Shown: positions 1 through 64,000 of the stretch, one piece after another
How the letters are laid out: the number at the start of each line of letters is the position of its first letter
Numbering within the stretch: position 1 is the first letter of the stretch
Source of the DNA: Ostreococcus lucimarinus
Lineage: Eukaryota
Reading direction: 5' to 3' (one strand)
Length of the DNA stretch: 64,000 nucleotides
NCBI GenBank assembly: GCA_000092065.1
Contig: CP000588.1
Program-made: the position numbers and the translations under genes
The notes under the pieces: generated by a model
Database searches by the model: none
The model's input: only the letters and a program-made list of their open reading frames with translations
Told to the model about the DNA's origin: nothing

Positions 1-2906
1 CAGCCCCGGATGACGACGCGGAGAAGGTTTTGGATCGCGCGTGGTACGACGACGACGAGGGCGGCGGCGCGCACGGCGACGCGCACAACCCTTTTAACAC
101 GAACGCACGGGATGAGGCGCGTTACGCGAACAAAGAACAAGAATACGCGAAAAGGTTGACTCGACGCGACGGGTCGCTCATGTCCATGGCTGCGTCGCGA
201 CGCGTCAGTCAACTCAACGCCGATTCAAATCAATGGGAAGAAAATCGTATGATGACGTCCGGTGTGATTCGCACCAAGGAAATTGATTTGGATTTTGATG
301 ACATGGAAGAAAACCGCGCGGTTTTGCTCGTGCACGACACGAAACCGCCATTCTTAGACGGCCGTATGGTGTTCACGAAGCAGCAAGAGACTGTCGTACC
401 GGTGAAGGACGTCACGAGCGACATGGCGCAAATCGCGCGCAAAGGAAGCGCGTTGGTGAAGGAAGTGCGTACGAAGCGAGAGGAGAACAAAGGTCGGGAT
501 CGATTTTGGGAAATGAAAGGGTCGAAGATGGGATCGATCACGGGTACGACACAAGCTGAAAACAAGGAAGCCGCGGAAAACGCGCAAGCGGCGAAAGGTC
601 GCGATGACGACAGACCAGACGTCGTCGGCGCGGACGGCGAAATCGATTTCAAGGCTGGCGCCAAGTTTGCCGAGCACATGAAAGGTTCGAAGGCGAGCGC
701 ACAAAGCGAGTTCGCGAAGACGAAGACGATCAAAGAACAGCGTGAGTTCTTACCTGTGTACGGTTGTCGCGAAGACTTGATGCATGTCATTCGCGAAAAT
801 CAAATCGTAGTCGTCGTCGGCGAAACCGGAAGCGGTAAGACGACGCAAATGACGCAATACATGCACGAGGAAGGTTACTCCACATTCGGGATGGTCGGTT
901 GCACTCAACCCCGTCGTGTAGCTGCAATGAGCGTCGCGAAGCGTGTGAGCGAGGAAATGGGCTGTGAACTAGGTAAGGAAGTCGGTTACGCCATTCGATT
1001 CGAGGACTGCACGGGGCCTGATACGATTATCAAGTACATGACGGATGGCGTGCTTCTTCGAGAAACTTTGCGCGAACCTGATCTTAACATGTACAGCTGT
1101 ATCATCATGGACGAAGCGCACGAACGATCGTTACACACTGACGTTCTATTCGGTATTCTGAAGAAAGTTGTCGCGCGCCGTCGCGATTTCAAGCTCATCG
1201 TCACGTCGGCGACGTTGAACGCAGAAAAGTTTAGTAACTTCTTTGGATCGGTGCCGGTTTTCCACATTCCTGGTCGCACGTTCCCGGTCGATATTCTGTA
1301 CTCCAAGACACCCGTGGAGGATTACGTCGAAGCTGCGGTGAAGCAAGCGCTCACTGTGCATCTCTCGTCGGGACCGGGTGACATTTTGATCTTCATGACG
1401 GGTCAAGAAGAAATCGAGACGGTGACGTACACGTTGGAAGAGCGCGTCGAGCAGTTGATGAGCGAAGGCACGTGTCCACCGCTGAACGTTTTACCAATCT
1501 ACTCACAACTCCCGAGCGATTTGCAGGCGAAGATTTTTCAAGACGCAGAGGATGGTAACCGAAAGTGCATCGTCAGTACGAACATCGCGGAGACGTCGCT
1601 CACGCTCGACGGCGTCATGTACGTCATCGACAGTGGTTATTGCAAACTTTCAGTGTTTAATCCTCGAATGGGTATGAATGCTTTGCAAGTTTTCCCTTGC
1701 GCGCAAGCTGCGGTGAATCAACGCAGCGGCCGCGCCGGTCGTACTGGACCAGGGACGTGCTATCGCCTGTACACGGAGATGGCGTTCAAGCACGAAATGC
1801 TCGTCTCGACGGTTCCCGAGATTCAACGCACCAACTTGGGTAACGTCGTGTTACTTTTGAAGTCGCTCAACGTGGATAACTTGTTAGATTTTGACTTCAT
1901 GGATCCTCCTCCCCAAGAAAATATCTTGAACAGCATGTATTCCCTGTGGATTTTAGGCGCGCTCGACAACACTGGCGGGCTCACGAAACTCGGCTCGAAG
2001 ATGGTTGAGTTTCCCGTCGACCCGCCGCTGGCGCAGATGCTCATCAAAGCGGAAGAAACGGGCTGCTCGAACGAAATGCTCACCGTCGTCGCGATGTTAT
2101 CGGTTCCGTCAGTGTGGTTCAGGCCGAAGGATCGAGAGGAAGAATCCGACGCCGCGCGCGAAAAGTTCTTCGTTCCCGAAAGCGACCACTTGACGTTGCT
2201 CAACGTGTACCAGCAATGGAAAAATAACGGGTACAGGAACGATTGGTGCAACAAGCATTTCATTCAGGGCAAAGGTCTGAAGAAAGGTAGAGAGGTGCGC
2301 GCGCAATTGATGGATATCATGAAGCAACAGAAAATCCCGCTCGTGAGCTGTGGGCAAGATTGGGACGTCTGCCGTCGATCCATCGCCGCCGCGTACTTTC
2401 ATCAAGCGGCGCGTTTGAAAGGCGTCGGTGAGTATGTCAATGCTCGCAATGGTATGCCTTGCCACCTTCATCCGAGCTCAGCGCTTTATGGTCTGGGTTA
2501 CACTCCTGATTACGTCGTATACCACGAACTCATCATGACATCGAAAGAATACATGCAATGCGTCACCGCCGTCGAACCGCACTGGCTCGCCGAATTCGGA
2601 CCGATGTTTTTCACGCTCAAGGAGAGCCATTCGAGCATGTTGAAATCAAAGGCGAAGCGCAAAGAGGACAAGGCGAAGATGGAGGCTGAAATGCAAGCTA
2701 AACGCGATGAGGAAGCACAGCTGCAAGAAGCGCAGCGCACGCGAGAAGAAGATCGCCGCGCGAGACAAAGGAGTCAAATCGTGACGCCGGGGCAACGCAG
2801 CGCGGCGACGACGCCGCGCGTAGATTACGGAACGTCGCGTCCCCCATCGAGCGTTCGGCGCGGTGCGGGTGGCCGGACGCCGGGAAGAAAACGCTTTGGA
2901 CTATAG
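1..2906 (+). CDS. PRP16: Pre-mRNA-splicing factor ATP-dependent RNA helicase PRP16 (DEAH-box, DHX38 orthologue); 5' end truncated by the window edge (frame open back to nt 1)
   Basis: 958-aa ORF collinear with human DHX38 over almost its whole length ([41 protein letters not shown]-terminal TPGRKRFGL). No in-frame ATG at the ORF start; the first codon is TTG and the frame continues upstream. Confidence 0.92.
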
Positions 2907-2960
2907 ATAGGATTGTAGATTAGCTAATTTTAGACAACCATTACAACGTTTCTAGTCATC

Positions 2961-5405
2961 TCAGTTAGTGGTAACCGCTAAGCGCTTCAAATGATCCATG
3001 AACACTTGCAGACTCACGTCATCCGTGAAAATGATGTCCGATCCGCCACCCATCGTCGCGCTCGAGTTGTACGTCGCGCTCGGATTCAATTTGGCCAACA
3101 AAAAGCGCGCCTGAGAGCCGTGCTGATCGCAATCAACCAAACGCGGCACGGGGAATCTAGTGGCGATTATTTGTTCCGCCTCCGCCTTGGGCGCCGCGAG
3201 CAAGTCTTTGAACGCCACGTGCTCTGGCTGATCTTGATAGTTCGCCTTTCGCCACTGCGCGATCGTCATACCGTGGAAAACGACAACACTGAAGTAAGCG
3301 TCGAGGACCAAGATTTTGTCCGCGGCGATCGAGCACACGTCCAGCAATACGGGCTCGGGAGGACCGTTGAAGGAGTACGCCGTCAACGTGGGTTGAATCA
3401 TCACCAACGAATTGAAGACGTTTTCACGCATCAAAATCATGCGGAAATACGCCGTCTCGTCGGGCGAATTGTTGAACACTTGCACGAACTGCGATCGTCG
3501 CAAGTTGAACATGAACTGCGGGTAAATGCTAAATTGCGGCATGAGCTGAAACGAATGCGGATCGTCCTTTCTGTAATCGCCAAAGCGCTGGCACAGCTGG
3601 ATGAGCTTGCGATCGAGCCATCTCGTCGCCGCGGGGCAATCCGTTTCTTCCTCAGTCTCCATCTTCCAAGACAACTGCCTAGCGACGAGCACGGCTGCGG
3701 CTTCTTGATCGAACCCGGCGGCGATGTCGTTCAAATTTTGTCCTTCGGTCCAACGACGACTCGTCGTGATGACGCGCATGCGCGTCTCGCCGCTGGGGAG
3801 CGTGTACGTGCACAGAAATTGCAGGTAAAACTGTTGCGCTTGCTGCCCTTGCATGGCCATCGGCTGTTGATCTTTCCCACCCGGATTCGCAACATCAAAG
3901 TACACCGCCAGAGACGTTTCGTTCGTGAGTGTGCAAAGCTTCCACGCCGTCGTTCCGCCGCTACCGATGGGCGTGTCGCTCGTCGCGCCTGGCAAACCTT
4001 TTCGATCGAGCGCAGCGCATGGTCCGATCACCCCCGCTGTCCTCACGTCGCGGCTCGTGATTACTTCGAACTGTCCGTTGTACGCGATTCCCAATCCACC
4101 CTCAGCGTCTGGGGCGAAAAGTTTTTGAAACGACGTCTTGAACACGGTGTGCGAAAACGACTCAGCCAGCACGACGTTCCCGCCAGTCTTTTCCACGCAA
4201 ACTTTCATCTCCGCCAGTCCGACTTGATCGAGCGCGCACGCGAACACGTCCAACACGTGTCCATTCGCGCACAGGTTGATCGCCACCTGTTCGTAATACT
4301 TTTTGGCCTTGTGATAAAACGGCGCCGCGCCCTTGACTATGTCCTTGTGCGATCGCACCGCCTGCTCCATATCTTTCGCCACGATCGTTCCACCTCCATC
4401 CGTAGCCGCGCCGCCGGTGAATAACATCGCCCTCGCGTTCATCCCGATCGCGGACGTGGACAACAGACAAGACGCCACCATGAGCGCCGTGCCCGTGCAT
4501 CGCGACCGTCGGCACGACGGCAACGGCGCGAACGCGTCTCGCTGCAATTCCTCCAAAATCGCCGTAAACTGAAATTCACACTCGCTCAGCGGCACCAAGA
4601 ACTTGCTCGTCGGCATCGCTCCCGGGTGTGCGCCGTTCATCCCCGGCTGCGCGCCCGCCATCCCCGGAGCTCGACCGTTCGTCTGCCGGTGCCCGCCCCC
4701 GAGCGTCAACTGGTCCTTAATCTGCTGTTGCGTAAACTCCTTATTTCCCCGAAACACGTACGATTTCGGGCAATCCGCGAACCCCAACTCGTGCACGTGC
4801 ACGTGCGTCCCGAACGTCACCAACCCAACCCGCGCGTCCTCCGGCAACAGACTCAGCGCCTGCGTCAGCGCCTGCTTCAGCGCCGTCAACTCCTCCTCCT
4901 CCGCGCACGCGTCGACGACGAACAGATACCCCGGTCCGCATCCCGTCCCCTGTCCCGCTCGCGGCACCGCGTACTCTATCGTCGTGTAGCTCGGGAACAG
5001 CTCCGCCGGCAGATTCGTCTCGCTCAGCGCGTTGTAGTGCGGCGGAAAGTGATTCCTCGCGTGGCACAGGCAGCACACCCAGATCTTGCTCGCGAAATCC
5101 ACCCTCGCGTACGGGTTCAGCCCCCCCCCGCACCCCTTGCACCGCACGCACTCGTACGGCACGCGCGGCGCGACCTCCGACGCGATCTCTCGCAGCGGCG
5201 TGACGACCGCGCCGAACGGCACGACGCACTTCGTCATCTCGGCTCGCGAATTCGCCACCACGTTCCACGACATTCGCACGCCGTCGCACGCCTCCAGCGC
5301 GCTCCAATCCACGCCCGCGCGCGCGACATCGTTGGCGCTCCGCGCGCGCGCCGCGGGGTCGTCGCGCGACGCCATGACGGCGTCGTCGTGTGCCGATCGA
5401 CGCAT
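2961..5405 (-). CDS. SEC23: COPII coat protein Sec23
   Basis: 817-aa ORF collinear with Sec23A (zinc-finger CxxC..CxxC, trunk, beta-sandwich, helical and gelsolin-like regions; C-terminal [18 protein letters not shown]). First ATG at 5405; alternative ATG at 5375. Confidence 0.92.
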
Positions 5406-5491
5406 TCGCGCCAACGAATCATCACCTCATTCGACGAATCGACGCGCGACGACGCGCGCACACGGCGACGCGCGCCGGATCGCGTCGCGCG

Positions 5492-6880
5492 ATGTCGCGC
5501 GCGTCGTCGCGCGTCGCGCCGGCGCTGGCTCGGCGCGCGCGCGCGGCGACGCGCGACGCGCGGGGCGCGACGACGACGACGCGCGACGACGACGCGACGC
5601 GACGACGACGACGCGCGACGACGGAGGCGCGCGACGACGGGCAGCGACGCGCGCTGGACGCGCTGGAGCGGTTCTACGACGGCGCGCGCCTCGGGACGCG
5701 CGCGGGGCGAGGGGTGTACCTGCACGGAGGCGTCGGGCGAGGGAAGACGGCGCTCGCGGACGCGACGAGCGAGGACGCGAGAGAAAAGGGCGGACTCGAG
5801 GTCGAGCGAACGCATTTTCACGCGTTCATGGCGAGGATACATCGAGCGCTGCACGAGAGCGCGATGAAGGCGCGCGGCGAGGGCGGGGGGGGGGCGGATG
5901 ATCCGCTGTGGACGCTGGGGAAAAACATGGCGACGAAGACGCGGCAACACGTGCTGTGCCTGGACGAGATGGAGATCAGCGACGTGGCGGACGCGATGGT
6001 GATCGAGAGGTTGATGCGATCGTACTTCGCGCACGGCGGAGCGCTGGTGACGACGTCGAATTGCGCGCCGGAAAGATTGTATTACGGTGGGATTAATCGA
6101 GCGGCGTTCGCGGGATTCGCGGACGGGTTGCGAGCGCGGTGCGAAGTGGTGGATTTGGACGCGCGCGAGAGCGTGGATTATCGTCGGCGCGCGCGCGATG
6201 AAGACGTGGAGGATGGAGTGATCTTCGTCGGCGATGACGACGCGACGCGTGAGCGACTGTCGCGCGCGTGGGATCGTTTCACGCGAGACGCCGAAGGCGA
6301 ACGCGAAGTCGACGCCGACGTCGGCCGTCTGCGCGCGAAGGCTCGCGTGGGCGCGCACGCGAGGTTCACGTTCGATGATATTTGCGGGCGGCGATCGCGC
6401 GCGGCGCCGAGCGATTACGTCGCGCTCGCCGAGCGATTCAAAGTGATTTGCGTGGAGGACGTCCCGAGACTGCCCGTCGACGCGAGCGAAAACGAAGCGC
6501 GGCGGTTCATCAACCTCATCGACGTCTTATACGAGCATCGCGTCGTGCTCCTGGCGAATCTATGGACGTCCCCCGACGATCTCTTCGACGTCGTCGACGG
6601 CGCCGTCGACGATTCCGACGCGTTCCGCGAGCTCGCGCCTCGCGAACGCACGCGAATCGAAAACGCGTTTCAGAGCACGCTTTCCGTCACCCGGGACGGC
6701 GGCAGCAGCGGTCGCTCGACGACGATGCTCGCTCCCGAGCTCGAGTGGTCCGCCACCGGTCGCGTCGGCGCCTCGTTAGCGCACGTCTCCGGCGTCAATT
6801 TCACGCTCGCCGCGAGTCCGCGCGCCGCGTCTCGCTTGCACCACATGCGCTCGAGCGCGTATTTCAATACTTCTCCCTAG
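5492..6880 (+). CDS. AFG1/LACE1 (ZapE) family ATPase, probably mitochondrial
   Basis: Walker A GVGRGKTAL, VLCLDEMEISDVADAMV (Walker B-like), RFINLIDVLYEHRVVLLAN, and AFG1-type C-terminal SRLHHM motif. The Arg-rich N-terminus looks like a presequence. The ORF opens at 5390 with GTG; the first ATG is at 5492. Confidence 0.8.
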   Translation: MSRASSRVAPALARRARAATRDARGATTTTRDDDATRRRRRATTEARDDGQRRALDALERFYDGARLGTRAGRGVYLHGGVGRGKTALADATSEDAREKGGLEVERTHFHAFMARIHRALHESAMKARGEGGGGADDPLWTLGKNMATKTRQHVLCLDEMEISDVADAMVIERLMRSYFAHGGALVTTSNCAPERLYYGGINRAAFAGFADGLRARCEVVDLDARESVDYRRRARDEDVEDGVIFVGDDDATRERLSRAWDRFTRDAEGEREVDADVGRLRAKARVGAHARFTFDDICGRRSRAAPSDYVALAERFKVICVEDVPRLPVDASENEARRFINLIDVLYEHRVVLLANLWTSPDDLFDVVDGAVDDSDAFRELAPRERTRIENAFQSTLSVTRDGGSSGRSTTMLAPELEWSATGRVGASLAHVSGVNFTLAASPRAASRLHHMRSSAYFNTSP

Positions 6881-6919
6881 CGCCCATCCCCAGAACCGCA
6901 CGCCCGCTCGCGCGCGACC

Positions 6920-7114
6920 ATGTTCGCCGCCGCCCGCCCCCGAACGATCGCGCGACCGTCCGTTCGCGCCGCCGCGTCCGCGAGGCGCGCGTCTCGCGCC
7001 GCCGCGCGCGTCCACGCGCGCGCGAACGACGGTGACGTCAACGTGGATCGCCGCGAGTTCGTTCGCAACGCCGCGTTCGCGGCGCTGTCCGCGACGCTCG
7101 TCGCCCCGCGAGAG
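6920..7114 (+). CDS. PSB27: Photosystem II repair protein Psb27, exon 1 (chloroplast transit peptide plus twin-arginine thylakoid lumen signal RREFVRNAAFAALSATLVAP)
   Basis: ATG at 6920, Ala/Arg/Ser-rich transit peptide, RRxFV TAT motif. GTGCGC donor immediately after codon GAG at 7112-7114. Confidence 0.65.
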
Positions 7115-7367
7115 GTGCGCGCGCGAGCGATGCGCGCGATCGATGACGCGCGAGCGACGCGCGCGCGCGGGAGACGCGAGCGAGGCCGCGCGCGCGGTCG
7201 GGACGGCGGGGACGCCTTATCGGGACGGTTCGGCGTGCGCGACGGCGACGCGCGGCGACGCGGGGACGCGGCGACGCGCGCGCGCGAGGGCAGCGACGAA
7301 TGATTCGACCGCGGATCGCGCGATTCGATGACTGACGACGACGGCACGGGCGCGTGGACGTTCGCAG
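7115..7367 (+). other. Intron of Psb27 (253 nt, GTGCGC...CTGAC...CAG)
   Basis: Donor GTGCGC at 7115; CTGAC about 33 nt upstream of the CAG acceptor at 7365-7367. Joining restores the frame to the conserved Psb27 C-terminal domain. Confidence 0.55.
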
Positions 7368-7712
7368 GCGCGCGCGGGTTTCTTCGGCGGGGATAAGGAG
7401 GAAAAGTACCAGACGGAGACGAAAGCCATCATCGAGCAAGTGAAGCAGACGTTGGAGATGGCGCCCGGTACGGAAGGTCGCGAAGAGTCTATTAACACGA
7501 CGCGCAACATGACCAACGCGTGGGTGGCGAAGTACCGCAGAGATAATAAGACGACGGGCAAGCCGTCGTACGGTCAGGTGTACAGCGCGTTGAACGCGGT
7601 GAGCGGTCACTTCAACAACTTTGGCACCAAGTACCCGTTCCCGGCGAAGAGAAAGGATCGCGTGTTCGCGGAATTCGAGCAGGCTGAGCTCTTGCTTTCG
7701 CGCGGAAGATAA
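7368..7712 (+). CDS. PSB27: Photosystem II repair protein Psb27, exon 2 (mature domain)
   Basis: Translation ...SINTTRNMTNAWVAKYRRDNKTTGKPSYGQVYSALNAVSGHFNNFGTKYPFPAKRKDRVFAEFEQAELLLSRGR closely matches Arabidopsis Psb27-H1 (SWVAKYRREK...IYSALNAVSGHY..FGPTAPIPAKRKARILEE..TAEKALTRGR). Stop TAA at 7710-7712. Confidence 0.85.
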   Translation, partial: ARAGFFGGDKEEKYQTETKAIIEQVKQTLEMAPGTEGREESINTTRNMTNAWVAKYRRDNKTTGKPSYGQVYSALNAVSGHFNNFGTKYPFPAKRKDRVFAEFEQAELLLSRGR

Positions 7713-7845
7713 TTTTTCGGTATGCGTTCGAGCGCCGAGTGCAATGACAAGAAAACCAAAACGTTTTGCTCGCTCGCGGCGTCGAGTCTCGCCCGCGCCA
7801 TCGTCGTCGTCCCTTTTCGAACGTTACAACCGTCTACGCGTTACG

Positions 7846-8418
7846 TTATTTCGACGCGCGCTCGCACAATTCGTCGTCGATCTGTCGAAGGACGCCGACG
7901 ATGAATTCTTCGCAGCTCTTTTTCAGCGCCGCGTAGCACGCGTCCTCGCGCTCGCGATGTTCCTTCTTGCGGTTTTCGACTTTGATCTCAAACGCGCACT
8001 CCTCATCTTCGGCGCAATCGCGGGAGAACTCAGGGATGTGAATCGTACCCTGAACCTCCACTGCCGCCTCGTCTCCGTCTTCGTCTTCGCCGTCTTCGCC
8101 GTCTTCTTCGGCGAACGAAGCGCGCCACTCCAGCGTCGTCTCGAAATCAAACCCATGTCGCGGTTTCCCTCGAATCATCACCACGCTCGCATCGCCTTCG
8201 CACTTCTTCACCCCGACCACGCGCGCGACGACGCCCGCGAACGCGCCGTCCAAGTCAAACTTTCCTCGCTCGACGACGAGCGTCTCCAGGCGCGCGCGCG
8301 CCCAATCCGTGTGCCCTCGCTCTTCCCACGTCCCCGCCGCGTTCCACGCCGATATCTGCGTCGATGACACTTGTCTCGTCAACGCCGCCGCTTCCTCGCT
8401 CGTGATTCGCTGCGTCAT
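7846..8418 (-). CDS. Activator of Hsp90 ATPase, N-terminal domain only (Aha1_N, Hch1-like)
   Basis: 190-aa ORF aligns with the AHSA1 N-domain (NWHWTE..W region = ISAWNAAGTWEERGHTDW; KGHVEIPNLSDE = QGTIHIPEFSRD). No Aha1 C-terminal domain was found downstream on this strand. Confidence 0.7.
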   Translation of the reverse strand: MTQRITSEEAAALTRQVSSTQISAWNAAGTWEERGHTDWARARLETLVVERGKFDLDGAFAGVVARVVGVKKCEGDASVVMIRGKPRHGFDFETTLEWRASFAEEDGEDGEDEDGDEAAVEVQGTIHIPEFSRDCAEDEECAFEIKVENRKKEHREREDACYAALKKSCEEFIVGVLRQIDDELCERASK

Positions 8419-8439
8419 TCAACAGTCGTTCCTCGTCAG

Positions 8440-8446
8440 TCGTCGT

Positions 8447-8477
<31 letters not shown>

Positions 8478-8478
8478 G
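8440..8478. repeat. (GTC)n trinucleotide microsatellite (about 12 units)
   Basis: gtcgttcgtcgtcgtcgtcgtcgtcgtcgtcgtcg in the spacer between the Aha1-N gene and the LRAT-like gene. A similar (GTC)n run is at about 14150-14240 inside the JmjC gene N-terminal region (poly-Asp on the minus strand). Confidence 0.7.
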
Positions 8479-8879
8479 CTCGCGTCGTCGCTCCCCCGCT
8501 CCGCACCTTCGCCGTCGCCGCCGGCGCCTCTCCCGCGTTCCGACCGTGCCAATAATGATACGACAGCTCGCCCTTCCCGTCGCCGTCGCGCCGTCGCGCG
8601 CGCGCGTCGTCGTCGTCGTCGCTCATGGCGTCGAAAGATGTTCCACGACCGTCGAACCTCCCCTCTCGCGCGCGCGCGCGCGTCGTCGCGCGCGCGCGCG
8701 CGACGCCGACGCCGCGCGCGCGATCCGCGTCGCGTCGCGCGCGCGATCCGCGTCGCGCGCGCCGCGCGACGCGTCGTCGCGCGTCGCGATGTGCGCGCGC
8801 CCGCGTCGTCACAAATCGCCGCGCGCGGCGCCGCCGCCGACGCCTCGCGCGACGCGCGCGCGGCGAGCGACGCGAAACG

Positions 8880-10124
8880 ATGCGCGTCGACGACGGCGCG
8901 CGCGACGGCGCGCGAGGCGACGGCGCGCGCGACGCGACGCGCGAGGGATGGACGACCGGGCGCGATGCGTCGACGGTGTCGCGCGCGCGCCTGCACGGCG
9001 CGCCGCGCGGCCGCGCGCGCGGACGCGCGTGGCCGCGCCGAGGACGCGCGCGACGACCGGGAGACGTCGTGTTCTGGCATCGCGTCGCGCGCGAGTTTTT
9101 CGACGTCGGGTTCGAGCACTGGGCGGTGTACGTCGGACGCGTCGGCGTCGCGGACGACGCGCTGGGGATTTGGCGGTGGATGCGGGACGGCGACGACGTC
9201 GACGCGGCGGTGGAGTGCGTGGTGCACCTGTGGGGGGCGCCCGAGGGCGGCGAGGACGAGGGAGGGGAGAGGAATCGAGACATGGACGCGAACGCGGCGT
9301 GCGTGCTGAGCCCGCTGGCGGACGTCGGCGAGGACCCGAGGTGCGGGAACGAGCGGTTCGACGCGACGCACGCGCCGCTGAGAATCGGAGAGATCGTCGA
9401 TCGGTGTCGATTGGCGGTGGATCAGGGGTTCTACGAGGGACGATACGGGGCGTATTGCGTGCGGGCGAATAACTGCGAGCACTTCGCCACGTGGGCGCGG
9501 TACGGGGTTCGATTCAGTCAGCAAATCGAAGACACGGTGTCGTTGGGGGTGAACATAGCGCGAGTCGCGGCGTCGCTGTTGGCGCGGCGAGACGTGGGGA
9601 CGGATCCGAACGCGATGAACATGGCGAAGCATCTCATCATGGGCACGCGCGTCAATCCCAACGACGAAGAGGAAATCGCGGCCGCCGTCAAGGACATGCA
9701 CGGCGGCGAGTCGCCAAAGTACACCGCCGAGGAAGACGTGGCGTATGTTCTTGACTATATCATCGATCGCGTCGACGTCGAGGTCGAAGATCAGCTCGAG
9801 AGAGACCGTGAGAGAGTGCACGTGCCGTGGTCTTCGAGACCGGTGCCGGCGAGTCGCGAAATCGCGACGCTTTCGTTCGGTCGCGCGCGCTCGGTTCGTC
9901 CGGGTGTGCCCGAGGAAGAAGAGTCGCTCTCCATCACTGCTGGTCAAGTGTCGGCGTTCGCCGGTCAGGTTGGTAGATTCGTCGGTCAAGCGTCCACGAG
10001 CGCGTTTCGCATATTGGGCGCCGGTTTGGAGGAATTGGCCAGAACAAGTCAACCGCCGCCGAGCGCGGATCCACCGATCTCGCCGCCAGCGACGACCGCG
10101 GGCGAACGCGAAACCGATAGCTGA
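8880..10124 (+). CDS. LRAT/PLAAT (H-RAS-like suppressor, NlpC/P60 superfamily) domain protein
   Basis: HWAVYVG..., catalytic-type C in YCVRANNCEHFATWARYG (NCEHF motif of the LRAT family). The Arg-rich sequence upstream of 8880 in the 8625 ORF looks non-coding. Start is uncertain. Confidence 0.6.
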   Translation: MRVDDGARDGARGDGARDATREGWTTGRDASTVSRARLHGAPRGRARGRAWPRRGRARRPGDVVFWHRVAREFFDVGFEHWAVYVGRVGVADDALGIWRWMRDGDDVDAAVECVVHLWGAPEGGEDEGGERNRDMDANAACVLSPLADVGEDPRCGNERFDATHAPLRIGEIVDRCRLAVDQGFYEGRYGAYCVRANNCEHFATWARYGVRFSQQIEDTVSLGVNIARVAASLLARRDVGTDPNAMNMAKHLIMGTRVNPNDEEEIAAAVKDMHGGESPKYTAEEDVAYVLDYIIDRVDVEVEDQLERDRERVHVPWSSRPVPASREIATLSFGRARSVRPGVPEEEESLSITAGQVSAFAGQVGRFVGQASTSAFRILGAGLEELARTSQPPPSADPPISPPATTAGERETDS

Positions 10125-10170
10125 TTAGATCTAGGACTGAAGTATAGTTACACAGTTACACGATCCGTAG

Positions 10171-11217
10171 TCACTGTTGAGGCGAAAAAAACGCCGGCGG
10201 CGCGTCTGCGCGCGTGGGCGCCGGGCGGTTGCGAAATAACAACGACGAGACGCGATCGTTCAACCTTGTCATGCTCTCTCGCGCACGACGCTTGTACTCT
10301 TCGACGATCGCCGGCAACGCTTCGTCGTGGTCTATATATATATCATCCATGCTCTCGACTAACTCATCCTCCGCCGCGGAGAGAGCATGGCGAAAACGGT
10401 CCATCTCGTCGACGTCGGCGTCGGCGTCTGCGAACTCGATTTCCGTGATTCGATCGTCCAGTTCCCGCAGAACCCCGATCTGCTGACGCAGGTACTCCAC
10501 CGCGACGACGGTCGAGTCCGGCGTCGGCATCGAGTATTCCGATTCCCCCTCCGATTCCTCGCCCGCGTTCGCCGGCATCGCGAGTTCCGTCGTCGCCTCG
10601 CCGCTCCCCAACGCGCGGTACCGAACCGTCTCCACCGACGACGACGTCGTCGTCGATCGCGCGCGCTCCACTCGCGACACCGTCTTCAGCGACGCCGCGT
10701 CCTCGTTCACCTCGCTCAACGACCGCCCTCGAATCTTCGTCTCCGCGCGTCTCTTCGCCAACGCCTCCGCGCCCGCCGGATACTTTTCGCGCACGTACGC
10801 CTCCAAGCTCTCGAACCCAACCCTCGTCGCGTGCGCCTCCAGAATCTCACCAAACGTCAAAAACGCTTCCCTCGCCGCGAGCGCCATCGCCAGCGCGCAC
10901 GCGCCGTCCGCCTCCGCCGTCGGGTCGGCGCCGTATCGCGTCAGCAGCGTCTCCGCGAATTCCCCCTTGCCCGTCTTCACCGCCTCCGTCAGCATCGTCA
11001 GCCCGCGTCCGTTGAGCGTGTTAAACTTCAGCGACACCACGCCGACGCCGCCGTAGACTCGCACCGCGGCGTCGAGGTTGCGCTCGAACTGGTCGCGCTT
11101 GTCGCGCTTCATGTCGGCGACGGCGAGCAATAAATTCACCGACGCCGACGCGCGCTTCGCGCGATCCAGCGGCAGCGCGCGCGCGATGGACGACAGATCG
11201 AATCCCGCGATCGACAT
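10171..11217 (-). CDS. Ankyrin-repeat protein (function unknown)
   Basis: 348-aa ORF with ATG at 11215-11217. Ankyrin-like repeats (LNGRGLTMLTEAVKTGKGEFAETLLTRYGADPTAEADGACALAMA). Acidic C-terminal half. Confidence 0.55.
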   Translation of the reverse strand: MSIAGFDLSSIARALPLDRAKRASASVNLLLAVADMKRDKRDQFERNLDAAVRVYGGVGVVSLKFNTLNGRGLTMLTEAVKTGKGEFAETLLTRYGADPTAEADGACALAMALAAREAFLTFGEILEAHATRVGFESLEAYVREKYPAGAEALAKRRAETKIRGRSLSEVNEDAASLKTVSRVERARSTTTSSSVETVRYRALGSGEATTELAMPANAGEESEGESEYSMPTPDSTVVAVEYLRQQIGVLRELDDRITEIEFADADADVDEMDRFRHALSAAEDELVESMDDIYIDHDEALPAIVEEYKRRARESMTRLNDRVSSLLFRNRPAPTRADAPPAFFSPQQ

Positions 11218-11514
11218 CGCGCGCGCGGTCGCGCCGCGCGAGGCGCGCGTCGCGAACGGACGCGCGGACGCGCGCCGTCCCGCGCGCGCGCGCCCACATC
11301 GCTCACATTTTTATATAGCGTCATTGGACGTATTATAGTGCCTCAGAGTCCATATAATGACGGTACGCATACCCATTTACCAGAGAATGACAAAGACCCC
11401 GTCGAGATCGACGCGCGGGGGAACCAACGCGCGAACGATTTCGTCGGTTCGGTTCCCGCGTCACATCGCGCGGCGACCGACGCGACGCGCGACGACGCGA
11501 CGCGCGACGACGGG

Positions 11515-12735
11515 ATGTTTGAAAATTTCGCGTCGACCTCGCGCTCGACGCTCGAGCGCGGCGCGTCGAGCGAACGCGAACGGCGACCGTTCGCGGATTT
11601 GCGAAACGACGCGAGCGCGGGACGGGGGGACTCGGGCGCGTCGCGCGCGTCCACGGTGGAGCTGCGACGGGGCGCGCGATGGGCGCGGGATGATTTCGTC
11701 GAGACGCCCGCGGCGCTGCGAAAGCGAGTGGAGTCGCTGGACGCGTTCGGGACGGTGCGAAGGACGGAGGACGCGACGCCGGCGAGCTTCGCGGCGGAGA
11801 CGACGACGGACGGAGGACGAATGACGGAGGAGTTCGATCGGAAGCGGGCGCTGACGCCGTATTACGGCGAGATGCGAGGCGAGCGAGTGGCGTGCGGGGT
11901 GGTGCAGACGCCGGAGACGGAGAGCGTGGGAGAGGCGATGCGGCGGGAGACGCGGCGGCGCGCGGAGGCGAGCGAGGGGTACGGAGCGCGGGGCGCGGTG
12001 CTGGAGGTGTTGTTGTGGCGAGACGCCGCGCGATCGGCGATTCATTTCACGATTGGGATGACGATGTTGTTGTTCGTGCGTCTCGCGCCGCGGTCGACGG
12101 TGAGTGGGGTGAGTTTGACGGCGTACGCGTCGATGGCGTACTTGGCGTACAAGTACGTGTGGGCGGTGATGTTTCCGCGACTGTCGTACGGTTTAGAGCT
12201 GAACGATCGCGCGGTGGGAGATATGGCGCAGCGGTGGGCGATTTCATTCAACGCGTGGGCGTCCAGACACCGAGGCGTGCTCGCGGGACGGGACAACAGC
12301 GCCGTGTTTCGAACGTTTCTCGCGTTGTACGCCGTCAGCGCGCTCGGGCACGTCATGTCCGCGTGGGCCGTCGCCACGACGCTCTGGGTCGGCGCGTTCA
12401 CCGTGCCTCCATTTTTCGACGCGTATAGATACTCGATCACCAACGCCTACGTCACCGCTCACATTTTCACGTCCTCTCGCTTCAACGCGCTGAGCGCGCC
12501 GAAGCGTTGGATCGGCGGTTTACTCCTCGGCGCCTTCGCCTTCGCCTCGGTCAACGTCAAGGCGAGATTTTGTCTCTCCTTCCTCGCCCTCGTCGCCTTT
12601 CGCATGTTCCGCGAAACGCACGTCAAGGAGCTCGCGGCGTTCGAGAACATCGTCCGAAGCGCCAGCCGTCGAGTGTCCCGCAGCATGAACGAGTTCGCCA
12701 TGATTTTATCCCCCGCCGCGCGCCACCGCCGATGA
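11515..12735 (+). CDS. Reticulon-like protein (RHD domain)
   Basis: C-terminal reticulon homology domain: VLEVLLWRDAARSAIHFTIGMTMLLFV ... two long hydrophobic hairpins ... C-terminal amphipathic tail. The ORF opens at 11338 with GTG; the first ATG is at 11515. Confidence 0.65.
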   Translation: MFENFASTSRSTLERGASSERERRPFADLRNDASAGRGDSGASRASTVELRRGARWARDDFVETPAALRKRVESLDAFGTVRRTEDATPASFAAETTTDGGRMTEEFDRKRALTPYYGEMRGERVACGVVQTPETESVGEAMRRETRRRAEASEGYGARGAVLEVLLWRDAARSAIHFTIGMTMLLFVRLAPRSTVSGVSLTAYASMAYLAYKYVWAVMFPRLSYGLELNDRAVGDMAQRWAISFNAWASRHRGVLAGRDNSAVFRTFLALYAVSALGHVMSAWAVATTLWVGAFTVPPFFDAYRYSITNAYVTAHIFTSSRFNALSAPKRWIGGLLLGAFAFASVNVKARFCLSFLALVAFRMFRETHVKELAAFENIVRSASRRVSRSMNEFAMILSPAARHRR

Positions 12736-12851
12736 GTTAGTTAGAGTCGATGACGATGACGATGACACTGGCACGACGACGACGATCCACGCGACACTTC
12801 ACGACGACGCGCCCGTCCCGGCGCTTCGCATTGTAACGCAAATTTATGCCA

Positions 12852-14151
12852 TCACCACTCTTCGTTAATGCGCACGGCGAGTTGATTCGCCAAAGCCTTG
12901 ACGGCGCGCCGGGCGTAAAAACTGCGAAACGGTTCGGGCAACTCGTCCAACGCGCTCCCCGCGCGCGAGGCGAGATCACACGCCTCTTTGCCCGCAACCA
13001 AGTCTTTATTACCGTAGATATCACTCGGATTGTACGCGCTCGGTTCAAACGTGCGAAAGAACACATTCACCGCCACGGACGCGCCGTCGCCCGAGGCGTA
13101 GACGTGATGAAACCAAAACGCGGGAATGAACAGAGCGTCGCCCGGGCGAAGCTTGATTTTCAACGCCGCGTCTTTGGCGTACTTATCGAACAGTGGAAAT
13201 TCTCCGGGCGCGTCGTTTGGGTAATTCACGCGCGAACTCGAGCCTTGGACGTACATGTACGAGTCCACCTCTGGTGGAAACAACGTCACCTCCTTTTCGC
13301 CGGCGAGTTGAATCAGAACGTTATCGTGCGTGTCAAAGTGCGTCTGGAGCGTCGTCTCGGACGAACTGATTCGCAACACGGAGCTGTGAAAGCGCGTCTC
13401 GGGCCACACGCATTCGAGCTCGAGCGCCCGAGCGAGTCCCGGATGCGTTCGACGCACGTCCGCGCGCGCCTTACCGTCGACGCTTCTCAAATAATATCGC
13501 TCACCTTCCCCAATCAACGGTTCGCGTCCCGCGCGCTCGCTCACGCGATCGAGAAACTCACCGAACGCCATCTTTCGGAACTGAAAGTTTCTCGGCGTCC
13601 CCGGCGCGCGGTGTCCGGCTAAATCTATGACGCGCTCGGCGCACACGTGCACGTCGACGACGGCGTCGACGTCGCACGCCTCGCGCACGCGTTCGATCGA
13701 CCACGCGCTCGAGCAGTACCCCCGACACACCATCGGCCCGCGCGCGCATTCACCTCCCGAACCGCTCGACGCCAGCATCGCCCGCATCGCGTCCGCGTCC
13801 ACGTCCGATCCTCCCTCGCGTTCGCTCGCCGCGCGTCTCGCCGGAAACAACCACCGCGCGTCTCTTCCCGGATCCTCCCGAATCCGCCCCACTCGCGCCG
13901 CGCCCGCGTCCGCGTCCCGCGTCTCCGCGCGTCGCCGCCTCCCCCCTCGCGCGCCGTCGCGCTCGTCGCGCAGTCTCACCGCGAAGACGACGTCCCGCTC
14001 GCTCGCCGTCGCGTCCCGCGCCGCCGCCAGCCTTCGCGCTCGCACCGGCACCGCCAGCACCTCGCGCGCGCGCGCCCCACCGAACCGCGTCTCGCGCATC
14101 TCTCGCGTCGTCATCGTCGTCGTCGTCGCGCCGTCGAGCGCGAGCCACGTC

Positions 14152-14185
<34 letters not shown>

Positions 14186-14342
14186 GCGCCGTCACCGAAC
14201 CGTCATCCTCATCGTCGTCGTCGTCGTCGCCGACGCGCGCGAGCGTCCGCGCGCGCCCGCCCGCGGCGCCGACGCGTTTCACCGCGTCCTTCACGCGTTT
14301 CCCGACGCCGTTCGTCACCGGCGCGCACGCGTGGATCGACAT
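12852..14342 (-). CDS. JmjC-domain (cupin) protein, 2OG/Fe(II) hydroxylase-type, with poly-Asp/Arg-rich N-terminal extension
   Basis: JmjC core HFDTHDNVLIQLAGEKEVTLFPP...KLRPGDALFIPAFWFHHVYAS...VAVNVFF. ATG at 14340-14342. The N-terminal 250 aa are low complexity (D-runs) and the true start may lie further inside. Confidence 0.7.
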
Positions 14343-14752
14343 CGTTCGATTCGCGATTCGCGCGCGACGAAATGCGTCGCGACGACGTCCTCGCCGCGTC
14401 GCCTCGCGTTCCGACCATCGCGCGCGCGTCGCATTTTTTCGCGTCGTCGCGTTTTTTCGCCCGACGCGGCGCGCGCGCGGTCGCGCGCGCGCCGTCGACG
14501 CGCGCGCGACTCGACGTAAAAACGCATCGAAAACGTCTTCCGAGGCGGATCTCCGCGCGCGCGCCGGCGCGACGGTCGCGTCGGCGCGTCGGCGCGCGCT
14601 CGAGCGCGCGCGACTATTTTTTTTCGCGCGACGTCGCGGTCGAGCGCGCGCTCGATCGTCGTCGACGGCGCCGCGCCGCGCGCGGTCGGTCGCCGCGCGC
14701 GGTCGCGCGTCGCGCGCGTCGCGGCGCGACGCGCGTCACGGCGCGACGCGTC

Positions 14753-15985
14753 ATGGACGTCGAGCGCGACGCGGCGCGCGCGCTCGCGGCGATGTCGACG
14801 ACGATCGAGCGCGCGACGACGACGCGCGACCGCGCGAACGACGCGCGACTCGGGTCGGGCGCGCGACGCGAGACGATGGACGAGGCGAAGGGCGCGACGG
14901 CGACGGCGCGAGGATCGGCGACGAGGGCGGCGTCGGCGCGCGAGACGGCGGTGCGAACGCCGATGATTCGCGAGGCGCGGCGGCGGGCGACGACGAGGAC
15001 GAGGACGCGCGAGGGGGGGGAGGGCGGGCGCGGGGCGCGCGAGGACGGTTTGAAATTCAAAGTCGGCGGCGACGACGAGACGCGGTCGACGAGAGGGGCG
15101 AGCGCGAGCGCGTCGGGGGGGGCGCGCGAGGCGGTGGTGGTTGGAATGCGATTAGACGCGCTGTTTGACGCCGCCGCGGATCGGGAGACGAGGGATTCGG
15201 AAGCGGCGACGAGGGCGGACGATTTGACGGCGTTCGCGGCGGCGATGACGCCGCGGGCGCGCGAGAGAGCGCCGCGGCGCGCGCTGGCGGTGTACGAGAA
15301 GACATTCGTGTGTGGGATAGGAGGGTGTGAGAAGAGTTACGGGAGCGCTTCGAGTTTGTGCGCGCATAAACGAGCGAGACATCCGGGTTGGCGCGAAGCG
15401 GCGACCGCGACGAAGGCGACGACGATCAAGAAGGAAGACGACGAAGACGTGATCGACGGCGCCGGAGACGCCGGAGACGCGGTCGATGATGATGGTAACG
15501 TCTTCGACGACGCGTCGATGCGCCTGGCGCGCAAACGCGGGGCGAGCGGTTTGAACGACGCGAACCGCGCGTCGGCGCTCGGCGCCTACTTTGAAATCGT
15601 CGCCGCGGATGCGCACGGACGTTTGAGTTCGGCGAATCGAACCAAACGGCGTCTCGTTCGTCTTTCTAAAGACGCGGGCGCGTGCGCGAACGACCCGAGC
15701 GAGCCCGCGGAACGGCGCGCCGCCGCCGCCGCCGCCGCGCGCGTCTTCGCGACGGTGGAAGAGTCCGTCGACGGCGAGCAAGAGCGCGCCAGCGCTTGGT
15801 TACACACCCTCGACGACGCCTCGAGGGCGGTTTCGAAAACTCAAACCTCGTCGTCGATCATCGACGCACGAGCGCTCGACCCGGACGCGCGTTCGCACGC
15901 GCCGGAGCTCGTCCGCGCGTGCGTTCGGCACCGCATCGCTCGCGTCTTACGCCGAGCCTTCGTCCAAGCCGCGTCGCCGGCGTGA
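14753..15985 (+). CDS. Putative C2H2 zinc-finger protein (single finger FVCGIGGCEKSYGSASSLCAHKRARH), low-complexity rich
   Basis: ATG at 14753 in the long ORF 14372..15985. One clear C2H2 finger. The rest is Arg/Ala/Asp-rich, so the gene model is weak. Confidence 0.3.
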   Translation: MDVERDAARALAAMSTTIERATTTRDRANDARLGSGARRETMDEAKGATATARGSATRAASARETAVRTPMIREARRRATTRTRTREGGEGGRGAREDGLKFKVGGDDETRSTRGASASASGGAREAVVVGMRLDALFDAAADRETRDSEAATRADDLTAFAAAMTPRARERAPRRALAVYEKTFVCGIGGCEKSYGSASSLCAHKRARHPGWREAATATKATTIKKEDDEDVIDGAGDAGDAVDDDGNVFDDASMRLARKRGASGLNDANRASALGAYFEIVAADAHGRLSSANRTKRRLVRLSKDAGACANDPSEPAERRAAAAAAARVFATVEESVDGEQERASAWLHTLDDASRAVSKTQTSSSIIDARALDPDARSHAPELVRACVRHRIARVLRRAFVQAASPA

Positions 15986-16154
15986 TTTATTTCATTTTTA
16001 ATACTATTTCCCGACCGAACGCCAGCGAAACCGATCGCGTCGATCGCTGCCTCGCGGCCGTGCCCGGCCCATCATGAGCAGCCCGGCCGGTCACGGCGCG
16101 GGCGGCGTCAACAGTTAAAATAGTGACAATAAGAGAAGACAATTTTTACCGCAC

Positions 16155-16823
16155 ATGCGCGCGCGCGCCTCGCCCGTCGGCGCGCGCGCGATGGGCGCCC
16201 CCACCCGCGGCGCCGCCCGCGCGCCTCGCGCGACGCTCCCCGAGCTCGACGCGCGCGCCGACGCGCGTCCGATCCGTCCCCGCCACCTCGTCGCGAACGA
16301 AATCATCGTCGTCGACGACGCCCTCACCGCGCGAGACTGCGCGCGAATCGTCGACGCGATCGGCGATGACTTCGCGGCGAGCTCGAGCCGCGGACCGCGG
16401 CACGGCGAGGCGCGGCGACGAAACGGACGGTTCGCGGAGACGAGCGAGGCGTTCGCGCGACGGCTGTACGAGAGGGCGAACGTCGCGGCGACGTTTGGAT
16501 TTGAAATCGACGACGCGGTGGGATTGAATCCAAACATACGAGTGTATCGGTATCGAGCGCGCGAACACTTCGGCGCGCACGTCGACGAGCGCGTGACGGC
16601 GCTCGGGAGACGAAGTAAGTACACGGCGTTGTTTTATCTGAGCGAAGACGTCGAGGGCGGGTCGACTATTTTTTACGACGAGGTCGGAGAAGAACGGTGT
16701 CGAGTGCGACCGAAGATCGGACGGGCGCTTTATTTCAGGCACGGTGCGGACATGCCCGAGCACGAGGGGGAGGAAGTGCGCGAGGGGACGAAGTACGTGC
16801 TCAGGAGCGACGTGTTGTTTTGA
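16155..16823 (+). CDS. 2OG-Fe(II) oxygenase, prolyl 4-hydroxylase-like (P4Hc)
   Basis: ATG at 16155. HxD...H iron triad (HFGAHVDE ... TKYVLRSDV) typical of P4H/PKHD-type hydroxylases. Confidence 0.7.
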   Translation: MRARASPVGARAMGAPTRGAARAPRATLPELDARADARPIRPRHLVANEIIVVDDALTARDCARIVDAIGDDFAASSSRGPRHGEARRRNGRFAETSEAFARRLYERANVAATFGFEIDDAVGLNPNIRVYRYRAREHFGAHVDERVTALGRRSKYTALFYLSEDVEGGSTIFYDEVGEERCRVRPKIGRALYFRHGADMPEHEGEEVREGTKYVLRSDVLF

Positions 16824-16916
16824 TGAGATGATGTACTGTACAGTCGTCGTCGCGAAAACTAGATGAAGAGCGAGCGGGAGTAGGAGTAGAGTAGGAGTAG
16901 AACAGGTGTGATCGAA

Positions 16917-18605
16917 TCAGCGCTTGAACATGCCCGTGAACGTGGTCGGTCCCTTTTCGCCACCGTTTTCTCGCACGCCGGGGGCGCGCGAACGCGTCGC
17001 CGCAAAGTCGCGCAAGAATTGCGAATCGCCCGCTTCGAAACCCAACAGAGAATCGGAGATACCCATACCCATCGCGTTGAGCGTGTCGCCACCGCCAAAA
17101 TCAGGAATTCCTGGTTCTATGTCGTCTATACCATCGAGCACACCGAGAAGCGATGCGTCGGAGTGTGGCATAAGTTTCGACTTCTTGGGCGAGCGGAAAA
17201 TGTCGCTCAGCGGAGGCGCCGCGGGCTGGGAGTTGACGCGCGCCAGCGGTTGACGCCCACGGGAACCAAGCGTAGGTGGAGGATTCGTGTCGCCGATATC
17301 GGCGAAGTCGCCCATCGTAAGCTCACCGGTCCCAATGTCTAACGGTTGCTTTACCGTCTTCGTCGCCGGCGTGTCGCCGGGAATCGGATCGAAAGTGACG
17401 GCGCCGATGGAGATGCCGCTGAACGCGTTAGACTTGCGTTTCTCGACCGTCTTCGGCGGCGTTTGACCGGGCGCGCGTGCCTTAGTCTCGTGCACCCACG
17501 CATATCGCAACCGAAAACACCTCGGTTCGTCCAGAGAAGCGAACAGGTCCGTCATCTTCAAGTCGCCAAACTTGACGTTCCAAGGACCGAGGGCGCCGGA
17601 TGCGCTTGAAAACGGGTAAATTTGTAAAATATGACTCGGCGTCGGCCGCGCATGCACCCACTTCTCGCTCAAGTGCAACGCGAGAGACGACACGGTCTTC
17701 CTTTGCCTCAACGCAAGCTCTAAAATCGGATTGAACCCTTTCGTCCCGGCGACTTGGTCGTACGTCTCCCGGTTGAGCGGGAACATTTGCACCACAAATT
17801 TAGGCTTGCCGTTTTCGACGATGACCGAGTCCGTCCCTTCAATATTCTCCCCGAACTCATCCACTACATCGTGCGTCACGTCAGTCTTCGCCACGGCGTC
17901 ACCTTTCCCGCGCCCGCTCGCCTCCATCTCGCCCATATTCCGCCACTCCGGCCGAAGCCCGGTCGCGCTCAAGTCTCTCCGCAGCGCCTCGGCGCACTTC
18001 TTTTGCAGCCCGTGCACCTTCGACCCCAATCGCTGTCCAAATGCCCGCACACTCTCACCCTCCAACCCCGCCGCCTGGCGAAACTTCCAATATGATCGAA
18101 ACGCCTCCAAAACCTCCCTCTTGTCCTTCGTATCCAAGCTCAAATTCAAACTCTTCAGGCACCCCTGCAACCGCCGCGTCGCGTTGAATCGAAACTTTTG
18201 CACCAACTTCCGATCCCGCTCGTACGGCGCCCGCTCCATCGCATCACACACTTTCTTCATGTTCCCATTCGTGCTCAGATACGTCTCGTAAAACATCCTC
18301 TCTTCCTCCAGCGTCCATTCCTTCTTCGCGTCGCGTCGCCCGTCGTCCTCGTCGTCCTCGTCCGCCTCCTCATCGCTCGCCAAGCTCCCCATCGGGCTCG
18401 ATTCGCTCTCCAGGCTCCCCATCGGTTGACTTCCGCTCGCGCTCGCGTCGTCCGCGTCCGCGCGTTCGTCGCTCGCGCGTTCGTCGCCGTCGCGCGTCGT
18501 CGTTCGATCGACGTCTTCACCGTCGTCGATCGACGACGCCTCGCGCGCGCGCGCCGCGACGGCGTCCGTCGCGCGCGTCGGCGCGGCTAACAGTGCCGTC
18601 ATCAT
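16917..18605 (-). CDS. Myb/SANT-domain protein (TSL-kinase-interacting-protein-1-like)
   Basis: SANT/Myb-like segment EWTLEEERMFYETYLSTNGNMKKVCDAMERAPYERDRKLVQKFRFN. The ORF opens at 18680 with TTG; the first ATG is MMTALLAAP at about 18605. Confidence 0.5.
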   Translation of the reverse strand: MMTALLAAPTRATDAVAARAREASSIDDGEDVDRTTTRDGDERASDERADADDASASGSQPMGSLESESSPMGSLASDEEADEDDEDDGRRDAKKEWTLEEERMFYETYLSTNGNMKKVCDAMERAPYERDRKLVQKFRFNATRRLQGCLKSLNLSLDTKDKREVLEAFRSYWKFRQAAGLEGESVRAFGQRLGSKVHGLQKKCAEALRRDLSATGLRPEWRNMGEMEASGRGKGDAVAKTDVTHDVVDEFGENIEGTDSVIVENGKPKFVVQMFPLNRETYDQVAGTKGFNPILELALRQRKTVSSLALHLSEKWVHARPTPSHILQIYPFSSASGALGPWNVKFGDLKMTDLFASLDEPRCFRLRYAWVHETKARAPGQTPPKTVEKRKSNAFSGISIGAVTFDPIPGDTPATKTVKQPLDIGTGELTMGDFADIGDTNPPPTLGSRGRQPLARVNSQPAAPPLSDIFRSPKKSKLMPHSDASLLGVLDGIDDIEPGIPDFGGGDTLNAMGMGISDSLLGFEAGDSQFLRDFAATRSRAPGVRENGGEKGPTTFTGMFKR

Positions 18606-18899
18606 GCGCGCCGCGCGCGTCGCCGCGACTCCGCGCGTCGATCGCGCGTCGCCGCGCGCGCGAATGAGGTTTGAATTCAAATATTTGAATCGTCGTTTTG
18701 ACGATCGACCGCACTCCGACGCGTCGCGCCTCGCCTCTTCGCGCGCGACGCGCGTCGCGCGCTCGAGACCGTCGCTCGCGACGCGCGACGGCGATCGAGC
18801 GCGCGTCGCGCGCGCGCGCGCGCTCGACGAGGCCCGCGGCGCGAGGTTTCCGCGCGACGGTCGCGACCGGCGAGGGCGTTGACTCGAGCGCGCGACGAC

Positions 18900-20273
18900 A
18901 TGGACGCGCCGGGCGCGTCGCCGACGTCGCGCATGATACGCGAGCTCGCGGCGGAGGTGCTGCGAACGCCCGAGGGCGCGGCGCGGGCGAAGGCGAGCGA
19001 TGCGGGACGGCGAGGGCGCGCGCGCGAGGACGGCGAGGGCGACGCGTTGACCGACGGCGGCGCGGCGACGGGGAGGGAGACGGAGGACGCGTCTATGGCG
19101 ACGAGCGCGTTCGAACGGCGGTTAGAGATGCTTGAACGCGAGGCAGAGCGCGTGGGGGTGAGTCTGGAGCGAGACGAGGCGGAGACGCGATCTGCGGCGG
19201 CGCGCGCGACGAGCGACGCGGAGCGCGAGGCGCTCGCGGCGGCGGCGGCGCGACGGGCGGCGGCGGCGGTCGAGGCCAGAGATGTGAGCCTGCGGGACGC
19301 GTTGAAAACGAAAGAACGCGCGATCGAGAGTCTCAGTGCGAGTTTGGCGTCGACGCGGGAGTCGTACGAGCGACGGTTACGCGTCGAGGCGGAGGCGAGC
19401 GCGGCGAACGCGGCGAGGGAGGAGGCTTTGCGGGGCGATATGCGCGCGCTGAGCGAGCGCGTGCGCTCGCTAGAGACGAAAGCGGAGGTTCGTGAACACA
19501 GGATAGCGTCGCAGCACGAGACGATCGGCAAGTTGACTCGCGATCTCGAAGCGAAGCGAGCGTTTGACGTGGAAGTCGCCGACCAGACGCGGACGTTGGA
19601 GATTGATCGTTTGGAACAGCGTTTGAGCGCCAGCGAGGCGCGCGCCGACGCGGCGGAACGGAAATTAGAGACATACTTTCTCGAGAAAGTTTCACTCGAG
19701 CGCGAGATCGCCGACTTGCGGGAGCGACTCGCGCGCGTACCCTCACAAGAGGCGCAAGACGAGGCGTTTCGTCTTCGAGTCGAGCGCGCCGCCGAGGCGA
19801 GAATCGCCACCGAACGGCTGGTGAACGAAGAGATGCAGACCAAAGCCGAACTCGCCGGGCTGTTCGCGCAAATTCGCGAGATGACGCTTCGAAGCGCGGG
19901 CGTGACGTCCGCGCCGCCGCCGACGGCGACGAGCGCCGCCGACGAACTCGCGCGAGTGAAGCGCGCCGCCGAAGCCGAAATCGAGTCCCGCGAGCGCGAG
20001 TTCGCGAGTCTCCAGGCCGACATCGGGCGTGAAAACGCCACCCTTCGTCGCGAACTCGCGTCGGTGCGCGCGAAGCTCAACGCCAAATTGGGCGTCGGAG
20101 CCGCGACGAACGCCGAATCCGAATCGTCGCCGTGGGCCGCCGAATTCTCCTTCGCCTCTCCCGCCTCCTTCGCCGCCGTCGAGTCTTCGCCATCGCGAAA
20201 ACCATCTCGCGCGTCTCCGTGCGATTCCACGGAGTCCTTCATAGAAATCATCCCGAGCGCCCGTGACGTGTAG
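18900..20273 (+). CDS. Coiled-coil protein, uncharacterized
   Basis: Long Ala/Glu/Arg-rich heptad-like region (LERDEAETRSAAARA...LEIDRLEQRLSASEARADAAERKLETYFLEKVSLEREIADLRERLAR). Start taken at the first ATG of the ORF. Confidence 0.45.
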   Translation: MDAPGASPTSRMIRELAAEVLRTPEGAARAKASDAGRRGRAREDGEGDALTDGGAATGRETEDASMATSAFERRLEMLEREAERVGVSLERDEAETRSAAARATSDAEREALAAAAARRAAAAVEARDVSLRDALKTKERAIESLSASLASTRESYERRLRVEAEASAANAAREEALRGDMRALSERVRSLETKAEVREHRIASQHETIGKLTRDLEAKRAFDVEVADQTRTLEIDRLEQRLSASEARADAAERKLETYFLEKVSLEREIADLRERLARVPSQEAQDEAFRLRVERAAEARIATERLVNEEMQTKAELAGLFAQIREMTLRSAGVTSAPPPTATSAADELARVKRAAEAEIESREREFASLQADIGRENATLRRELASVRAKLNAKLGVGAATNAESESSPWAAEFSFASPASFAAVESSPSRKPSRASPCDSTESFIEIIPSARDV

Positions 20274-20335
20274 TGCGACGCCGCGACGCTCGCGCGCTCG
20301 CCTCTTCTTCTTCGCTCGCCGCCGCACTCGTCGTC

Positions 20336-21709
20336 ATGCGTCCCTTCACCACCGACGCCGACGCGCTGGTGTGCCTGAACAATCGAGAGTTCATCGTGGA
20401 CGCCCTGCGCGGCGACGACGAGGGCGGCCCGTTCCGCGGCGACGGACGCGAGCCCGACGACGCGCGCGCGGGCGCCGACTTTGAAATCAAACTCGGCCCG
20501 CTCGAGGGCGTCTGCGTCGTCCGTCTCGGGCGCACGATCGCGTGCGCGTCGACGAGCGCGATGTTAGAGCGGCCGCAGAGCGCCGGGGCGTCGTCCGAGG
20601 GCGTCCTGCGCGTGGATTGCGAGTTTTCGAGCGGGGCGTGCGAGGGGTTCGCGCGCGAGGGACGAGCGAATCGAGAGACGCGACAGAGAGCGAAGGATTT
20701 GGGCGCGCTGCTCGAGCGCGGGCTGAAGGATGCGCGAGCGGTGGACGTGGAGTCGCTGTGCGTGCTGGCGGGGAAGCGGGTGTGGGTGGTGACGTGCGCG
20801 GTGACGATTTTGGCGCACGACGGAAACTTGGCGGGCGCCGCGAGTCTGGCGGCGTGCGGATCGTTGATGACGTATCGTCGCCCCGAATGCGCGGTCGATC
20901 CGAACACTGGAACGGTGACCGTGCACAGCGCGGACGCGCGAGAGGCGATACCGCTGAATATGCATCACTTTCCCATCGCGTCGACGTATTGCTTCTTCGA
21001 CGAGGTTCCCGGGTTAGCCGTGGCGGATCCGACGTTGGAGGAGGAAGTCACCGCGGATGCCTCTATCGTGGTCGTCGTCAACACGCACGATGAAGTCTGC
21101 GCGTTGTCTAAGACTGGAAACGGCGTGCCGAGCGAGGACTTGAAGCGATGCGTGCGGAACGCTTCGCGAACGGCGCGCGAGTGGACCGAACTCCTCAAGG
21201 AAGCCGCCGCCGATTTCGAAGCCGATCGCTTGGCGAATAAAGTGCGCACGCATTACGACGGATACAGAGACGCCCCAGACGACGACTATTTGCTCGACGC
21301 ATTTTACAAGCCCGGACAAAACCTCGGCGTCGAAGGCGACGCCGAGCCCGCGAACGGCGAACCGCAGAGCGACAGCGCGGAGGACGAAGACAGCGACGCC
21401 ACGGACGCCGACGCCGTGGACGCCGACGCCGTGGACGACGCCGACGCACCATCGACTTCCAAGGCGTCGCGCGCGAAACCGACCAAACTCGCGCCAGAGA
21501 AGCCGCGCGACGATTCGGACGACGACGTGCGATTCGACGCCGACGACGACATCGACGCTCTCTTCGCCAAGGCTGAAAAGAAGAACAAGAACAAACTCGG
21601 CGCGTGGGACGAACTCCCTGGCGACGGCACCGACCTCGCGAGCGCCCTCAAACCTCGCAAAAAGCTCAAGAAGACTTCGAGCTCGAAAAAATCCACCAAG
21701 AAGCGATGA
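20336..21709 (+). CDS. RRP45: Exosome complex component RRP45 (EXOSC9, RNase PH-like) with Lys-rich C-terminal tail
   Basis: VDVESLCVLAGKRVWVVTCAVTILAHDGNLAGAASLAACGSLMTYRRPECAV aligns with human EXOSC9 IDTESLCVVAGEKVWQIRVDLHLLNHDGNIIDAASIAAIVALCHFRRPDVSV. Acidic/Lys-rich extension as in RRP45. Confidence 0.8.
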   Translation: MRPFTTDADALVCLNNREFIVDALRGDDEGGPFRGDGREPDDARAGADFEIKLGPLEGVCVVRLGRTIACASTSAMLERPQSAGASSEGVLRVDCEFSSGACEGFAREGRANRETRQRAKDLGALLERGLKDARAVDVESLCVLAGKRVWVVTCAVTILAHDGNLAGAASLAACGSLMTYRRPECAVDPNTGTVTVHSADAREAIPLNMHHFPIASTYCFFDEVPGLAVADPTLEEEVTADASIVVVVNTHDEVCALSKTGNGVPSEDLKRCVRNASRTAREWTELLKEAAADFEADRLANKVRTHYDGYRDAPDDDYLLDAFYKPGQNLGVEGDAEPANGEPQSDSAEDEDSDATDADAVDADAVDDADAPSTSKASRAKPTKLAPEKPRDDSDDDVRFDADDDIDALFAKAEKKNKNKLGAWDELPGDGTDLASALKPRKKLKKTSSSKKSTKKR

Positions 21710-21962
21710 TTTCGCGCTCGCCGCGAGACGCGTCTCCCCCCTCTCTCGACGTCTTCGTCGTCCTCGCCTCACCCTCCCCGGTCACCACCGCGATTTGTAT
21801 TATTTTTACAGCCCTCTCCCATCGCCCATCGTCACCGCGTCTTCGCCGCCCGCTCCAGACCGCCTCTCTCGCCGCCGCTCGCCCGCCTCGAGGGGGGCGG
21901 TTCCCGAGGTCTTAGGGCAACTTCATCGCTCGACGTCCACCTCACTCGCGCGCGCGCTTCCG

Positions 21963-22675
21963 ATGCTCGCCTCGCGACACGCCCTCGCGAACACCGCGTT
22001 CGCGCGCGCGCCCGCGCGTCCGCGCGCCGCCCGCGCGTCCGCGCGCGCCTCCGTGCGCGTCCGCGCCGCGTCCACCATCTACGACTTCACGCTCAAGACG
22101 CTCGGCGGTGGCGCGCGCGACGCGCCCACGGACGGCGAGGACCTCCCGCTGAGCCGATACAAGGGCAAAGTCGTCCTCATCAACAACGTCGCGACGTTCT
22201 GAGGCACGACCGTCAGGGACTTTGTTCAGTTGAACGCCCTGAAGGAAAAGTACGGGGACGACTTGGTCGTCCTCGGCGTGCCGTGCAACCAATTCGGACA
22301 CCAGTGCTACGATAAAGACTTTGAATTGCTGAACACGCTGAAGTACGTGCGACCGGGAGATGGATACGAACCGAAATTCACGATCACGGGGAAGATGACG
22401 ATCAACGGGGACGAAGAGGACCCGTTTTGGACGTTTTTGAAGAATTCGATTCGCGAACCGGCGGACGACAAGGGCGGACTGGGATCGGATCACATTTATA
22501 AGACGCAACCGAACTCCATGCCGATTCAGTGGTCGCCGGTGCGACGGGCGGATGTGACGTGGAACTTTGAAAAGTTCCTCATCGGCAAGGATGGAGTTCC
22601 GGCGAAGCGGTACTCGCCAAAGTTTGAAAACGCAAACTTGACGGCGGATATCGACGCGCTCATGAAGGCGTGAGC
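21963..22675 (+). CDS. GPX: Glutathione peroxidase selenoprotein (in-frame TGA = Sec at 22200-22202), organelle-targeted
   Basis: ORFs 21795..22202 and 22230..22673 are in the same frame, separated only by TGA. Context [42 protein letters not shown] equals human GPX1 NVASL-U-GTTVRDYTQMNELQ...[13 protein letters not shown]. Downstream WNFEKFL motif is present. N-terminal presequence MLASRHALANTAFARAP... Confidence 0.85.
22200..22202 (+). other. UGA selenocysteine codon of GPx (catalytic U)
   Basis: TGA exactly at the NVAS-x-(C/U)-G-x-T active-site position. Confidence 0.8.
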
Positions 22676-22749
22676 GCGGAATCGAGTCGCGCTTCGGTTG
22701 AACTAGAACGAGCTCGGAGTGGAAAGAACCGCGCGCGCCGCGACGTGAC

Positions 22750-22802
22750 GAAGGATGAAGAAAGACCAAACGCTCGACGTAGGTTTTCATTCTTTTGATT
22801 TC
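22750..22802 (+). promoter_or_regulatory. Candidate SECIS element in the GPx 3' UTR (ATGA ... N9 ... AAA ... apical mini-stem ... TGAT)
   Basis: ATGA at 22755-22758, unpaired AAA 9 nt later (22768-22770), apical acg/ctcga/cgt mini-hairpin, and TGAT at 22796-22799 on the 3' side about 80 nt after the stop codon. Helix II pairing is imperfect by eye. Confidence 0.45.
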
Positions 22803-22938
22803 ACGCGACGCCGCGCGAGTTCATCTCCGAGCGCGATGTTTTGACTTTTAATTTTAATATCAAAGTTGTTTTGACGATCGCTTCGGAGCGCGATGCCTCT
22901 AAGCGCGCACCTCGCGGCCTACCGGTTCATCTAATTCT

Positions 22939-23739
22939 CTAAATCTCTTCCTCTCGCGTGAAATCGAGCGTCACACGTCCCTCGTCGTCGCTTTCGTCGT
23001 CGACGATGCTCCCGGTTCGCTCCATGCGCTCGACGAGCGTTCGCGTCAACGCGTCGTCCTCGAACGGCACATCGCGAAACAACGACGCGCTCGAACTTCT
23101 GTACAGCACGCTCACGAAAATTGCCGAGTGTCCGCGCGCGGGATCGCCCTCGCTCACGACGCGAAACCGCCAATCCAACCCCAGCCTCGTCGTCTCGCGT
23201 TTTAGAAATACAAATCTCGCCACGGCTGAGAACGACACGCTCAAGATTATCCCGTCCTCTCTCGTCATACGCAACATCTCATCCATGAGCGCGCGCTTAT
23301 CTTCGTCTCCGTTGAGCGCGTCCAACGTACCCTTATCGATCACGCACGTCGCGCTTCCGTCCGCGACGTCGGCTCGACAGTCCCGGCAATCCGCCGCGCG
23401 ACACCGCACCCGCGCGTCCTCCGCGTACCGCGCCCGCAGCACCTCGATCACCCGTTCGCTCACGTCCAACAGCACGACGTCACCCCTAAACCCGTACTCA
23501 TCCGCCGCGTCGACGCCGATGCTCGACGATCCGCACCCGACGTCGACGAGCGCCGCCGCGCCCGCCGCGCTCGCGCTCGCCGCCGCCCGCAGAAACCCAT
23601 CCGCGACCTCGAAGCACGCCTCCGACGCCGCGTGCCACTCGCGCGCGAGCTGCGACGCCGAATCGTACACCCCGTCCCAGTGCGCGGCGTACGCGCGCGC
23701 CGACGTCCCCTCGGCGCCGGCGTCGTCGCGTCGCGACAT
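22939..23739 (-). CDS. Class I SAM-dependent methyltransferase, EEF1A lysine methyltransferase 4 (ECE2-MT)-like
   Basis: Motif I LVDVGCGSSS, VLLDVS, VIDKGTLDAL. Collinear with EEF1AKMT4. ATG at 23737-23739. Confidence 0.65.
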   Translation of the reverse strand: MSRRDDAGAEGTSARAYAAHWDGVYDSASQLAREWHAASEACFEVADGFLRAAASASAAGAAALVDVGCGSSSIGVDAADEYGFRGDVVLLDVSERVIEVLRARYAEDARVRCRAADCRDCRADVADGSATCVIDKGTLDALNGDEDKRALMDEMLRMTREDGIILSVSFSAVARFVFLKRETTRLGLDWRFRVVSEGDPARGHSAIFVSVLYRSSSASLFRDVPFEDDALTRTLVERMERTGSIVDDESDDEGRVTLDFTREEEI

Positions 23740-23989
23740 TCCCGACAGCTTCCGAAACCACCCTTCGCGCGACGTTCGCGTCGCCGCCCGCGCGCCCGCG
23801 TCGTCGCGCGCGCGCCCGCGACCTCACGCACACCGTCGCGCGCTCGCGCGCGCGCGCGCGCGTCCCGAATCGCCCCGCGCGCGCGCCGATCCCGTCGCGA
23901 AGCCGCGTCCCGGTGTCCCGACATCGTCGCGAGACGTCGTCGTTCCGGCGTCACTCCGTCGCGCGTCGCGATCGCGTCGCGATTCCGCG

Positions 23990-25312
23990 ATGCCGCGAAG
24001 CGCGCGAAAAGAATCCTTCTACGCCGTCGCGCGCGGGCGCGCGCGCGGCGTGTACACGACGTGGGACGACGCGAAGAAGCAGGTGCAAAACTTTGGGGGC
24101 GCGATGCACAAGGTGCGACGACATCGGACGACGACGGCGCGCGCGACGCGCGACGCGCCCTCGCGACGGCGCGAACGCGCGAAGACTAATTTTTCGCACT
24201 CGAATTCGCGCGCGCAGAAATTCGCGACGCTGGACGAGGCGCGGGCGTACCTGGAGGCGCATCGGGGGGACGACGCGACCGACGGCGGCGTAACGGCTCG
24301 AACGGTCGAGGCGACGCGCGACGACGACGGAATTCGCGACGGCGACGCGACGGAGAGCGCGAGATCGGCGAACGAAGACGCGCGAGTGATGGAGAAAAAA
24401 GTGAGCGCGCGTAAGCGCGGGACTTCGGGGGGACGAGGGATGTCGACGCGCGCGGGGGAGGACGCGGAGGACGGGATCGAGGCGCGCGTGCGAGCGCTCG
24501 CGAGCGCGGCGAACGCGCCGAAGGAGGATCGGAGCGAGGATGAGTACGTGTTGGAGTTCGACGGGGCGAGTCGTGGGAATCCGGGGGAGGCGGGGGCGGG
24601 GGCACTGCTGCGAAGGAAGCGGGACGATCGAATCGTGGAGGAGTTGTTGGAGTATTTGGGGAACGAGCGGACGGTGAACGAAGCCGAGTACGCGGCGCTG
24701 TGCTTGGGGTTGCGCAAGGCGGTGGAGCTCGGGATCACGAAGATTGAGGTGCGAGGGGACAGTAAACTCATCGTGAATCAAGTTGAAGGATCGTTCAAGC
24801 TGAAGTCGGCGAATTTGAAGTCCATGCACGCCGAAGCGTGCGAGTTGAAGGAAAAGTTTACCGAGTTTAAGATCTCTCACGTCAAGCGCGAGTTTAACAA
24901 ACACGCCGATCATTTGGCCAACATGGCGGTGGACTTCGGGCTTAGCCCGAGTCGAATGTCCGGCGATGCGTCCACGTCTGCGACGAAGCGGTTCGAGAGC
25001 GGTGGTGGGGGTTTGGGCGGAGGCGGGGACGACGCCGACGCGAAGCGGCGCAAGCTCGGCGGCGAACAGCGTTACGCGCGCCTCTTCCGCTCCTTCGCCG
25101 GCGGTGCGGCGGCGGCGCCCACGCGTCTGGGACGTGGGTATCACGCATACGCGCGCGCATCGGTGTCACACGATGGTGAGGCTTCGAACATGGCGTCCGG
25201 AGCTCCCTTGGTTGTCGGCGGTGGAGCGTCGCGCGTCGCGCTCGCCTCGGCTCGACGATCGTGGATTCCTCTCACGCGCGCCGCCATGGGTTTCGCGCGG
25301 CTTCGTTTATGA
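23990..25312 (+). CDS. RNH1: Ribonuclease H1 (N-terminal hybrid-binding domain plus RNase H domain)
   Basis: HBD KESFYAVARGRARGVYTTWDDAKKQVQNFGGAMHK...KFATLDEARAYL. RNase H domain EFDGASRGNPGEAGAGALL...EAEYAALCLGLRKAVELGITKIEVRGDSKLIVNQVEG...HADHLAN. The C-terminal tail is low complexity and its end is uncertain. Confidence 0.75.
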   Translation: MPRSARKESFYAVARGRARGVYTTWDDAKKQVQNFGGAMHKVRRHRTTTARATRDAPSRRRERAKTNFSHSNSRAQKFATLDEARAYLEAHRGDDATDGGVTARTVEATRDDDGIRDGDATESARSANEDARVMEKKVSARKRGTSGGRGMSTRAGEDAEDGIEARVRALASAANAPKEDRSEDEYVLEFDGASRGNPGEAGAGALLRRKRDDRIVEELLEYLGNERTVNEAEYAALCLGLRKAVELGITKIEVRGDSKLIVNQVEGSFKLKSANLKSMHAEACELKEKFTEFKISHVKREFNKHADHLANMAVDFGLSPSRMSGDASTSATKRFESGGGGLGGGGDDADAKRRKLGGEQRYARLFRSFAGGAAAAPTRLGRGYHAYARASVSHDGEASNMASGAPLVVGGGASRVALASARRSWIPLTRAAMGFARLRL

Positions 25313-25382
25313 CGCGATCTAAATATTTTGTTGAATACGTTACAGTACACTCGTTGGCTACCTATATCCAGTCGCACCCCGA

Positions 25383-28361
25383 TCACACCGCCGAGTCGTC
25401 GTCATCGTCGGCGGAAACTTCCGAAACGGGGACGCGGCGAGTCGGCTTGACGATTTCTTCGTACGCCTCGCCGGTTTGCGGTTGCGTCACCTTGATCGGA
25501 CGCGGAAATCGCTGCACGACATCCCGTCGAACCGGCGACTCGTCTTCATCCGAGCTCGGCGAGCTCGGCGAGCTCGGCGGGATTTCGGATGAAACCGAGA
25601 CGCTTCGCACGTGCGGTTGACGCGTCTTTGAGGCGAGCAGCGGCGCGCGTTCCGCGACGCCCGGCGACATTCTTCGAACTTGTCTCGGCGGTAACTGCCC
25701 AAAGAACATATCGCCGCCCGTCACCGCGGTCGGCCACTTGCTCGCAACGGTCATCAAGGCCAAAGCGAGGATGACGACGGCTAAGGCAACGCTCAATTCG
25801 GCGGACGATTGTTGAAACCATCGTTGCATGGCGTTGCCGTGCAAGTGCGCGTGCTGGTGCTCGTGGAACCTGTGCGCGGCGCGCCTCAAATGTTGCGGTC
25901 GGGCGAGTGCGGACGCGTCGTCTTCCGTTTGAAGAACTGGTTTGATTACCACGTGCGAGTGCGCACACGGTTCTGCAACGAATGAGCACGATGCGAACCT
26001 CGTCGGCGTGCAATCAAACACCGCCGCCAAAAAGGCCGTTTTCGCCGCGTCTTCCTTTGAGCGCGGACATTTTCGAACTTGTCTACACTCAAGATCGTCA
26101 CTCGCAAAACCTCGCTTGCCGATCACTTCACCACACTGCTGCACAATGCCCGTGTGCGGGCATCCAAGTCCAGCGCGCGAGTGCATCGCGGAACACGCGT
26201 CAGCGGCTTGCTCGGACGATCCGAGCGCGCTGGCGTCGACGTCAAAGCACGTCGCTTGCGACGTCTTCGTGTTCGGGCACCCGCACACGCAAGATCCACG
26301 CATTGAATGCGGGACAACGTGCGTATCACCGAGTTTTGGCAAGGAAAACGTGCCGTCATCGGCGTCTTCTTTGGTGTCGCCACGCCTATTGTCCTCGAAA
26401 TCAATTTTCTCCGAGGCGCGAAGACCGATGCTGCGCATCTTTTCAGAGACGCCGCTCATGACGGAGGAAAGATCGTCGATGGCGTTCGGTTTCGCACGGT
26501 GTGCGGCGACCGAGCCGAGATCACTTCCCTTGTTCTTTGACGCGCCGAAACCGACGTCTTCATCGCCCTTCAACGGAGGAAGCGTCGCCTTACGCCAAGA
26601 GTCCAACTGCTGTAACGCCTGCTTACCCGTCTCTTCAATCTTGTTGACAGCTTCGAGGTACTCTGCCGCGGCGACGTCTTCTGCTTGCGCACGCTGAGCT
26701 ACATTTGTAATTGACTGCGCCGCACGCATAGCCTTTTGGTATTTTTCGCGCGTTTGCTTCAACGCTTTGCGATAATCCTTCTGCACTCCGGCTTCAAACT
26801 TTTTGTACTCGCGTTCTTGCATTTGACGCGCGTATTCAATCTGACGCTTCTCGTACTCCTCCGCGGCTAAGTCGCCAGGACTTGGCATTGGTAACCGAAA
26901 CGTCGTCGGTTTCATCTCGCCAGCGTCGCCGGGAGCCTCGTACGTCGCGTGATCGTCGTGAATTAATCCATCCTTCTTCGCCTCGCCCCCCATGACTTCC
27001 GTGATGGCTTCGCGCACGGCGTCGAGAATACTGCTCGACGCGCCCTCGCTCGAGCCTTCGCTCGCCACGCGATCGTCGCTATCTGTGCTATGCTTTTTTG
27101 AATGTTTCGATGCCTTCTTTTCCTCCCATCTGTGCCAGTCATGCTCGAGCGCGGCGGTGCGTTTTGACTTTTTCGTCGGCGAGTCCAACTCCACCGGCTT
27201 CAGCGCGCCGCCCATGGCAGACCAGATCGTGCGCATCAAATACGCATCGTCTCTTCGACCGCTACCCACCTTGGCGACGACATCCGAGGGTGCCACTGGA
27301 CACGCAGGTGATCCGGGCGCTGTGCGTCCCAGAGTGACCACCACCGTCTTCGTCTCCGGCAACATGAAAATCATCGATCCTTCATCGCCCAAGCTCACAG
27401 CCACGGGCGCGTGCGGAGCGTTTCTCCCGAGTATCGGCCCACTGATGGCTTCTGCACTCATTCCGCACGACGTTTTCGTCGTTCGCGGTGCGCAGCATTG
27501 CGTCCCGGTTGCGCTCACCGGGACGTGAAGCCACGTCATCAAGCCGTGCGCTTGGTTGAGCGACGGATAACTCACCGACAACGCCGATACCGCAAAGGTG
27601 GGATCAAACATCTGTCGCGTGCTCCCATCGACGCTCGTCCACCTTCCTTGGTTCACGAATAACTGTCCGAGCTTGGCGGCGTCGCGACAAGACATTCGCA
27701 AATCTCTCCAAAGTGACGCGCCGTCGTTCCCGTCCGCCCTAGACGAGCTCGCAAACATCTCCGGCGCGCCGAGTTTTTCCCCGACATTCACGCGCGCCCA
27801 TTCCGAGAGCTTCATCCCACTTCTCAACTCAATTATGTCACCGACTATATCCAAGAACCCATCATTTCTCGGGTCGTCGCGTTCGAACGTCGTCCCCGGT
27901 TCGCGCGAACCGCCGCCGTGCGTCTGCGCCAACAGCTGTCGCACGCTCACCTTATCCGCGTACGCCCCGAACGCCTCCTCAACCGAGCGCAAGTCGTACT
28001 TCGACAACGGCGCGTCTAACTCAAACAATCCTTGCTGCACCGCGACGCCGACCGCCGCGACCAGCGCGAGCGCGCCGACGCCATCCGTCGTCGTTTGGGT
28101 GTTGGCGTCGTTCGCGCCGTAGTAGGACTCGTGCACGATCGCCCCATCCTTCGCCACGAGGAAGCAATCTCGCGAGACGATCGTTTCAACGTTGCTCGAA
28201 GCTTCCTCGAGCGCGTTCGTGCTCAGGCCGTGCAGTTCAGCGCGTTCGACGATCCACGGGCGCGCGCCGGGGGCACCGGACGCGCGCGGTGTCGACGCGC
28301 TCGCGTGCGCGCTGGCGCAGCACAGCGCCGCGGCGAGCGCGCAGGCGAGCGCACGACGCAT
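25383..28361 (-). CDS. Membrane-anchored beta-lactamase-fold (PF00144-like) protein, probably catalytically inactive; signal peptide, Cys-rich module, single TM, acidic Ser/Pro tail
   Basis: Signal peptide MRRALACALAAALCCASAHASA. Beta-lactamase/esterase fold pattern (VSVRQLLAQTHGGGS, EPGTTF, MKLSEWARVNVGEKLG, GDEGSMIFMLPETKTVVVTLGR). The SxxK position reads GALA. TM LSVALAVVILALALMTVA near the C-terminus. Confidence 0.6.
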   Translation of the reverse strand: MRRALACALAAALCCASAHASASTPRASGAPGARPWIVERAELHGLSTNALEEASSNVETIVSRDCFLVAKDGAIVHESYYGANDANTQTTTDGVGALALVAAVGVAVQQGLFELDAPLSKYDLRSVEEAFGAYADKVSVRQLLAQTHGGGSREPGTTFERDDPRNDGFLDIVGDIIELRSGMKLSEWARVNVGEKLGAPEMFASSSRADGNDGASLWRDLRMSCRDAAKLGQLFVNQGRWTSVDGSTRQMFDPTFAVSALSVSYPSLNQAHGLMTWLHVPVSATGTQCCAPRTTKTSCGMSAEAISGPILGRNAPHAPVAVSLGDEGSMIFMLPETKTVVVTLGRTAPGSPACPVAPSDVVAKVGSGRRDDAYLMRTIWSAMGGALKPVELDSPTKKSKRTAALEHDWHRWEEKKASKHSKKHSTDSDDRVASEGSSEGASSSILDAVREAITEVMGGEAKKDGLIHDDHATYEAPGDAGEMKPTTFRLPMPSPGDLAAEEYEKRQIEYARQMQEREYKKFEAGVQKDYRKALKQTREKYQKAMRAAQSITNVAQRAQAEDVAAAEYLEAVNKIEETGKQALQQLDSWRKATLPPLKGDEDVGFGASKNKGSDLGSVAAHRAKPNAIDDLSSVMSGVSEKMRSIGLRASEKIDFEDNRRGDTKEDADDGTFSLPKLGDTHVVPHSMRGSCVCGCPNTKTSQATCFDVDASALGSSEQAADACSAMHSRAGLGCPHTGIVQQCGEVIGKRGFASDDLECRQVRKCPRSKEDAAKTAFLAAVFDCTPTRFASCSFVAEPCAHSHVVIKPVLQTEDDASALARPQHLRRAAHRFHEHQHAHLHGNAMQRWFQQSSAELSVALAVVILALALMTVASKWPTAVTGGDMFFGQLPPRQVRRMSPGVAERAPLLASKTRQPHVRSVSVSSEIPPSSPSSPSSDEDESPVRRDVVQRFPRPIKVTQPQTGEAYEEIVKPTRRVPVSEVSADDDDDSAV

Positions 28362-28496
28362 CGTACGCGTGTGCGGTGTCGACGCGCGGCGTCGCATCGC
28401 GCGCGCGCCGAGTTGTGCCGCGATGGATCAGGCGGAAGTGCAAGTATAATACAATGTGTGCGCTCGCGCGAGCGGCTAGAATGCGGCGCGACGGCG

Positions 28497-29924
28497 TTAG
28501 AGGTTGGAGAGGCGAGGTCGCGCGAGTTCGGCTTCGCTTGGATCCCACGATATAATTTTCCCGGGATTCATGATGTTGAGCGGATCGAGCGCGCGCTTGA
28601 TTCGGCGCTGGATATCCACGTGCGCCACACCGTGCTCCATGATGATGTACTTTTGTTTTCCGATGCCGACGCCGTGTTCGCCGGAGGCGGAGCCGCCCAT
28701 AGCGATGGCGTTCCCGATGACTTTGTCTTCGAGCGCCAACAAGGCGGCGCGTTCGTGCTCTTGAAAGGGTATGAGACAGTGGAAGTTGCCGTCGGCGATG
28801 TGCGCGCAAATGACGCACGGAAACCGCGCTTTTTTGAACTCGAGCTCCGTGGCCGCGATGCACGCCGAAAGTTTGGACGCCGGAACGCACACGTCTCCAA
28901 CGTACACGCTCTCCTTCGCGTTCGTCCCCGCTTCTAATCCGCGATAGCGCATCGCGCCTAGATAACATCCACGTCTCGCGTCCCACAGCTCGTCCAACTC
29001 CTCGCCGTTTGACGCGAAATCGTGAGACGCGCTCCCGTTCGACTTCGCGATGCGAAGAAAACTTTCCCAATCCTCCTCCATCTCGCCCTGCCGATTCCCC
29101 ACAAACTCTAAAAACAGCGTCGGCACGCACGGTAAAGACGTTTGAAACACCACATTCGTCACTTTAATCCCTTCGTCGTTCATCAACTCGCATCGAAGCA
29201 ACGTCGACAGATTCGCCGCCGTCGCCTCAGCCACCGTCTTCCCCGCCGCCCCGACGGTCGGAAATCGCACGATGGCGCCGCATCGCCGCTTCGGCAGCGG
29301 AACAATCTTCACCACCAGCTCCACGATCACCCCCAGCGTGCCCTCCGCGCCTAAATAGAGCGCGTTCAGCTCGTAACCGGTGCTCGATTTCCGAACCTCG
29401 GCGCGCGTCCGAATGATTTCCCCATCCGGCGTCACCACCGTCATGCTTCGCACGTTCTCCTTCGTCGTTCCGTACTTCAGCGTGCTCAGCCCGCTCCCTC
29501 CCGTGCTCGCCATCCCTCCCAGCGTCGGATTCGAGCTCGGATCCGGCCCGAACGCGAATCCGCGCTTCGCCAGCGCCGCGTTCAGCTCGCTCTTCAGCGC
29601 CCCCGCGCCGACTCTCGCGCACATGTTCGCCTCGTCGATCTCGATCGCGCGCAACATTCGCGTGTCCAACACGCACCCTCCGCCGTACGCGACGGCGCCG
29701 CCCTCGAGCCCCGTGCCCGCGCCGCGCGCGACGATGGGTCGTCGGTGCCTCGCGCACGTCCGGACGATCGCCGCCACCTCCTCGACCGTTCGCGGCGCGC
29801 ACACCGCGTCCGGCCGCGCGCCGGCGTGCGCGCCCATGTCTCGCGCGCGCGCGTCGAGCGCCGCGGCGTCCGCGCGCGTGTCCGCGCACGCGCGTCGCAA
29901 ATCATCGAGCCACGACCGGGACAT
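28497..29924 (-). CDS. DLD: D-lactate dehydrogenase (cytochrome) / FAD-linked oxidase GlcD family, mitochondrial-type
   Basis: FAD-binding PCMH domain (PIVARGAGTGLEGGAV), C-terminal FAD-oxidase_C (GGSASGEHGVGIGKQKYI, LDPLNIMNPGKI). ATG at 29922-29924. Confidence 0.8.
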   Translation of the reverse strand: MSRSWLDDLRRACADTRADAAALDARARDMGAHAGARPDAVCAPRTVEEVAAIVRTCARHRRPIVARGAGTGLEGGAVAYGGGCVLDTRMLRAIEIDEANMCARVGAGALKSELNAALAKRGFAFGPDPSSNPTLGGMASTGGSGLSTLKYGTTKENVRSMTVVTPDGEIIRTRAEVRKSSTGYELNALYLGAEGTLGVIVELVVKIVPLPKRRCGAIVRFPTVGAAGKTVAEATAANLSTLLRCELMNDEGIKVTNVVFQTSLPCVPTLFLEFVGNRQGEMEEDWESFLRIAKSNGSASHDFASNGEELDELWDARRGCYLGAMRYRGLEAGTNAKESVYVGDVCVPASKLSACIAATELEFKKARFPCVICAHIADGNFHCLIPFQEHERAALLALEDKVIGNAIAMGGSASGEHGVGIGKQKYIIMEHGVAHVDIQRRIKRALDPLNIMNPGKIISWDPSEAELARPRLSNL

Positions 29925-30197
29925 CGGACGGCGTCGTCGACGCGATGTGACGCCCGCAGACGCGCGCGCGCGCCGAGCGGCGATCGAATGCGCGCGCGGG
30001 CGACGCGGACGCGCGCGTGGACGCCGCGCGCGCGACCGCGAGGCGATCGACGCGGTCGACGCGCGCCGGGGCGCGGTCCGACGGTCGACGCGCCGAACGG
30101 GGTGCCTCTAACCGTCGCGACGTCGACGCGCGACGACGCGCGGCGCGACGACGACGCGGCGACGAGGGCGAGCGACGCGCCGAGCGACGCGGAGACG

Positions 30198-31772
30198 ATG
30201 TCTCGAAACGCGAGCGACGCGCACGCGCGGATGGCGCGCGAGCGGGCGCGGATTCGAGCGAAATTGGATAAGACGAAGGTGTCGCGGCTGTGGCGGGCGC
30301 CGACGGGGGAGACGCTGGATCGCGTGACGGGGCTGGAGGTGACGGTGAGCGGTGAAGCGCTGCGGCGCGTGATGCCAGGGAATGGATACGTCGAGAATAG
30401 CACGCTCGCGGCGGAGCTGCGGGCGGCGGAGGCCAAGGCGGGGGCGCTGCGGGACGGGTTGCGACGCGCCGAGGCGGATCTCGCCGAGCTGAGGCGGGCG
30501 AGCGCGAACGGAGCGACGACGTGGCCGTTGAGGCAGCCGGCGGTGCAAGCGAGCGATCCAGACGAGGTTCGACGCGCGGGTGCGCGACGAGGGACGGCGG
30601 CGCTGCGGAAGTTGTCTCGCGCGCGGTCGTTGTCTAGTAAGAAGCGAGGAGGTTCGTCGACGGAGACGACGACGGAGACGACGACGGAGACGACGACGTC
30701 CACCTCGACCGCATCGGTGCGCGAGGTGGTGAGCAAGTTCGTGCGCGATACGCCGATACCAGAGGGTATGACCGCGGCGCCGAGTGATAGCAAATTGCCG
30801 AAACCCATATTCGTCGTGAGCGATTCGACGGGCGCCACGGCGACGCAGGCGGTGCAAGCTGCGCTCGGCCAATTTGAAAAGTGCATGGATATTTCCTATC
30901 CGACGAATTTAGAAGTTTTCAGATTCATCAACGACAATAAAGAGCTCGCGACCATCGTCGCTCAGGCGAAAGAAGACGGGGCGATGATCGTGTACACGCT
31001 GGCGGAGGTTGAGATGTCAGAAAGCATGGCGCGGATGGCCGCCGCGGCGGGCGTCGACGCCGTCAACGTCTGGGGCACACTTTTGCGTCAAATGGAGGGG
31101 CATTTGGAGATGCCTTCGATGAATCTACCGATGATCAAGCGACCGATTCGTTCGAGCGGATCGACGAACTCGATGTCGAGCGCGAGCGTGTCGGCGGCGT
31201 TGTTGTCGAGCGATTACTACCGTATGATCGAAGCCGTGGAATACACTCGACAGTGCGACGACGGCGCGTCGAGCGCGAAGTGGAAAGAGGCCGATATCCT
31301 CATTCTAGGCATCAGTCGCACCGGAAAAACTCCGCTGAGCATCTTTCTCGGACAGCGCGGATACAAAGTCGCGAATTTACCCTTGGTCCCCGTCAACGGC
31401 GAATTACGAATCCCGTCCTACATCGCCGACGTCGATCCAAACCGCATCTTCGGCCTCAAAATCTCCCCCGACGTTCTCCACGCCATCCGCGCGCACCGCC
31501 TCAGGACGATGGGGGTCACCGAGGCCGAATCCCAGGCCAGGAGCGACGCCACGGGCGTCTCCAATCGCGCGGCGTCGCGCCGCTCCTCCTACTCGGACCT
31601 CTCCGTGGTTCGCCAAGAGCTCGACCTCGCCGAAGCCTTATTCCGGCGAAACCCGACGTGGAAAGTCTTGGACGTCACGCACAAGGGAGTTGAAGAGACC
31701 GCGGCGCGCATCATGGCCGTGATGACCGAGCGTTTCGGCCGCGCCCACGTTCTCTCGCGCTTCTCCGCGTGA
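30198..31772 (+). CDS. PDRP: Pyruvate, phosphate dikinase regulatory protein (PDRP/RP1, DUF299 kinase/pyrophosphorylase) with long N-terminal extension
   Basis: PIFVVSDSTGATATQAVQAALGQF, ILILGISRTGKTPLSIFLGQRGYKVANLPLVP. Start chosen at ATG 30198 inside the 29745 ORF; the true start is uncertain. TETTTETTTETTT repeat at 30661-30696. Confidence 0.75.
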   Translation: MSRNASDAHARMARERARIRAKLDKTKVSRLWRAPTGETLDRVTGLEVTVSGEALRRVMPGNGYVENSTLAAELRAAEAKAGALRDGLRRAEADLAELRRASANGATTWPLRQPAVQASDPDEVRRAGARRGTAALRKLSRARSLSSKKRGGSSTETTTETTTETTTSTSTASVREVVSKFVRDTPIPEGMTAAPSDSKLPKPIFVVSDSTGATATQAVQAALGQFEKCMDISYPTNLEVFRFINDNKELATIVAQAKEDGAMIVYTLAEVEMSESMARMAAAAGVDAVNVWGTLLRQMEGHLEMPSMNLPMIKRPIRSSGSTNSMSSASVSAALLSSDYYRMIEAVEYTRQCDDGASSAKWKEADILILGISRTGKTPLSIFLGQRGYKVANLPLVPVNGELRIPSYIADVDPNRIFGLKISPDVLHAIRAHRLRTMGVTEAESQARSDATGVSNRAASRRSSYSDLSVVRQELDLAEALFRRNPTWKVLDVTHKGVEETAARIMAVMTERFGRAHVLSRFSA

Positions 31773-31933
31773 GCGTCTCGATCCTTCCCCGCGCCGTGCG
31801 CACACAGCCCGCACGCACGCACATCGAACAAATAATCCTCACTGTATGACCAAATGTCCGAGTTTCTTTATTTATCCCGTCACGTCACCGTCAACGCGAC
31901 GGCGGCCGCGCGCGCGTCAGATTCGCGCGCGCC

Positions 31934-31960
31934 ATGTTCGGCCGCCAGCCCGGACGCAGG
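31934..31960 (+). CDS. DNAJA: DnaJ subfamily A, putative 27-nt first exon (MFGRQPGRR)
   Basis: The J-domain exon has no in-frame ATG and there is an in-frame TGA at 32140. ATG 31934 followed by a GTGCGC donor at 31961 is in phase with the acceptor at 32172. Tentative model. Confidence 0.35.
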
Positions 31961-32172
31961 GTGCGCGCGCGCGCCGATAGCCTCGAAGCGCGCCTCGCCC
32001 ATCGCGATCTCGCCGCGGCGCGCGCGTCGCCTCGCCGCGGCGCCCCGCGCGCGATCTCGCGTTCGAAGCCTCGCGAAACTCGGCGGCGGCGACGCCGCGA
32101 CGACGCCCCGACGCGCGCGACGCGCGACGCGGAAAACGACTGACGAACGCGCGCGACGACGAACGCACGCAG
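31961..32172 (+). other. Putative intron of DnaJ (212 nt; GTGCGC donor, CTGAC branch about 31 nt before the CAG acceptor)
   Basis: CTGAC at about 32137-32141. Acceptor acgcag/TCCACC at 32170-32172. Confidence 0.4.
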
Positions 32173-33417
32173 TCCACCGACACGAAGCTGTATGACCTGC
32201 TCGGCGTGAGCAAGGGGGCGTCGGCGGCGGAGATTAAAAAGGCGTACCGCAAGATGGCTGTGAAGCATCACCCGGATAAAGGCGGCGACGAACAAAAGTT
32301 CAAAGAGATCTCCGCCGCGTACGAAGTGCTGAGCGACGACGAAAAACGACAGCTGTACGATGAATACGGTGAGGACGCGCTGAAGGACGGAGGCATGGGC
32401 GGAGGAGGCGGATCGCCGTTTGATATCTTTGAGGCGATGTTCGGAGGGAATCCGTTCGGGCCGGGGGGCGGCGGCGGACGAGGAGGAGGGAGATCTCGCG
32501 TGCGAAAGGGAGAGGACGTCGTGCATGGGTTGAAACTTGGATTGGATGATTTGTACAACGGGGTGACGAAGAAGCTGAGCCTGTCGAAGAATGTGATTTG
32601 CCAAAAATGCGATGGGAAAGGGAGCAAGTCGGGGGCGAGCGGCACGTGCAACGGATGCAGAGGCGCGGGCGTCAAGGTTGTCGTTCGACAAATCGCGCCG
32701 GGGATGGTGCAGCAAATGCAGACCGTCTGTAACGATTGCCGAGGCACGGGTCAGACGATCAGCGAGAAGGATAAGTGCGAGAAGTGCCACGCTCAAAAGG
32801 TTGTTCAAGAAAAGAAGGTGCTCGAGGTGCACATCGAAAAGGGCATGAAGCACAACCAAAGAGTGGTCTTCCAAGGCGAAGCTGACGAAGCGCCGGACAC
32901 CGTGCCGGGTGACATCATCTTCGTCGTGCAACAAAAGGAGCACCCGGTGTTCACGCGCAAGGGGGACGATTTATTCATGGAAAAAGAAATCTCCCTCGTA
33001 GAGGCGTTGTGCGGGATGAAGATGACCGTCGATCACCTCGACGGCCGTCAACTCGTCATCTCCACCCACGAGGGCGAAGTCATCAAGCCCGGTCAATTCA
33101 AGGCTGTATTCGACGAAGGTATGCCTAAGCACACCATGCCTTTCCAAAAGGGTCGCTTGTTCATCCACTTCACCGTCAAGTTTCCGGCTCCGGGCGACTT
33201 GTCCGAAGACGATCTCAAGGCGCTCGAAAAGATTTTACCCGCGCGACCGCAGCTTAGCATTGACATGGAGAGTGAAAATGTGGAAGAGGTTAACATGCAC
33301 GAGGTTGATATGGAGCAAGAAAAGCGTCGTCGCGAAGCCGAGAGCAGACAACAAAGCCAATACGAGTCCGACGACGAAGGCGGCGGACAACCCGGCGTTC
33401 AATGCGCCCAGCAGTGA
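32173..33417 (+). CDS. DNAJA: DnaJ homolog subfamily A (type I Hsp40: J domain, G/F region, four CxxCxGxG zinc fingers, C-terminal CAQQ farnesylation box), main exon
   Basis: ...[35 protein letters not shown]...[41 protein letters not shown]...GVQCAQQ*. Near-collinear with human DNAJA1. Confidence 0.9.
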
Positions 33418-33549
33418 GTTCACCATTCTTTTCTCTTCGTCGAGGGGTGAATGTCCCTCGAGTTGTAGTCGAGCGTTGAGTGCGAGTACTGGTGCTATGG
33501 CGTTAGAGTGTTCGTTCTATTTTACAATACGAAATCCCGTACCTATGAT

Positions 33550-34932
33550 CTAATCGCGGAAAAAGCTCGCCGCGAGCCCGCCGCCGGCACTCTTCTTCTT
33601 TTTCGTCTTCTTCGCCGGCGACTCGTCGACGCTCTGGTCGCGCTTTTTGTTTTTGTACACCCACGAATTCGCATCCTTCGGCAAACGACGCGAGCACGAC
33701 CACGACGTCGCGTCCGGGTCCCACTTCTCCACGCGTTCGGCTTCCTTCTTCGGCGGCGCGAACGCTTCGCGAATCGCCGCCACGCCCTCGGGCGTGACGG
33801 GCCACTTTTTCTCTCCGGCTTTGTTTTGAAGAAAAAGTACAGACGTCGGCGCCGCGCTCGGCGTGAGTTGATCGATGCGCGAGTGCTGCCCGCCACTCAC
33901 AAAGGCGTGTTCCTTCGCCTCGAGCGTTGTGTTCGAGACGCAGTACACGCTCTTCGCCAGTCGCATCCAGCCGCGGCTGTCGTGCCAAAGTGGAACGACT
34001 ACGAAAAAGGATAGCGGTTTTTTCGCGCGAGACAAAAGCCTCTCGACGTGACCCGCCAAACGCAAGATGATTTCCTCGTCGAACGGGGGATTACACTCGA
34101 AGCTCCCTTCGCTCGGCTCGAAGTCGAACGCGTTTCCGAGCGATCCGAACGCGCGATCCGTCATCGCGCTCGCGCTGCAAAACTCTTTAAAGTGCGCGTT
34201 GAGCGGCGACGCGAAGAGCTCGCATCGCACGTCGAATCTTTTTTCGAGCGTCTCGAACACGCGCGGCGGAATCGCCGCCTGCATGTTCCCCGCCTTATAA
34301 TGCGTCCCCTGCAGCGTCGCGTACCTCGCCACGACGCAAAAAACCGCGCGATGAAACCCATCCTCGTCGCGCCGCGCGTCGCCGCGCCATCGCGTCTTCA
34401 GCGTCTCGTAGTGTCTCAAATTCAATTCCAGCGTCACCTTCCCGCACGTCAGCGCCACCTTCTCCGCCCGTTTCCCGTTTCCACCCACCTCGATCCTTCG
34501 CGCGCGCACGCGATTCTTCCTCCCATCGCTCGCCCTCGCGCTCGCGTTCGCCCTCGCCTTCGCCGCCGCCCGCGCCAACCGCCGCGTCGTCGTCGCCATC
34601 TCCCCCGTCGTCCGTCCCGCCTTCGCCAGCGACCGCGCCAGCCCGCCGTCGCGCGCGTCGCGTCTCTTCGCGCTCGGGATCGCGTCGCCGTCTCGCGTCG
34701 CGTCGCGTCGCGCGCACAACCACCGTTCAAAGTGCGCGTACCACCGCCGTCCCAGCGCGTCCTCGGTCTCCTCGCGAAACGTCCCCGCGAGCGCGCGCAT
34801 CGCGGCGCGCTCGCGCGCGAGCGCGGCGGGCGACGCCGCGACCGCCTCGTCGACGTCGGCGTCGACGGCGCGGTCGCGCGCGAGACCCTGGTCGGCGCGC
34901 ATGCGCGCGAGCACGGCGTCCACGGCATCCAT
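33550..34932 (-). CDS. PCIF1: PCIF1-like mRNA cap adenosine N6-methyltransferase (CAPAM) homologue
   Basis: AAIPPRVFETLEKRFDVRCELFASPLNAHFKEFCSASAMTDRAFGSLGNAFDFEPSEGSFECNPPFDEEI...SFFVVVPLW...SGGQHS...SVLFLQN aligns with the human PCIF1 catalytic region, including the NPPF motif. ATG at 34930-34932. Confidence 0.7.
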   Translation of the reverse strand: MDAVDAVLARMRADQGLARDRAVDADVDEAVAASPAALARERAAMRALAGTFREETEDALGRRWYAHFERWLCARRDATRDGDAIPSAKRRDARDGGLARSLAKAGRTTGEMATTTRRLARAAAKARANASARASDGRKNRVRARRIEVGGNGKRAEKVALTCGKVTLELNLRHYETLKTRWRGDARRDEDGFHRAVFCVVARYATLQGTHYKAGNMQAAIPPRVFETLEKRFDVRCELFASPLNAHFKEFCSASAMTDRAFGSLGNAFDFEPSEGSFECNPPFDEEIILRLAGHVERLLSRAKKPLSFFVVVPLWHDSRGWMRLAKSVYCVSNTTLEAKEHAFVSGGQHSRIDQLTPSAAPTSVLFLQNKAGEKKWPVTPEGVAAIREAFAPPKKEAERVEKWDPDATSWSCSRRLPKDANSWVYKNKKRDQSVDESPAKKTKKKKSAGGGLAASFFRD

Positions 34933-35040
34933 CGCGGCGCGCTCTGACGCGACGTCGACGGGGCGCGCGCGCGCGCGGCGCTGGACGCTAGGAAATACAC
35001 AGAATTAATTACAGCGATCGCGACGCGCGCGCGCGGCGCG

Positions 35041-35403
35041 TCAGCGCGGTCGAGTCGTCGCCGACCATCGCTCCCACGCGCGCGTCCCGACGACGCGCGC
35101 GCCGCCAAAGTAAAACGTCGCCGCCCACGCGGCGACGACGGCGAACGCGGCGACGGCGAGCGCGCGAGACTCGCGCGCGCGCTTGGCCACGCGCGCGTCG
35201 CGGCCGGGACCGCGGGCGTCGCGCGCGTGGGGGGCGAAGGTCCACGCGTTCAACACCCAGAGCCAAGGCAACGCGAGGAAACCGAGGTAGAAGAGCCCGT
35301 CGGCGAGCGCGCGCGCGGCGGCGCGACGGAGGACGCGCTCGCCGTCGCAGGTGTCGACGAAGTCGTCGTCGGGAGGGGCGGGCGCGGGCGCGGGGGCGGA
35401 CAT
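35041..35403 (-). CDS. PEN2: Gamma-secretase subunit PEN-2 (PSENEN)
   Basis: 120-aa ORF, ATG at 35401-35403. LADGLFYLGFLALPWLWVLNAWTFAP matches PEN-2 [24 protein letters not shown]. Two TM helices. Confidence 0.65.
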   Translation of the reverse strand: MSAPAPAPAPPDDDFVDTCDGERVLRRAAARALADGLFYLGFLALPWLWVLNAWTFAPHARDARGPGRDARVAKRARESRALAVAAFAVVAAWAATFYFGGARVVGTRAWERWSATTRPR

Positions 35404-35551
35404 GGAGTCGGACGCGCGAGGCGACGACTGCGGAGGACGCGAGAGACGACGACGAAGACGGCGAGCGCGAGGATTCGAACGAAGGCGCGAAAGCGCGGGA
35501 TTATGAATGAAGAAAATTAATGCGACGACGCGACGAGGGTCCGGCGCGCGG

Positions 35552-36643
35552 TCACGCCTCGGACAGAGACGCGCGATACGGCGACGCGGTTAAGACGTCG
35601 ACGCCCGTCTCGGTGACGAGCAGCGTGTGCTCGCACTGCGCCGTCCACTTCCCGTCCGCGGTGACGCTCGTCCATCCGTCCTTCCACATCTTGTCTCGAG
35701 TCGTCCCGATCGTCAGCATGGGCTCGATGGTGAACGTCTGACCGACCCGCAGCGTCCCCGGGTCGTTGTTGCGATGATGCCGCACCGTCGGTCCGCTGTG
35801 AAACACCTTCCCCACGCCGTGCCCGACGAACTTATCCACCACCCCGAACTTGGCGTCGTCCGCGATCTGATGAATCGTCGCCCCGATCTTCCTCACCGGC
35901 GTCCCGGGCTTACAAATCGCGATCGCCGCGTCCAGCGCTCGCTCCGTCGTCTCCACCAGCCGCCGCACCTCCTCCGTCACGTTCCCCACCATGATCGTCC
36001 TCGACGTGTCGCCGTGATACCCGTTCAGGTACACCGTGACGTCAATATTTATGATATCTCCGTCCAGGATCACCGTGTCGTCCGGGATTCCGTGACAGAT
36101 GCACTCGTTCAGGCTCGTGCACACGCTCTTCGGAAACCCGCCGTAGTTCAACGGGCTCGGATACGCCCCCGCCGCGATCGTCATCGCGTGCACCGCCTCG
36201 TCGATGTCGTTCGTCGTCGTCGTCCCGGGCGTGATCATCTTTTCCGCCATGTCCAGCACCTCCGCCGCGAGTCTTCCCGCGCGTCGCATCCCCTCGACGT
36301 CCGCCGCCGTCGTCTGCACCTGCACGACGCCGTCGTCGTACTCGGGCAGGTGTCCGTCCCTCGCGTACGGCGGCTGCGGCTCGATCGACGCCGGCACCGT
36401 CTTCTGCGGCGCGTACGTCCCCGGTCGAAGCGGCGCGCGCCCGTTGTACCACGTCGCCTCGTCGCGCGCGCGGTCCCTCGCGACGTTGAGCAGGTCGCCG
36501 AGCAGGCCCTTCTTCTTCGCGCGCGTCTCCGTCGCGCGCGCGCCGAAGCGCGGGCGCCGGAGACGGTCGAGCGACGCGCGAGGACGACGCGCGACGGCGC
36601 GCGCGAACGCGAGGGCGTCGGCGCGACGCGCGGCGACGCGCAT
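35552..36643 (-). CDS. MAP1: Methionine aminopeptidase type 1 (organellar MAP1)
   Basis: Pita-bread fold motifs: DIINIDVTVYLNGYHGDTSRT, FVGHGVGKVFH, FTIEPM, CEHTLLVT. ATG at 36641-36643. Upstream ORF extension to 37258 is Ser/Ala-rich and unlikely to be coding. Confidence 0.85.
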   Translation of the reverse strand: MRVAARRADALAFARAVARRPRASLDRLRRPRFGARATETRAKKKGLLGDLLNVARDRARDEATWYNGRAPLRPGTYAPQKTVPASIEPQPPYARDGHLPEYDDGVVQVQTTAADVEGMRRAGRLAAEVLDMAEKMITPGTTTTNDIDEAVHAMTIAAGAYPSPLNYGGFPKSVCTSLNECICHGIPDDTVILDGDIINIDVTVYLNGYHGDTSRTIMVGNVTEEVRRLVETTERALDAAIAICKPGTPVRKIGATIHQIADDAKFGVVDKFVGHGVGKVFHSGPTVRHHRNNDPGTLRVGQTFTIEPMLTIGTTRDKMWKDGWTSVTADGKWTAQCEHTLLVTETGVDVLTASPYRASLSEA

Positions 36644-36791
36644 GACGAATGAAACGATGCGTCGAAGCGCGCGTCGAAGAGTGCGGCAGAAAACGTCGCG
36701 CGGCGGCGCGACGGCGACGCGCGCGCGCGAGGGCGGCGCGCGAGCGAAGGGGGACGTCGCGCGGCGCCCGTCGGACGCGCGCGCGGGCGAA

Positions 36792-38831
36792 ATGGCGCGC
36801 GACGACGACGATTCGGACGATGATTTCGAATTCGATGGCGCGGCGGAAGACGGCGACGGCGACGGCGACGGCGCGCGCGCGTGGGACCCGGACGCGCAGC
36901 GCGACGCGGTGGTGATGCTGATCGATTGCTCGCCGGCGATGTTCGAGGCGGACGCGACGCGCGCGGACGGGGCGTGCGCGTTCACGGCGGCGACGCGGGC
37001 GTGCTTTGAATTCGCGCGCGCGCGCGTCGTCGTGGCGCCGGACGACGTGCTGGGCGTGTGCGCGTACAACACCGGGAAGAGCGTGGGTGGGATAGGGATG
37101 GAACGCGTGTGCGAGGTGCGAAGGGCGGAGAACCCGAGCGCGGCGGGAGCGCTGGAATTGAGCGAATACGCGAACGGGGAGAAGGGCGCCGACAAATTTC
37201 GCGAGCGATTCGGCGAGTTGAAACCCGAGGACGACGATGGGACGGGCGATTTTTTCAATCAAGAGGACGCGCTGACGAAGGGGTTATGGACGGCGTCGCA
37301 CATGCTCGAGAACGGACCGAAGCGAGCGGGGCGGAAGAGCGTGTATTTGTTCACGAACGAGGCGGCGCCGTTGAAATCTGGGAGCTCGGGCGCCAAGTTG
37401 ATTCAACGCGCCAAGGAGATGGCGCAGATGGGGCAACGCATCGAAGTTTTGACGCTCACGCGTGACGGAGTGTTTGATTCATCGATATTTTACGACGCCT
37501 TCACCGCCGAGCACTGCGGGGCGATGGAGGGGGAGAAGGCGCTCGTCGTCGTGCGAGACGGCACCGAGTTGCAGCGCGAGTTTTTGAAGCGGGCGCGAAA
37601 ACGCAGGCGATTGAAACAAACCAAGCTGTGGTTGGTGCCGGGGAAAATAGGTATTCCCATCGACGTCTACGCGCTGGTGAGCGAGGCGAAGAAATCGGCC
37701 AGCATTCTCGTCGACGGGAAGGATTTAGGAGAAATTCGTCGTGAAGTGACGTACAGCGACGCCGTGGGCGCGCCGATCGAAAAACCGACCAAAAGTTTCT
37801 TGGAGATGGATGGCAAGCAGTTGATTTTTTCGAACAAAGAGCTCGGTAAGGTGAAAACGGTGAAAATACCGGGCGTAGAAAACGCAAAGGACACCGTGGG
37901 ATTTCACCTCGTCGGCTTCGTGGACGCCAAGACGATTACGAGAGATTTGTGCCTGAAAAAGTCACACTTCGTCGCCGGTGAAGAGAAAGGGTGCGCCGCG
38001 TTCCAAGGACTGTTGCGCGCGTGCGTGGAGGAGAACAAAGTCGCGATATGCGCGCTTTCGCGCTCGACGCGCTCGGCGCTTCGCTACGTCGCCCTTCTGC
38101 CGCAACTGGCGCCGAGCGCGGATGAAATCGCCGCCGCCGACGACGCCGTCTCTCGCTTGGAACCGCCCGAGGGTTTTCACGTCTTTTACCTACCTTTTCG
38201 AGACGACACGCGGCACCCAGAGCGCGCGGTTGCGTCTGAAAAAGCACCGCTCCCGCGCGCGAATGAAGCGCAAATAACCGCCGCGCGAAGCGTCATCGAC
38301 GCCATTCGTCTCACGCAATGGCATCCCAAGCAAACGCCCAATCCGGCGCTCCAGACGCACTATCGCGTGTTGGAAATGTGCGCGTTAGAGCGCAACGTCA
38401 TGGAACCCGTGCACGACGACACTGAACCCGCGCTGGATGAATGGCAACGCGCCGGCATCCCCGCCCTTCTCGCCGGTTTCGACGCCGAGTGCTTCGGCGC
38501 GTCTCGCGCCATCGACGACTTGCACGGCCGCGCCGCGCCCGCCGTCGACGTCACGGGCGCCACGATCGGCGCGAAGCGCAAAGCCATCGAAGCTCCGAAA
38601 CCTCGTTCGCCGCCCGCGCGGGCGCACAGACCCGAACCCATCATGACCATCGCGCCGCACCACGCGTTCGTCATCGAGCGCGTGAAAGCCGACGCCCTGA
38701 CGTCTCTCACCACCGACGCCCTGAAACGATTCTTAGCCGCGCACAACCTTTCGTGCGCCGGTTCCAAGGCGCAGCTCTGCGATCGAGTCGAATGTCACGT
38801 TCGCATGTGCGCCGGAGACGCACTAGACTAG
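36792..38831 (+). CDS. KU70: Ku70 (XRCC6) DNA end-binding protein: vWA, Ku core, C-terminal SAP domain
   Basis: AVVMLIDCSPAMFE (vWA), Ku beta-barrel region IPGVENAKDTVGFHLVGFVD, SAP LTSLTTDALKRFLAAHNLSCAGSKAQLCDRVECHV. ATG about 36792 after the acidic MARDDDDSDDD. Confidence 0.8.
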   Translation: MARDDDDSDDDFEFDGAAEDGDGDGDGARAWDPDAQRDAVVMLIDCSPAMFEADATRADGACAFTAATRACFEFARARVVVAPDDVLGVCAYNTGKSVGGIGMERVCEVRRAENPSAAGALELSEYANGEKGADKFRERFGELKPEDDDGTGDFFNQEDALTKGLWTASHMLENGPKRAGRKSVYLFTNEAAPLKSGSSGAKLIQRAKEMAQMGQRIEVLTLTRDGVFDSSIFYDAFTAEHCGAMEGEKALVVVRDGTELQREFLKRARKRRRLKQTKLWLVPGKIGIPIDVYALVSEAKKSASILVDGKDLGEIRREVTYSDAVGAPIEKPTKSFLEMDGKQLIFSNKELGKVKTVKIPGVENAKDTVGFHLVGFVDAKTITRDLCLKKSHFVAGEEKGCAAFQGLLRACVEENKVAICALSRSTRSALRYVALLPQLAPSADEIAAADDAVSRLEPPEGFHVFYLPFRDDTRHPERAVASEKAPLPRANEAQITAARSVIDAIRLTQWHPKQTPNPALQTHYRVLEMCALERNVMEPVHDDTEPALDEWQRAGIPALLAGFDAECFGASRAIDDLHGRAAPAVDVTGATIGAKRKAIEAPKPRSPPARAHRPEPIMTIAPHHAFVIERVKADALTSLTTDALKRFLAAHNLSCAGSKAQLCDRVECHVRMCAGDALD

Positions 38832-38881
38832 CTCCGGAACCGACTGTAAACCGACGCGCGCGCCGCACAACGCGAAGCACC

Positions 38882-39862
38882 ATGTCCACGCCCGCGGCGC
38901 CCGAGCCGCCCGCTCCCGAGGCCCCGCCCGAGCCACCGAGCCTTTTGATTCCCGGCCACATTCCGTTTCCGCCCGCGCGCGAGGGCGAGATGGCGGAACC
39001 GACGGTGCAAATCGCGCAGCCGCCGCCGCTGTACCCACCGCTCCCGCGCGGTCTCAAGCCCTTCACCGACGCCACGCCCGAGGAACTGCGCCTCGTGCGC
39101 CTGTCGCGCGCGATTCGAGGGTTCTTCCGCGCGTCGGCGTATCATCACGGCGATCGGGACGACGAGCTCGAGCGCCGCGCGCGCGAGGGCGACGTCTCGC
39201 GATGGCGGGACGAGGAGGCGAGCGGGACGAGCTCGGACGAGGACGATGAAAGGGGCGATAAGGACGACGAGGACGCGATCGATGAACGATGGATACGAAG
39301 CATGCGACGAGCGTTCACGCTGGAGGATTTAAAGGTGACGGATGAGCGGATCGTGCCCAGGGAGATATTAGAGGCGGCGTTCGGCGCGAGGGCGAACGCG
39401 CCGAACGGAAAGGGTAAGAAACGCGCCGCGAACGACGCGAGCGCGAGCGGTGGAGACAAGAAGCGCGGTAAGGCGAACGAAGACGGCGAACGCGACGATC
39501 AAGGGGCGACGGCGTCGACGAAACAGAGAAAGGGTGATATTTCGCGTCTCGAGCGTCTGGCGCGTTTAGAAGAGTCGAGCGCGGCCAAGGAGCTCGACGG
39601 CGACGCCGTCGAGGGCAAGTCGCGCGGTCGTCTCCAATCGCGCGCGAGCGATCGTCAGCGTCGCGCGCGATCGCCGTCCAAAAATGCGCGCGCCGGGGAC
39701 GAGGACGACGACGAAGCCGACGAAGACGCCGTCGACCGCGCCGCGGACGACGACGACGAGCTCGACAGCGACGACGACTACGCCCGCGCCGCCGGTTTCG
39801 ACGACGACGACGGCTACGACGACGACATCGCCGACCACGCCGACACCGAGGCCTTCTATTAG
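38882..39862 (+). CDS. Uncharacterized Pro-rich/acidic protein
   Basis: ATG at 38882. Pro-rich N-terminus, conserved-looking RLVRLSRAIRGFFRASAYHHGDRDDELERRARE, and extremely acidic C-terminus. No family recognised. Confidence 0.4.
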   Translation: MSTPAAPEPPAPEAPPEPPSLLIPGHIPFPPAREGEMAEPTVQIAQPPPLYPPLPRGLKPFTDATPEELRLVRLSRAIRGFFRASAYHHGDRDDELERRAREGDVSRWRDEEASGTSSDEDDERGDKDDEDAIDERWIRSMRRAFTLEDLKVTDERIVPREILEAAFGARANAPNGKGKKRAANDASASGGDKKRGKANEDGERDDQGATASTKQRKGDISRLERLARLEESSAAKELDGDAVEGKSRGRLQSRASDRQRRARSPSKNARAGDEDDDEADEDAVDRAADDDDELDSDDDYARAAGFDDDDGYDDDIADHADTEAFY

Positions 39863-40373
39863 CTCGCTCGTCTCTTTCATGCGTCATTCAAAACCTAAGC
39901 TTCGTCTTCTACGTCGCGTCTCGCTACGACCCTCCCATGTTTTGCAGCCTCCCGAGCACGACTTGCCCGCTCTCCAGGTACCGCAGCGCGCAGTTCGTCA
40001 GGCAGCTCGACTCGCTCGACGAAAACTTCGCGCCCGGCGCGTACGTCACGCACTTCTCGAAGCACGTCTCCGTGAGCTTCGCGACGACCTCGTTGAACAC
40101 CGCCTTGCGCTTTTCCTCCTGCGGCGCGATGAAACGTCAGTCGTGCGACGCGCGACGGCGAACGCGGCGAATCGAGCGCACCTCGAGGAACTGTTGCATG
40201 TGCGCGTCGTTGGCCTGCATCGCGACGCGGCCTCGACGGATCGAGGATCGCGCGCGCGGGTGTGACGACGAGACGCGAATTCGAGCCGAGTCGCGAGCGC
40301 GAGCGCGGCGAGACGACGCGAAGGACGCGACGCGCGCGCGGCGATCGGTCGACGGCGACGCGCCGCGCCGTCA

Positions 40374-40452
40374 ACTCGCATTTCAATTCCAACTCGCATT
40401 TCAATTTACGTTTCAATTCGCGTTTCAATTCGCGTTTCAATTCGCGCGTTCG
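40374..40452. repeat. Tandem 12-nt minisatellite (consensus TTCGCGTTTCAA, about 6.5 units)
   Basis: ctcgcatttcaa / ttccaactcgcatttcaa / tttacgtttcaa / ttcgcgtttcaa / ttcgcgtttcaa / ttcgcg... Lies immediately at or after the stop of the minus-strand methyltransferase gene (40437). Confidence 0.8.
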
Positions 40453-41126
40453 ACGGACGCTCGCGCGCGCGCGCGCCTCGGCACGACGAAGACGCCGAAG
40501 TCGGCGGCGCGATCGCGCCGAACCTCCCACGGCGTCGAATCGTCGGGCTCGGCGAACGCACCGTCGCGCTCGAAGTCCACGCACGCGTCCAGGGCGTCGA
40601 CGCACGTGACGATGCGAAAATCTCCAATCTCCCAGGCGCGCCGCAGCGTCGGCGACAGTCGACGCAGGCCCGCGCCCGTGAGCCACGCGAACGCGCACGT
40701 CGGCGCGGGTGAATCGAGCACGCCGCGCGCCAGCGCCTCGGCGGTCAACGCGGTGAGATCACCTTTGTGCACGGTGATCAAGTCCTCGAGATTCTCGCGC
40801 GCGACGCGTTCGCGCGCGTCTCGCACGAGCGCGTCGTCGAGCTCGAGGCCCACGCAGCGGCAGCCCCTCGCCTTGGCGGCGTCCACGAGCACGCGCCCAT
40901 CGCCGCATCCGAGGTCGTACAGGACGTCGGAGGACGACAGCGCGCACGCGTCGAAGGCGACGGCGCGTCGGCGCGGCTCCGTGGGCGCCCACGGGGCGAG
41001 GGACGTCGCCGCCGCCTCGGCGCACTTTTCGTCGTTTCGAGCGGCGAGCGCGGCGCGCAGCAGCGCGTTCTGCGCGCGCGCGACGTCGGCGGGATCGAAA
41101 TCGTACGCGTCTTCGTCGTCGCGCAT
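40437..41126 (-). CDS. Class I SAM methyltransferase, ATPSCKMT/FAM173-like lysine methyltransferase
   Basis: VLYDLGCGDGRVLVDAAKARGCRCVGLELDDALV (motif I plus acidic beta2), ITVHKGDL. ATG at 41124-41126. Confidence 0.55.
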   Translation of the reverse strand: MRDDEDAYDFDPADVARAQNALLRAALAARNDEKCAEAAATSLAPWAPTEPRRRAVAFDACALSSSDVLYDLGCGDGRVLVDAAKARGCRCVGLELDDALVRDARERVARENLEDLITVHKGDLTALTAEALARGVLDSPAPTCAFAWLTGAGLRRLSPTLRRAWEIGDFRIVTCVDALDACVDFERDGAFAEPDDSTPWEVRRDRAADFGVFVVPRRARARASVERAN

Positions 41127-41209
41127 CGCGCGAGCGCGCGGTCGAGCGCGAGCTCGATCGACCGCGCGCTGTGCGGTCGGGGACGCGCTTCGAGTCGAAT
41201 CGCGTCGCG

Positions 41210-41893
41210 TTACATGACGAGTCGAATCGCGGCCAAAGACAGCGCGCCGAGCGATACCAGCGTCCCCACGCTGTATCGAATAATTTCCGTCTTCGCCGCC
41301 TCTATCTGCGTTCGCATCTGATGCAACTCTCGATCGACGCGCGCCTCGACCTCTTTCATCTGACTCTCCTGAATCCCGTGCAACTCTCGCAGTCGTCCCT
41401 TCTCCAGATTCAAGTCCAACTTTTGCGACTGCGTGATCCTATCGATGTTATACTTGAGATCGGCGCGCAGCTTCTCGTTCTCCGCCTGCAGGGTTTCGGT
41501 GGAGTGTTTCATCGACGCGCTCGCCTCGCGCAGCGACGACGCCACCTCCTGCTTGAGCGCCTGCGTCTCCGCGCGTCCGTGCATCAACTCTCGCTCCAGT
41601 TCGTTTCTCGCGACGAATCCCGCGCGCGTCATGGACGTCAGCGCGCTCGCGACGATGGCCTCCGCCTGCGGTTCGCCGAACCCGCCCGCTTTCGCGAGCT
41701 GCTTGATGATGGCGTGCGAGTCGAACCGGTCGACCGTCGCCGCGGGCGGGTCCCACGCCGTCGCCGGCGACGCCGCGGACGCGCGCGCGCGTCGCGCGAC
41801 GCCGCGCGCGTCGAAACGATCGACCGTCGCGAGTCGCGGGTCGAGCGCGCGCGCGCGTCGCGCGACGCGCGTCGCGACGCCGCGCGCGAACAT
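41210..41893 (-). CDS. DUF1640 (CCDC90B/MCUR1-like) mitochondrial coiled-coil membrane protein
   Basis: FDSHAIIKQLAKAGGFGEPQAEAIVASALTSM matches CCDC90B [28 protein letters not shown]. Coiled coil plus C-terminal TM (TLVSLGALSLAAIRLV). The ORF opens at 41914 with TTG; the first ATG is at 41893. Confidence 0.65.
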   Translation of the reverse strand: MFARGVATRVARRARALDPRLATVDRFDARGVARRARASAASPATAWDPPAATVDRFDSHAIIKQLAKAGGFGEPQAEAIVASALTSMTRAGFVARNELERELMHGRAETQALKQEVASSLREASASMKHSTETLQAENEKLRADLKYNIDRITQSQKLDLNLEKGRLRELHGIQESQMKEVEARVDRELHQMRTQIEAAKTEIIRYSVGTLVSLGALSLAAIRLVM

Positions 41894-42101
41894 CGATTTG
41901 AACGATGAATTCAAAGCCGTCGTCGCGCGGCGTCGCGCGGCGTCGCCGAAGCGCGGGCGTCGAGACGCGCGCGCGAGCGTGCGAACCTCGAGACGCGCGC
42001 GCGACGCGGACGCGCGACGCGCGCGCGACGCGACGCGAACGCGGTGATGTGAAGCGACGCGGTCGTTAGTCCCGCGGTACTTCGTCGCGCCGCGCGCCGC
42101 G

Positions 42102-44078
42102 ATGGCGACGCGATCGACGCTCGAGCGCGCCGTCGCGCGCGCGGGCGGTGCGCGCGCGTCGCGCGCGCGATCGCGCGCGACGCGGCGACGACGGGTGACG
42201 ACGCGCGCGGCGCCGAAGGGTGAGAGGAGGCGCGGCGGCGGCGCCGGAGCGAAGACGAAACGCGCGCCCGCGCGCGCGAACGACGACGACGACGGCGACG
42301 CGTGGCGCGTGTACGACGTGCACGTGCCGCTCGATCGTGACCTGGGTAAGGACTCGAGCGAGGCGTCGCCCGCGGTGCTGGAGGCGGTGCAAAAGATTTT
42401 GGGGACGGCGCGGACGCCGAGCGCGAGCGGGACGCGCGTGCGAAGGAAGACGTGCGACGCGCGGACGGATCCGCCGGGATTTAGTTACGTCGTGGACGTC
42501 ACGGATGAGGCGATCGTCGCGTGCGGCGGGACGAAGAGGCCGATACGCGCGCGGGCGAAAAAAATTGAACGGTGCGGCGCGGAGGCGGCGCCGGACATCG
42601 CGAGAAACGCTCGCGAGTTGCGAAACGCGTTCGAACGCGCGCCGGATCGGCGCGAGGGGGGGGCGACCGGCGAAACGACTGTTTTTAGCGACGGTGATGA
42701 TGATCGAGTGGTCGTCGTCGGTTTAGGGCCGGCCGGGTTGTTCGCCGCGTTGGCGCTCGCCGAGGCGGGCGAACGCGTGACGGTGTTCGAGCGCGGGCAG
42801 CCAGTGGAAGAGCGCGGACGAGACATCGGCGCGCTATTCGCGCGCAGACAGTTGAACGAAGAGTCGAATTTGTGTTACGGCGAAGGTGGCGCGGGCACGT
42901 GGTCGGATGGAAAGCTCACGACGCGAATCGGTCGAAACAGCGAACGCGTCCGCGCGGTGTTGCACGCGCTCGTCGCATTCGGCGCGCCTGAGAACATTCT
43001 CGTCGACGGCAAGCCGCACTTGGGTACCGATCGTTTGGTGCGAATCTTGCGCACGGCGAGAAAATATTTAGAGGGACTGGGGGTGGAGTTTAGATTCGGC
43101 GTGCGGTGCGCGCGGGTGAACCGCGATCCGAACACCGGGGACGCGTGCGGTGTGACGCTCGCCGACGGCGCCGTGGTGGCCGCCAAAGCCGTCGTGCTCG
43201 CCGCCGGGCACTCATCCAGAGGTCTCATGGAAGCCTTACACGAAGAAGACGTGAAACTGACGTATCAATCCTTCGCGGCGGGTTTTCGCATCGAACATCC
43301 GCAAGGAATGTTGGACACGATTCAATATGGCGAAAAGTACGCCGGATACGTCGACGGCGGTAAAGGCCCGCTCCCGGTGGCGGATTATCGCGTGGCGAAC
43401 ACTGTTCCCGACGGCGTCGCCGCTGGACGCGCGTGTTACAGCTTTTGCATGTGTCCGGGCGGTCAAATCGTCCCTACGTCCACAGTAGAGGACGAGTTGT
43501 GCATCAACGGCATGAGTTTCAGCAAAAGATCGAGCAAGTGGGCAAACAGCGGATTGGTGAGCACCATCACCGAACGCGACGCGAAGCCGTTCGCGGACGA
43601 AGGCTACGAACCGTTGTGTGGGGTTTCATTCCAGCGTCACATCGAACGCGAGGCGGCGATAATGGGCGGAGGCAAACTCGTCGTCCCTGTGCAGACGGCG
43701 GAGGATTTTTTGAGCGAAACCGTTTCGAACGCGTCGACGCTTCCGTCGAGTTCGTACAGACTAGGGGTCGTGCCGGGACCGTTACACGAGTTGTACCCAC
43801 GCGAAGTGACGAAGGCGATTCAGGAATCGCTCGCGCGTTTCGATAAGCAACTCCCGGGATTTGCCGGTTCACAGGCGCTCATTCACGCGCCGGAGGCGCG
43901 CACGTCGTCTCCCGTTCGCATAGACCGCGACAAAGAGACGTTAGAGTCCGTGTCGTGTCGCGCGTTGTATCCCACGGGCGAAGGTGCGGGCTATGCCGGC
44001 GGGATTGTCTCCGCAGCGTGCGACGGGCTCGCGGCGGCGACGGAAATTTTGCGCGCGTACAAGAGTGCGCAGGCGTGA
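42102..44078 (+). CDS. FAD-dependent oxidoreductase (COG2509-type NAD(P)/FAD-binding protein), plastid-targeted
   Basis: Rossmann GxGxxG VVVGLGPAGLFAALALAEAG, ...WSDGKLTTRIGRNS..., C-terminal GEGAGYAGGIVSAACDG. Arg-rich N-terminal presequence. Confidence 0.65.
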   Translation: MATRSTLERAVARAGGARASRARSRATRRRRVTTRAAPKGERRRGGGAGAKTKRAPARANDDDDGDAWRVYDVHVPLDRDLGKDSSEASPAVLEAVQKILGTARTPSASGTRVRRKTCDARTDPPGFSYVVDVTDEAIVACGGTKRPIRARAKKIERCGAEAAPDIARNARELRNAFERAPDRREGGATGETTVFSDGDDDRVVVVGLGPAGLFAALALAEAGERVTVFERGQPVEERGRDIGALFARRQLNEESNLCYGEGGAGTWSDGKLTTRIGRNSERVRAVLHALVAFGAPENILVDGKPHLGTDRLVRILRTARKYLEGLGVEFRFGVRCARVNRDPNTGDACGVTLADGAVVAAKAVVLAAGHSSRGLMEALHEEDVKLTYQSFAAGFRIEHPQGMLDTIQYGEKYAGYVDGGKGPLPVADYRVANTVPDGVAAGRACYSFCMCPGGQIVPTSTVEDELCINGMSFSKRSSKWANSGLVSTITERDAKPFADEGYEPLCGVSFQRHIEREAAIMGGGKLVVPVQTAEDFLSETVSNASTLPSSSYRLGVVPGPLHELYPREVTKAIQESLARFDKQLPGFAGSQALIHAPEARTSSPVRIDRDKETLESVSCRALYPTGEGAGYAGGIVSAACDGLAAATEILRAYKSAQA

Positions 44079-44161
44079 TTCGGAGGTGAATGACAACGAT
44101 GTGTTAATGCGATACACCAGCTAAATATTTGTTTTGTACAAGCGACTGGGCGTCAGCTCTT

Positions 44162-45595
44162 TCACGCCGTGCGCGCCAAGAACCCGCCGCCTCGCGTCGG
44201 CAGCTCCCACGCGCGATTTACGTCGAACGCGTCGCCAACGGCAGCAATTGGTGGGGCGTCCAAATCTTCGTCCGAAATCGCGATCAGCGTCGCGTCTAGT
44301 ACCGATCGAACCGTCGTGTCGGGATGTTTCGAACGCTTTTGTAAATCTTCCTCGACCAAGCGCCGCCACGCCTTGTTGTTGGCGCACCCGTGGAATAAAT
44401 TTTGAATAGGATGCATCATGTGACGAACGCTCGGAATGCGATACCCATCCTTCGCGGTACCGTATCTACCGATCGTTTCATCCGCGTACACCGCGTACTT
44501 GTTCAAAAAGTCGCGCCTGGACGCGCTCGGGTTGGACGCCTCGCCGAAGAGCGTGGTGTCCGCGGCGCTGAGCAACCCCCACGGATCCGCGTGTGCCTGT
44601 CGACCAATCATCGCCCCCACGATCGGCCCTCCGTCCTCGGGCCCGCGTTTGAGAACGTTCTTCACATCGTTCAGCGTCTTTAATCCACCGTTCAAGTGAA
44701 ACTCGCACTCGGGAAAATCTCTCGCCAACGCGTACGCCCACTCGTGCTTGAGCGGAGGCACCGTTCGATTCTCCGCGGGCGACAATCCGGCGAGCAACGC
44801 TTTGCGCGCGTGCACGTAAAATCGACGCGTCGAGCTCCCCGCGACGATGCGTTCGACGTAATCGCACAGATCGTCGTACGAATCCACGTCATCGACCCCG
44901 ATTCGACACTTCACGCTCACCGGCGTCCCCTCGGGCGCGTTCTCCGCCATCGCCGCCAGGCACTCCGCCACCAACCCCGGCTCCGCCATGAGCGCCGCTC
45001 CGAAGCACCCCTTCCCCGCCACCTTCGGGCTCGGGCATCCACTGTTCAAATTTATCTCGTCGTACCCGTACGGCGCCGCGATCGCCGTCGCGCGTCCTAA
45101 ATATTCCGGCGTCGACCCTCCCAACTGCAGCACCGTCCCAAACGTCGCCGCGGGATAATCCAAAAATTTATCCACCCGATCCCCATCTCGCGCGCTGTGC
45201 GTCACCGTCTGATCCACCTCCATCTCCGTCCACAGCATGACGCGCCTGGACATCAACCGCGCCATGACGCGAAAGTGCGGCGTCGTGTACTCCATCATCG
45301 GCGCGACGCTCAGCGCCGCGCGTCCCGCGTCCACGCGTTCCCGCGTCGCGCGCGCGCGCTCCACGTCGACGCCCTCGACGCCCGGTCCGCGGACGTAACA
45401 CTCCGACGCCCACAACCACGTCGACGCGCTCGCCTTCGTCGCGACGCCGCGCGCGTCGCGTCGTCGCGCCGCCACCGCGCCGTCGCGCGTCGTGCTCCGC
45501 CCGTCGCGTCGCGTCGTCGCGCGCGCGTCGCGCGTCGCGCGCGCCGTTCGCGCGCGCATCGCGCGCAGCATCGACCGCGGCGCGCCGCGGCGCAT
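44162..45595 (-). CDS. DUSA: tRNA-dihydrouridine synthase A (DusA-like), organellar
   Basis: VAPMMEYTTPHFR...LQLGGSTPE...EINLNSGCPSPKVAGKGCFGAALM...VKCRIG. Collinear with bacterial DusA. Arg-rich presequence. Confidence 0.8.
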   Translation of the reverse strand: MRRGAPRSMLRAMRARTARATRDARATTRRDGRSTTRDGAVAARRRDARGVATKASASTWLWASECYVRGPGVEGVDVERARATRERVDAGRAALSVAPMMEYTTPHFRVMARLMSRRVMLWTEMEVDQTVTHSARDGDRVDKFLDYPAATFGTVLQLGGSTPEYLGRATAIAAPYGYDEINLNSGCPSPKVAGKGCFGAALMAEPGLVAECLAAMAENAPEGTPVSVKCRIGVDDVDSYDDLCDYVERIVAGSSTRRFYVHARKALLAGLSPAENRTVPPLKHEWAYALARDFPECEFHLNGGLKTLNDVKNVLKRGPEDGGPIVGAMIGRQAHADPWGLLSAADTTLFGEASNPSASRRDFLNKYAVYADETIGRYGTAKDGYRIPSVRHMMHPIQNLFHGCANNKAWRRLVEEDLQKRSKHPDTTVRSVLDATLIAISDEDLDAPPIAAVGDAFDVNRAWELPTRGGGFLARTA

Positions 45596-45654
45596 CGACG
45601 CGCCGCGCGCCGCGACGACGCGCGATTCGTCGCGTCGGCGTCACTCTGTGCCGC

Positions 45655-46107
45655 ATGCGTCCATCGTTCGCGACGCCGCGCGCCGCGACGCCGCGCGCCG
45701 CGACGCCGCGCGCGGCGCGAGCGACGCGCGCGACGCCTCGGCGCGCCGCGACGCCGACCCGCGCGACGCGCGACGACCGCGCGAGGGATCTGTTCGCCAA
45801 TTTGTACCGGGGCGGCGGTGGGAAACAAATCTACTACGGCGTGTTTCAGCGCGACGCGCCGGCGAGCGCGACGAAGAGCGAGGAAGCGCGCGCGCGATCG
45901 CGCGATGAAGCCGCGAAGACGCTGACGAACATCGACGCGGAGGAACGCGGACGACGGATGGAGGTGGGGAAGGCGGCGGGCGCGGCGACGGCGGCGCTCG
46001 CGGCGGCGCAGCTGGCGCTGGGGGCGACGCGCGTCGAACGGTTGGCGATCGCGGTGCCGCTGTTCTTCGCGCTCGGGTTCGTGGGAAGCGCGAAGACGGG
46101 GTTGTGA
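45655..46107 (+). CDS. Small hydrophobic protein of unknown function (two predicted TM segments), terminated by TGA with an in-frame downstream ORF continuing to 46272
   Basis: ATG at 45655. ...GKAAGAATAALAAAQLALGATRVERLAIAVPLFFALGFVGSAKTGL-TGA-NIAQAGVWDVDGTGLQDIEDESVATAIRKKVNDFNGKSAAAVAVITAMYVALPV-TAG. Confidence 0.35.
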   Translation: MRPSFATPRAATPRAATPRAARATRATPRRAATPTRATRDDRARDLFANLYRGGGGKQIYYGVFQRDAPASATKSEEARARSRDEAAKTLTNIDAEERGRRMEVGKAAGAATAALAAAQLALGATRVERLAIAVPLFFALGFVGSAKTGL

Positions 46108-46457
46108 AACATCGCGCAAGCCGGCGTTTGGGACGTCGATGGCACTGGTTTGCAAGATATCGAGGACGAGTCGGTGGCGACGGCGATTCGTAAAAAGGTT
46201 AACGATTTTAACGGTAAAAGCGCGGCGGCGGTGGCGGTGATCACCGCGATGTACGTCGCGCTGCCGGTGTAGACGTCGGTCGTCGAACGGTGTCGTTCGG
46301 TGGGATGGTGCGCCGTGACGGCGCGCGCCGAAAGCGCTGACGCGTTCAGCGAGGCGCGCGCTCGATACGCCATCTCACTTTGTGACGCGCGAGAGTTTGG
46401 CGATGTGTTGTAAAATTACGCTTCTTTCATTTCAATCTAGAGAAGACGATTTCGTTA

Positions 46458-48521
46458 TTAGTCTGTCTTCGGCGGCGGCGCGACGGATCGCACGTGCAGA
46501 TCGGCGTATTGGGCGTCGCTCACTTGTCCCGGCGCCTCGGTGAGCAAGCACTGCCCGGCGGCGGTTTTCGGGAACGCGATGACGTCGCGAATCGATTTTG
46601 CCCCCGCGAGCATCATCACCAATCGATCGAGCCCGAACGCGAGACCGCCGTGCGGTGGGGCGCCGTATTGGAACGCCTCCATGAGGTAACCGAACTTGTT
46701 CTCCGCCTCTTCGTCGCTCAAACCGATGGCGCGGAAGACTTTTTCTTGCACGTCTCGACGATAAATACGCAGCGATCCACCGCCAATTTCCACGCCGTTA
46801 TACACCAAATCATACGCGATCGCGCGCGCACCGGTTAAATCATCCGGATTCGCCGCGGCGTCGTCTTGGTTGGGCGCCGTGAACGGGTGGTGCATCGCCT
46901 CGTAACGGTTTTCGTCCTCGTTGAACTCAAACATCGGGAACTCAGTGATCCACAGCACCGCGTGCGCGTTCTCGGGGATCATGTCGTACGTCTTCGCGAT
47001 GTACTGTCGAACGCGATCGAGGGTTTTGTTCACCAAAGCCTTGTTCCCCGCCGCGAAGAGCATCAAATCCCCGGGCTTGGCGCCCGAGGCGGAGATCATC
47101 GCCGCCGCGTGCGCCGCCGTCCCTTCGACCAAACCCTTCGCACCTTCGAGCGATTTCCCGTCATCGGCGACGCGCGCGAACGCCAAACCGCCCGCGCCCG
47201 CCGCGAGCGCTTCGTTGAACACATCACCCTTCGGTTTGAGCTTCGAGTTCGGTATTTTCTTATCGTCGTCGACGACGAGCGCCTTGACGGTGCCGTTGGA
47301 CTCCGCGAGCGCGTCGGCGAAGATTTTGAACTCACATCCCGCCAACGCGTCGTCGAGCGTGGTCATCTCTAACCCGTATCGCAAATCTGGTTTATCGCTG
47401 CCGTACTTTTCCATCGCATGCGCGTATGTCATCTGCGGAAAACTCGCCGGCAAATCGACGTCGACGCCGCTCTTGAACGCGGCGCGCATTAAATCCTCTG
47501 CGAGCTTCATGATCCCGGCGTCATCCGTGAACGCCATCTCGATGTCGAGCTGCGTGAATTCCGGTTGACGATCGGCGCGCAAGTCTTCGTCTCTGAAGCA
47601 CCTCGCGACTTGATAGTATCGATCGACGCCCGCAACCATGAGCATTTGCTTGAAGAGTTGCGGTGATTGCGGCAACGCGTACGCCCCCCCCGGCTGCAAA
47701 CGACTCGGCACCAAGTAATCCCGCGCCCCCTCCGGCGTGCTTCGCGTCAGCATCGGCGTTTCGACCTCTAAAAACCCGTAATCGTCCTCCATCACCTTGC
47801 GCAACGCGCGGAGCGTATCGTGACGAAGCTTTAAATTCCTCGCCATTTGCGGTCGACGCAAATCCAACACGCGATGCTCCAAACGCGTCTCCTCCTTGAT
47901 TTCCTCCTTCTCCCCGCTCGACTCCGACACCGCGAACGGCAACGATTTCCCCACAGAGTTCAAAATCTTCAACTCCGTGACCACGAGCTCGACCGTCCCC
48001 GTCTTTGTCTTTTTATTCACGCTCTTCCTCGCTCGAACCGTCCCTCGCGCGCGCACCACGCACTCCTGTCTCAAGTTCCCGAACGTCTCCCGCACCTCCG
48101 CCGACGCGTCCTCGTCCGCGACGATCTGCGCGATTCCACTGTGATCGCGCACGTCCGCGAACGCGATCCCGCCCATATCGCGCGATTTATCGATCCATCC
48201 GCACAGCGTCGCCTCCGCGCCGACGTCCCCGTCCCGCAGCGTCCCCGCCAGCCGGTCCCGGCTCGGCCACTCCAGCGCCTCGCTCGACGACGACGACGCG
48301 CGCGCGCGCGTCGAGTCCACCCTCGCCATCCCTCGCGCGCGCTCGCGCGCGCATCGCGCGCCGTGCGCCGTCGTGAACGCGCGCGCGACGCGCGTCCGCG
48401 TCCCCACCGCGCTCGCCGTCTCCGCGCCCGCGCGCGCCGCCCTGGCCGTCTTCGCGCGCGCGCTCGACGCGAATCGCGCGCGCATGAGCTCGCGCTCGAG
48501 TCGGAAGCGCGCGAGCGACAT
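46458..48521 (-). CDS. ASPS: Aspartate--tRNA ligase, bacterial/organellar type (class II aaRS, AspRS type 1)
   Basis: Anticodon-binding OB fold, motif 1/2/3 (FRDEDLRADRQPEFTQLD, GGGSLRIYRRDVQ, GLAFGLDRLVMMLAGAKSIRDVIAFPKT). N-terminal presequence. Start taken at ATG 48519-48521. Confidence 0.9.
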   Translation of the reverse strand: MSLARFRLERELMRARFASSARAKTARAARAGAETASAVGTRTRVARAFTTAHGARCARERARGMARVDSTRARASSSSSEALEWPSRDRLAGTLRDGDVGAEATLCGWIDKSRDMGGIAFADVRDHSGIAQIVADEDASAEVRETFGNLRQECVVRARGTVRARKSVNKKTKTGTVELVVTELKILNSVGKSLPFAVSESSGEKEEIKEETRLEHRVLDLRRPQMARNLKLRHDTLRALRKVMEDDYGFLEVETPMLTRSTPEGARDYLVPSRLQPGGAYALPQSPQLFKQMLMVAGVDRYYQVARCFRDEDLRADRQPEFTQLDIEMAFTDDAGIMKLAEDLMRAAFKSGVDVDLPASFPQMTYAHAMEKYGSDKPDLRYGLEMTTLDDALAGCEFKIFADALAESNGTVKALVVDDDKKIPNSKLKPKGDVFNEALAAGAGGLAFARVADDGKSLEGAKGLVEGTAAHAAAMISASGAKPGDLMLFAAGNKALVNKTLDRVRQYIAKTYDMIPENAHAVLWITEFPMFEFNEDENRYEAMHHPFTAPNQDDAAANPDDLTGARAIAYDLVYNGVEIGGGSLRIYRRDVQEKVFRAIGLSDEEAENKFGYLMEAFQYGAPPHGGLAFGLDRLVMMLAGAKSIRDVIAFPKTAAGQCLLTEAPGQVSDAQYADLHVRSVAPPPKTD

Positions 48522-48646
48522 CGCGCGCGACGACGCGACGCGGCGGACGACGACGCGCGTCGACGTTTGAGGTTTTGGCGTCGTCGACGACGACGCGCGC
48601 GCAGAACGCGACGCCGCGCCCGCGCGCGCGCGCATCGCGTCGCGCG

Positions 48647-49471
48647 ATGCTCCGCGCCTTCGCGCGCCCTCCCGGCGCGATCGCGGCGTCGGCGACGCGC
48701 GACGCGACGCGCGAAGACGGCGCGAAGTTTGCGAATCAAAAAGCGCGCGCGACGGTTGGACGAAAACCGCGCGCGCCTCGCGCGCGCGCGCGCGACGACG
48801 ACGACCGAGCGGTCGCGCGCGATTGGGCCGACGTCGACGCGCGCGGTTTCGGTCGCGGATCGAGCGCGCTCGATCGCGCGCGGTACGTGGTGAGGGACGC
48901 GAAGGCTCGACTCGCGCTGCCGTCGAGCGACGGCGGCGTCGTCGGCGAGCGGCCGTTCAGCGACGTCGTCTACGGATGCGCGTTCTGCGCGGCGACGACG
49001 TACGCGTTGGGCGCTGTGGATTGTTGGATGCGCGCGAACGCGATGGCGCGCGCGCCGTTCATGATCGGGGCGTGGGCGAGCCTGTCGGTGCTGGCGTTCG
49101 GCGTCGTCGACGCGCCGCCGCTGCGATGGTGGAATTTAATCGTCGCCACGACGTGCTCGGCGCTCATCGGCGTTCTGTCGGTGCGCGCGTTCGGGGCGAA
49201 TCACGTCGCGCGCGCGGTCGCGCTCGGCGCGTCGCTCGCGGTGATGATGCGTCTGGGCGCGATTCATCCGCCCGCGGGCGCGGTGGCGTTCGCGGCGGTG
49301 GAATCGCCCGCGTTCGCGGATTTGGGATGGTGGTTCGCCGTCTATCCCGCGCTCATCGGCGCCGTGTTCATCGCGTGCGCGGGCAAGGCGTGCGAGTGGG
49401 TCAAGTTGAATCGCGCGTTCGAGTTCGCGGACGTCGCGCGTGTATTTTCGAGTGCATTTTCGTCGTCCTAG
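48647..49471 (+). CDS. HPP: HPP-family integral membrane protein (chloroplast nitrite-transporter family)
   Basis: HPPAGA motif (MMRLGAIHPPAGAVAFAAV), four TM segments. The ORF opens at 48575 with TTG; the first ATG is at 48647 (MLRAFARPP transit-peptide-like). Confidence 0.7.
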   Translation: MLRAFARPPGAIAASATRDATREDGAKFANQKARATVGRKPRAPRARARDDDDRAVARDWADVDARGFGRGSSALDRARYVVRDAKARLALPSSDGGVVGERPFSDVVYGCAFCAATTYALGAVDCWMRANAMARAPFMIGAWASLSVLAFGVVDAPPLRWWNLIVATTCSALIGVLSVRAFGANHVARAVALGASLAVMMRLGAIHPPAGAVAFAAVESPAFADLGWWFAVYPALIGAVFIACAGKACEWVKLNRAFEFADVARVFSSAFSSS

Positions 49472-49552
49472 CGTCGTCGCGTCGTAGCGTTGGTTTGAAA
49501 CTGTTTTGACGATGCGCGCGTTCGTTCGCCTCATTCGCGCGCGCTCGGACGC

Positions 49553-50746
49553 ATGAAGCGTAAAACGAGCGTAAAACGCGAAGACGACGACGACGCGCGA
49601 TCCGACGACGCGCGCGGCGCGCGGGGGGGGGCGAGCGCGTACGAAACGGACGACGCGCTGACGCAGTATTTGGAATTTCACTACGCGCGAAGTGACAGTT
49701 ACGACGGAGACATTCAACACGGTCGACCACCGCGTTTCGCGGGAACGCTGCCGGCAAGCGGTTTTGTAGAAAAGGAAGGGTGTGAAGGGTGTCATGAGTT
49801 TGTGCCGTTTCCCGTGCGCTGTACGTGGTTCTTGATGAACGCGCTGAGAGCGAGCCCCAAGTTCCTGTCCCGCTCGGACGAAGGCGAGAAAATGCGAGCG
49901 CTCGACGTCGGTTGCGCCGTGGGCGGCGCGACGATCGAATTGGCGAGAAAACGATGTATACATCGGGAATGTTACGAGACCTTCTTCGGATATGACGAAC
50001 GGACGTGTTGCGGTTACCATTTGTTATCAAAGGTGTTTTGGAGCTATCGGGGCGAGAGAATAGCAGGCTGGCCCGATGTTTGGGGATACCTACCGCGTCA
50101 TGGGAAACTAGACGAATTCGAATATCATCACGAACTAGCGGAGCGCGTAAAGCACGCAGAGTTTGTTTTCGATGAAGTCGTTGGATTTGATAGTAGCGCA
50201 CCCTTCATCGAAGCGGCAAAGCAGATGCGCGATGAAAAAGAGAGGCGTGTAGATGTTCCAATGGAAGGCGGTAAACGGGAAAGTATGGAATTGAGTTGGT
50301 TTGAAGACGCTCCATTCATCGATTGGTTCAAGAGCTGGGCGACCGAGAAACACTTGGTGGATTTCAAACCAATGACAAAGTGTACGTTTGAAGTCGGCGA
50401 CGCGTGCTCGCTCGAGTACTGGAAAACTCTGGGGAAATTTGACGCCGTGTTGGTGGCCAACTTACTGTGTCGACTGCCTCGGCCGCGAGCGTGCCTGGAT
50501 GGACTGGCGACGGTGTGCAATCCCGGCGCCGTCGTCGTGTTTTGCACGCCGTGGTCCTGGTTGGACGAGTACACGCCAGATAAACGCGAGCGCTTAGACA
50601 GTGCAGAGTTAGTATCGGAAATGAAGACGCGGGGTTTCGAAGAGGGCGAGCGGGACTATGATTACGAAATCCCGTGTTTCATTCGGGAGCATTACCGAAA
50701 AGTACAGTACATCATATCACAAGTGCGCGTGTTCATCAAACAGTAG
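49553..50746 (+). CDS. Class I SAM methyltransferase resembling the OvoA C-terminal / putative 4-mercaptohistidine N1-methyltransferase family, with an about 70-aa Cys/His-rich insertion after motif I
   Basis: LTQYLEFHY N-terminal motif, motif I ALDVGCAVGGATIELARK, VVGFDSSAPFIEAAKQ, FEVGDACSL...FDAVLVANLLCRLPRPRACL...GAVVVFCTPWSWLDEYTP. Family assignment is from memory of the TIGR04345 consensus. Confidence 0.5.
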   Translation: MKRKTSVKREDDDDARSDDARGARGGASAYETDDALTQYLEFHYARSDSYDGDIQHGRPPRFAGTLPASGFVEKEGCEGCHEFVPFPVRCTWFLMNALRASPKFLSRSDEGEKMRALDVGCAVGGATIELARKRCIHRECYETFFGYDERTCCGYHLLSKVFWSYRGERIAGWPDVWGYLPRHGKLDEFEYHHELAERVKHAEFVFDEVVGFDSSAPFIEAAKQMRDEKERRVDVPMEGGKRESMELSWFEDAPFIDWFKSWATEKHLVDFKPMTKCTFEVGDACSLEYWKTLGKFDAVLVANLLCRLPRPRACLDGLATVCNPGAVVVFCTPWSWLDEYTPDKRERLDSAELVSEMKTRGFEEGERDYDYEIPCFIREHYRKVQYIISQVRVFIKQ

Positions 50747-50759
50747 CAGCGAAGCGATT

Positions 50760-52139
50760 TCAATAGAGCACCACTTGCGCGCGAGTGTCGCGAACCCATC
50801 GTCCGAGTCGCTCGTCGAGCGTGAAGAATCGAGGCTCAAACGTTTCGCCGCGCGCCTCTCGCTCGCGTCGCTTTTCTCTTTCGGATTCCTCGACACGCTT
50901 CTTCGCGTTTTTCGCGTCGTCCCATCGATTCTCCTCCATCGCTTTAAACGTCTCTTTCCACACGACTTCGGTGTCTCGTTCGTCGTCGAGGTGCGTGTGT
51001 CGAACGATTTGCCCTCGGAACCTTTTCGCGTCTTCCAAATCGTAACGAGCGACGGCTTCGCCACTCGAAATTTTCTTCGCGACGACGCTGCCGTCGTATC
51101 GCCCATCGATCTCGCAGACGGCGGCACCGCTCCAGGTACTGTATACGACACCGCGAACACCACGCTTCGCGGCGTACGTAAATTCGCCTCGTAAACCCGT
51201 CTTTTCGCATCGAATCGACCACTTTCGCTTGCGCGTCATTCGCGAATGCCACCTCGGGACGAATCGCCACTCAAACGACGGTAAATCGCTCACGTACGTC
51301 TCGTCGCGATCGATCAGCGTAATTCTCGCCTCGCCTTCGAGCTCGACTTCGATGTGCGCGCCGACGAGGTGCGGTTTCGGTCGCAACTCACCCTCCACGC
51401 GGACGTTCGATCCGCGAGTGCAATGCGCCGAAATCGGCGGATGATGCGACACTTGTTCCCAAACGCTCTCGAATCGCTCGTTCGGGAAAACCACCGAATG
51501 AATCGCCGTTTCCCCCAGCACTGGATTGAGCGGCTTTTTCAGCGACGCCGGCGGCTCGATCTCCGCGATCATCGCCAGAGCGACGCCCGCGAAGCGCGTC
51601 ACCGCGTCGTCTCGCTCGGCGTCGACGCGTCTCAACATCTCAAAAAATCGCACCGTGCGCGACGGCGCGTCGCTCGACACCGAGCTCGCGCTGTCCGTCA
51701 CCGTTCGCAGCAGAGATATTCTCGCGCACCATCGAATCGGGGTCCCGAGAAACGACGTCAAGTCCACCCTGCCACCGCGCGCGGCGACGCTCGCCATCGC
51801 CGTCACCGCCTTCGCGTACGCCCTCGCCTTGGCCGCGAACGACCCTCCTCGAGATTCCGCCTCCATCTCCGACGACGCCCGCGCGAGCGCGCGGTGAAAC
51901 GCATCGTCCGCTTGCGTCTTCGGCTGCGTCGTCGCCAGCGTCGTCGCCGTCGCCGTCGCCGTCGCGTTCGCGTCCGTCTCCAGCCTTCGTTCCTCGACCT
52001 CGGACGATTTCACCAACGTCGGCGCCCACCACGGCGCGCGTCGCTCGAACGACGACGGTGCGTCGTAAAAGATTTCTTTTTCGCTCTCCCGCGGCTCTGC
52101 GTCGTCTCGCGGCGCGCGGACGCACGCGAAACACGCCAT
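50760..52139 (-). CDS. Oxysterol-binding protein-related protein (short ORD-only ORP, Osh4/Kes1-like)
   Basis: OSBP fingerprint EQVSHHPPISAHC. ATG at 52137-52139. Confidence 0.8.
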   Translation of the reverse strand: MACFACVRAPRDDAEPRESEKEIFYDAPSSFERRAPWWAPTLVKSSEVEERRLETDANATATATATTLATTQPKTQADDAFHRALARASSEMEAESRGGSFAAKARAYAKAVTAMASVAARGGRVDLTSFLGTPIRWCARISLLRTVTDSASSVSSDAPSRTVRFFEMLRRVDAERDDAVTRFAGVALAMIAEIEPPASLKKPLNPVLGETAIHSVVFPNERFESVWEQVSHHPPISAHCTRGSNVRVEGELRPKPHLVGAHIEVELEGEARITLIDRDETYVSDLPSFEWRFVPRWHSRMTRKRKWSIRCEKTGLRGEFTYAAKRGVRGVVYSTWSGAAVCEIDGRYDGSVVAKKISSGEAVARYDLEDAKRFRGQIVRHTHLDDERDTEVVWKETFKAMEENRWDDAKNAKKRVEESEREKRREREARGETFEPRFFTLDERLGRWVRDTRAQVVLY

Positions 52140-52491
52140 CGCGCCGCGGCGACATGTGACGATTCCTGTTCTCGCGGCGAATCGTCACACGAAGCGTTTC
52201 ACCGCGCGCGCGGCGTCTCGCGGCGCGCGTCTCGCGTCTCGCGGCGCGCGCGACGCCGCCGCGGCGATCGCGGTCGCGCTCGATCGCCGCGCGGACGCCG
52301 CGGCGACGCCGCGCGACGCCACACGTCGACGCGTTCGACCGAATTCACGCGTCGCGCGTCGCGCGCGCCCTCGACCGCCGCGCCCGACCCGCGCGACCGT
52401 CGCGCGCGTCGCCCGGCGACCGCCGACCGCGCCGCGCGCGCGACCGCGCCGGCGCGACGCCGCGCGCGCGAAAGATCGCCCGCGAGACGCG

Positions 52492-52818
52492 ATGTCCGCG
52501 ACGCGAGAATCGACGGACGCCGAGCGCGCGCAGACGAACGACGATGGATTCGAGTCCTCGGACGACGAGCAATACGTCGTGAAGCCCATCGACGTGTCGA
52601 CGATGTCGATCAGCGAGCGACGCGCGCAGCGGTTCAAGGATTGCTTTTGGGATCTCGAGGCGAAGCTCGCGCGGTGGTTCGGCTTGGAGGACTCGCGATA
52701 CGAATTCGAGCTGAGCGTGCGAGAAGAGGAAGACGAGCGCGCGGCGGCGGAGGCGGCGAGGGAGGAGGCGAAGAAAGACGCGGCGGCGCGCGCGGCGGAG
52801 GACGGGACGACGGCGTGA
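52492..52818 (+). CDS. Small acidic protein, uncharacterized
   Basis: ATG at 52492 within ORF 52156..52818. MSATRESTDAERAQTNDDGFESSDDEQYVVKPIDVSTMSISERRAQRFKDCFWDLEAKLARWFGLEDSRYEFELSV... Weak call. Confidence 0.25.
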   Translation: MSATRESTDAERAQTNDDGFESSDDEQYVVKPIDVSTMSISERRAQRFKDCFWDLEAKLARWFGLEDSRYEFELSVREEEDERAAAEAAREEAKKDAAARAAEDGTTA

Positions 52819-53096
52819 GAGGCGCGGCGCGCGCGCGAACCGTCGTCGACGGTTCGATTTCGGCGTCGACTCGGGCGAGCGAACGCGGCGCGAGAGGATT
52901 CGATGGCGACGTCGGCGTCGCGACGTCGGCGTCGGTGTTTATCAGTCATCGCGCGTGTATTACCATGGTGTTGCGATTCAACGATTCGTCGCGCGCGATC
53001 GCTCGTCGTCGATTCGTTCGCTCTCGTCGCGCGCCGCTCGCCGAACACCCTTCGGCGCCGCGTCGCGTCGCCGTAGACTGCGACGCGCGCGACGCC

Positions 53097-55271
53097 ATGC
53101 GACGTCGCGCGTCGACGCGCGCGCGCGCGATGCTCTTCGCGCTCTTCGCTCTGACGTGCGCGACGCTCCCGCGCGCGTCCGACGCGCGAGAAGCGTGCGC
53201 GACGAACGTCACCGCGTTCAAGCGACTCGCCGATCTTCGCGCGTTTCGGAATCCCGCGCTCCGAGGCGCGTTCTGCGTCACGCGGCTGCGCGCGGACGGC
53301 GTCGCGGGATGCTCGAACGATGCCATCACGTCGGCGCCGCTGCTAAGGCTTCGACCCGACGGGAACGAGACGATCGAGCTGGACGGCGAGAGGGTGTTGG
53401 TGGCGACGCCGGCGGCGTGGCAAAATTTAATGCGGCAGGCGTTCGTCGCGAACGACGCGCGAAGCGAGGCGTTGCGAGGGCGGATTAAAGCGGTACTCGT
53501 GGAAGCGATCGCGCCCGAAAGCGAGGAGGAGCGAGAGTGGGCGCGAGGGTACGCGCCGGGACCGGCGCACGAAACCAACGTCACGGGAGGCTTCGTGGGC
53601 GGCGTCGACGCGATGGGGATGGATCTCAGAGGAGTGCCGATGATGTTGTTAGATCGCGAGAGCACGTTGTTGGCGAGGAAGCGATCGCTGGATAACGTGA
53701 TCGCGGCCGATGCTGGGAGGGAGAAGGATATGTGGCAGGTGCGAACGGATGAACGCATGAATGGATTGGGAAAGCAACCGACGCTTGCTCCTCCGACGTC
53801 GTTGACGTGCCTGAAGTCGGGATCGTGTTTGCCGATCGGTGGGTACAGCGTGGTCGCCACCGCGCCGCCGATGTGGGGGCGCACCGACGGGCCGCACGCG
53901 GGCAAGAGCGTGATTTTAGTCATCGCGCGATTGGACGCGAACGGGTTGTTTAGAGACGCGACGCCCGCGGTGAACGCGCGGATGACTGGCCTCGTCGCGT
54001 TAATGGCGGCCGCCAAGTCGACGCAAAAGATGTTCAAGGAGATGGACGCGGAAGACGTCGCCCATCCCGTGGCGTTTCTGGCGCTCAGTGGTGAAGATTT
54101 CGGTAAGCTCGGCTCTGAGCGAATCGCGCGCGAGATGCTCGCCTCCACCGAAACGTCGCAGCTTCCCGGTTTGGCTGGGAAGAAAATTCGCGCCATCATA
54201 GAACTTGGTCCGCTCGGTTTCTCTGAATCCTTCGTGGGCGAACGCGTGCCGACGATTTACGTCCACGGCGCGCACGAGGGGAAAATGTTGGAGCGGATTG
54301 AGAAAATCGCGAACACGTTTGAGTTTGAAGAGACGGCGGCGTTGGGTGTACCCCGGATTCTTGAGACCGCGGCGCCGACATTCGAAGCGCTCCTCGCGAA
54401 TGAGTACGAAACGGCGTATTTATCCGAGGATCCCGACGCTCCAATCGACGAGCTCAGTGGAACGACGTTGGACGCCGGTAGTTTTCGCGCCATCGACGCC
54501 GAGCGCATGGAAACTGTCGTGCACGTCATCGCGCGTCTCGTGCGCGCCCTCGCGACGAACGACAAAGTCGACGCCCCGCGCTTGGATGTCGAGGGAGGTA
54601 AGCTCGCGGTGAAAGAGCTCGCAAAGTGTCTCACGAATGAAAACTACGGTTTGGAGAGATGCGAACTCGGCAAGAAGTTTTTGTACGGCGAAGAAGCGAG
54701 CGCGCCCGGACTCGGGGAATCTTTCGTCGACCCAGTCGCCTTGCCGTCTCGTTACCCCGATGCACTGCAAGGACTCTCTCGCGATATGCAGTCGCACGAA
54801 GACAAGAACGCCCTGGCAAGATTCGTGTGGAATTATCTCGCCGACGCCACGTCGAACACGGTTTCGCCCAAGATGTGCGAAGGAGACGGTTCTTGCGCCG
54901 AAAACACCGTATGCGTCGGCCGCACGCCGATGAGCGTCGGTGAGTGTCATGCTGCGACGTCGAAGTATATGTTAGCGCTTTCGACGCGATTAGCTTTTGA
55001 TCGTTCGACGGGTCTTTGGATCGTGAACGAGCCCAAAGACCCGTTCGAGCGCGCGGCGCCGCTGTGGACGGAGAGCGACTGGTCGCCGGCGATCGGTGCC
55101 ACGCTCGTCGCCCCGGTGAAGTACAACTTCTTCACGAGCGTGGATGCTTTTCTTCTGTACGGTGTCATCTGCCTGATGCTCGTCGTGGCTGCGCAGTTTT
55201 GCTTCGATCGCGACAAGAAACGCGGCGGCGCTCGCGAGCGCGAAGCGCTTTTGCGAGGCGCTCAACCGTGA
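53097..55271 (+). CDS. NCSTN: Nicastrin (gamma-secretase subunit): signal peptide, aminopeptidase-like ectodomain, C-terminal TM
   Basis: Signal peptide MLFALFALTCATLP. SVILVIARLDANGLFRDATPAVNARMTGLVALMAAAK matches the nicastrin DYIGS-region. C-terminal TM AFLLYGVICLMLVVAAQF. ATG at 53097; second ATG at 53130. The upstream part of the 51354 ORF is an Arg-rich artefact. Confidence 0.7.
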   Translation: MRRRASTRARAMLFALFALTCATLPRASDAREACATNVTAFKRLADLRAFRNPALRGAFCVTRLRADGVAGCSNDAITSAPLLRLRPDGNETIELDGERVLVATPAAWQNLMRQAFVANDARSEALRGRIKAVLVEAIAPESEEEREWARGYAPGPAHETNVTGGFVGGVDAMGMDLRGVPMMLLDRESTLLARKRSLDNVIAADAGREKDMWQVRTDERMNGLGKQPTLAPPTSLTCLKSGSCLPIGGYSVVATAPPMWGRTDGPHAGKSVILVIARLDANGLFRDATPAVNARMTGLVALMAAAKSTQKMFKEMDAEDVAHPVAFLALSGEDFGKLGSERIAREMLASTETSQLPGLAGKKIRAIIELGPLGFSESFVGERVPTIYVHGAHEGKMLERIEKIANTFEFEETAALGVPRILETAAPTFEALLANEYETAYLSEDPDAPIDELSGTTLDAGSFRAIDAERMETVVHVIARLVRALATNDKVDAPRLDVEGGKLAVKELAKCLTNENYGLERCELGKKFLYGEEASAPGLGESFVDPVALPSRYPDALQGLSRDMQSHEDKNALARFVWNYLADATSNTVSPKMCEGDGSCAENTVCVGRTPMSVGECHAATSKYMLALSTRLAFDRSTGLWIVNEPKDPFERAAPLWTESDWSPAIGATLVAPVKYNFFTSVDAFLLYGVICLMLVVAAQFCFDRDKKRGGAREREALLRGAQP

Positions 55272-55316
55272 CGCGCGGCGCGAACAGAAAACGCGTGTAA
55301 TATTAGTAGTTGACAA

Positions 55317-56150
55317 TTAAAACGACCACTGAAACGAAACATCCGCGACGTCATCGACGATGCCAACCTTTTCAAATCTCCCCGCGCTCTCCCACGCCTC
55401 GAGACCCCCTCGGACTTCGTCGTACGTCTTCGCGCCGTCCGGGTCGCGCTTGACCGCCTCGTACATCCGACGCAAATTCGCCCCACCGAGCGCCGCGCCC
55501 TCGCTCCAACCGAAGTACTTTGGCAACAAAAAATCACAAAAAATCAGCGTCGGAAACAGCGCGGCGTCCGCCGCGCTCTTCGTCTCGCCCGCGACGTAAT
55601 CGCCGTCCTCGCGTCCGCAAATCTCGTCCAGTATCCGCAACTGCCTCGCGATCTCCGCCAACTGCGTCGCGCGCGTCGCTCGGTCCATCGGCCCTCGATA
55701 CATCGCCCCCTGTATCGGCACCAAGTACTGATCGTGCGTTCGCGTCGCCAGCGCCCCGTTCGTCCGTCCCTCGATCGTCTTCGGCGTCGCCAGTCTCCGC
55801 GCCCCCTCGCTCGCCGCGTCCATCAGGTACGCGTTGATCACCTCGCTCTCCGGCACGCGCAGCCCGTTCGCCGCGACGAGCGTCGGCATCTTGAGCTGCG
55901 GATTAATCTCCGCGTACGCCGCGGACTTGATCCCGCCGTCCGCGAACGCGTCGTTCGGATTCGTCAACACGAGGTCGTCGTACAGCCCGAGCCAGCGCGC
56001 GAGCAATCGACACCGCGCGCCGTTGTTCGACACCGGGACGTCGTACAGCGTGCCGAGCGCGCGCGGGCGAAGCGTTGCCGCGCGCTGCGGCGTCGCGCGG
56101 CGCGCGCGCGCGCGCGCGGGCGCGGGCGCGGCGCGAGGCAACGTCGACAT
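55317..56150 (-). CDS. GST: Glutathione S-transferase family protein, plastid/mito-targeted
   Basis: Thioredoxin-like N-domain (LYDVPVSNNGARCRLLARWLGL, INPQLKMPTL, ESEVINAYL) plus helical C-domain. ATG at 56148-56150 (MSTLPRAAPAPARA presequence). Confidence 0.65.
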   Translation of the reverse strand: MSTLPRAAPAPARARARRATPQRAATLRPRALGTLYDVPVSNNGARCRLLARWLGLYDDLVLTNPNDAFADGGIKSAAYAEINPQLKMPTLVAANGLRVPESEVINAYLMDAASEGARRLATPKTIEGRTNGALATRTHDQYLVPIQGAMYRGPMDRATRATQLAEIARQLRILDEICGREDGDYVAGETKSAADAALFPTLIFCDFLLPKYFGWSEGAALGGANLRRMYEAVKRDPDGAKTYDEVRGGLEAWESAGRFEKVGIVDDVADVSFQWSF

Positions 56151-56335
56151 GACGAAGACGCGTCGCACACTGACGCGCGGCGCGCGCGCGCGACGCGTCG
56201 AAGGGCCGATCGGACGGCGCGCGCGGCGCCGACGCGTTCGTGGACGCGAACGCGCGAGAAACGGGACGCGCGAGGGCGCGAGGGCGACGCGAGACGGTCG
56301 GGACATCGCCGCCGCCGCCGCGAGCCGAAAGCGCG

Positions 56336-57718
56336 ATGAGCGACGAGAAACGCGCGAAGAAGGAAAAGAAGGCGAAGAAGGCGAAGAAGGAGAAGAAAGA
56401 AAAACGATCGTCGCGCGACGGCGCGGTCGAGGGCGGCGAGGCGAAGCGGGCGAAGAGGGAAGCGAGGACGGAGGGGGAGACGGCGGACGCGGACGCGAAC
56501 GCGAAGCGCGCGAGGTTCGCGTCGTTCGCGGAGACGCCGTTCGACGAGGCGATCGTCGCGCGGTTGTCGAGCGCGTTTCCGTCGCCGAGTCCGATTCAGG
56601 CGGCGGCGTGGCCGGCGGCGTGCGCGGGGAAGGATGTCGTCGCCGTCGCGAAGACGGGGAGCGGGAAGACGTTGGCGTTTCTGTTGCCGATGTTTCACGG
56701 TATGAAGCGACACGGTGGCGTGGAGGGACTCGTCGTCGCCCCGACGCGGGAATTGGCGATACAGATTCAAGCCGAAGCGGAGAAGTTCGGCGCGGCGCAT
56801 GGGTTTCAAAGCGTCGTGGTGTACGGCGGCGCGAGCGCGTACGAGCAAAAGAACGCGTTGCGAACGAAAAAGCCGTGCCTCGTCATCGGCACGCCGGGGC
56901 GATTGACGGACTTGATGAGTCAAGAGGGGGTGCTTTCGCTCGCCGAGCTTTCGGTGATCGTGCTGGATGAGGCGGATAGGATGTTAGATATGGGGTTTGA
57001 GCCGCAGATTAAGCAAATCTTCGGCGCGACGCCGACGAAGCGGCAGACGCTCTTGTTTTCGGCGACGTGGCCGAAATCCGTGCGTAAGCTCGCGGCGGGG
57101 TATTTAAATCAAGATAAATCGTGCGTCGAAGAGATTTTCATCGGCGAAGGCGCGTCGGACGGCGAACTGGCGGCGAACAAGGCTATCACGCAACGCTTCA
57201 TCGAGGCGAGAGACCACGAAAAAGACGAGCACTTGTACAATCTCATTTGCGAGTTTCCAGACGAGTCTCGCGTCGTCGTGTTCGCGAATACCAAGCGTCG
57301 CGTCGAAAATCTGGCGAAAACGTTCGCCGCGGAAGGTTTCGGCACCGTCTCCGTGCACGGCGATAAATCTCAAGCCGACCGCGAGGCGTCTCTGCGCAAA
57401 TTCGTCGAAAACAAGGCGCCGCTCATGATGGCCACCGACGTCGCCGCGCGCGGTTTAGACATCAAGGGCGTCACCCACGTCATCAATTACGACATGGCGC
57501 GCGACGTTGAGAGTTACGTCCACAGAATCGGTCGAACCGGCCGCGCCGGCGAACTCGGCGCCGCCGTCACGTTTTGGAACGTCGATTACGACAAGCCCTG
57601 CACCCCGGCGCTGTGCAAAATCGCTCGAGACGCCGGTCAGGCTGTCCCAGATTGGCTCGCCAAGTACGAAAAAATCAAAGAGTCTAAGCAATGGCGCGTC
57701 AAGGACGCTCATTTGTGA
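56336..57718 (+). CDS. DEAD-box ATP-dependent RNA helicase with Lys-rich N-terminus
   Basis: Q motif, AKTGSGKTLAF, PTRELA, DEAD (VLDEADRML), SAT, ARGLD, HRIGRTGRAG. ATG at 56336. Confidence 0.85.
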   Translation: MSDEKRAKKEKKAKKAKKEKKEKRSSRDGAVEGGEAKRAKREARTEGETADADANAKRARFASFAETPFDEAIVARLSSAFPSPSPIQAAAWPAACAGKDVVAVAKTGSGKTLAFLLPMFHGMKRHGGVEGLVVAPTRELAIQIQAEAEKFGAAHGFQSVVVYGGASAYEQKNALRTKKPCLVIGTPGRLTDLMSQEGVLSLAELSVIVLDEADRMLDMGFEPQIKQIFGATPTKRQTLLFSATWPKSVRKLAAGYLNQDKSCVEEIFIGEGASDGELAANKAITQRFIEARDHEKDEHLYNLICEFPDESRVVVFANTKRRVENLAKTFAAEGFGTVSVHGDKSQADREASLRKFVENKAPLMMATDVAARGLDIKGVTHVINYDMARDVESYVHRIGRTGRAGELGAAVTFWNVDYDKPCTPALCKIARDAGQAVPDWLAKYEKIKESKQWRVKDAHL

Positions 57719-57895
57719 TGCACGCGCACACGCTCGTGACGCGTCCTCTGATGTCGTCGTCGTCCGCGTTGTAATAGAATTCAAATTTTTTTTTCAAAAT
57801 TTTCAGCTGTCAGCCACCGATGCTTCGCTCGCGCCGCACACTCCCTCGCGCGTCGCGCCGCATCGCGCGCACCGCGCGGCGCGCGCTCGTCCGCC

Positions 57896-59611
57896 ATGCC
57901 CGCGGCGACGCACGACCGCGCTTTGGCGTCCATGGTGAACGAACGCTTCAAACTCCACGGTTTGTCCCTGATGGGTGACGCCATGCGCGCCGTCTTAAAA
58001 CACGTCGCGCACGTCGCGCCCGCGACGAGCGAGCGCGAAGCGGTGGACCAGGTGTTGAAAACGCTATCGCGCACGGAACTGTCCAGCGGTGTGCTGCAAA
58101 AAGCGACGATTGAATCGGCGATCGAGAGAGGATTGGCGGAAGGGACGATCGAGGCGGTCGAGCGCGGCGCGCGAGAGATGGACGTCGACGGCGGCGAAGA
58201 CGACGAGGGCGAAGCGATGACGGAGACGGCGGCGGCGATGGTGCACAGCGATGGTTTGACGATATGTGACGCGTTTAAGACGAAAAGATACGCGTATGAT
58301 TCGCAGCGACGGATGTTTGATGAGGCGAGCAAGACGGCGAAGATTGAGAGCGCCGCCGAGTCGAAAATCGACTTGTATAGGGATCGGTTCTTGTTGTTGC
58401 AGCAGCGCTTGTCGCGGTCAAGGCAGTTCGCGAAGCCGACGTTGCAGACGTCCTCGACCGAGGGCATCGCGGAGTTGACGTCGATTCAGTCGTTGTTAGG
58501 GGTGAGCAAGGAGACGAAGTTTATCATGGGATGTTTGAGTCAATTGGAGGACGAACGGTTTTACATGGAGGATTTGACGGGGACGGTGCGAGTTGATTTG
58601 ACGGCGTGCGAGCGCAGCGCGGGGTTGTTCACGGAGAATTGCATCGTGATCGCGCAGGGTGAGGTGCGACCGGACGGGGTGTTTGAGGTCATGGCGTTGA
58701 CGTTTCCCCCGGCGGAGACGCGAGCGGCGACGAGAAACGCGACGAACGCTTTGGATTTCTTCGGCGCGGGGCACATCTTGCGACCGAACGAGCTGGAGGA
58801 GCTCGAAGAGAAGGAACTTGAACGCGTCGGTGAGAGGTTTATCGTGTTGTCGGACGTTTGGCTCGACCAACCACGCACTTTTGATAGATTGGCAAAAATG
58901 TTTGACGCGTTTGACTCGCAAGAGGAAGACGTGCCGGGATTGATTGTCTTCATGGGAGATTTCACATCGAAACCGTTCGGCCCGACGCACTACGACTTTC
59001 GCGCGTATACCGAAGGCTTTGACAAACTCGCGGAGTTGCTGGAGGAATATCCGCGCTTGCGACAGGAAAGTCGGTTCGTCTTCATCCCTGGTCCGGGCGA
59101 TCCCGGTTTGAACGCCGCGCTTCCGCGCCCGGGATTGCAATCATCCGTCATCGGTTCTCTGCTGGAGAAGGTTCCGCGCGCGCAATTCGCGAGTAACCCG
59201 GCAAAAATTAGATACTTTTCGCAAGATCTCGTGTTCTTTCGCGACGACTTGCAGGCGAAGATGCGCAGAAACTGTTTGATGCCGCCCGACGACGATAAAC
59301 TGCCGGAAATCGCGCCCGGCGACGAGTGGGCGAACCGCCCGGTGTTCAAGCATCTCGCGGCTACCATGGTGCAGCAGGCGCACTTATGCCCGTTACCGAT
59401 CACACAAAGCCCGATTTATTGGGAATACGACCACTCGTTGTGGTTGTATCCGGCGCCAAACTGTATTTTCTTAGGCGATCGAACCGAGCAACAATCGCTG
59501 GCCAACTTTGAGGAGACTTCGCTCGCGAATCCCGGATGCTTTTCCGACGACGGGTCGTTCTTGCTGTACATCCCCGCCACGGGTGAGTGTTCGTTCTCAG
59601 CCGTGCCGTGA
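57896..59611 (+). CDS. POLE2: DNA polymerase epsilon subunit B (POLE2/Dpb2)
   Basis: N-terminal helical domain, OB fold and inactive phosphoesterase domain (FIVLSDVWLD, LIVFMGDF, FVFIPGPGDPG, CPLPITQSPIYWEYDHSLWLYP). Confidence 0.85.
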   Translation: MPAATHDRALASMVNERFKLHGLSLMGDAMRAVLKHVAHVAPATSEREAVDQVLKTLSRTELSSGVLQKATIESAIERGLAEGTIEAVERGAREMDVDGGEDDEGEAMTETAAAMVHSDGLTICDAFKTKRYAYDSQRRMFDEASKTAKIESAAESKIDLYRDRFLLLQQRLSRSRQFAKPTLQTSSTEGIAELTSIQSLLGVSKETKFIMGCLSQLEDERFYMEDLTGTVRVDLTACERSAGLFTENCIVIAQGEVRPDGVFEVMALTFPPAETRAATRNATNALDFFGAGHILRPNELEELEEKELERVGERFIVLSDVWLDQPRTFDRLAKMFDAFDSQEEDVPGLIVFMGDFTSKPFGPTHYDFRAYTEGFDKLAELLEEYPRLRQESRFVFIPGPGDPGLNAALPRPGLQSSVIGSLLEKVPRAQFASNPAKIRYFSQDLVFFRDDLQAKMRRNCLMPPDDDKLPEIAPGDEWANRPVFKHLAATMVQQAHLCPLPITQSPIYWEYDHSLWLYPAPNCIFLGDRTEQQSLANFEETSLANPGCFSDDGSFLLYIPATGECSFSAVP

Positions 59612-59675
59612 GAGACTAGTCGTTGTTTGTAATTCTCAAGGAGTGCTAATAACTAAAAGCTGTCTACAGTATCAC

Positions 59676-60995
59676 CTAATTCCGCGACGCGGTTCGCTTA
59701 TACCCGGACCAGCGCTTTGACTTTTTCTCGTGCCATCCGTCAAAGCCTCGTCGTGGCTCGAACATTTTTGGGTGCTCGAATAACTCTGTCTTTGCGGCGT
59801 CGTATTTTTCGTCGGCTTCGCGCTTCGCGCGCGCGTACGCCTCAAGCGTAAACGTCGGCGAATCCCCGACGTCTTCGCCGAGCAGACTTAAATACAACTC
59901 GTACAGCGCCGCCTTGGACGTCGAAGGCGCGCTCGCGTCTTCGTGAAGAAACGTCCCCGTTTTCCCGTTCAACGCCTCCGCCGCGTCGTCGCCGTCGCAC
60001 CATATCATCGCGAACGGGTTTTCAAACACTGCCCCCTCTTCCACGTCCATCGGTACGTCGTCGAACACCACGGCGGTTTCCATCAACGCGGGATGCGTCG
60101 TCGCGAAGCCGCCGCACGACGAGCGAAACCCATCCACGCGACAACACATCGCTCGACACAAGTGCGGCTCGGAAAACTTTCGTCCGATAGTAATCGTCTC
60201 CACGTACAAAGGTTCGCGCATGAACCGTCGCAGCAGCGCGCCTTGATACCCGACCACGTTCCACACGCACAACTTGTCGCTACACGTCAACGCCTCGTCG
60301 CCGTCTCCGCGCGCCGGCGCCGTCCCCGCCGCGAGCTCCCCGCGCGTCACCATATCGCGCAAGACCTCAGGGACGTCTTCGTCTTTGCTCGCCTTGATGA
60401 CTTTGACGCACAGCGCCACCTGCCCCGCATCCGTCGCCGATCGACTCAACGTCTCGTGCGGTTCGCTCGGCGCGTTCGCCGTCCCGAGCTCGTCCCGTCG
60501 TTTCGTCGACCGTCCTTTCGCCCACCGCCGCACGCACGCGTTTCCGCACGGCGCCGAACTGACGTATAAATGTAAGCTCAGGCCATCCTTAACCTTGACG
60601 TCGCCTTCGCGCGTCCGCACGACGACATCGCCGTCGTTCGCGTCGCCGCCGCGAAGCGCCGCGCGCGCGTCCCGCAGCAAAAACTTCTTCAACCCTCGCC
60701 GCGCCAGCACCTCCGCGTGGCAGTCCACGAGCGCGCGTCCGGTGGTGCACGCGTACCGTCCCAGTGTTTTCGTGCCGACGCCGAGCGACAGGACGCGCAG
60801 GGAATCGCGCGCGTCGTCGCGTAAGATGAAGGCGGCGAGCACGGTGCGCACGGGAAACTCAGCGACGTCGACGCCGCACGACGCGCGCTGCGCGGCGTAG
60901 GCATCGATGGCGCATCGCGCGATGCGGTCCGCGAGCGCGCACGTCCCCGCGCGAGGCTTTTCGGCCAGGCGCGTGCGTTTGGGCGGCGGGGCCAT
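59676..60995 (-). CDS. ADAT1: tRNA-specific adenosine deaminase 1 (ADAT1/Tad1, A_deamin domain)
   Basis: Deaminase zinc ligands DCHAEVLARR ... SAPCG ... ; KLCVWNVVGYQGALL. ATG at 60993-60995. Confidence 0.8.
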   Translation of the reverse strand: MAPPPKRTRLAEKPRAGTCALADRIARCAIDAYAAQRASCGVDVAEFPVRTVLAAFILRDDARDSLRVLSLGVGTKTLGRYACTTGRALVDCHAEVLARRGLKKFLLRDARAALRGGDANDGDVVVRTREGDVKVKDGLSLHLYVSSAPCGNACVRRWAKGRSTKRRDELGTANAPSEPHETLSRSATDAGQVALCVKVIKASKDEDVPEVLRDMVTRGELAAGTAPARGDGDEALTCSDKLCVWNVVGYQGALLRRFMREPLYVETITIGRKFSEPHLCRAMCCRVDGFRSSCGGFATTHPALMETAVVFDDVPMDVEEGAVFENPFAMIWCDGDDAAEALNGKTGTFLHEDASAPSTSKAALYELYLSLLGEDVGDSPTFTLEAYARAKREADEKYDAAKTELFEHPKMFEPRRGFDGWHEKKSKRWSGYKRTASRN

Positions 60996-61066
60996 TGTGG
61001 CGCGCGACGGTTGGCGCTCGGCGACGAAGGCGCGCGGCGAGACGAGCGTGATTATTAAATCGTCGG

Positions 61067-62689
61067 TTAACCTTGCTTGCCGAGCTCGAGCTTGCGGCGC
61101 ACGAGGGCGAGTGAGTTGAACAAAACGCCGTCGGCGATGCCCATGACGGAGTACACGCCGCCGATGATGGCCATGAGACTGGTGATGAATGAGTAAAACG
61201 CCATCTTTTCCTCGGAGACGACGATTTGCATCGGGCTCGGTTGGTAATGAAACTTTGCCTTTGGAAGCGGTTCGTGCACGGCGTGAGAGTGCTGGGTGTA
61301 CTCGTACACGCTGAACGGAAGGGTGTATCGCCCGCGCGGAGTGATGGTCGTGAGGACGGTTTGTAAATAGTGCTCGTGAGAGACGTGCGCGGCGTTGGAG
61401 ACGAAGCGCTCGCTCGCGAGTCTGTCGTGCCAGTCGCCCGCTTTTTCTCCGGCGTGAAACTTTTCCAGGTAACGTCTACGTTCGTCGCTGAGTTGATGTC
61501 CAAAGTAAAAGTGGTTGACGACGTGCGTCATGTTCATCGTTTCACCGTGGAACGAGTGATCCGGAGAGGACGCGCTGATCCACAAGTGCCCGGGAACTTT
61601 CTTCACGAGCACGAAACCGGTGATGGCGCACCCCGGGCCGATGATGCGCTTTTGCATATCGACGCTCGCCGGAAGCCGAAGCTTCATGTTTTCCTCCTGC
61701 GCCGCCTCTATGCTCGACTCACCCACCGGCTCCGGCGGTGGCACGAGCGTGTCCACAAACTGCGTCAGCCCATCCACCGTGCGCGGACCCTTGTAAAACG
61801 CGTGCTCGCGCTTGCCCTCGTGCATCAAAATGTCGGTGCCGTGAGTGAAAATGCGAATCGTGGGGTATCCCGTCACGACTTGCGCCATGCAAAACTTTTC
61901 GTGCACCACGCAATCAATCTTCGTGAACAGCACGCGCGACTTCGTCCCGGGCGGGTACTTTTCGTGCACCGCGAGCCCCGCGGCTTCGTACACGGGCTCG
62001 AGCCTCTGACACCACGGACACCACGGCGCGTAGAAATTCACCAACACCACCGCGTGCGTCGGATCCTTCACCATCGCTTGCAGTTCGTCCAGATCCGCGA
62101 TCTCGTACACCACGTGCGCGTGCCCATCCGCGGGCCTATTCGACTCCTGCAGCACCTTGAGCGCCTCCTTGTGCCGCGCCACCCTCTCCTCGGCGCGCGT
62201 CGTCTCCTCGTCGCTCGCCTTGAGCACCTCGTCCACCGCTCGGTCCCACTGCAGCGGCCCGATCGCTCGCATGTCCGCGTCGATCGCCCGCTTAAACACC
62301 GTCTTCGTGAGATTGAACCGATTCAATCCCAGGGCGTCGCCGACGTCCACGCTCGCGAACTCGCACGACAGCGCGGGAAACGAAAGATTAAAGTTGATTC
62401 GCAGCAATTCCCCATCCACGCTCCGATCCACCACCACCTTGGTGTCGAACGAGCTCGACGAGTAACTCCGCAGTTCGCTGAGCAACAGAAACGTCATCAA
62501 CACCGCGGCGAAGATGGATATCACGCTCCCGCTCACCGTGCCCTCCGTCATGTCGCGCGGGAGTTTGCGATAAAAGTCTACGCTTCGAAACGCGCGTCCG
62601 AGCCTCGTGGGGGCGTGCGCGCCGCCGAACGGGGCCCCGTGCGGGGCGCCGAAGGCGCCACCGCCGCGCACCGCCGTCGGGCGCTGCAT
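61067..62689 (-). CDS. PDI-like 5-3/5-4 type protein: ERGIC_N, thioredoxin domain (WCPWC), COPII-coated ERV C-terminal domain
   Basis: FYRKLPRDMTEGTVSGSVISIFAAVLMTFLLLSEL (ERGIC_N), VLVNFYAPWCPWCQRLEPVYE (Trx), C-terminal MAFYSFITSLMAIIGGVYSVMG. ATG at 62687-62689. Confidence 0.8.
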   Translation of the reverse strand: MQRPTAVRGGGAFGAPHGAPFGGAHAPTRLGRAFRSVDFYRKLPRDMTEGTVSGSVISIFAAVLMTFLLLSELRSYSSSSFDTKVVVDRSVDGELLRINFNLSFPALSCEFASVDVGDALGLNRFNLTKTVFKRAIDADMRAIGPLQWDRAVDEVLKASDEETTRAEERVARHKEALKVLQESNRPADGHAHVVYEIADLDELQAMVKDPTHAVVLVNFYAPWCPWCQRLEPVYEAAGLAVHEKYPPGTKSRVLFTKIDCVVHEKFCMAQVVTGYPTIRIFTHGTDILMHEGKREHAFYKGPRTVDGLTQFVDTLVPPPEPVGESSIEAAQEENMKLRLPASVDMQKRIIGPGCAITGFVLVKKVPGHLWISASSPDHSFHGETMNMTHVVNHFYFGHQLSDERRRYLEKFHAGEKAGDWHDRLASERFVSNAAHVSHEHYLQTVLTTITPRGRYTLPFSVYEYTQHSHAVHEPLPKAKFHYQPSPMQIVVSEEKMAFYSFITSLMAIIGGVYSVMGIADGVLFNSLALVRRKLELGKQG

Positions 62690-62796
62690 CGGACGCGTCG
62701 CGAAGTGTCCGCGCGCCGCCGCGCGTCCGAATCTTCATCGTCCACGATCCTCGCGTCGACGGGACGGGTCGCGACTCAAGCGTAGGGGTACTCTGC

Positions 62797-62806
62797 ATAT
62801 ATTACA
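62797..62806 (+). promoter_or_regulatory. TATA-like element (CATATATTACAC) about 200 bp upstream of the alpha-tubulin ATG
   Basis: Only AT-rich motif in the 318-bp divergent spacer between the PDI-like gene and the tubulin gene. Speculative. Confidence 0.2.
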
Positions 62807-63006
62807 CAAAAAAACGCCGTGTGTGGTAAAAAACGACCCCGCGCGCGTCAACGCGACGGTTCGCGTCCGGCGCGCGTCCGCCATTCTCCGGCGCGCCATC
62901 GCAGCGACCTCATCTCGCTCGACGCCCGCTCGATCGACCGCATCGCGCCGACCGCATCGCGCGACTTCCAGCGTTCCAACGACTTTGAATTCTTCGCCGA
63001 GACGAC

Positions 63007-63104
63007 ATGCGCGAGGTGATCTCCATTCACATCGGTCAAGCCGGGGTGCAAACCGGGAACTCGTGCTGGGAGTTGTACTGCCTCGAACACGGGATCCAGC
63101 CGGA
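63007..63104 (+). CDS. TUBA: Alpha-tubulin, exon 1 ([33 protein letters not shown]-)
   Basis: ATG at 63007. Exon ends in phase 2 (GA) before the GTGCGT donor at 63105. Confidence 0.85.

Positions 63105-64000
<896 letters not shown>

What the first reader, a model, noticed from the sequence alone, without database searches (positions are those of the whole stretch)
21963..22802. Selenocysteine glutathione peroxidase split into two ORFs by an in-frame UGA, with a SECIS-like 3' UTR element
The ORF track shows two same-frame ORFs (21795..22202 and 22230..22673) separated by a single TGA. The surrounding peptide NVATF-U-GTTVRDF...[12 protein letters not shown] is the GPx active site with Sec in the catalytic position (human GPX1: NVASL-U-GTTVRDY). 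About 80 nt after the true stop there is an ATGA (22755), an unpaired AAA 9 nt later, an apical mini-stem and a TGAT (22796), the layout of a type-2 eukaryotic SECIS. This means the organism uses the Sec machinery, and any other in-frame TGA in this genome deserves a second look.
Basis: partly seen in the sequence, partly recalled or inferred. Interest (0 to 1): 0.6.

Follow-up and report, generated by a model that had tools for sequence, protein, structure and literature searches.

The report
Known Ostreococcus selenocysteine glutathione peroxidase gene

Summary
ORFs 21795..22202 and 22230..22673 form one gene (ATG 21963, stop 22671-73) with a single in-frame TGA at 22200-02, at the catalytic position of a GPX1/GPX2-like glutathione peroxidase. 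The TGA is kept in 37 of 40 related loci, and substitutions fall mainly on third codon positions on both sides of it.

Two other window ORFs are 100% identical to Ostreococcus lucimarinus CCE9901 proteins. The gene matches 'GpxA', Chr_8 [565963,566670], published as a selenoprotein by Lobanov et al. 2007, so it is already known.

- Unpaired G at 22745.
- Core UGAC 22746-49 opposite UGAU 22796-99.
- Helix II 22750-59 / 22786-95.
- Bulged AAA at 22761-63, followed by a mini-stem.

Across eight orthologues my register is 94% paired with compensatory changes.

A second published selenoprotein gene, 'Hypothetical protein 3', lies at about 45655-46272, with its SECIS at 46299-46379.

Interest is low.

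The parts
21963..22673 (+). Coding sequence of the selenoprotein glutathione peroxidase GpxA (236 codons plus TGA stop). Residues 1 to about 36 are rich in Ala, Arg and Ser, which I infer to be an organellar transit peptide.
   Evidence: Translation. Pfam GSHPx 107.5 bits. Human GPX2 and bovine GPX1 are the best solved relatives. The 708 nt without the stop equal the published O. lucimarinus Chr_8 [565963,566670], and the published GpxA sequence begins MLASRHALANTAF....
22200..22202 (+). In-frame TGA read as selenocysteine (codon 80, catalytic residue).
   Evidence: It aligns with the Sec position of bovine GPX1. TGA is kept in 37 of 40 homologous loci. Some database proteins read it as W. Substitutions are mostly at third codon positions on both sides.
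22726..22822 (+). Whole SECIS element (form 2, G-type) in the 3' UTR. Its core begins 72 nt after the stop codon.
   Evidence: The fold constrained to the SECIS register has -38.8 kcal/mol, against -40.8 unconstrained. The 111-nt hairpin has z = -3.3. The same layout occurs in the 3' UTRs of 20 distinct homologues.
22726..22742 (+). SECIS helix I, 5' strand. It pairs with 22804-22822.
   Evidence: Constrained fold. The register is not testable by covariation because the orthologue alignment is unreliable here.
22745..22749 (+). SECIS core, 5' strand: unpaired G 22745 followed by quartet UGAC 22746-49.
   Evidence: CGTGAC is invariant in all eight close orthologues. T, G and A are invariant in the 19-sequence alignment. 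The base before UGA is G in 12 and A in 8 of 20 homologues. Lobanov 2007 reports a G before the quartet as typical of Ostreococcus.
22750..22759 (+). SECIS helix II, 5' strand (GAAGGAUGAA).
   Evidence: Helix II is 96% paired in eight orthologues, and 3 of its 10 pairs have changes on both sides. For the whole tested structure (helices II and III), 0 of 500 shuffles reached the observed covariation score. Versions with the 3' partner slid by 1-3 columns are 31-53% paired.
22761..22763 (+). Conserved unpaired AAA (the SECIS AAR motif), 12 nt after the UGA of the core.
   Evidence: It is unpaired in the minimum-energy fold. AAA is at this position in seven of eight orthologues and shifted by one base in L004. 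AA(A) lies 11-14 nt after the core in nearly all of 20 homologues.
22764..22785 (+). Apical part: helix III GACC 22764-67 / GGUU 22782-85, mini-stem ACG 22770-72 / CGU 22778-80, loop 22773-77. This is what makes the element form 2.
   Evidence: Minimum-energy and constrained folds. Helix III is 87.5% paired in orthologues.
22786..22795 (+). SECIS helix II, 3' strand.
22796..22799 (+). SECIS core, 3' strand UGAU. G97 and A98 lie opposite A48 and G47.
   Evidence: GAT is invariant in the eight orthologues and the preceding base is T or C. GA is present in all 20 homologues.
22804..22822 (+). SECIS helix I, 3' strand.

Best explanation
The locus is the nuclear gene for GpxA, a GPX1/GPX2-like selenocysteine glutathione peroxidase of Ostreococcus lucimarinus, on chromosome 8. 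One mRNA carries the whole reading frame 21963-22673.

The UGA at codon 80 is recoded as selenocysteine, the catalytic residue. The other members of the catalytic tetrad are Gln110, Trp200 and Asn201.

Recoding is directed by a form-2 SECIS hairpin in the 3' UTR (22726-22822). Its parts are:
- helix I;
- an internal loop with an unpaired G (22745);
- a non-Watson-Crick quartet, UGAC 22746-49 opposite UGAU 22796-99;
- a 10-bp helix II (22750-59 / 22786-95);
- a bulged AAA (22761-63);
- an apical mini-stem.

By analogy with other eukaryotes, the core would be bound by a SECIS-binding protein that recruits the Sec-specific elongation factor and Sec-tRNA to the ribosome at the UGA.

Shown here: the gene structure, its identity with the published gene, conservation of the TGA, coding constraint across it, and the covariation-supported register of the hairpin. 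Inferred: the kink-turn geometry, protein binding, actual selenium insertion in this species, and the transit peptide.
For: **Gene and family.**
- Single frame with one internal TGA.
- Pfam GSHPx at 107.5 bits.
- Human GPX2 at E 3.5e-52 over residues 56-235. Bovine GPX1 has its Sec position aligned to the TGA.
- The invariant motifs NQFGHQ and WNFEKF are present.

**The TGA is conserved and coding.**
- TGA is present at this codon in 37 of 40 homologous loci.
- Some database entries translate it as W; others splice it out or start after it.
- Substitutions are mostly at third positions both before and after the TGA.

**SECIS register.**
- The eight-orthologue alignment A3 is 93.8% paired.
- Three pairs have changes on both sides, and 0 of 500 shuffles reach the observed covariation score.
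- The layout [G/A]UGA, one mismatched base, about 10-11 bp, then AAA occurs in the 3' UTRs of 20 homologues.
- My pattern scan of the whole window gives two perfect hits against 0.03 expected. Both sit just downstream of TGA-interrupted ORFs.
- Rfam SECIS_1 aligns the second element in the same register: AUGA, c, 10 bp, u, AAA.

**Identity with the published gene.**
- Two window ORFs are 100% identical to O. lucimarinus CCE9901 proteins.
- Lobanov et al. 2007 list a GPx selenoprotein at Chr_8 [565963,566670], 708 nt. They print the GpxA sequence MLASRHALANTAF...NNVA.FUGTTVRD....
- They also state that Ostreococcus SECIS elements have a G before the quartet and a mini-stem.
- O. tauri chromosome 8 carries a glutathione peroxidase detected by proteomics, ostta08g03450. 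I take it to be the GpxA orthologue because the same table names GPx B to E at other loci.
Against: - Rfam SECIS_1 gives no match to this hairpin. That holds at gathering score, at E<=10 in 401 nt and at E<=10 in 101 nt.
- The unconstrained minimum-energy fold pairs CGUGA with UCACG instead of leaving the core free. Energy models do not score the non-Watson-Crick quartet, so this is expected but not resolved here.
- No transcript, proteomic or selenium-labelling data for O. lucimarinus itself were available. Protein-level evidence comes from the sister species only.
- Helix I could not be tested by covariation.
Confidence: 0.95

Rival explanations
1. The SECIS is in the register the first reader proposed: core AUGA 22755-58 opposite UGAU 22796-99, unpaired AAA 22768-70, small apical stem.
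For: The motifs exist at those coordinates, and the spacing ATGA-N10-AA fits a loose SECIS pattern. Ungapped pairing above that core gives 9 of 12 pairs in this species. Lobanov 2007 mention one ATGA-type SECIS in an unnamed O. lucimarinus GPx gene.
Against: - Across eight orthologues the proposed helix is 39.1% paired, with three positions never paired and no covariation.
- ATGA becomes ACGA in L004, with a compensatory UCAU to UCGU change, so it behaves as an ordinary helix.
- The AAA at 22768-70 is not conserved, and in the ungapped pairing it would be paired with UUU.
- The constrained fold is 6.4 kcal/mol worse and forms no helix next to the core.
- Only the window and the identical L016 give a hit in this register.
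Confidence: 0.03
2. The TGA is a real stop. The locus would be a pseudogene, two separate small genes, or a sequencing error or strain polymorphism of a Cys (TGC/TGT) codon.
For: Prokaryote-style gene callers split the gene in two in every metagenome assembly. Rfam finds no SECIS.
Against: - TGA is found at this codon in 37 independent loci from relatives at 40-100% protein identity, and no fetched locus shows a Cys codon there.
- Purifying selection acts on both sides of it.
- A conserved, co-varying hairpin with SECIS motifs follows every orthologue.
- The same sequence is in the published genome, where it is annotated as a selenoprotein.
Confidence: 0.01
3. The UGA is read through as an ordinary amino acid, such as Trp or Cys, by near-cognate suppression or a variant genetic code, independently of the hairpin.
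For: Several database proteins show W at this position.
Against: - Those W residues come from gene callers run with a code that reads TGA as Trp. They are not measurements.
- The gene itself ends with TGA (22671-73), as do several orthologues, so UGA is a normal stop in this genome.
- The position is the catalytic Sec or Cys of the family.
- The organism has a published selenoproteome of 29 genes, and its sister species incorporates 75Se.
Confidence: 0.01

Closest known systems
Ostreococcus lucimarinus GpxA (Lobanov et al. 2007, Genome Biol 8:R198; Chr_8 [565963,566670])
   Same: It is the same gene. The length is identical (708 nt) and the printed protein sequence matches. The offset to the neighbouring 'Hypothetical protein 3' is 23,839 nt in both. 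Other window proteins are 100% identical to strain CCE9901.
   Different: Nothing in the coding sequence differs. The published SECIS drawing for this gene was not available to me, so I cannot say whether it was published in the G-type register.
Mammalian GPX1/GPX2 (tetrameric cytosolic selenocysteine glutathione peroxidases; PDB 2he3, 1gp1, 2f8a)
   Same: It shares the Sec-Gln-Trp-Asn catalytic residues. Similarity is full-length, including the C-terminal part that GPX4-type enzymes do not match here. E-values are 3.5e-52 to 3.1e-50, and identity is about 50%.
   Different: It has an N-terminal extension of about 36 residues that looks like a transit peptide. It also has an 8-residue insertion (...GGLGSDHIYKTQPNSMP...) shared with the other algal sequences. 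The SECIS has G rather than A before the quartet.
Ostreococcus-type SECIS (form 2, G before the quartet, long mini-stem; Lobanov et al. 2007, Figure 1)
   Same: It has an unpaired G, a UGA...GA core, an AAA bulge and an apical mini-stem. The second SECIS in the window (46299-46379) has the same layout.
   Different: Helix II here is rich in A-U and G-U pairs. By chance it contains an AUGA that mimics a canonical core.
Rfam SECIS_1 (RF00031)
   Same: The architecture is the same: core, c, a 10-bp helix, u, AAA, then a short apical helix. The model aligns the window's other SECIS in exactly this register.
   Different: The GPx element does not reach even E = 10 against this model. The other element scores 26.2 bits, below the gathering score of 35.

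Membership tests
Glutathione peroxidase (Pfam PF00255), GPX1/2-like | GSHPx domain above Pfam's curated cut-off | tested here: met
   107.5 bits against a cut-off of 27, E 3.3e-31.
Glutathione peroxidase (Pfam PF00255), GPX1/2-like | Catalytic tetrad Sec/Cys, Gln, Trp, Asn at the conserved positions | tested here: met
   The TGA (codon 80) aligns with the Sec position of bovine GPX1. Gln110 lies in NQFGHQ and Trp200/Asn201 in WNFEKF, both invariant across 14 sequences.
Glutathione peroxidase (Pfam PF00255), GPX1/2-like | Full-length similarity to the GPX1/2 class rather than the shorter GPX4 class | tested here: met
   GPX1 and GPX2 align over query residues 56-235 (E about 1e-50 to 1e-52). 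GPX4-type chains align only over 56-161 (E about 1e-19).
Glutathione peroxidase (Pfam PF00255), GPX1/2-like | Peroxidase activity with glutathione | not testable with these tools
   This needs an enzyme assay.
Eukaryotic selenoprotein gene (UGA recoded as Sec) | In-frame UGA at a functionally critical position, conserved in orthologues | tested here: met
   37 of 40 loci have TGA at this codon. The other three do not show a homologous upstream codon.
Eukaryotic selenoprotein gene (UGA recoded as Sec) | Protein-coding constraint continues across the UGA | tested here: met
   Differences from nine relatives are mostly at third positions in the 19 codons upstream and the 40 downstream.
Eukaryotic selenoprotein gene (UGA recoded as Sec) | Selenium actually inserted | not testable with these tools
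   Evidence comes only from the literature on the sister species. In O. tauri, 75Se labelling gives a dominant 25-kDa band that the authors call 'likely' a GPx, and proteomics detects ostta08g03450.
Eukaryotic SECIS element, form 2 | Located in the 3' UTR of the same transcript | tested here: inconclusive
   The core starts 72 nt after the stop codon and lies before the convergent downstream gene, which ends at 22939. Transcript ends were not available.
Eukaryotic SECIS element, form 2 | Core with UGA on the 5' strand and GA on the 3' strand (tandem G.A pairs), conserved | tested here: met
   CGTGAC and GAT are invariant in eight orthologues. TGA is invariant in the 19-sequence alignment, and the 3' GA is present in all 20 homologues. 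The non-Watson-Crick geometry itself is not testable.
Eukaryotic SECIS element, form 2 | Helix II between the core and the AAR motif, supported by covariation | tested here: met
   10 bp, 96% paired, three pairs with changes on both sides; slid controls are 31-53% paired.
Eukaryotic SECIS element, form 2 | Conserved unpaired AA(R) about 11-13 nt 3' of the core | tested here: met
   AAA 22761-63 lies 12 nt after the UGA. It is conserved in orthologues and in the wider set.
Eukaryotic SECIS element, form 2 | Further helix beyond the AAR bulge (the difference between form 2 and form 1) | tested here: met
   Helix III 22764-67 / 22782-85 plus a 3-bp mini-stem. It is 87.5% paired in orthologues.
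Eukaryotic SECIS element, form 2 | Reaches the Rfam SECIS_1 gathering score (an operational test, not a defining property) | tested here: not met
   There is no match even at E<=10. The window's other, textbook-looking SECIS also stays below gathering (26.2 against 35 bits), so the model is insensitive for this alga.
Eukaryotic SECIS element, form 2 | Binding by SBP2 and support of Sec insertion | not testable with these tools
   This needs a binding or reporter assay.

The most novel reading that the evidence does not exclude
Lobanov et al. 2007 reported that the single 'ATGA-type' SECIS of O. lucimarinus lies in a GPx gene, without naming which one in the text available to me. If that gene is GpxA, the exception would be an artefact of the decoy AUGA inside helix II. 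Every O. lucimarinus SECIS would then be G-type, a small correction to the record. A more exotic variant, that both registers are used as alternative cores, is not excluded for this species alone, but it has no comparative support.
Probability: 0.2. Interest if true: 0.15.

Novelty: already known. Interest (0 to 1): 0.1.

Why it matters
It matters little for discovery. The gene, its Sec codon and the general form of Ostreococcus SECIS elements were published in 2007.

It has some practical value.
- Automated annotation still breaks this gene. Metagenome gene callers split it, some read the TGA as Trp, and some eukaryotic gene models splice the TGA out or start after it.
- A canonical-looking AUGA can be a decoy, and only comparison with orthologues sets the right register.
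- Rfam SECIS_1 misses SECIS elements in this algal lineage.

Tried and rejected
- **Rfam on the GPx hairpin.** I searched the whole window at gathering score, then 401 nt and 101 nt around the hairpin at E<=10. SECIS_1 never matched the GPx element. I treat this as low sensitivity rather than evidence of absence, because the neighbouring textbook SECIS also stays below gathering.
- **Covariance model R1.** I built it from the eight close orthologues. It was too sequence-specific: training sequences score 75-83 bits, but the window's other SECIS scores only 15.5 bits, amid GC-rich noise. I did not use it as evidence.
- **MAFFT alignments of the wider SECIS set (A4, A5).** They misalign the 3' strands of distant members. 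For the wide set I used counts anchored on the core instead. That set was selected by a pairing filter, so it is supporting evidence only.
- **Homologue search with the neighbouring methyltransferase.** It returned no organism names. The organism was identified by exact look-up of other window ORFs.
- **The loose pattern ATGA-N10-12-AA-...-GA.** It has 68 overlapping matches in the window and is uninformative.
- **Two weaker hits of my stricter scan (22554+, 51391-).** They have 9 of 10 pairs, and the first lies inside the GPx coding sequence. Shuffles give up to 3 such hits, so I treated both as chance.
- **Pfam on the second selenoprotein.** Nothing significant.
- **ARAGORN.** No tRNA genes in the window, so there is no tRNA-Sec gene here.

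Full report
**Observation**

The window is G+C-rich (63.8%). ORFs 21795..22202 and 22230..22673 on the + strand share one frame and are separated by a single TGA at 22200-22202. From the first in-frame ATG (21963) to the terminal TGA (22671-73) the frame has 236 sense codons, counting the internal TGA.

With Cys substituted for that codon:
- The product scores 107.5 bits on Pfam GSHPx, against a cut-off of 27.
- Its closest solved relatives are human GPX2 (E 3.5e-52), bovine GPX1 (2.3e-50) and human GPX1 (3.1e-50).
- These align over nearly the whole mature protein. GPX4-type chains align only over the N-terminal two thirds.
- The TGA aligns with the selenocysteine position of bovine GPX1.
- The other catalytic residues lie in invariant motifs: Gln110 in NQFGHQ, and Trp200 and Asn201 in WNFEKF.

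**Is the TGA real and coding?**

A homologue search found many relatives, and most database entries start just after the TGA. Several full-length entries show W at that position, as expected when a gene caller reads TGA as Trp. Some eukaryotic gene models, such as those for Bathycoccus, skip or replace the region.

I fetched DNA for relatives from assemblies and from one metagenome scan.
- In 37 of 40 loci with 40-100% protein identity, the codon before GTT[VIT]RD is TGA. In the other three, no homologous upstream codon is seen next to the match.
- Differences from nine relatives are concentrated at third codon positions in the 19 codons before the TGA and in the 40 after it. For L001 the counts at positions 1, 2 and 3 are 2, 2, 10 upstream and 3, 1, 10 downstream.
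- The frame is therefore under protein-coding selection straight through the TGA.

**The SECIS element**

The 3' UTR between the stop codon and the convergent downstream gene (which ends at 22939) contains a stable hairpin. For 22720-22830 the energy is -43.4 kcal/mol with z = -3.3.

It is Watson-Crick paired with UCAU (22787-90), inside a 10-bp helix formed by GAAGGAUGAA 22750-59 and UUCAUUCUUU 22786-95.

Orthologous 3' UTRs settle the register. Every close relative keeps these features:
- CGUGAC;
- a 10-bp helix;
- N-AAA;
- a small apical hairpin;
- the return strand of the helix;
- YGAU.

I counted both registers on the eight-orthologue alignment A3.

|---|---|---|
| Cells paired | 93.8% | 39.1% |
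| Pairs with changes on both sides | 3 | 0 |
| Shuffles reaching the covariation score | 0 of 500 | 431 of 500 |
| Positions never paired | none | 3 |

For the G-type register, versions with the 3' partner slid by 1-3 columns are only 31-53% paired.

The element therefore reads as follows:
- Helix I: 22726-42 paired with 22804-22.
- Internal loop with an unpaired G at 22745.
- Quartet: UGAC 22746-49 opposite UGAU 22796-99.
- Helix II: 22750-59 paired with 22786-95.
- Bulged AAA at 22761-63, 12 nt after the UGA.
- Helix III: 22764-67 paired with 22782-85.
- Mini-stem: 22770-72 paired with 22778-80.
- Apical loop: 22773-77.

In more distant homologues the same position carries either G or A before the UGA: 12 G and 8 A among 20.

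A caveat: Rfam SECIS_1 does not match this hairpin at any threshold tried.

**Independent support from the same window**

My own scan looked for [A/G]UGA, one unpaired base, 10 consecutive pairs reaching a downstream GA, and AA at the right distance.
- It finds two perfect hits in both strands of the window.
- Only 0.03 are expected, and none of 100 block shuffles gives two.

One hit is the GPx element. The other, at 46315, lies about 40 nt after the stop of a second reading frame, 45655-46272. That frame is interrupted by a single TGA at 46105-07 (...GSAKTGL-U-NIAQAGVWDVDG...).
- The TGA, the downstream peptide and a SECIS with a compensated helix II are conserved in relatives at 62-74% identity.
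- Rfam SECIS_1 aligns this second element at 26.2 bits (E 0.0025 in a 201-nt search), below the gathering score of 35.
- Rfam places it in the register AUGA, c, 10 bp, u, AAA. This is the register I assign to the GPx element.

**Identity and prior knowledge**

Window ORFs 57896-59608 and 32254-33414 are 100% identical, over 432 and 387 residues, to O. lucimarinus CCE9901 proteins XP_001419216.1 and XP_001419206.1. Both lie on a 701,771-bp chromosome.

Lobanov et al. 2007 (PMC2375036) describe 29 selenoproteins in this alga, including five GPx genes.
- Their supplement lists a GPx at Chr_8 [565963,566670], which is 708 nt, exactly the length of 21963-22670.
- It prints 'O. lucimarinus GpxA' beginning MLASRHALANTAF and containing ...NNVA.FUGTTVRD....
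- 'Hypothetical protein 3' at Chr_8 [589802,590269] lies 23,839 nt downstream. That equals window 45802-46269, the second gene above.
- From these offsets the window corresponds to about Chr_8:544,001-608,000.

[quoted passage not shown]
- The syntenic orthologue cluster contains OUS47090.1.
- A chromosome-8 glutathione peroxidase (ostta08g03450) and an 'Unknown' selenoprotein (ostta08g03600) were both quantified by proteomics (PMC8834552). Equating ostta08g03450 with GpxA is my inference by elimination: the same table names GPx B to E at other loci.

**Mechanism**

Shown here:
- one gene with a conserved, selected in-frame UGA;
- a conserved, co-varying 3' UTR hairpin with all the sequence hallmarks of a eukaryotic form-2 SECIS.

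Inferred from established knowledge of eukaryotic Sec insertion:
- the tandem G.A pairs form a kink-turn;
- a SECIS-binding protein binds it and brings the Sec-specific elongation factor with Sec-tRNA to the UGA at codon 80;
- the N-terminal stretch of about 36 residues, rich in Ala, Arg and Ser, is an organellar transit peptide.

**Verdict**

The specific SECIS anatomy is wrong in two of its three motifs.

The gene and its neighbour are published selenoproteins, so the finding is already known and of low interest. One small open point remains. Lobanov et al. mention a single ATGA-type SECIS in an unnamed O. lucimarinus GPx gene. If that is GpxA, the decoy AUGA inside helix II could explain it, but I could not check this.

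Noticed in passing
window 45655-46272 (+), TGA at 46105-46107; SECIS 46299-46379: A second selenoprotein gene. Two same-frame ORFs are joined by one TGA (...FVGSAKTGL-U-NIAQAGVWDVDGTGLQDIEDE...), with hydrophobic stretches and no Pfam match. A textbook G-type form-2 SECIS follows: G 46315, UGAC 46316-19 / CGAU 46363-66, helix II 46320-29 / 46353-62, AAA 46332-34. The TGA and the SECIS are conserved in relatives. Rfam SECIS_1 scores 26.2 bits, below gathering. The gene equals 'Hypothetical protein 3' of Lobanov 2007 (Chr_8 [589802,590269]); its function is still unknown.
   Followed up: yes
window 22671-22706: The GPx gene also ends with TGA, only 72 nt upstream of the SECIS core. If that UGA were ever recoded, the protein would gain U plus 10 residues (ARNRVALRLN) before the TAG at 22704-06. 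Many close orthologues end with TAA instead, so the extension is probably not used.
   Followed up: partly
window 22836-22878: An A+T-rich stretch in an otherwise G+C-rich region, lying between the convergent GPx and methyltransferase genes. It can form an imperfect hairpin (GACUUU 22843-48 / AAAGUU 22862-67). It is flanked by repeated GAGCGCGATG (about 22829-38 and 22887-96) and TTTTGAC (22839-45 and 22869-75). It may be a shared polyadenylation or termination region.
   Followed up: no
database proteins P0001, P0029, P0040, P0005, P0009, P0011: Public protein entries for this GPx family are often wrong at the Sec codon. Some read TGA as Trp. Bathycoccus gene models skip the region or replace the N-terminus. 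A 'Pelagococcus subviridis' EukProt entry has a gap at the Sec region in the alignment, and its C-terminal part is identical to a metagenomic protein, P0007.
   Followed up: partly
window 22939-23739 (-): A SAM-dependent methyltransferase gene sits between GPx and the Cauli_VI/RNase H gene in this species. It is absent at that position in the O. tauri-like syntenic contigs L001-L003, so there is a local gene gain or loss between Ostreococcus clades.
   Followed up: no
L024, L025, L028, L032, L040, L041, L042, L043, L049, L055 (3' UTRs): More distant homologues of this GPx carry a true AUGA-type SECIS at the position where Ostreococcus has GUGA. The base before the quartet therefore switches between A and G within one gene family.
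   Followed up: partly

Follow-up and report, generated by a model that had tools for sequence, protein, structure and literature searches.

A predicted type I membrane protein of Ostreococcus lucimarinus with a strongly conserved beta-lactamase-like domain that appears to be catalytically dead

The closest described systems for the protein analyzed here are class C beta-lactamase/PBP-like serine hydrolases, namely Lsa45 of Leptospira (8dc1), the 6-aminohexanoate-dimer hydrolase NylB (1wyb/2zm7), PIB-1 of P. aeruginosa (8rlj), and AmpC/ADC, with which it shares the fold and a detectable sequence family. Similar to PF00144 enzymes, it has LLxQT-x-GG, PGT-x-F, the CRD-x-A-[KR]-x-GQL-x-xN-x-G-x-W helix, and the beta3-beta5 sheet; unlike them, this algal protein has neither the Ser-x-x-Lys nucleophile/base pair nor the Tyr, lacks (as do all its protist relatives) some 25 residues that would separate the HTSG-like segment from the Tyr motif, carries six conserved Cys in the domain, and is predicted to be a type I membrane protein of a eukaryote that also bears a Cys-rich module. 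Well-known pseudoenzymes with a hydrolase fold retained for binding exist among proteases, kinases, and amidases; non-catalytic PGRPs and chitinase-like lectins are pseudoenzyme receptors derived from hydrolases. So are the iRhom pseudoproteases (PMC3149277, PMC6451368). In iRhom-type receptors, selection has kept the fold after catalytic loss, and with new domains these proteins have taken on roles in binding, trafficking, or regulation; their fold is unrelated to that of the algal protein. Literature searches (with accession numbers, Ostreococcus plus beta-lactamase, and dead class-C/PBP-fold domains) yielded nothing relevant, and no described case of a dead class-C beta-lactamase/PBP-fold pseudoenzyme in eukaryotes was found in the literature searched. 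The architecture, which a first-pass annotation of this DNA had not recognised, is likewise undescribed there, but is not unique to O. lucimarinus, which belongs here to the catalytically dead branch of a protist family that is widespread and has no name.

The window (the whole stretch of 64,000 nucleotides that was analyzed) contains the gene as one uninterrupted ORF, with the following features.

25383..28361, minus strand: complete single-exon CDS, 992 aa plus stop (ORF list)
28293..28361, minus strand: putative signal-peptide-like N-terminus, aa 1-23, MRRALACALAAALCCASAHASAS (hydropathy of 1.69 at aa 4-22; followed by an ectodomain with 18 conserved Cys)
27198..28256, minus strand: beta-lactamase/PBP-fold domain (PF00144-like), aa 36-388, with 6 invariant Cys (Pfam, PDB profile search, AF2, Foldseek)
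26865..27197, minus strand: acidic/basic linker, aa 389-499, poorly conserved (mean identity among orthologues 38%; dN/dS 0.23)
26571..26864, minus strand: charged, Tyr-punctuated helical-type segment, aa 500-597, conserved (identity 69%; dN/dS 0.09)
26298..26570, minus strand: variable linker, aa 598-688 (identity 21%; dN/dS 0.19)
25962..26297, minus strand: 12-Cys module, aa 689-800 (GSCxCxCP...C...C...CPxxG[IV]V..C...C.....C...C...C...C), common to catalytically intact protist relatives
25836..25874, minus strand: His-rich juxtamembrane stretch HRFHEHQHAHLHG, aa 830-842 (Ostreococcus-type orthologues only)
25734..25802, minus strand: single predicted transmembrane helix, aa 854-876 (hydropathy maximum 2.57; orthologue identity 67%)
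25386..25733, minus strand: predicted cytosolic tail, aa 877-992, rich in Ser and Pro and acidic at the C-terminus (identity 30%; dN/dS 0.69), fast-evolving except for short motifs
25635..25652, minus strand: acidic dileucine [DE]xxxL[LI] sorting-type motif E904-R-A-P-L-L909 (E904 and L908 invariant in alignment A1)
25491..25511, minus strand: second conserved tail motif R-F-P-R-P-I-K, aa 951-957 (Ostreococcus-type only)

The sequence is that of the "predicted protein" XP_001419422.1 of O. lucimarinus CCE9901 (UniProt A4S1T5; an exact match in a sequence-cluster look-up). An upstream in-frame ATG at 28397 is an alternative start, which adds 12 amino acids, MRRRASTPHTRT, and gives a 1004-aa form. 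The first-pass annotation gave a length of 990 aa, and all strings quoted in it (LLAQTHGGGS, EPGTTF, GDEGSMIFMLPE..VVVTLGR, CVCGCPNTK, CGEVIGKRGF, CRQVRKCP, and HRFHEHQHAHLHG) are found in the translation. The signal-peptide and transmembrane assignments are Kyte-Doolittle hydropathy heuristics, by which aa 4-22 and, strongly, aa 854-876 stand out, in agreement with the signal peptide and one TM helix noted before. The Lys/Glu-rich region, earlier described as coiled, is indeed charged and conserved at aa 500-597, but its coiled character is not confirmed: a simple heptad count peaks at 0.54 in its best register, with 0.39 as background, a weak signal. This segment has no significant Pfam match, nor do the C-terminal 600 aa in Pfam and NCBIfam searches (BLOC1_2, E=0.13; NCBIfam matches at chance level); a word-indexed profile search with the Cys module returned four fragments only and is uninformative.

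Membership in the PF00144 fold, as claimed in the first-pass annotation, is supported by both profile and model. The Pfam profile scores 36.3 bits, above its gathering score of 27 (E=4.6e-9); the match runs over aa 80-358 in the 1004-aa form and over positions 20-309 in the profile, which has 329. The AF2 model (pTM 0.74; weak, with pLDDT below 50, at aa 147-166, which include the former Tyr motif) predicts a two-domain alpha/beta plus all-alpha fold like that of solved PF00144 members. Foldseek with this model retrieves Lsa45 (8dc1, E=9.5e-13, probability 1.00), and also NylB, PIB-1, and class C ADC enzymes; of 367 PDB chains at E<=1e-3, the best 50 are all beta-lactamase-fold chains.

The positions at which the active enzymes carry their catalytic and family motifs are predicted as follows.

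28071..28082, minus strand: former Ser-x-x-Lys site, G94-V95-G96-A97, start of helix alpha2 (SVVK in 8rlj, SVTK in 8dc1, D-S-x-x-K-T in 63 relatives)
27873..27881, minus strand: former Tyr-x-Asn/Ser site, R161-D162-D163 (YSN in 8dc1, YNN in 4gb7, Y-D-S in active relatives, Tyr 100%)
27699..27710, minus strand: position of the family G-G-G-Q, W218-R-D-L221 (G-G-G-Q conserved in 94-96% of active relatives; divergence analysis)
27546..27548, minus strand: position of the second family Tyr (Y-G-x-L-T-W, 100% in active relatives), H272 (divergence analysis)
27390..27404, minus strand: strand beta3, V320-A-V-S-L324, with K/H-T/S-G absent (DSSP of the AF2 model)

Profile alignments with three PDB templates (8rlj, 8dc1, and 4gb7) place Ser at G94, Lys at A97, and Tyr at R161, and hmmalign with 150 relatives sets D-S-x-x-K-T over D-G-V-G-A-L and F-T-Y-D-S over F-E-R-D-D, the mapping being one of sequence-profile alignment. 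At aa 50-140 the only Lys residues are K71, K121, and K137; as there is none between aa 72 and 120, no alignment register rescues SxxK. Y-x-N is absent from the whole protein. Three independent lines, namely the profiles of solved enzymes, the 63 motif-intact relatives, and the lack of Lys near the start of helix alpha2, confirm that Ser, Lys, and Tyr have been lost from the catalytic positions. Both losses had been proposed in the first-pass annotation and hold, although its readings of the sites are displaced, G-A-L-A (G96-A99) by two residues and E-R-D by one; an intact Ser-x-x-Lys elsewhere in the domain, which would have overturned its proposal, was sought, and none is usable. Class C enzymes carry K-T-G on strand beta3; the missing K/H-T/S-G box is not diagnostic here, because the motif-intact protist relatives also lack it.

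Several other candidate assignments were considered and rejected. S181-G-M-K184, the only S-x-x-K in the domain, follows the Tyr motif, within the helix whose usual sequence is "sGks", and orthologues do not conserve it. The BLASTP register against P0162 (T92/V95, with a two-residue gap inside helix alpha2) gives no Ser plus Lys, and neither do the AmpC-like spacing D93/G96 and the register G96/A99. D326-E327, as a replacement of the K-T-G box, falls in the beta3-beta4 hairpin turn, off beta3, in the AF2 secondary structure.

A word-indexed homologue search yields Mamiellales-type sequences only, whereas an exhaustive profile search reveals a wider protist family, with 88 representatives matching the BL-like domain at E<1e-30. 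The family combines this domain with a 12-14-Cys module that follows it and, often, a C-terminal TM helix; examples from EukProt are Biecheleria cincta (P013079/P0162), Gymnodinium smaydae (P023143/P0184), Sulcionema specki (P015208/P0151), and Diaphanoeca grandis (P039718/P0160). The BL domain of the O. lucimarinus protein is homologous to theirs (31% identity with P0162 over 377 aa, E=8e-37), and the Cys module after it has the conserved pattern GSCxCxCP...CPxxG[IV] in common with them; the module is present in at least 24 motif-intact relatives, and its alignment A4 (22 sequences) shows 6 invariant Cys plus 5 others that at least 90% of the sequences keep. By these comparisons, the BL-like domain appears to belong with the protist "BL-like + Cys-module" family rather than with bacterial PF00144 members.

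Other members of the family keep the catalytic residues. In 63 closer motif-intact relatives, including dinoflagellates, a diplonemid, and a choanoflagellate, Ser, Lys, and Tyr are conserved in 100%, S163 in 98%, GGGQ in 94-96%, and Y272 in 100%; that is, the active relatives retain D-S-x-x-K-T, Y-D-S, GGGQ, and Y-G-x-L-T-W, which the Ostreococcus protein does not. In 11 dead-clade sequences, the residues of D-S-x-x-K-T, Y-D-S, GGGQ, and Y272 are all replaced or variable, and no member has Ser and Lys together: position 94 varies freely (G, S, A, T, N, D), and position 97 varies as well. Residues newly invariant in this clade are H148, H279, N269, S329, R346, and R370-D-D. In the NJ tree (computed without support values), the dead clade adjoins the clade having Ser, Lys, and Tyr plus the Cys module, with Cys-less sequences that have the triad outside. 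Judging from these alignments, Ostreococcus, Bathycoccus, and related Mamiellales-type lineages form a catalytically dead branch of a protist-wide family. The branch also differs in proportions: the link between the two modules is about 40-200 aa in active relatives, but a stalk of about 300 aa in Ostreococcus and longer in Bathycoccus and the P0023 group, and the Ostreococcus protein has a cytosolic tail of about 116 aa, as against 14-31 aa in active TM-bearing relatives.

The dead domain, the Cys module, and the helical segment are under strong purifying selection. As estimated from one unsaturated pair (dS 0.17-0.33; the partner is P0046, of the same 90% cluster as P0004), dN/dS is 0.098 in the BL domain (dN 0.016, dS 0.165) and 0.065 in the Cys module, whereas the linkers reach 0.19-0.23 and the tail 0.69; the BL domain is 75% identical among orthologues, vs. 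21-38% in the linkers. The dead state is kept across Ostreococcus-type lineages, Bathycoccus, and others. With catalytic residues lost and purifying selection kept, the domain classifies as a pseudoenzyme in the operational sense of the term, and the phrase "pseudo-enzyme or ligand-binding module" of the first-pass annotation fits both observations. Very probably, then, this N-terminal domain, predicted to lie in the lumen or outside the cell, does not act as a serine hydrolase and is instead a pseudoenzyme that remains conserved and functional; since the catalytic residues are lost yet the domain is strongly conserved, its most likely role is that of a binding module, derived from an uncharacterised family of enzymes that marine protists widely possess.

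The tail motif points to trafficking. E-x-x-P-L-L is found in 8/8 Ostreococcus-type sequences and also in P0023, P0024, and P0139; ERAPLL, ERVPLL, EKAPLL, ESAPLL, or EREPLL occur in 11 of 12 Mamiellales-type dead-clade tails, the exception being Bathycoccus, which has no clean copy. TM-bearing active relatives carry YxxPhi or (E)xPL[LI] motifs in their short tails. By a rough estimate, [DE]xxxL[LI] is expected by chance in a 116-aa tail about once per five tails; it is the conservation of ERAPLL alone that gives it weight. LIMP-2 (SCARB2) is a two-pass protein that shares with ERAPLL the [DE]xxxL[LI] pattern with Pro before the leucines; only this short linear motif is in common, without homology. 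The LIMP-2 signal, DERAPLI, is of the same kind and serves AP-1/AP-3 sorting (PMC5297682).

Taken together, these features suggest the following model. The former substrate cleft would have become a putative non-catalytic binding site, whose ligand, by descent, might be peptide- or ester-like; a long stalk, consisting of the two linkers with the helical segment between them and of the disulfide-rich module, would keep the cleft at a distance from the membrane; and the cytosolic ERAPLL may couple the protein to clathrin-adaptor trafficking, i.e., endocytosis or endosomal/vacuolar delivery. In that case the protein would be no enzyme, but a receptor for binding or sorting. We consider it rather probable that the gene product is a glycoprotein-like receptor of type I membrane topology, as a joint claim with the pseudoenzyme, binding, and trafficking roles; the part concerning binding and the trafficking receptor, which derives from motifs, is tentative, its chances being slightly short of even.

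Since a decaying pseudogene, or a beta-lactamase-like gene and a Cys-rich membrane gene misread as one ORF, might mimic such an unusual architecture, and long spurious ORFs do arise in high-GC genomes, the integrity of the gene has to be considered. The reading frame is unbroken over 2979 nt; full-length collinear orthologues occur in at least five Ostreococcus-type lineages, in Bathycoccus (Mamiellales), and in others, as found in the orthologue search that the first-pass annotation had called for; gene order around the orthologues is conserved in a synteny comparison; overall dN/dS is 0.15-0.20; and the BL-like domain and the Cys module are fused also in transcripts of distant protists (dinoflagellate, diplonemid, choanoflagellate). 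The artefact, of negligible probability, is already refuted by these ORF, orthologue, synteny, and dN/dS data, and the two halves, which the first-pass annotation had allowed might be separate genes, are one gene.

Given one gene, the domain might still be an enzyme with a non-serine apparatus, e.g., a metal or His/Asp site formed by H148 and H279 with D93, D162, and D163. The His of QTHGG (mostly Ser in active relatives) and of TWLH (mostly Asn) are invariant in the dead clade, invariant Asp residues flank the Tyr-motif position, and purifying selection is as strong as in a working enzyme; however, the active family already has D93 and D162, which are thus inherited and not new, the nucleophile position 94 and position 97 vary freely in the clade, and we know of no PF00144 member that works without the Ser/Lys pair, which makes such an enzyme very unlikely. 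The fold might instead be a stable scaffold, with neither a small-ligand pocket nor cargo sorting, in a structural or adhesive surface or endomembrane protein (cell-cell, cell-bacterium, or virus attachment, or a surface coat). The long stalk, variable linkers, and disulfide-rich module are typical of surface proteins, Lsa45, the best structural match, is listed among leptospiral adhesins, and the protein is plentiful in assemblies of marine metagenomes and metatranscriptomes (a sequence cluster of 271 members); a dN/dS of 0.10 over the whole domain (367 aa) and clade-specific invariant polar residues are hard to square with a scaffold, though, and the conserved adaptor-type tail motif suggests regulated trafficking, so we regard it as unlikely. 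The scaffold overlaps the binding-receptor model, ligand specificity being the sole difference.

A more specific form of the binding-receptor model, which we find quite unlikely as it stands, is that of a new eukaryotic receptor class, with a dead PBP/beta-lactamase-fold ectodomain for a peptide- or ester-type ligand, a stalk, a disulfide-rich fold not seen before, and AP-dependent dileucine internalisation. Its ectodomain would descend from a digestive or cell-wall-peptide hydrolase of phagotrophic protists, and candidate ligands would be bacterial cell-wall peptides and other D-amino-acid-containing molecules; such a receptor would let non-phagotrophic picoalgae sense, bind, or take up bacterial material, and might be a virus docking site. 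Both Ostreococcus and Bathycoccus are abundant primary producers in the sea and have very small gene sets, hence a large and strongly conserved protein, predicted to sit at the surface or in endomembranes, is a reasonable candidate for interactions with bacteria, viruses, and dissolved organic matter. The analysis also exposes an uncharacterised two-module family across at least four eukaryotic supergroups, with a 12-14-Cys module that has no solved structural relative. As dozens of protist relatives have the same architecture with intact catalytic residues, "resurrection" and loss-of-function experiments should be straightforward.

The gene at 25383..28361 (minus strand) encodes a single-pass membrane protein whose beta-lactamase/PBP-fold domain (BL domain, aa 36–388) lacks the serine-hydrolase machinery and is under purifying selection. 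The protein belongs to a protist-wide family, other members of which, judged by their motifs, look catalytically competent. The gene is part of a single ORF of 1004 codons at 25383..28397 (minus strand); begun at the second ATG (28361), it yields 992 aa, the form used here for residue numbers. This translation is identical to XP_001419422.1/UniProt A4S1T5 from Ostreococcus lucimarinus CCE9901 (named 'predicted protein', 'Beta-lactamase-related domain-containing protein', or 'CubicO group peptidase'), and all peptide strings cited in the first-pass annotation are found in the ORF. G+C of the window is ~65%, in keeping with the O. lucimarinus genome. The in-frame upstream ATG (28362..28397, minus strand) adds 12 residues, MRRRASTPHTRT, and is used by P0001, an assembly-derived protein of 1004 aa, while the NCBI model begins at 28361; the N-termini of orthologues are too variable to choose between the two starts. 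The neighboring genes are:

22958..25312, plus strand, RNase H gene with a caulimovirus-type N-terminal domain, convergent, its stop 70 bp from that of the gene
28497..29924, minus strand, FAD-linked oxidase (D-lactate-dehydrogenase-like), its stop ~100–135 bp upstream of the gene's start

A Kinase-PPPase gene lies beyond the FAD-linked oxidase. The alternative that the N- and C-terminal halves are separate genes, raised in the first-pass annotation, is refuted, since the reading frame is uninterrupted, orthologues are collinear along the full length, the order FAD-linked oxidase, studied gene, convergent RNase H is the same in three other Ostreococcus-type contigs, and the BL domain and the 12-Cys module (aa 689–800) co-occur in distant protists.

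Pfam assigns the protein to PF00144 (36.3 bits, gathering score 27, E=4.6e-9). The domain profile of eight orthologues matches PIB-1 (8rlj), Lsa45 (8dc1), an NylB-like hydrolase (4gb7), and Pab87 (2qmi) in PDB; the AlphaFold2 model of the domain (mean pLDDT 68, pTM 0.74) matches Lsa45 with E=9.5e-13, and reaches probability 1.0 against NylB, PIB-1, and class C ADC enzymes as well. HMMER alignments to S-V-V-K of 8rlj and S-V-T-K of 8dc1 place G94 at the nucleophile Ser and A97 at the Lys; those to Y-S-N of 8dc1 and Y-N-N of 4gb7 place R161 at the Tyr and D163 at the third residue of the motif. The catalytic loss read earlier by eye as G-A-L-A and E-R-D is thus upheld by profile alignments, which correct its registers by two and one residues, respectively. 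At the sequence level, the loss stands in any alignment register, because the only lysines within aa 50–140 are K71, K121, and K137, Y-x-N is absent from the entire protein, and the sole S-x-x-K of the domain, at S181, is rejected as a catalytic motif, being misplaced and unconserved. Strand beta3 reads V-A-V-S-L where class C enzymes carry K-T-G, and the AlphaFold2 model has G-D-E-G-S in the hairpin turn that comes next. K-T-G is absent also from motif-intact protist relatives, hence, the third box is not diagnostic here.

The word-indexed search retrieves Mamiellales-type homologues only: several Ostreococcus-type lineages (48–67% identity), Bathycoccus, and a third group of 1468–1583 aa. 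The exhaustive profile search yields 6208 proteins at E<=1e-3, 88 of them at E<=1e-30. In the alignment to the profile, Ser, Lys, and Tyr all occupy the catalytic positions in 97 of the best 150 of these 6208 matches, where they lie within the motifs D-S-x-x-K-T and F-T-Y-D-S. The same C-terminal Cys module is present in at least 24 of the 97, and a C-terminal TM helix in some. Named motif-intact members are the dinoflagellates Biecheleria cincta (31% identity to the Ostreococcus domain over 377 aa, E=8e-37, BLASTP) and Gymnodinium smaydae, the diplonemid Sulcionema specki, and the choanoflagellate Diaphanoeca grandis. The B. cincta protein P0162 (947 aa) has a PF10503 PHB-depolymerase-type esterase domain (25.9 bits, cut-off 23) before its motif-intact BL-like domain and Cys module; P0164 has a similar ~390-aa N-terminal extension with no Pfam match.

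In a rough neighbor-joining tree without support values, Mamiellales-type sequences form one clade, motif-intact Cys-module proteins form an adjoining clade, and Cys-less motif-intact sequences fall outside. Close to the Mamiellales-type clade in this unsupported tree is another group lacking S/K/Y, made up of P0145/154/157 together with P0148/150; its catalytic loss may be common to that clade or independent. P0145, P0154, and P0157 (~1030–1070 aa), and P0148 and P0150 (~800 aa) constitute two more groups with BL-like domain, Cys module, and TM helix, and lack Ser, Lys, and Tyr in various combinations, e.g., SxxS with L, GxxR with A, or GxxK with D.

We compared 11 Mamiellales-type sequences without catalytic residues (the dead clade) with 63 active relatives. 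Ser94, Lys97, Tyr161, and Tyr272 (100% each), Ser163 (98%), and G-G-G-Q at 218–221 (94–96%) are conserved in active relatives, and all are variable or replaced in the dead clade. None of the 11 has Ser and Lys together; partial states are Ser with Thr (P0005) and Gly with Lys (P0002). Conserved in both sets are 38 core positions, including D93, D162, and five cysteines. Newly invariant in the dead clade are H148, H279, N269, S329, R346, R370-D-D, and W380; N269, S329, R346, and R370-D-D are, like the two histidines, invariant there only, i.e., constraint has been gained.

27918..27920, minus strand, H148, mostly Ser in active relatives
27525..27527, minus strand, H279, mostly Asn in active relatives

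Table. Constraint by region: mean pairwise identity of seven Ostreococcus-type orthologues; Nei–Gojobori dN/dS for one unsaturated pair, P0005 and P0046.
BL domain: identity 75%; dN/dS 0.098 (dN 0.016, dS 0.165)
Cys module: identity 79%; dN/dS 0.065
Helical segment: identity 69%; dN/dS 0.093
Linkers: identity 21–38%; dN/dS 0.19–0.23
Tail: identity 30%; dN/dS 0.69

By these measures, the dead BL domain is not decaying, but is maintained by purifying selection. Its cleft would be kept as a putative binding site. The main rival explanation is a possible non-serine catalytic site made of the newly invariant histidines, H148 and H279; the AlphaFold2 model is poor around aa 147–166. As for the origin of this putative binding domain, the named active relatives belong to phagotrophic or mixotrophic lineages, and P0162 bears an additional esterase domain; speculatively, therefore, the ancestor may have served as a hydrolase anchored in the membrane, either digestive or acting on cell-wall peptides, of which the picoalgal branch may have retained recognition only.

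Hydropathy shows one strong membrane segment (aa 854–876, maximum 2.57) and a hydrophobic N-terminus (aa 4–22), a pattern that we take to indicate a signal peptide and type I topology. Of the 18 invariant cysteines in the ectodomain, the enzyme-like domain contributes six and the C-terminal module 12. No N-x-S/T sequon occurs in all 992 residues, despite the predicted passage through the secretory pathway, whereas sequons are numerous in dinoflagellate and other relatives. Pfam and NCBIfam give no significant match to the C-terminal 600 aa. Relative to the active proteins, a long insertion separates the two modules in the Mamiellales type. In Ostreococcus it measures ~300 aa and runs from a variable linker through a conserved charged helical segment to another linker. 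Near the membrane lies a His-rich stretch:

25836..25874, minus strand, HRFHEHQHAHLHG, aa 830–842, ~12 residues outside the TM helix

This stretch, which may bind a metal, is confined to the Ostreococcus type, most orthologues of which share the pattern AAH[RK]F-x-[ED]H-x-H; Bathycoccus and the third group lack it.

The 116-aa tail is fast-evolving save for two motifs, E904-x-x-P-L-L909, seen in 8/8 Ostreococcus-type sequences (EREPLL in the third group), and R-F-P-R-P-I-K, confined to the Ostreococcus type. Tails of TM-bearing active relatives are 14–31 aa and end in YxxPhi (YVTL, YLAL, YVSL, YDHL) or in (E)EPLL, QEPLI, or QAPLL. ERAPLL of the studied protein matches the acidic dileucine consensus [DE]xxxL[LI] and is closely similar to the LIMP-2 signal DERAPLI, which directs AP-1/AP-3 sorting (PMC5297682). 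Clathrin adaptors would thus be candidates for trafficking the protein.

The gene is present in public databases under an automatic name only, and our literature search yielded no publication that treats either this gene or any catalytically dead eukaryotic domain of the class-C/PBP fold. Pseudoenzymes as such are already known; what is added is an uncharacterised protist family and a cysteine module without a solved relative.

Elsewhere in the window, G+C is 0.53–0.55 at 1..4000 vs. ~0.65 across the remainder. Two long ORFs are seen here, the second extending beyond this region:

30..2906, plus strand, ORF of 958 aa
2991..4424, plus strand, ORF of 477 aa

Follow-up and report, generated by a model that had tools for sequence, protein, structure and literature searches.

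What kind of enzyme is encoded at positions 49553..50746 (plus strand) of the 64-kb stretch of DNA analysed here, hereafter the window, and how did some 70 residues come to lie in the middle of its methyltransferase domain, in a part of the gene poorer in G and C than its surroundings? The open reading frame is complete, running from an ATG start to a TAG end and encoding 397 amino acids plus the stop; its translation contains every motif quoted in a preliminary description of this DNA, which had assigned the gene to the OvoA-C-terminal-like methyltransferases and had read the extra residues as either a zinc-binding insertion or a footprint of foreign origin. The explanation that we prefer, with a probability of roughly 0.6, is a vertically inherited, divergent N-methyltransferase of the OvoM/OvsM/OvoA-C-terminal type that carries a translated, lineage-restricted and fast-changing orphan loop. 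The gene would descend vertically within the green lineage as a stand-alone member of this group of SAM-dependent N-methyltransferases, in an uncultured picoeukaryote with a compact and GC-rich genome. Among named organisms, the gene for DNA polymerase ε subunit B matches land plants and Pyramimonas alone, at about 40%; its other matches are metagenome proteins, at 65-74%.

By NCBIfam and Pfam profiles, the protein is single-domain. The Pfam search returns generic matches only (Methyltransf_31, 23, 12, 25 and 11); the top and sole strong NCBIfam match is TIGR04345 (ovoA_Cterm; 97.4 bits, E = 9e-28), an equivalog domain model for the putative 4-mercaptohistidine N1-methyltransferase. The match is split over two stretches, the second of which pairs residues 205-394 with profile positions 62-240. 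The curated cut-off of this model is 170 bits and the native protein falls short of it, as do versions from which the 69-aa insertion was deleted in silico (113.5 bits) or all three lineage-specific additions were trimmed (128.3 bits), and likewise the sister algal proteins (114-123 bits); the stand-alone homologues of Ectocarpus, Verrucomicrobiota and Balamuthia score 197-222 bits. For annotation, the lesson is that the equivalog model misses the algal branch and that the substrate is not to be assumed. In terms of solved structures, phmmer against the PDB retrieves OvsM (9bxh, 7e-21), OvoM (9bxl, 1e-14) and OvoA (8khq, 4e-12). The AlphaFold2 model, with a pLDDT above 90 in the conserved core, is predicted to adopt the class I methyltransferase fold, including the N-terminal cap typical of the family, and a Foldseek search with it places OvsM, OvoM and OvoA at ranks 1-11 (E 2e-18 to 1.5e-16, TM(target) ~0.8), the next family following at 3e-7, eleven orders of magnitude behind. 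In an alignment of 69 sequences, the window protein holds the consensus residue at all invariant columns and at all those conserved to at least 90%, and it displays the motifs of the group, namely YLxFH, FPxR, LDxGCxxG, an acidic DxS at the end of strand β2, GDA, NLxCRLPxP, PxSW...T and IREHxRKxQ. Sequence and predicted fold thus support its membership of the OvoA-C-terminal/OvoM/OvsM methyltransferase group. The earlier family claim stands in so far as TIGR04345 is the best profile and OvsM, OvoM and OvoA are the closest structures; it does not extend to the equivalog cut-off, which is missed.

One feature sets the algal proteins apart within the group. Canonical members have an xxWLGG segment after EYTP, and neither the window protein nor any protein of the algal subclade P0006-P0016 retains it, so that substrate and activity may differ from those of canonical members. 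The description that suits the protein best is a divergent, OvoM-like enzyme with a putative substrate. Judged by homology, it would most likely methylate the Nπ atom of a substrate of the 5-thio- or 5-seleno-histidine type. A tblastn search of the 64-kb window with two OvoA N-terminal regions gave no match to a sulfoxide synthase, and OvoA/OvsA, OvoB or SenB/C are neither fused to the protein nor associated with its gene within the window; pathway genes of eukaryotes need not cluster.

The closest known system is OvsM, the 5-selenohistidine Nπ-methyltransferase of the ovoselenol pathway (PDB 9bxh, 9bxj, 9bxk). Its activity has been shown in vitro (bioRxiv 10.1101/2024.04.10.588772). OvsM is the best match of the window protein both in the PDB, with YLxFHY, LDxGCAVG, FDEVxGxDxS, FxVGDAC and NLxxRLPxP aligned, and by fold (TM(target) 0.80), and both are stand-alone, single-domain proteins. 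By contrast, OvsM is bacterial, with a gene found clustered or co-occurring with ovsA and senB/C, none of which lies in the window; the structural alignment yields no more than ~23% sequence identity, and the window protein is without the WLGG segment and has two insertions besides the one of 69 residues, for which OvsM has no equivalent residue, its positions 86 and 87 being contiguous. The methyltransferase domain of OvoA, for which published papers document activity as well, also shares fold and motifs with the window protein, and many database relatives, 37-41% identical to it, are OvoA fusions with an FGE-sulfatase domain (PF03781), whereas the window protein has no fused sulfoxide synthase and reaches 97-128 bits instead of the 170 of the profile. 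Orthologues of about 250 aa from other algae (P0016, P0007-P0014) are 44-49% identical and have the features of the subclade, TPWSWLDEYTPD without WLGG and PCFIREH, but they lack the N-terminal extension and both insertions, the one between αA and β2 and the one of 17 aa. To our knowledge, stand-alone OvoM/OvsM-type methyltransferases have been characterised recently and in bacteria only; in green algae, the enzyme so far connected with ovothiol is Chlamydomonas OVOA1, an OvoA of the fused type. The gene reveals a divergent, insertion-bearing branch of the OvoM/OvsM type in marine green algae.

Four syntenic allele classes were compared, W (that of the window), A, B and C, from genomes that are otherwise ~99% identical, and along the gene they reveal an alternation of conserved and variable segments, all read on the plus strand. 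The protein opens with a charged, low-complexity N-terminal extension (residues 1-29, 49553..49639; pLDDT 41-47) that is not found in the 250-aa homologues; its poly-G run varies in length among contigs, with in-frame length variants inside allele class W, and scaffold gaps in two assemblies (L012 and L013) coincide with it. Next comes the family-specific N-terminal motif YETDDALTQYLEFHYA (residues 30-45, 49640..49687), which aligns to OvsM residues 17-42 and in which Y39, L40 and H43 are conserved in at least 90% of 69 family members. Hypervariable island 1 (residues 46-82, 49688..49798) is an expanded loop between the YLxFHY and FPxR motifs, with a GC3 of 0.43 and a pLDDT of 46-56; its identity between classes is 0.47-0.81, as against 0.94-0.99 in the core, and between fixed anchors it measures 117, 78, 78 and 108 nt, all multiples of three and free of in-frame stops. 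Conserved core 1 (residues 83-134, 49799..49954; pLDDT 89-95) harbors FPVRC, strand β1, the SAM motif I LDVGCAVGG and helix αA ATIELARKR, with F86, R89, L117, G120, C121 and G124 invariant, and has no segregating site across 14 class-W contigs. Beyond the 69-residue insertion, conserved core 2 (residues 204-397, 50162..50746) contains strand β2 FDEVVGFDSS with the acidic D213, then FEVGDAC, NLLCRLPRP, TPWSWLDEYTP and IREHYRKVQ; D213, S215, F279, A284, N303, R307, P311, P333, W336 and T341 are invariant and R378-Q385 nearly so. The pLDDT of core 2 is 80-98, except in a second lineage-specific insertion of 17 aa, APFIDWFKSWATEKHLV (residues 253-269, 50309..50359; pLDDT below 50), which is not in P0006 or any other homologue and is conserved among the allele classes, with almost no variation over 21 sequences from the four of them.

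The 69-residue insertion itself, island 2 (residues 135-203, 49955..50161), lies between helix αA and strand β2, and we infer from its frame that it is a translated orphan loop. The earlier placement of some 70 additional residues right after motif I is borne out and refined by multiple alignments with 15 and then 68 homologues, in which they fall between ELARK(R) and FDEVVGFD, precisely after αA and before β2. When phmmer aligns the protein to OvsM (9bxh), query residues 111-133 pair with chain residues 64-86 and query residues 206-346 with chain residues 87-209; since chain residues 86 and 87 flank it, the insertion separates residues that are adjacent in the solved protein. In every homologue outside the four allele classes, αA runs straight into β2. 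Two blocks can be told apart. The left one (49955..50047) is semi-conserved, with H137-R138, YD[DE]RTCCG[YH], L[ST]xVF and Y165, and aligns without gaps at 74-80% identity in alleles W, A and B (97% between A and C); the right one (50048..50161) is variable in both length (114, 72, 90 and 99 nt) and sequence (identity 0.47-0.77). AlphaFold2 confidence over the insertion is low (pLDDT 44-52), no Pfam family matched it, and a search of 1.84 billion representative proteins matched it to nothing but its orthologous counterpart in P0003; a captured domain was rejected on the last two of these grounds. The insertion probably has no independent fold, as judged from the model. It would sit in the αA-β2 turn, at that edge of the Rossmann sheet which lies across from the SAM site, where the topology of class I methyltransferases should tolerate a large loop; its first half may form a small conserved core (H137-R138, YD[DE]RTCCG[YH], VF) packing against the domain, and its second half would behave as an unconstrained spacer of which the reading frame alone is kept. 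A large orphan loop would thus have arisen de novo at a tolerant turn of the Rossmann fold. An intein was discarded, the segment being too short, without a C-terminal His-Asn and with a first residue that is not conserved. So was a local duplication, prompted by the repeat GGCGAGAAAA at 49883, 49942 and 50051: Smith-Waterman comparison of the insertion with both flanks, as protein and as DNA, gave scores no better than shuffled sequence. No Rfam match and no tRNA was found as a sign of structured RNA.

What marks the two islands most is the pace at which they change. Pooled, they differ by 0.33, 0.21 and 0.35 per site, against 0.030, 0.013 and 0.060 at four-fold sites (p < 1e-22), and island 2 alone by 0.21-0.33 substitutions per aligned site; between near-identical genomes, the insertion has changed at a rate one order of magnitude above that of silent sites. 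Our preferred reading would have both islands changing 6-17 times faster than neighbouring silent sites between close strains and being reshuffled by recombination. Their genealogies disagree with that of the background (island 1 pairs A with B and W with C), and allele C is a mosaic, its left block in island 2 being nearest to that of A (97%) and its right block to that of W. The contig of allele C is of long-read style, and its compensated frameshifts are unreliable because it carries isolated 1-nt indels in housekeeping genes. A candidate disrupted allele (P0002) was dismissed, its 314-aa product being the W allele cut by scaffold N-runs. The core of the gene has a dN/dS of 0.52 (against allele B), compared with 0.06-0.24 in four of five neighbouring genes and 0.51 in the fifth, a GST-like gene. 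Short hypervariable tracts with sharp borders in a conserved gene, together with mosaic alleles, are reminiscent of the variable regions made by diversity-generating retroelements (DGRs) and of antigenic-variation cassettes. Unlike these, however, the islands have no template repeat or donor cassette in the 64-kb window, their spectrum is not adenine-specific, and their alleles are stable within a lineage and differ by indels too; DGR-like or ongoing hypermutation was rejected, as the substitution spectrum shows no A bias and the insertion is nearly invariant within class W.

Both islands might instead be targets of adaptive diversification, whether through recurrent positive selection (e.g., escape from a viral or other binding protein) or through balancing selection, which would maintain long-lived allele classes while recombination homogenises their flanks. 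We regard this as possible, though unlikely. In its favor is a divergence so far above that of silent sites, with boundaries that are sharp against ~99% identical flanks; the allele classes are moreover discrete and internally uniform (π of 0.2% in island 2 among 14 class-W contigs from different samples), the island genealogies depart from the background, and in island 1 alleles A and B are separated by 12.8 non-synonymous and 0.2 synonymous differences. Set against this, the Nei-Gojobori dN/dS of the islands is ~0.6-1.4 and not clearly above 1, no codon position has more than its share of their differences, and the data hold just four allele classes, one of them from an error-prone contig. 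There may be a modest, 3-4-fold excess of polymorphism in the islands, but none of the HKA-like contrasts of polymorphism to divergence is significant (p = 0.07-0.67). A similar substitution cluster is present in an unrelated neighbouring gene (41472-41580), which indicates a more general process. As a tentative thought, to which we give little weight, the two tracts would be kept as sharply bounded, divergent and recombining allele classes in wild populations of a marine picoalga, either by selection on an exposed protein surface, for instance in an arms race with a virus-encoded or other partner that binds it, or by a local mutational process as yet undescribed for green algae. If selection drives the divergence of the islands, they point to an unrecognised interaction surface; if mutation does, to a local mutational hotspot.

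Less probable still is a reading in which the inserted residues fold into a small metal-binding or redox module, with a role in regulating the enzyme or in docking a partner. The window allele does hold four Cys and six His within 71 residues, and alleles W, A and B have H137, R138, the C152-C153 pair and several aromatic positions in common. Yet the Cys/His richness is limited to the window allele: H137, C152 and C153 are the only Cys or His kept among these three classes, the others varying from one to the next. This leaves three potential ligands, two of which are vicinal cysteines, and vicinal cysteines rarely bind one and the same zinc ion; four conserved Cys/His/Asp ligands with a recognisable spacing, as in a zinc module, are not present. 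The low pLDDT (below 52), the lack of a Pfam match or of a homologue elsewhere, and the freedom of the C-terminal half to vary in length and sequence also speak against such a module, and the zinc-binding insertion suggested at first is not upheld. The conserved H...CC core could nonetheless bind metal or be redox-active.

We consider it more improbable again that the segment is an in-frame spliceosomal intron, unspliced or retained, that prokaryote-style gene calling has read through. Its GC is lower and it has no GC3 enrichment, and it evolves as unconstrained sequence does; the four allele classes nevertheless keep it in frame and open, with lengths of 207, 165, 183 and 189 nt, all multiples of three, differences of 18-42 nt between alleles, and no in-frame stop, whereas the other frames carry stops. 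A canonical intron fails on its donor: the only GT near the left edge, at 49956, has no counterpart in the other alleles, and splicing from it to AG50159 creates a TAG. When all GT/GC...AG pairs that keep the frame open were enumerated, the sole remaining candidate was a weak GC-AG pair, 49943..50161, which every allele has in its conserved flanks; removal of that interval gives the plausible junction ATIEL/FVFDEVVG, one residue shorter than in homologues; GCGAGA, however, makes a poor donor. The insertion thus does not combine a conserved donor and acceptor with a free frame. Moreover, its YD[DE]RTCCG[YH] block is conserved as protein, the insertion has diverged further than silent and intergenic sites, which even a neutral intron would not do, and the neighbouring genes are single uninterrupted open reading frames, so that the genome appears intron-poor. 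Judging by the frame kept in four partly related allele classes, the insertion is not an obvious intron and would be translated rather than spliced.

The part of the gene described earlier as visibly AT-richer is indeed so: GC is 0.47-0.50 in 200-nt windows between 50000 and 50400, compared with a mean of 0.638 for the whole window, 50101-50400 is the lowest-GC 300-nt stretch in the 64 kb, and the GC3 of the insertion is 0.51 as against 0.70-0.85 in neighbouring genes. The low GC is not limited to the insertion and runs on through the conserved core (50162-50416, GC3 0.53). A 251-aa orthologue without insertion (P0016) lies at the same chromosomal position in perfect synteny, within the shared gene order CCDC90 / FAD oxidoreductase / Dus / AspRS / HPP / MT / OSBP / nicastrin / GST / PolE2, and orthologue GC3 is normal (0.75 in P0016, 0.84 in P0006); it follows that the gene is not foreign and that its low GC3 arose in the lineage. 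That the insertion is foreign DNA, an exonised mobile element or a horizontally acquired segment with AT-richness as its footprint, is therefore highly improbable despite its orphan sequence and its place in the lowest-GC stretch, given that the window contains no second copy of it, that it has no terminal inverted or direct repeats, target-site duplication or Rfam match, that no viral relatives of the gene were found in IMG/VR, that the low GC reaches into the conserved core, and that the closer orthologue P0006 has a short intermediate spacer, of only ~12 extra residues, at the same site; the mobile-element and the viral or horizontal version were both rejected, and with them the foreign footprint first proposed. 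Under the vertical descent that we favor, low GC would have three causes, namely an unadapted insertion shaped by mutation, a composition rich in aromatic and charged residues, and a lineage-specific drop in GC3 across a gene that may have come under weakened selection. In the codons shared with orthologues, GC3 is 0.52-0.67 here and 0.72-0.92 in the orthologues.

The segment of about 70 residues (49955-50161, plus strand; residues 135-203) lying between 'ELARK(R)' and 'FDEVVGFD' in the methyltransferase gene is best read as a surface loop that arose de novo, is translated and is largely unstructured, in a divergent OvoM-like enzyme, where it occupies the turn between αA and β2. It is unusual chiefly for its very fast, mosaic evolution among near-identical algal genomes, and this hypervariability is the aspect of the loop most worth attention. 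The open reading frame that carries it (49553..50746, plus strand, 397 residues) is real, all the motifs quoted in the preliminary description being found in its translation. The segment occurs in no other family member in alignments made first with 15 and later with 68 homologues from databases, which bears out an insertion directly after motif I. The AT-rich tract noticed earlier is also genuine, 50101-50400 being the lowest-GC 300-nt stretch of the 64 kb (0.47 versus a mean of 0.638); however, the dip is not confined to the insertion and runs on into the conserved core at 50162-50416, GC3 being 0.51 in the former and 0.53 in the latter versus 0.70-0.85 in neighbouring genes. The window's other low-GC stretch (0.49-0.52 in 300-nt windows) lies in a DEAH/HA2-type RNA helicase gene at 30-2906 (plus strand).

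The best profile for the methyltransferase, and the sole strong match in an NCBIfam search, is TIGR04345 (ovoA_Cterm; 97.4 bits, E 9e-28), matched in two stretches, with residues 205-394 covering profile positions 62-240; a Pfam search returned generic class I methyltransferase domains alone. The nearest solved proteins by sequence are OvsM (7e-21), OvoM (1e-14) and the bifunctional OvoA (4e-12), the first being a 5-selenohistidine and the second a 5-thiohistidine N-methyltransferase. Query residues 111-133 pair with OvsM chain residues 64-86 and query 206-346 with 87-209; the insertion therefore falls between two adjacent OvsM residues, in the turn from helix αA to strand β2. The AlphaFold2 model, computed from an alignment of 69 sequences, is confident in its core (180 residues at pLDDT of at least 90), and Foldseek retrieves OvsM, OvoM and OvoA with it at E ~1e-18 and TM(target) 0.8, the next family following at 3e-7. 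All invariant or near-invariant family columns of that alignment are retained, from Y39, L40, H43, F86, R89, motif I, D213 and S215 to the downstream GDA, N303-P311, P333, W336, T341 and R378-Q385. Membership of the OvoA C-terminal family, as first proposed, thus holds for fold and superfamily but not as a TIGR04345 equivalog, the cut-off for which is 170 bits: the score of 97.4 bits rises to 113.5 with the insertion deleted and to 128.3 with all lineage-specific additions trimmed. The entire algal subclade of homologues (P0006-P0016) scores 114-123 bits, and stand-alone homologues from Ectocarpus, Balamuthia and Verrucomicrobiota score 197-222 bits. Because of these sub-cut-off scores, the absence from the algal subclade of the 'WLGG' segment following EYTP in the homologue alignment, and the lack of an OvoA sulfoxide-synthase domain in the 64-kb window, the product is named a divergent OvoM/OvsM-like methyltransferase. 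Our best guess is that it carries out Nπ-methylation of a 5-thio- or 5-seleno-histidine-type substrate. It is documented that OvsM is active and that some Nπ-methyltransferases stand alone (bioRxiv 10.1101/2024.04.10.588772), and the Chlamydomonas methyltransferase is a fused part of OVOA1 (bioRxiv 10.64898/2026.02.12.702910).

Syntenic contigs define four allele classes of the gene: W (the window, L004, L005 and L012-L023), A (L001), B (L002 and L006) and C (L003, the same contig as L007). Across them the insertion measures 207, 165, 183 and 189 nt, and a second variable tract, island 1 (49688-49798), 117, 78, 78 and 108 nt; every one of these lengths is divisible by three, and both tracts are free of in-frame stops in the four classes while the other two frames contain them. 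The one GT close to the left boundary (49956) is missing from the other alleles, and joining it to AG50159 makes TAG; removal through a single weak GC-AG pair in the conserved flanks (49943/50161) is a less likely alternative. The insertion also has a block conserved at the protein level (H137-R138, YD[DE]RTCCG[YH], L[ST]xVF, Y165), and translation without splicing is much the more likely. Although the window allele is Cys/His-rich, a zinc module is not borne out: of its Cys and His residues, H137 and the vicinal cysteines C152-C153 alone persist among alleles, and pLDDT is 44-52 across the insertion; a small site for metal binding or redox activity is possible.

Several observations speak against the foreign origin considered in the preliminary description. 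An orthologue from a related lineage (P0016, 251 aa) lacks the insertion and lies in exactly the window's gene order (CCDC90-like, FAD oxidoreductase, Dus, AspRS, HPP, MT, OSBP, nicastrin, GST, PolE2), and a closer relative (P0006) has just ~12 acidic residues at the site. Their GC3 (0.75 and 0.84, respectively) resembles that of their surroundings. In shared codons GC3 is 0.52-0.67 in the window gene versus 0.72-0.92 in the orthologues, and the AT shift is thus a derived, gene-wide trait of the window lineage. The viral contig collection holds no relatives of the methyltransferase; there is no second copy of the insertion within the window, no terminal repeat at its ends, no Rfam or Pfam match to it, and no more resemblance to its flanking sequence than chance would give. 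A full HMMER scan of 1.84 billion representative proteins returned a single match to it, the orthologous insertion of another homologue, P0003. The insertion is an orphan sequence, grown in place.

The median 100-nt window is identical between the window and L007 over 21 kb, and L001 is ~99% identical outside the methyltransferase gene; within island 1 and the insertion (island 2), identity falls to 41-77%, with sharp edges. Substitutions per aligned island site, versus neighbouring 4-fold sites, are 0.33 versus 0.030 for W-A, 0.21 versus 0.013 for W-C and 0.35 versus 0.060 for W-B (p < 1e-22 in all three contrasts), that is, 6-17 times the divergence of adjacent neutral sites. The islands behave as unconstrained, since differences are spread evenly over codon positions (e.g. 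14:10:10) and dN/dS is ~0.6-1.4 (Nei-Gojobori); transversions are commoner than transitions (15:25 transitions to transversions, versus 93:69 in the background). Segment genealogies conflict: in island 1, A pairs with B (0.81) and W with C (0.76); in island 2, A pairs with C in the left block (0.97) and C with W in the right one (0.77), while the core order is W-C (0.99), W-A (0.97), then B (0.94-0.95). Recombination has therefore reshuffled the alleles. They are discrete and stable inside a lineage: among 14 class-W contigs from different samples, π is 0.20% in island 2 and 0.65% in island 1, with ~0.1% in neighbouring genes and 0-0.02% in the methyltransferase core, a 3-4-fold within-lineage excess that is non-significant. 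The excess divergence may stem from allele classes of great age, from episodic positive selection or from a moderately raised local mutation rate, and HKA-like contrasts did not discriminate between the models; continuous DGR-type hypermutation is unlikely, there being no template copy, no A-bias and stable alleles. The allele C contig has isolated 1-nt indels in housekeeping genes, and the two compensated frameshift pairs of this allele may partly be artefacts. A poly-G run at the methyltransferase N-terminus (49623-49631) differs in length among contigs and coincides with scaffold N-gaps (L012, L013) and an apparent N-terminal frameshift in L003.

A second hyper-divergent coding tract (41472-41580) lies in a minus-strand CCDC90-like gene (41210-41914), where ~30 clustered substitutions relative to L007 (10 transitions, 20 transversions) are embedded in ~100% identical DNA; given this cluster, the process behind the islands may not be unique to the methyltransferase gene.

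Purifying selection on the methyltransferase is present yet weak: between W and B, dN/dS is 0.52 in its conserved core and 0.06-0.24 for OSBP, nicastrin, DEAD helicase and PolE2. This fits the GC3 drop and the fact that the gene has tolerated three additions specific to its lineage; the addition APFIDWFKSWATEKHLV (50309-50359, plus strand) is itself conserved among allele classes.

The surroundings form a compact, GC-rich, apparently intron-poor eukaryotic region of long single ORFs (aspartyl-tRNA synthetase, HPP-family membrane protein, methyltransferase, oxysterol-binding protein, nicastrin, GST, DEAD helicase, DNA polymerase ε subunit B and others). The best named relatives of the polymerase subunit are proteins of land plants and Pyramimonas at ~40% identity, with metagenome proteins reaching 65-74%, which makes the source a green-lineage picoeukaryote; contigs matching the window come from marine and estuarine metagenomes. 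Stop-to-stop, just 13 nt lie between the methyltransferase gene and the oxysterol-binding-protein gene convergent with it (50746-50760), which implies overlapping 3' UTRs and illustrates the compactness of the genome. L007 has two insertions that the window lacks: a GC-rich, repeat-like one of 128 nt (CGCGTCGAATCGGAATCGGAATCGCG... units) at 41183 and another of 48 nt at 46273. It also differs by ten 1-3-nt indels over 700 nt at 40245-40935, within an ORF (39937-41217; GC2 0.69) that may be of low complexity or not truly coding; alternatively, long-read errors of L007 may be concentrated there. The GST-like gene (55317-56306, minus strand) evolves fast relative to L006, with dS 0.21 and dN/dS 0.51, both about twice those of its neighbours.
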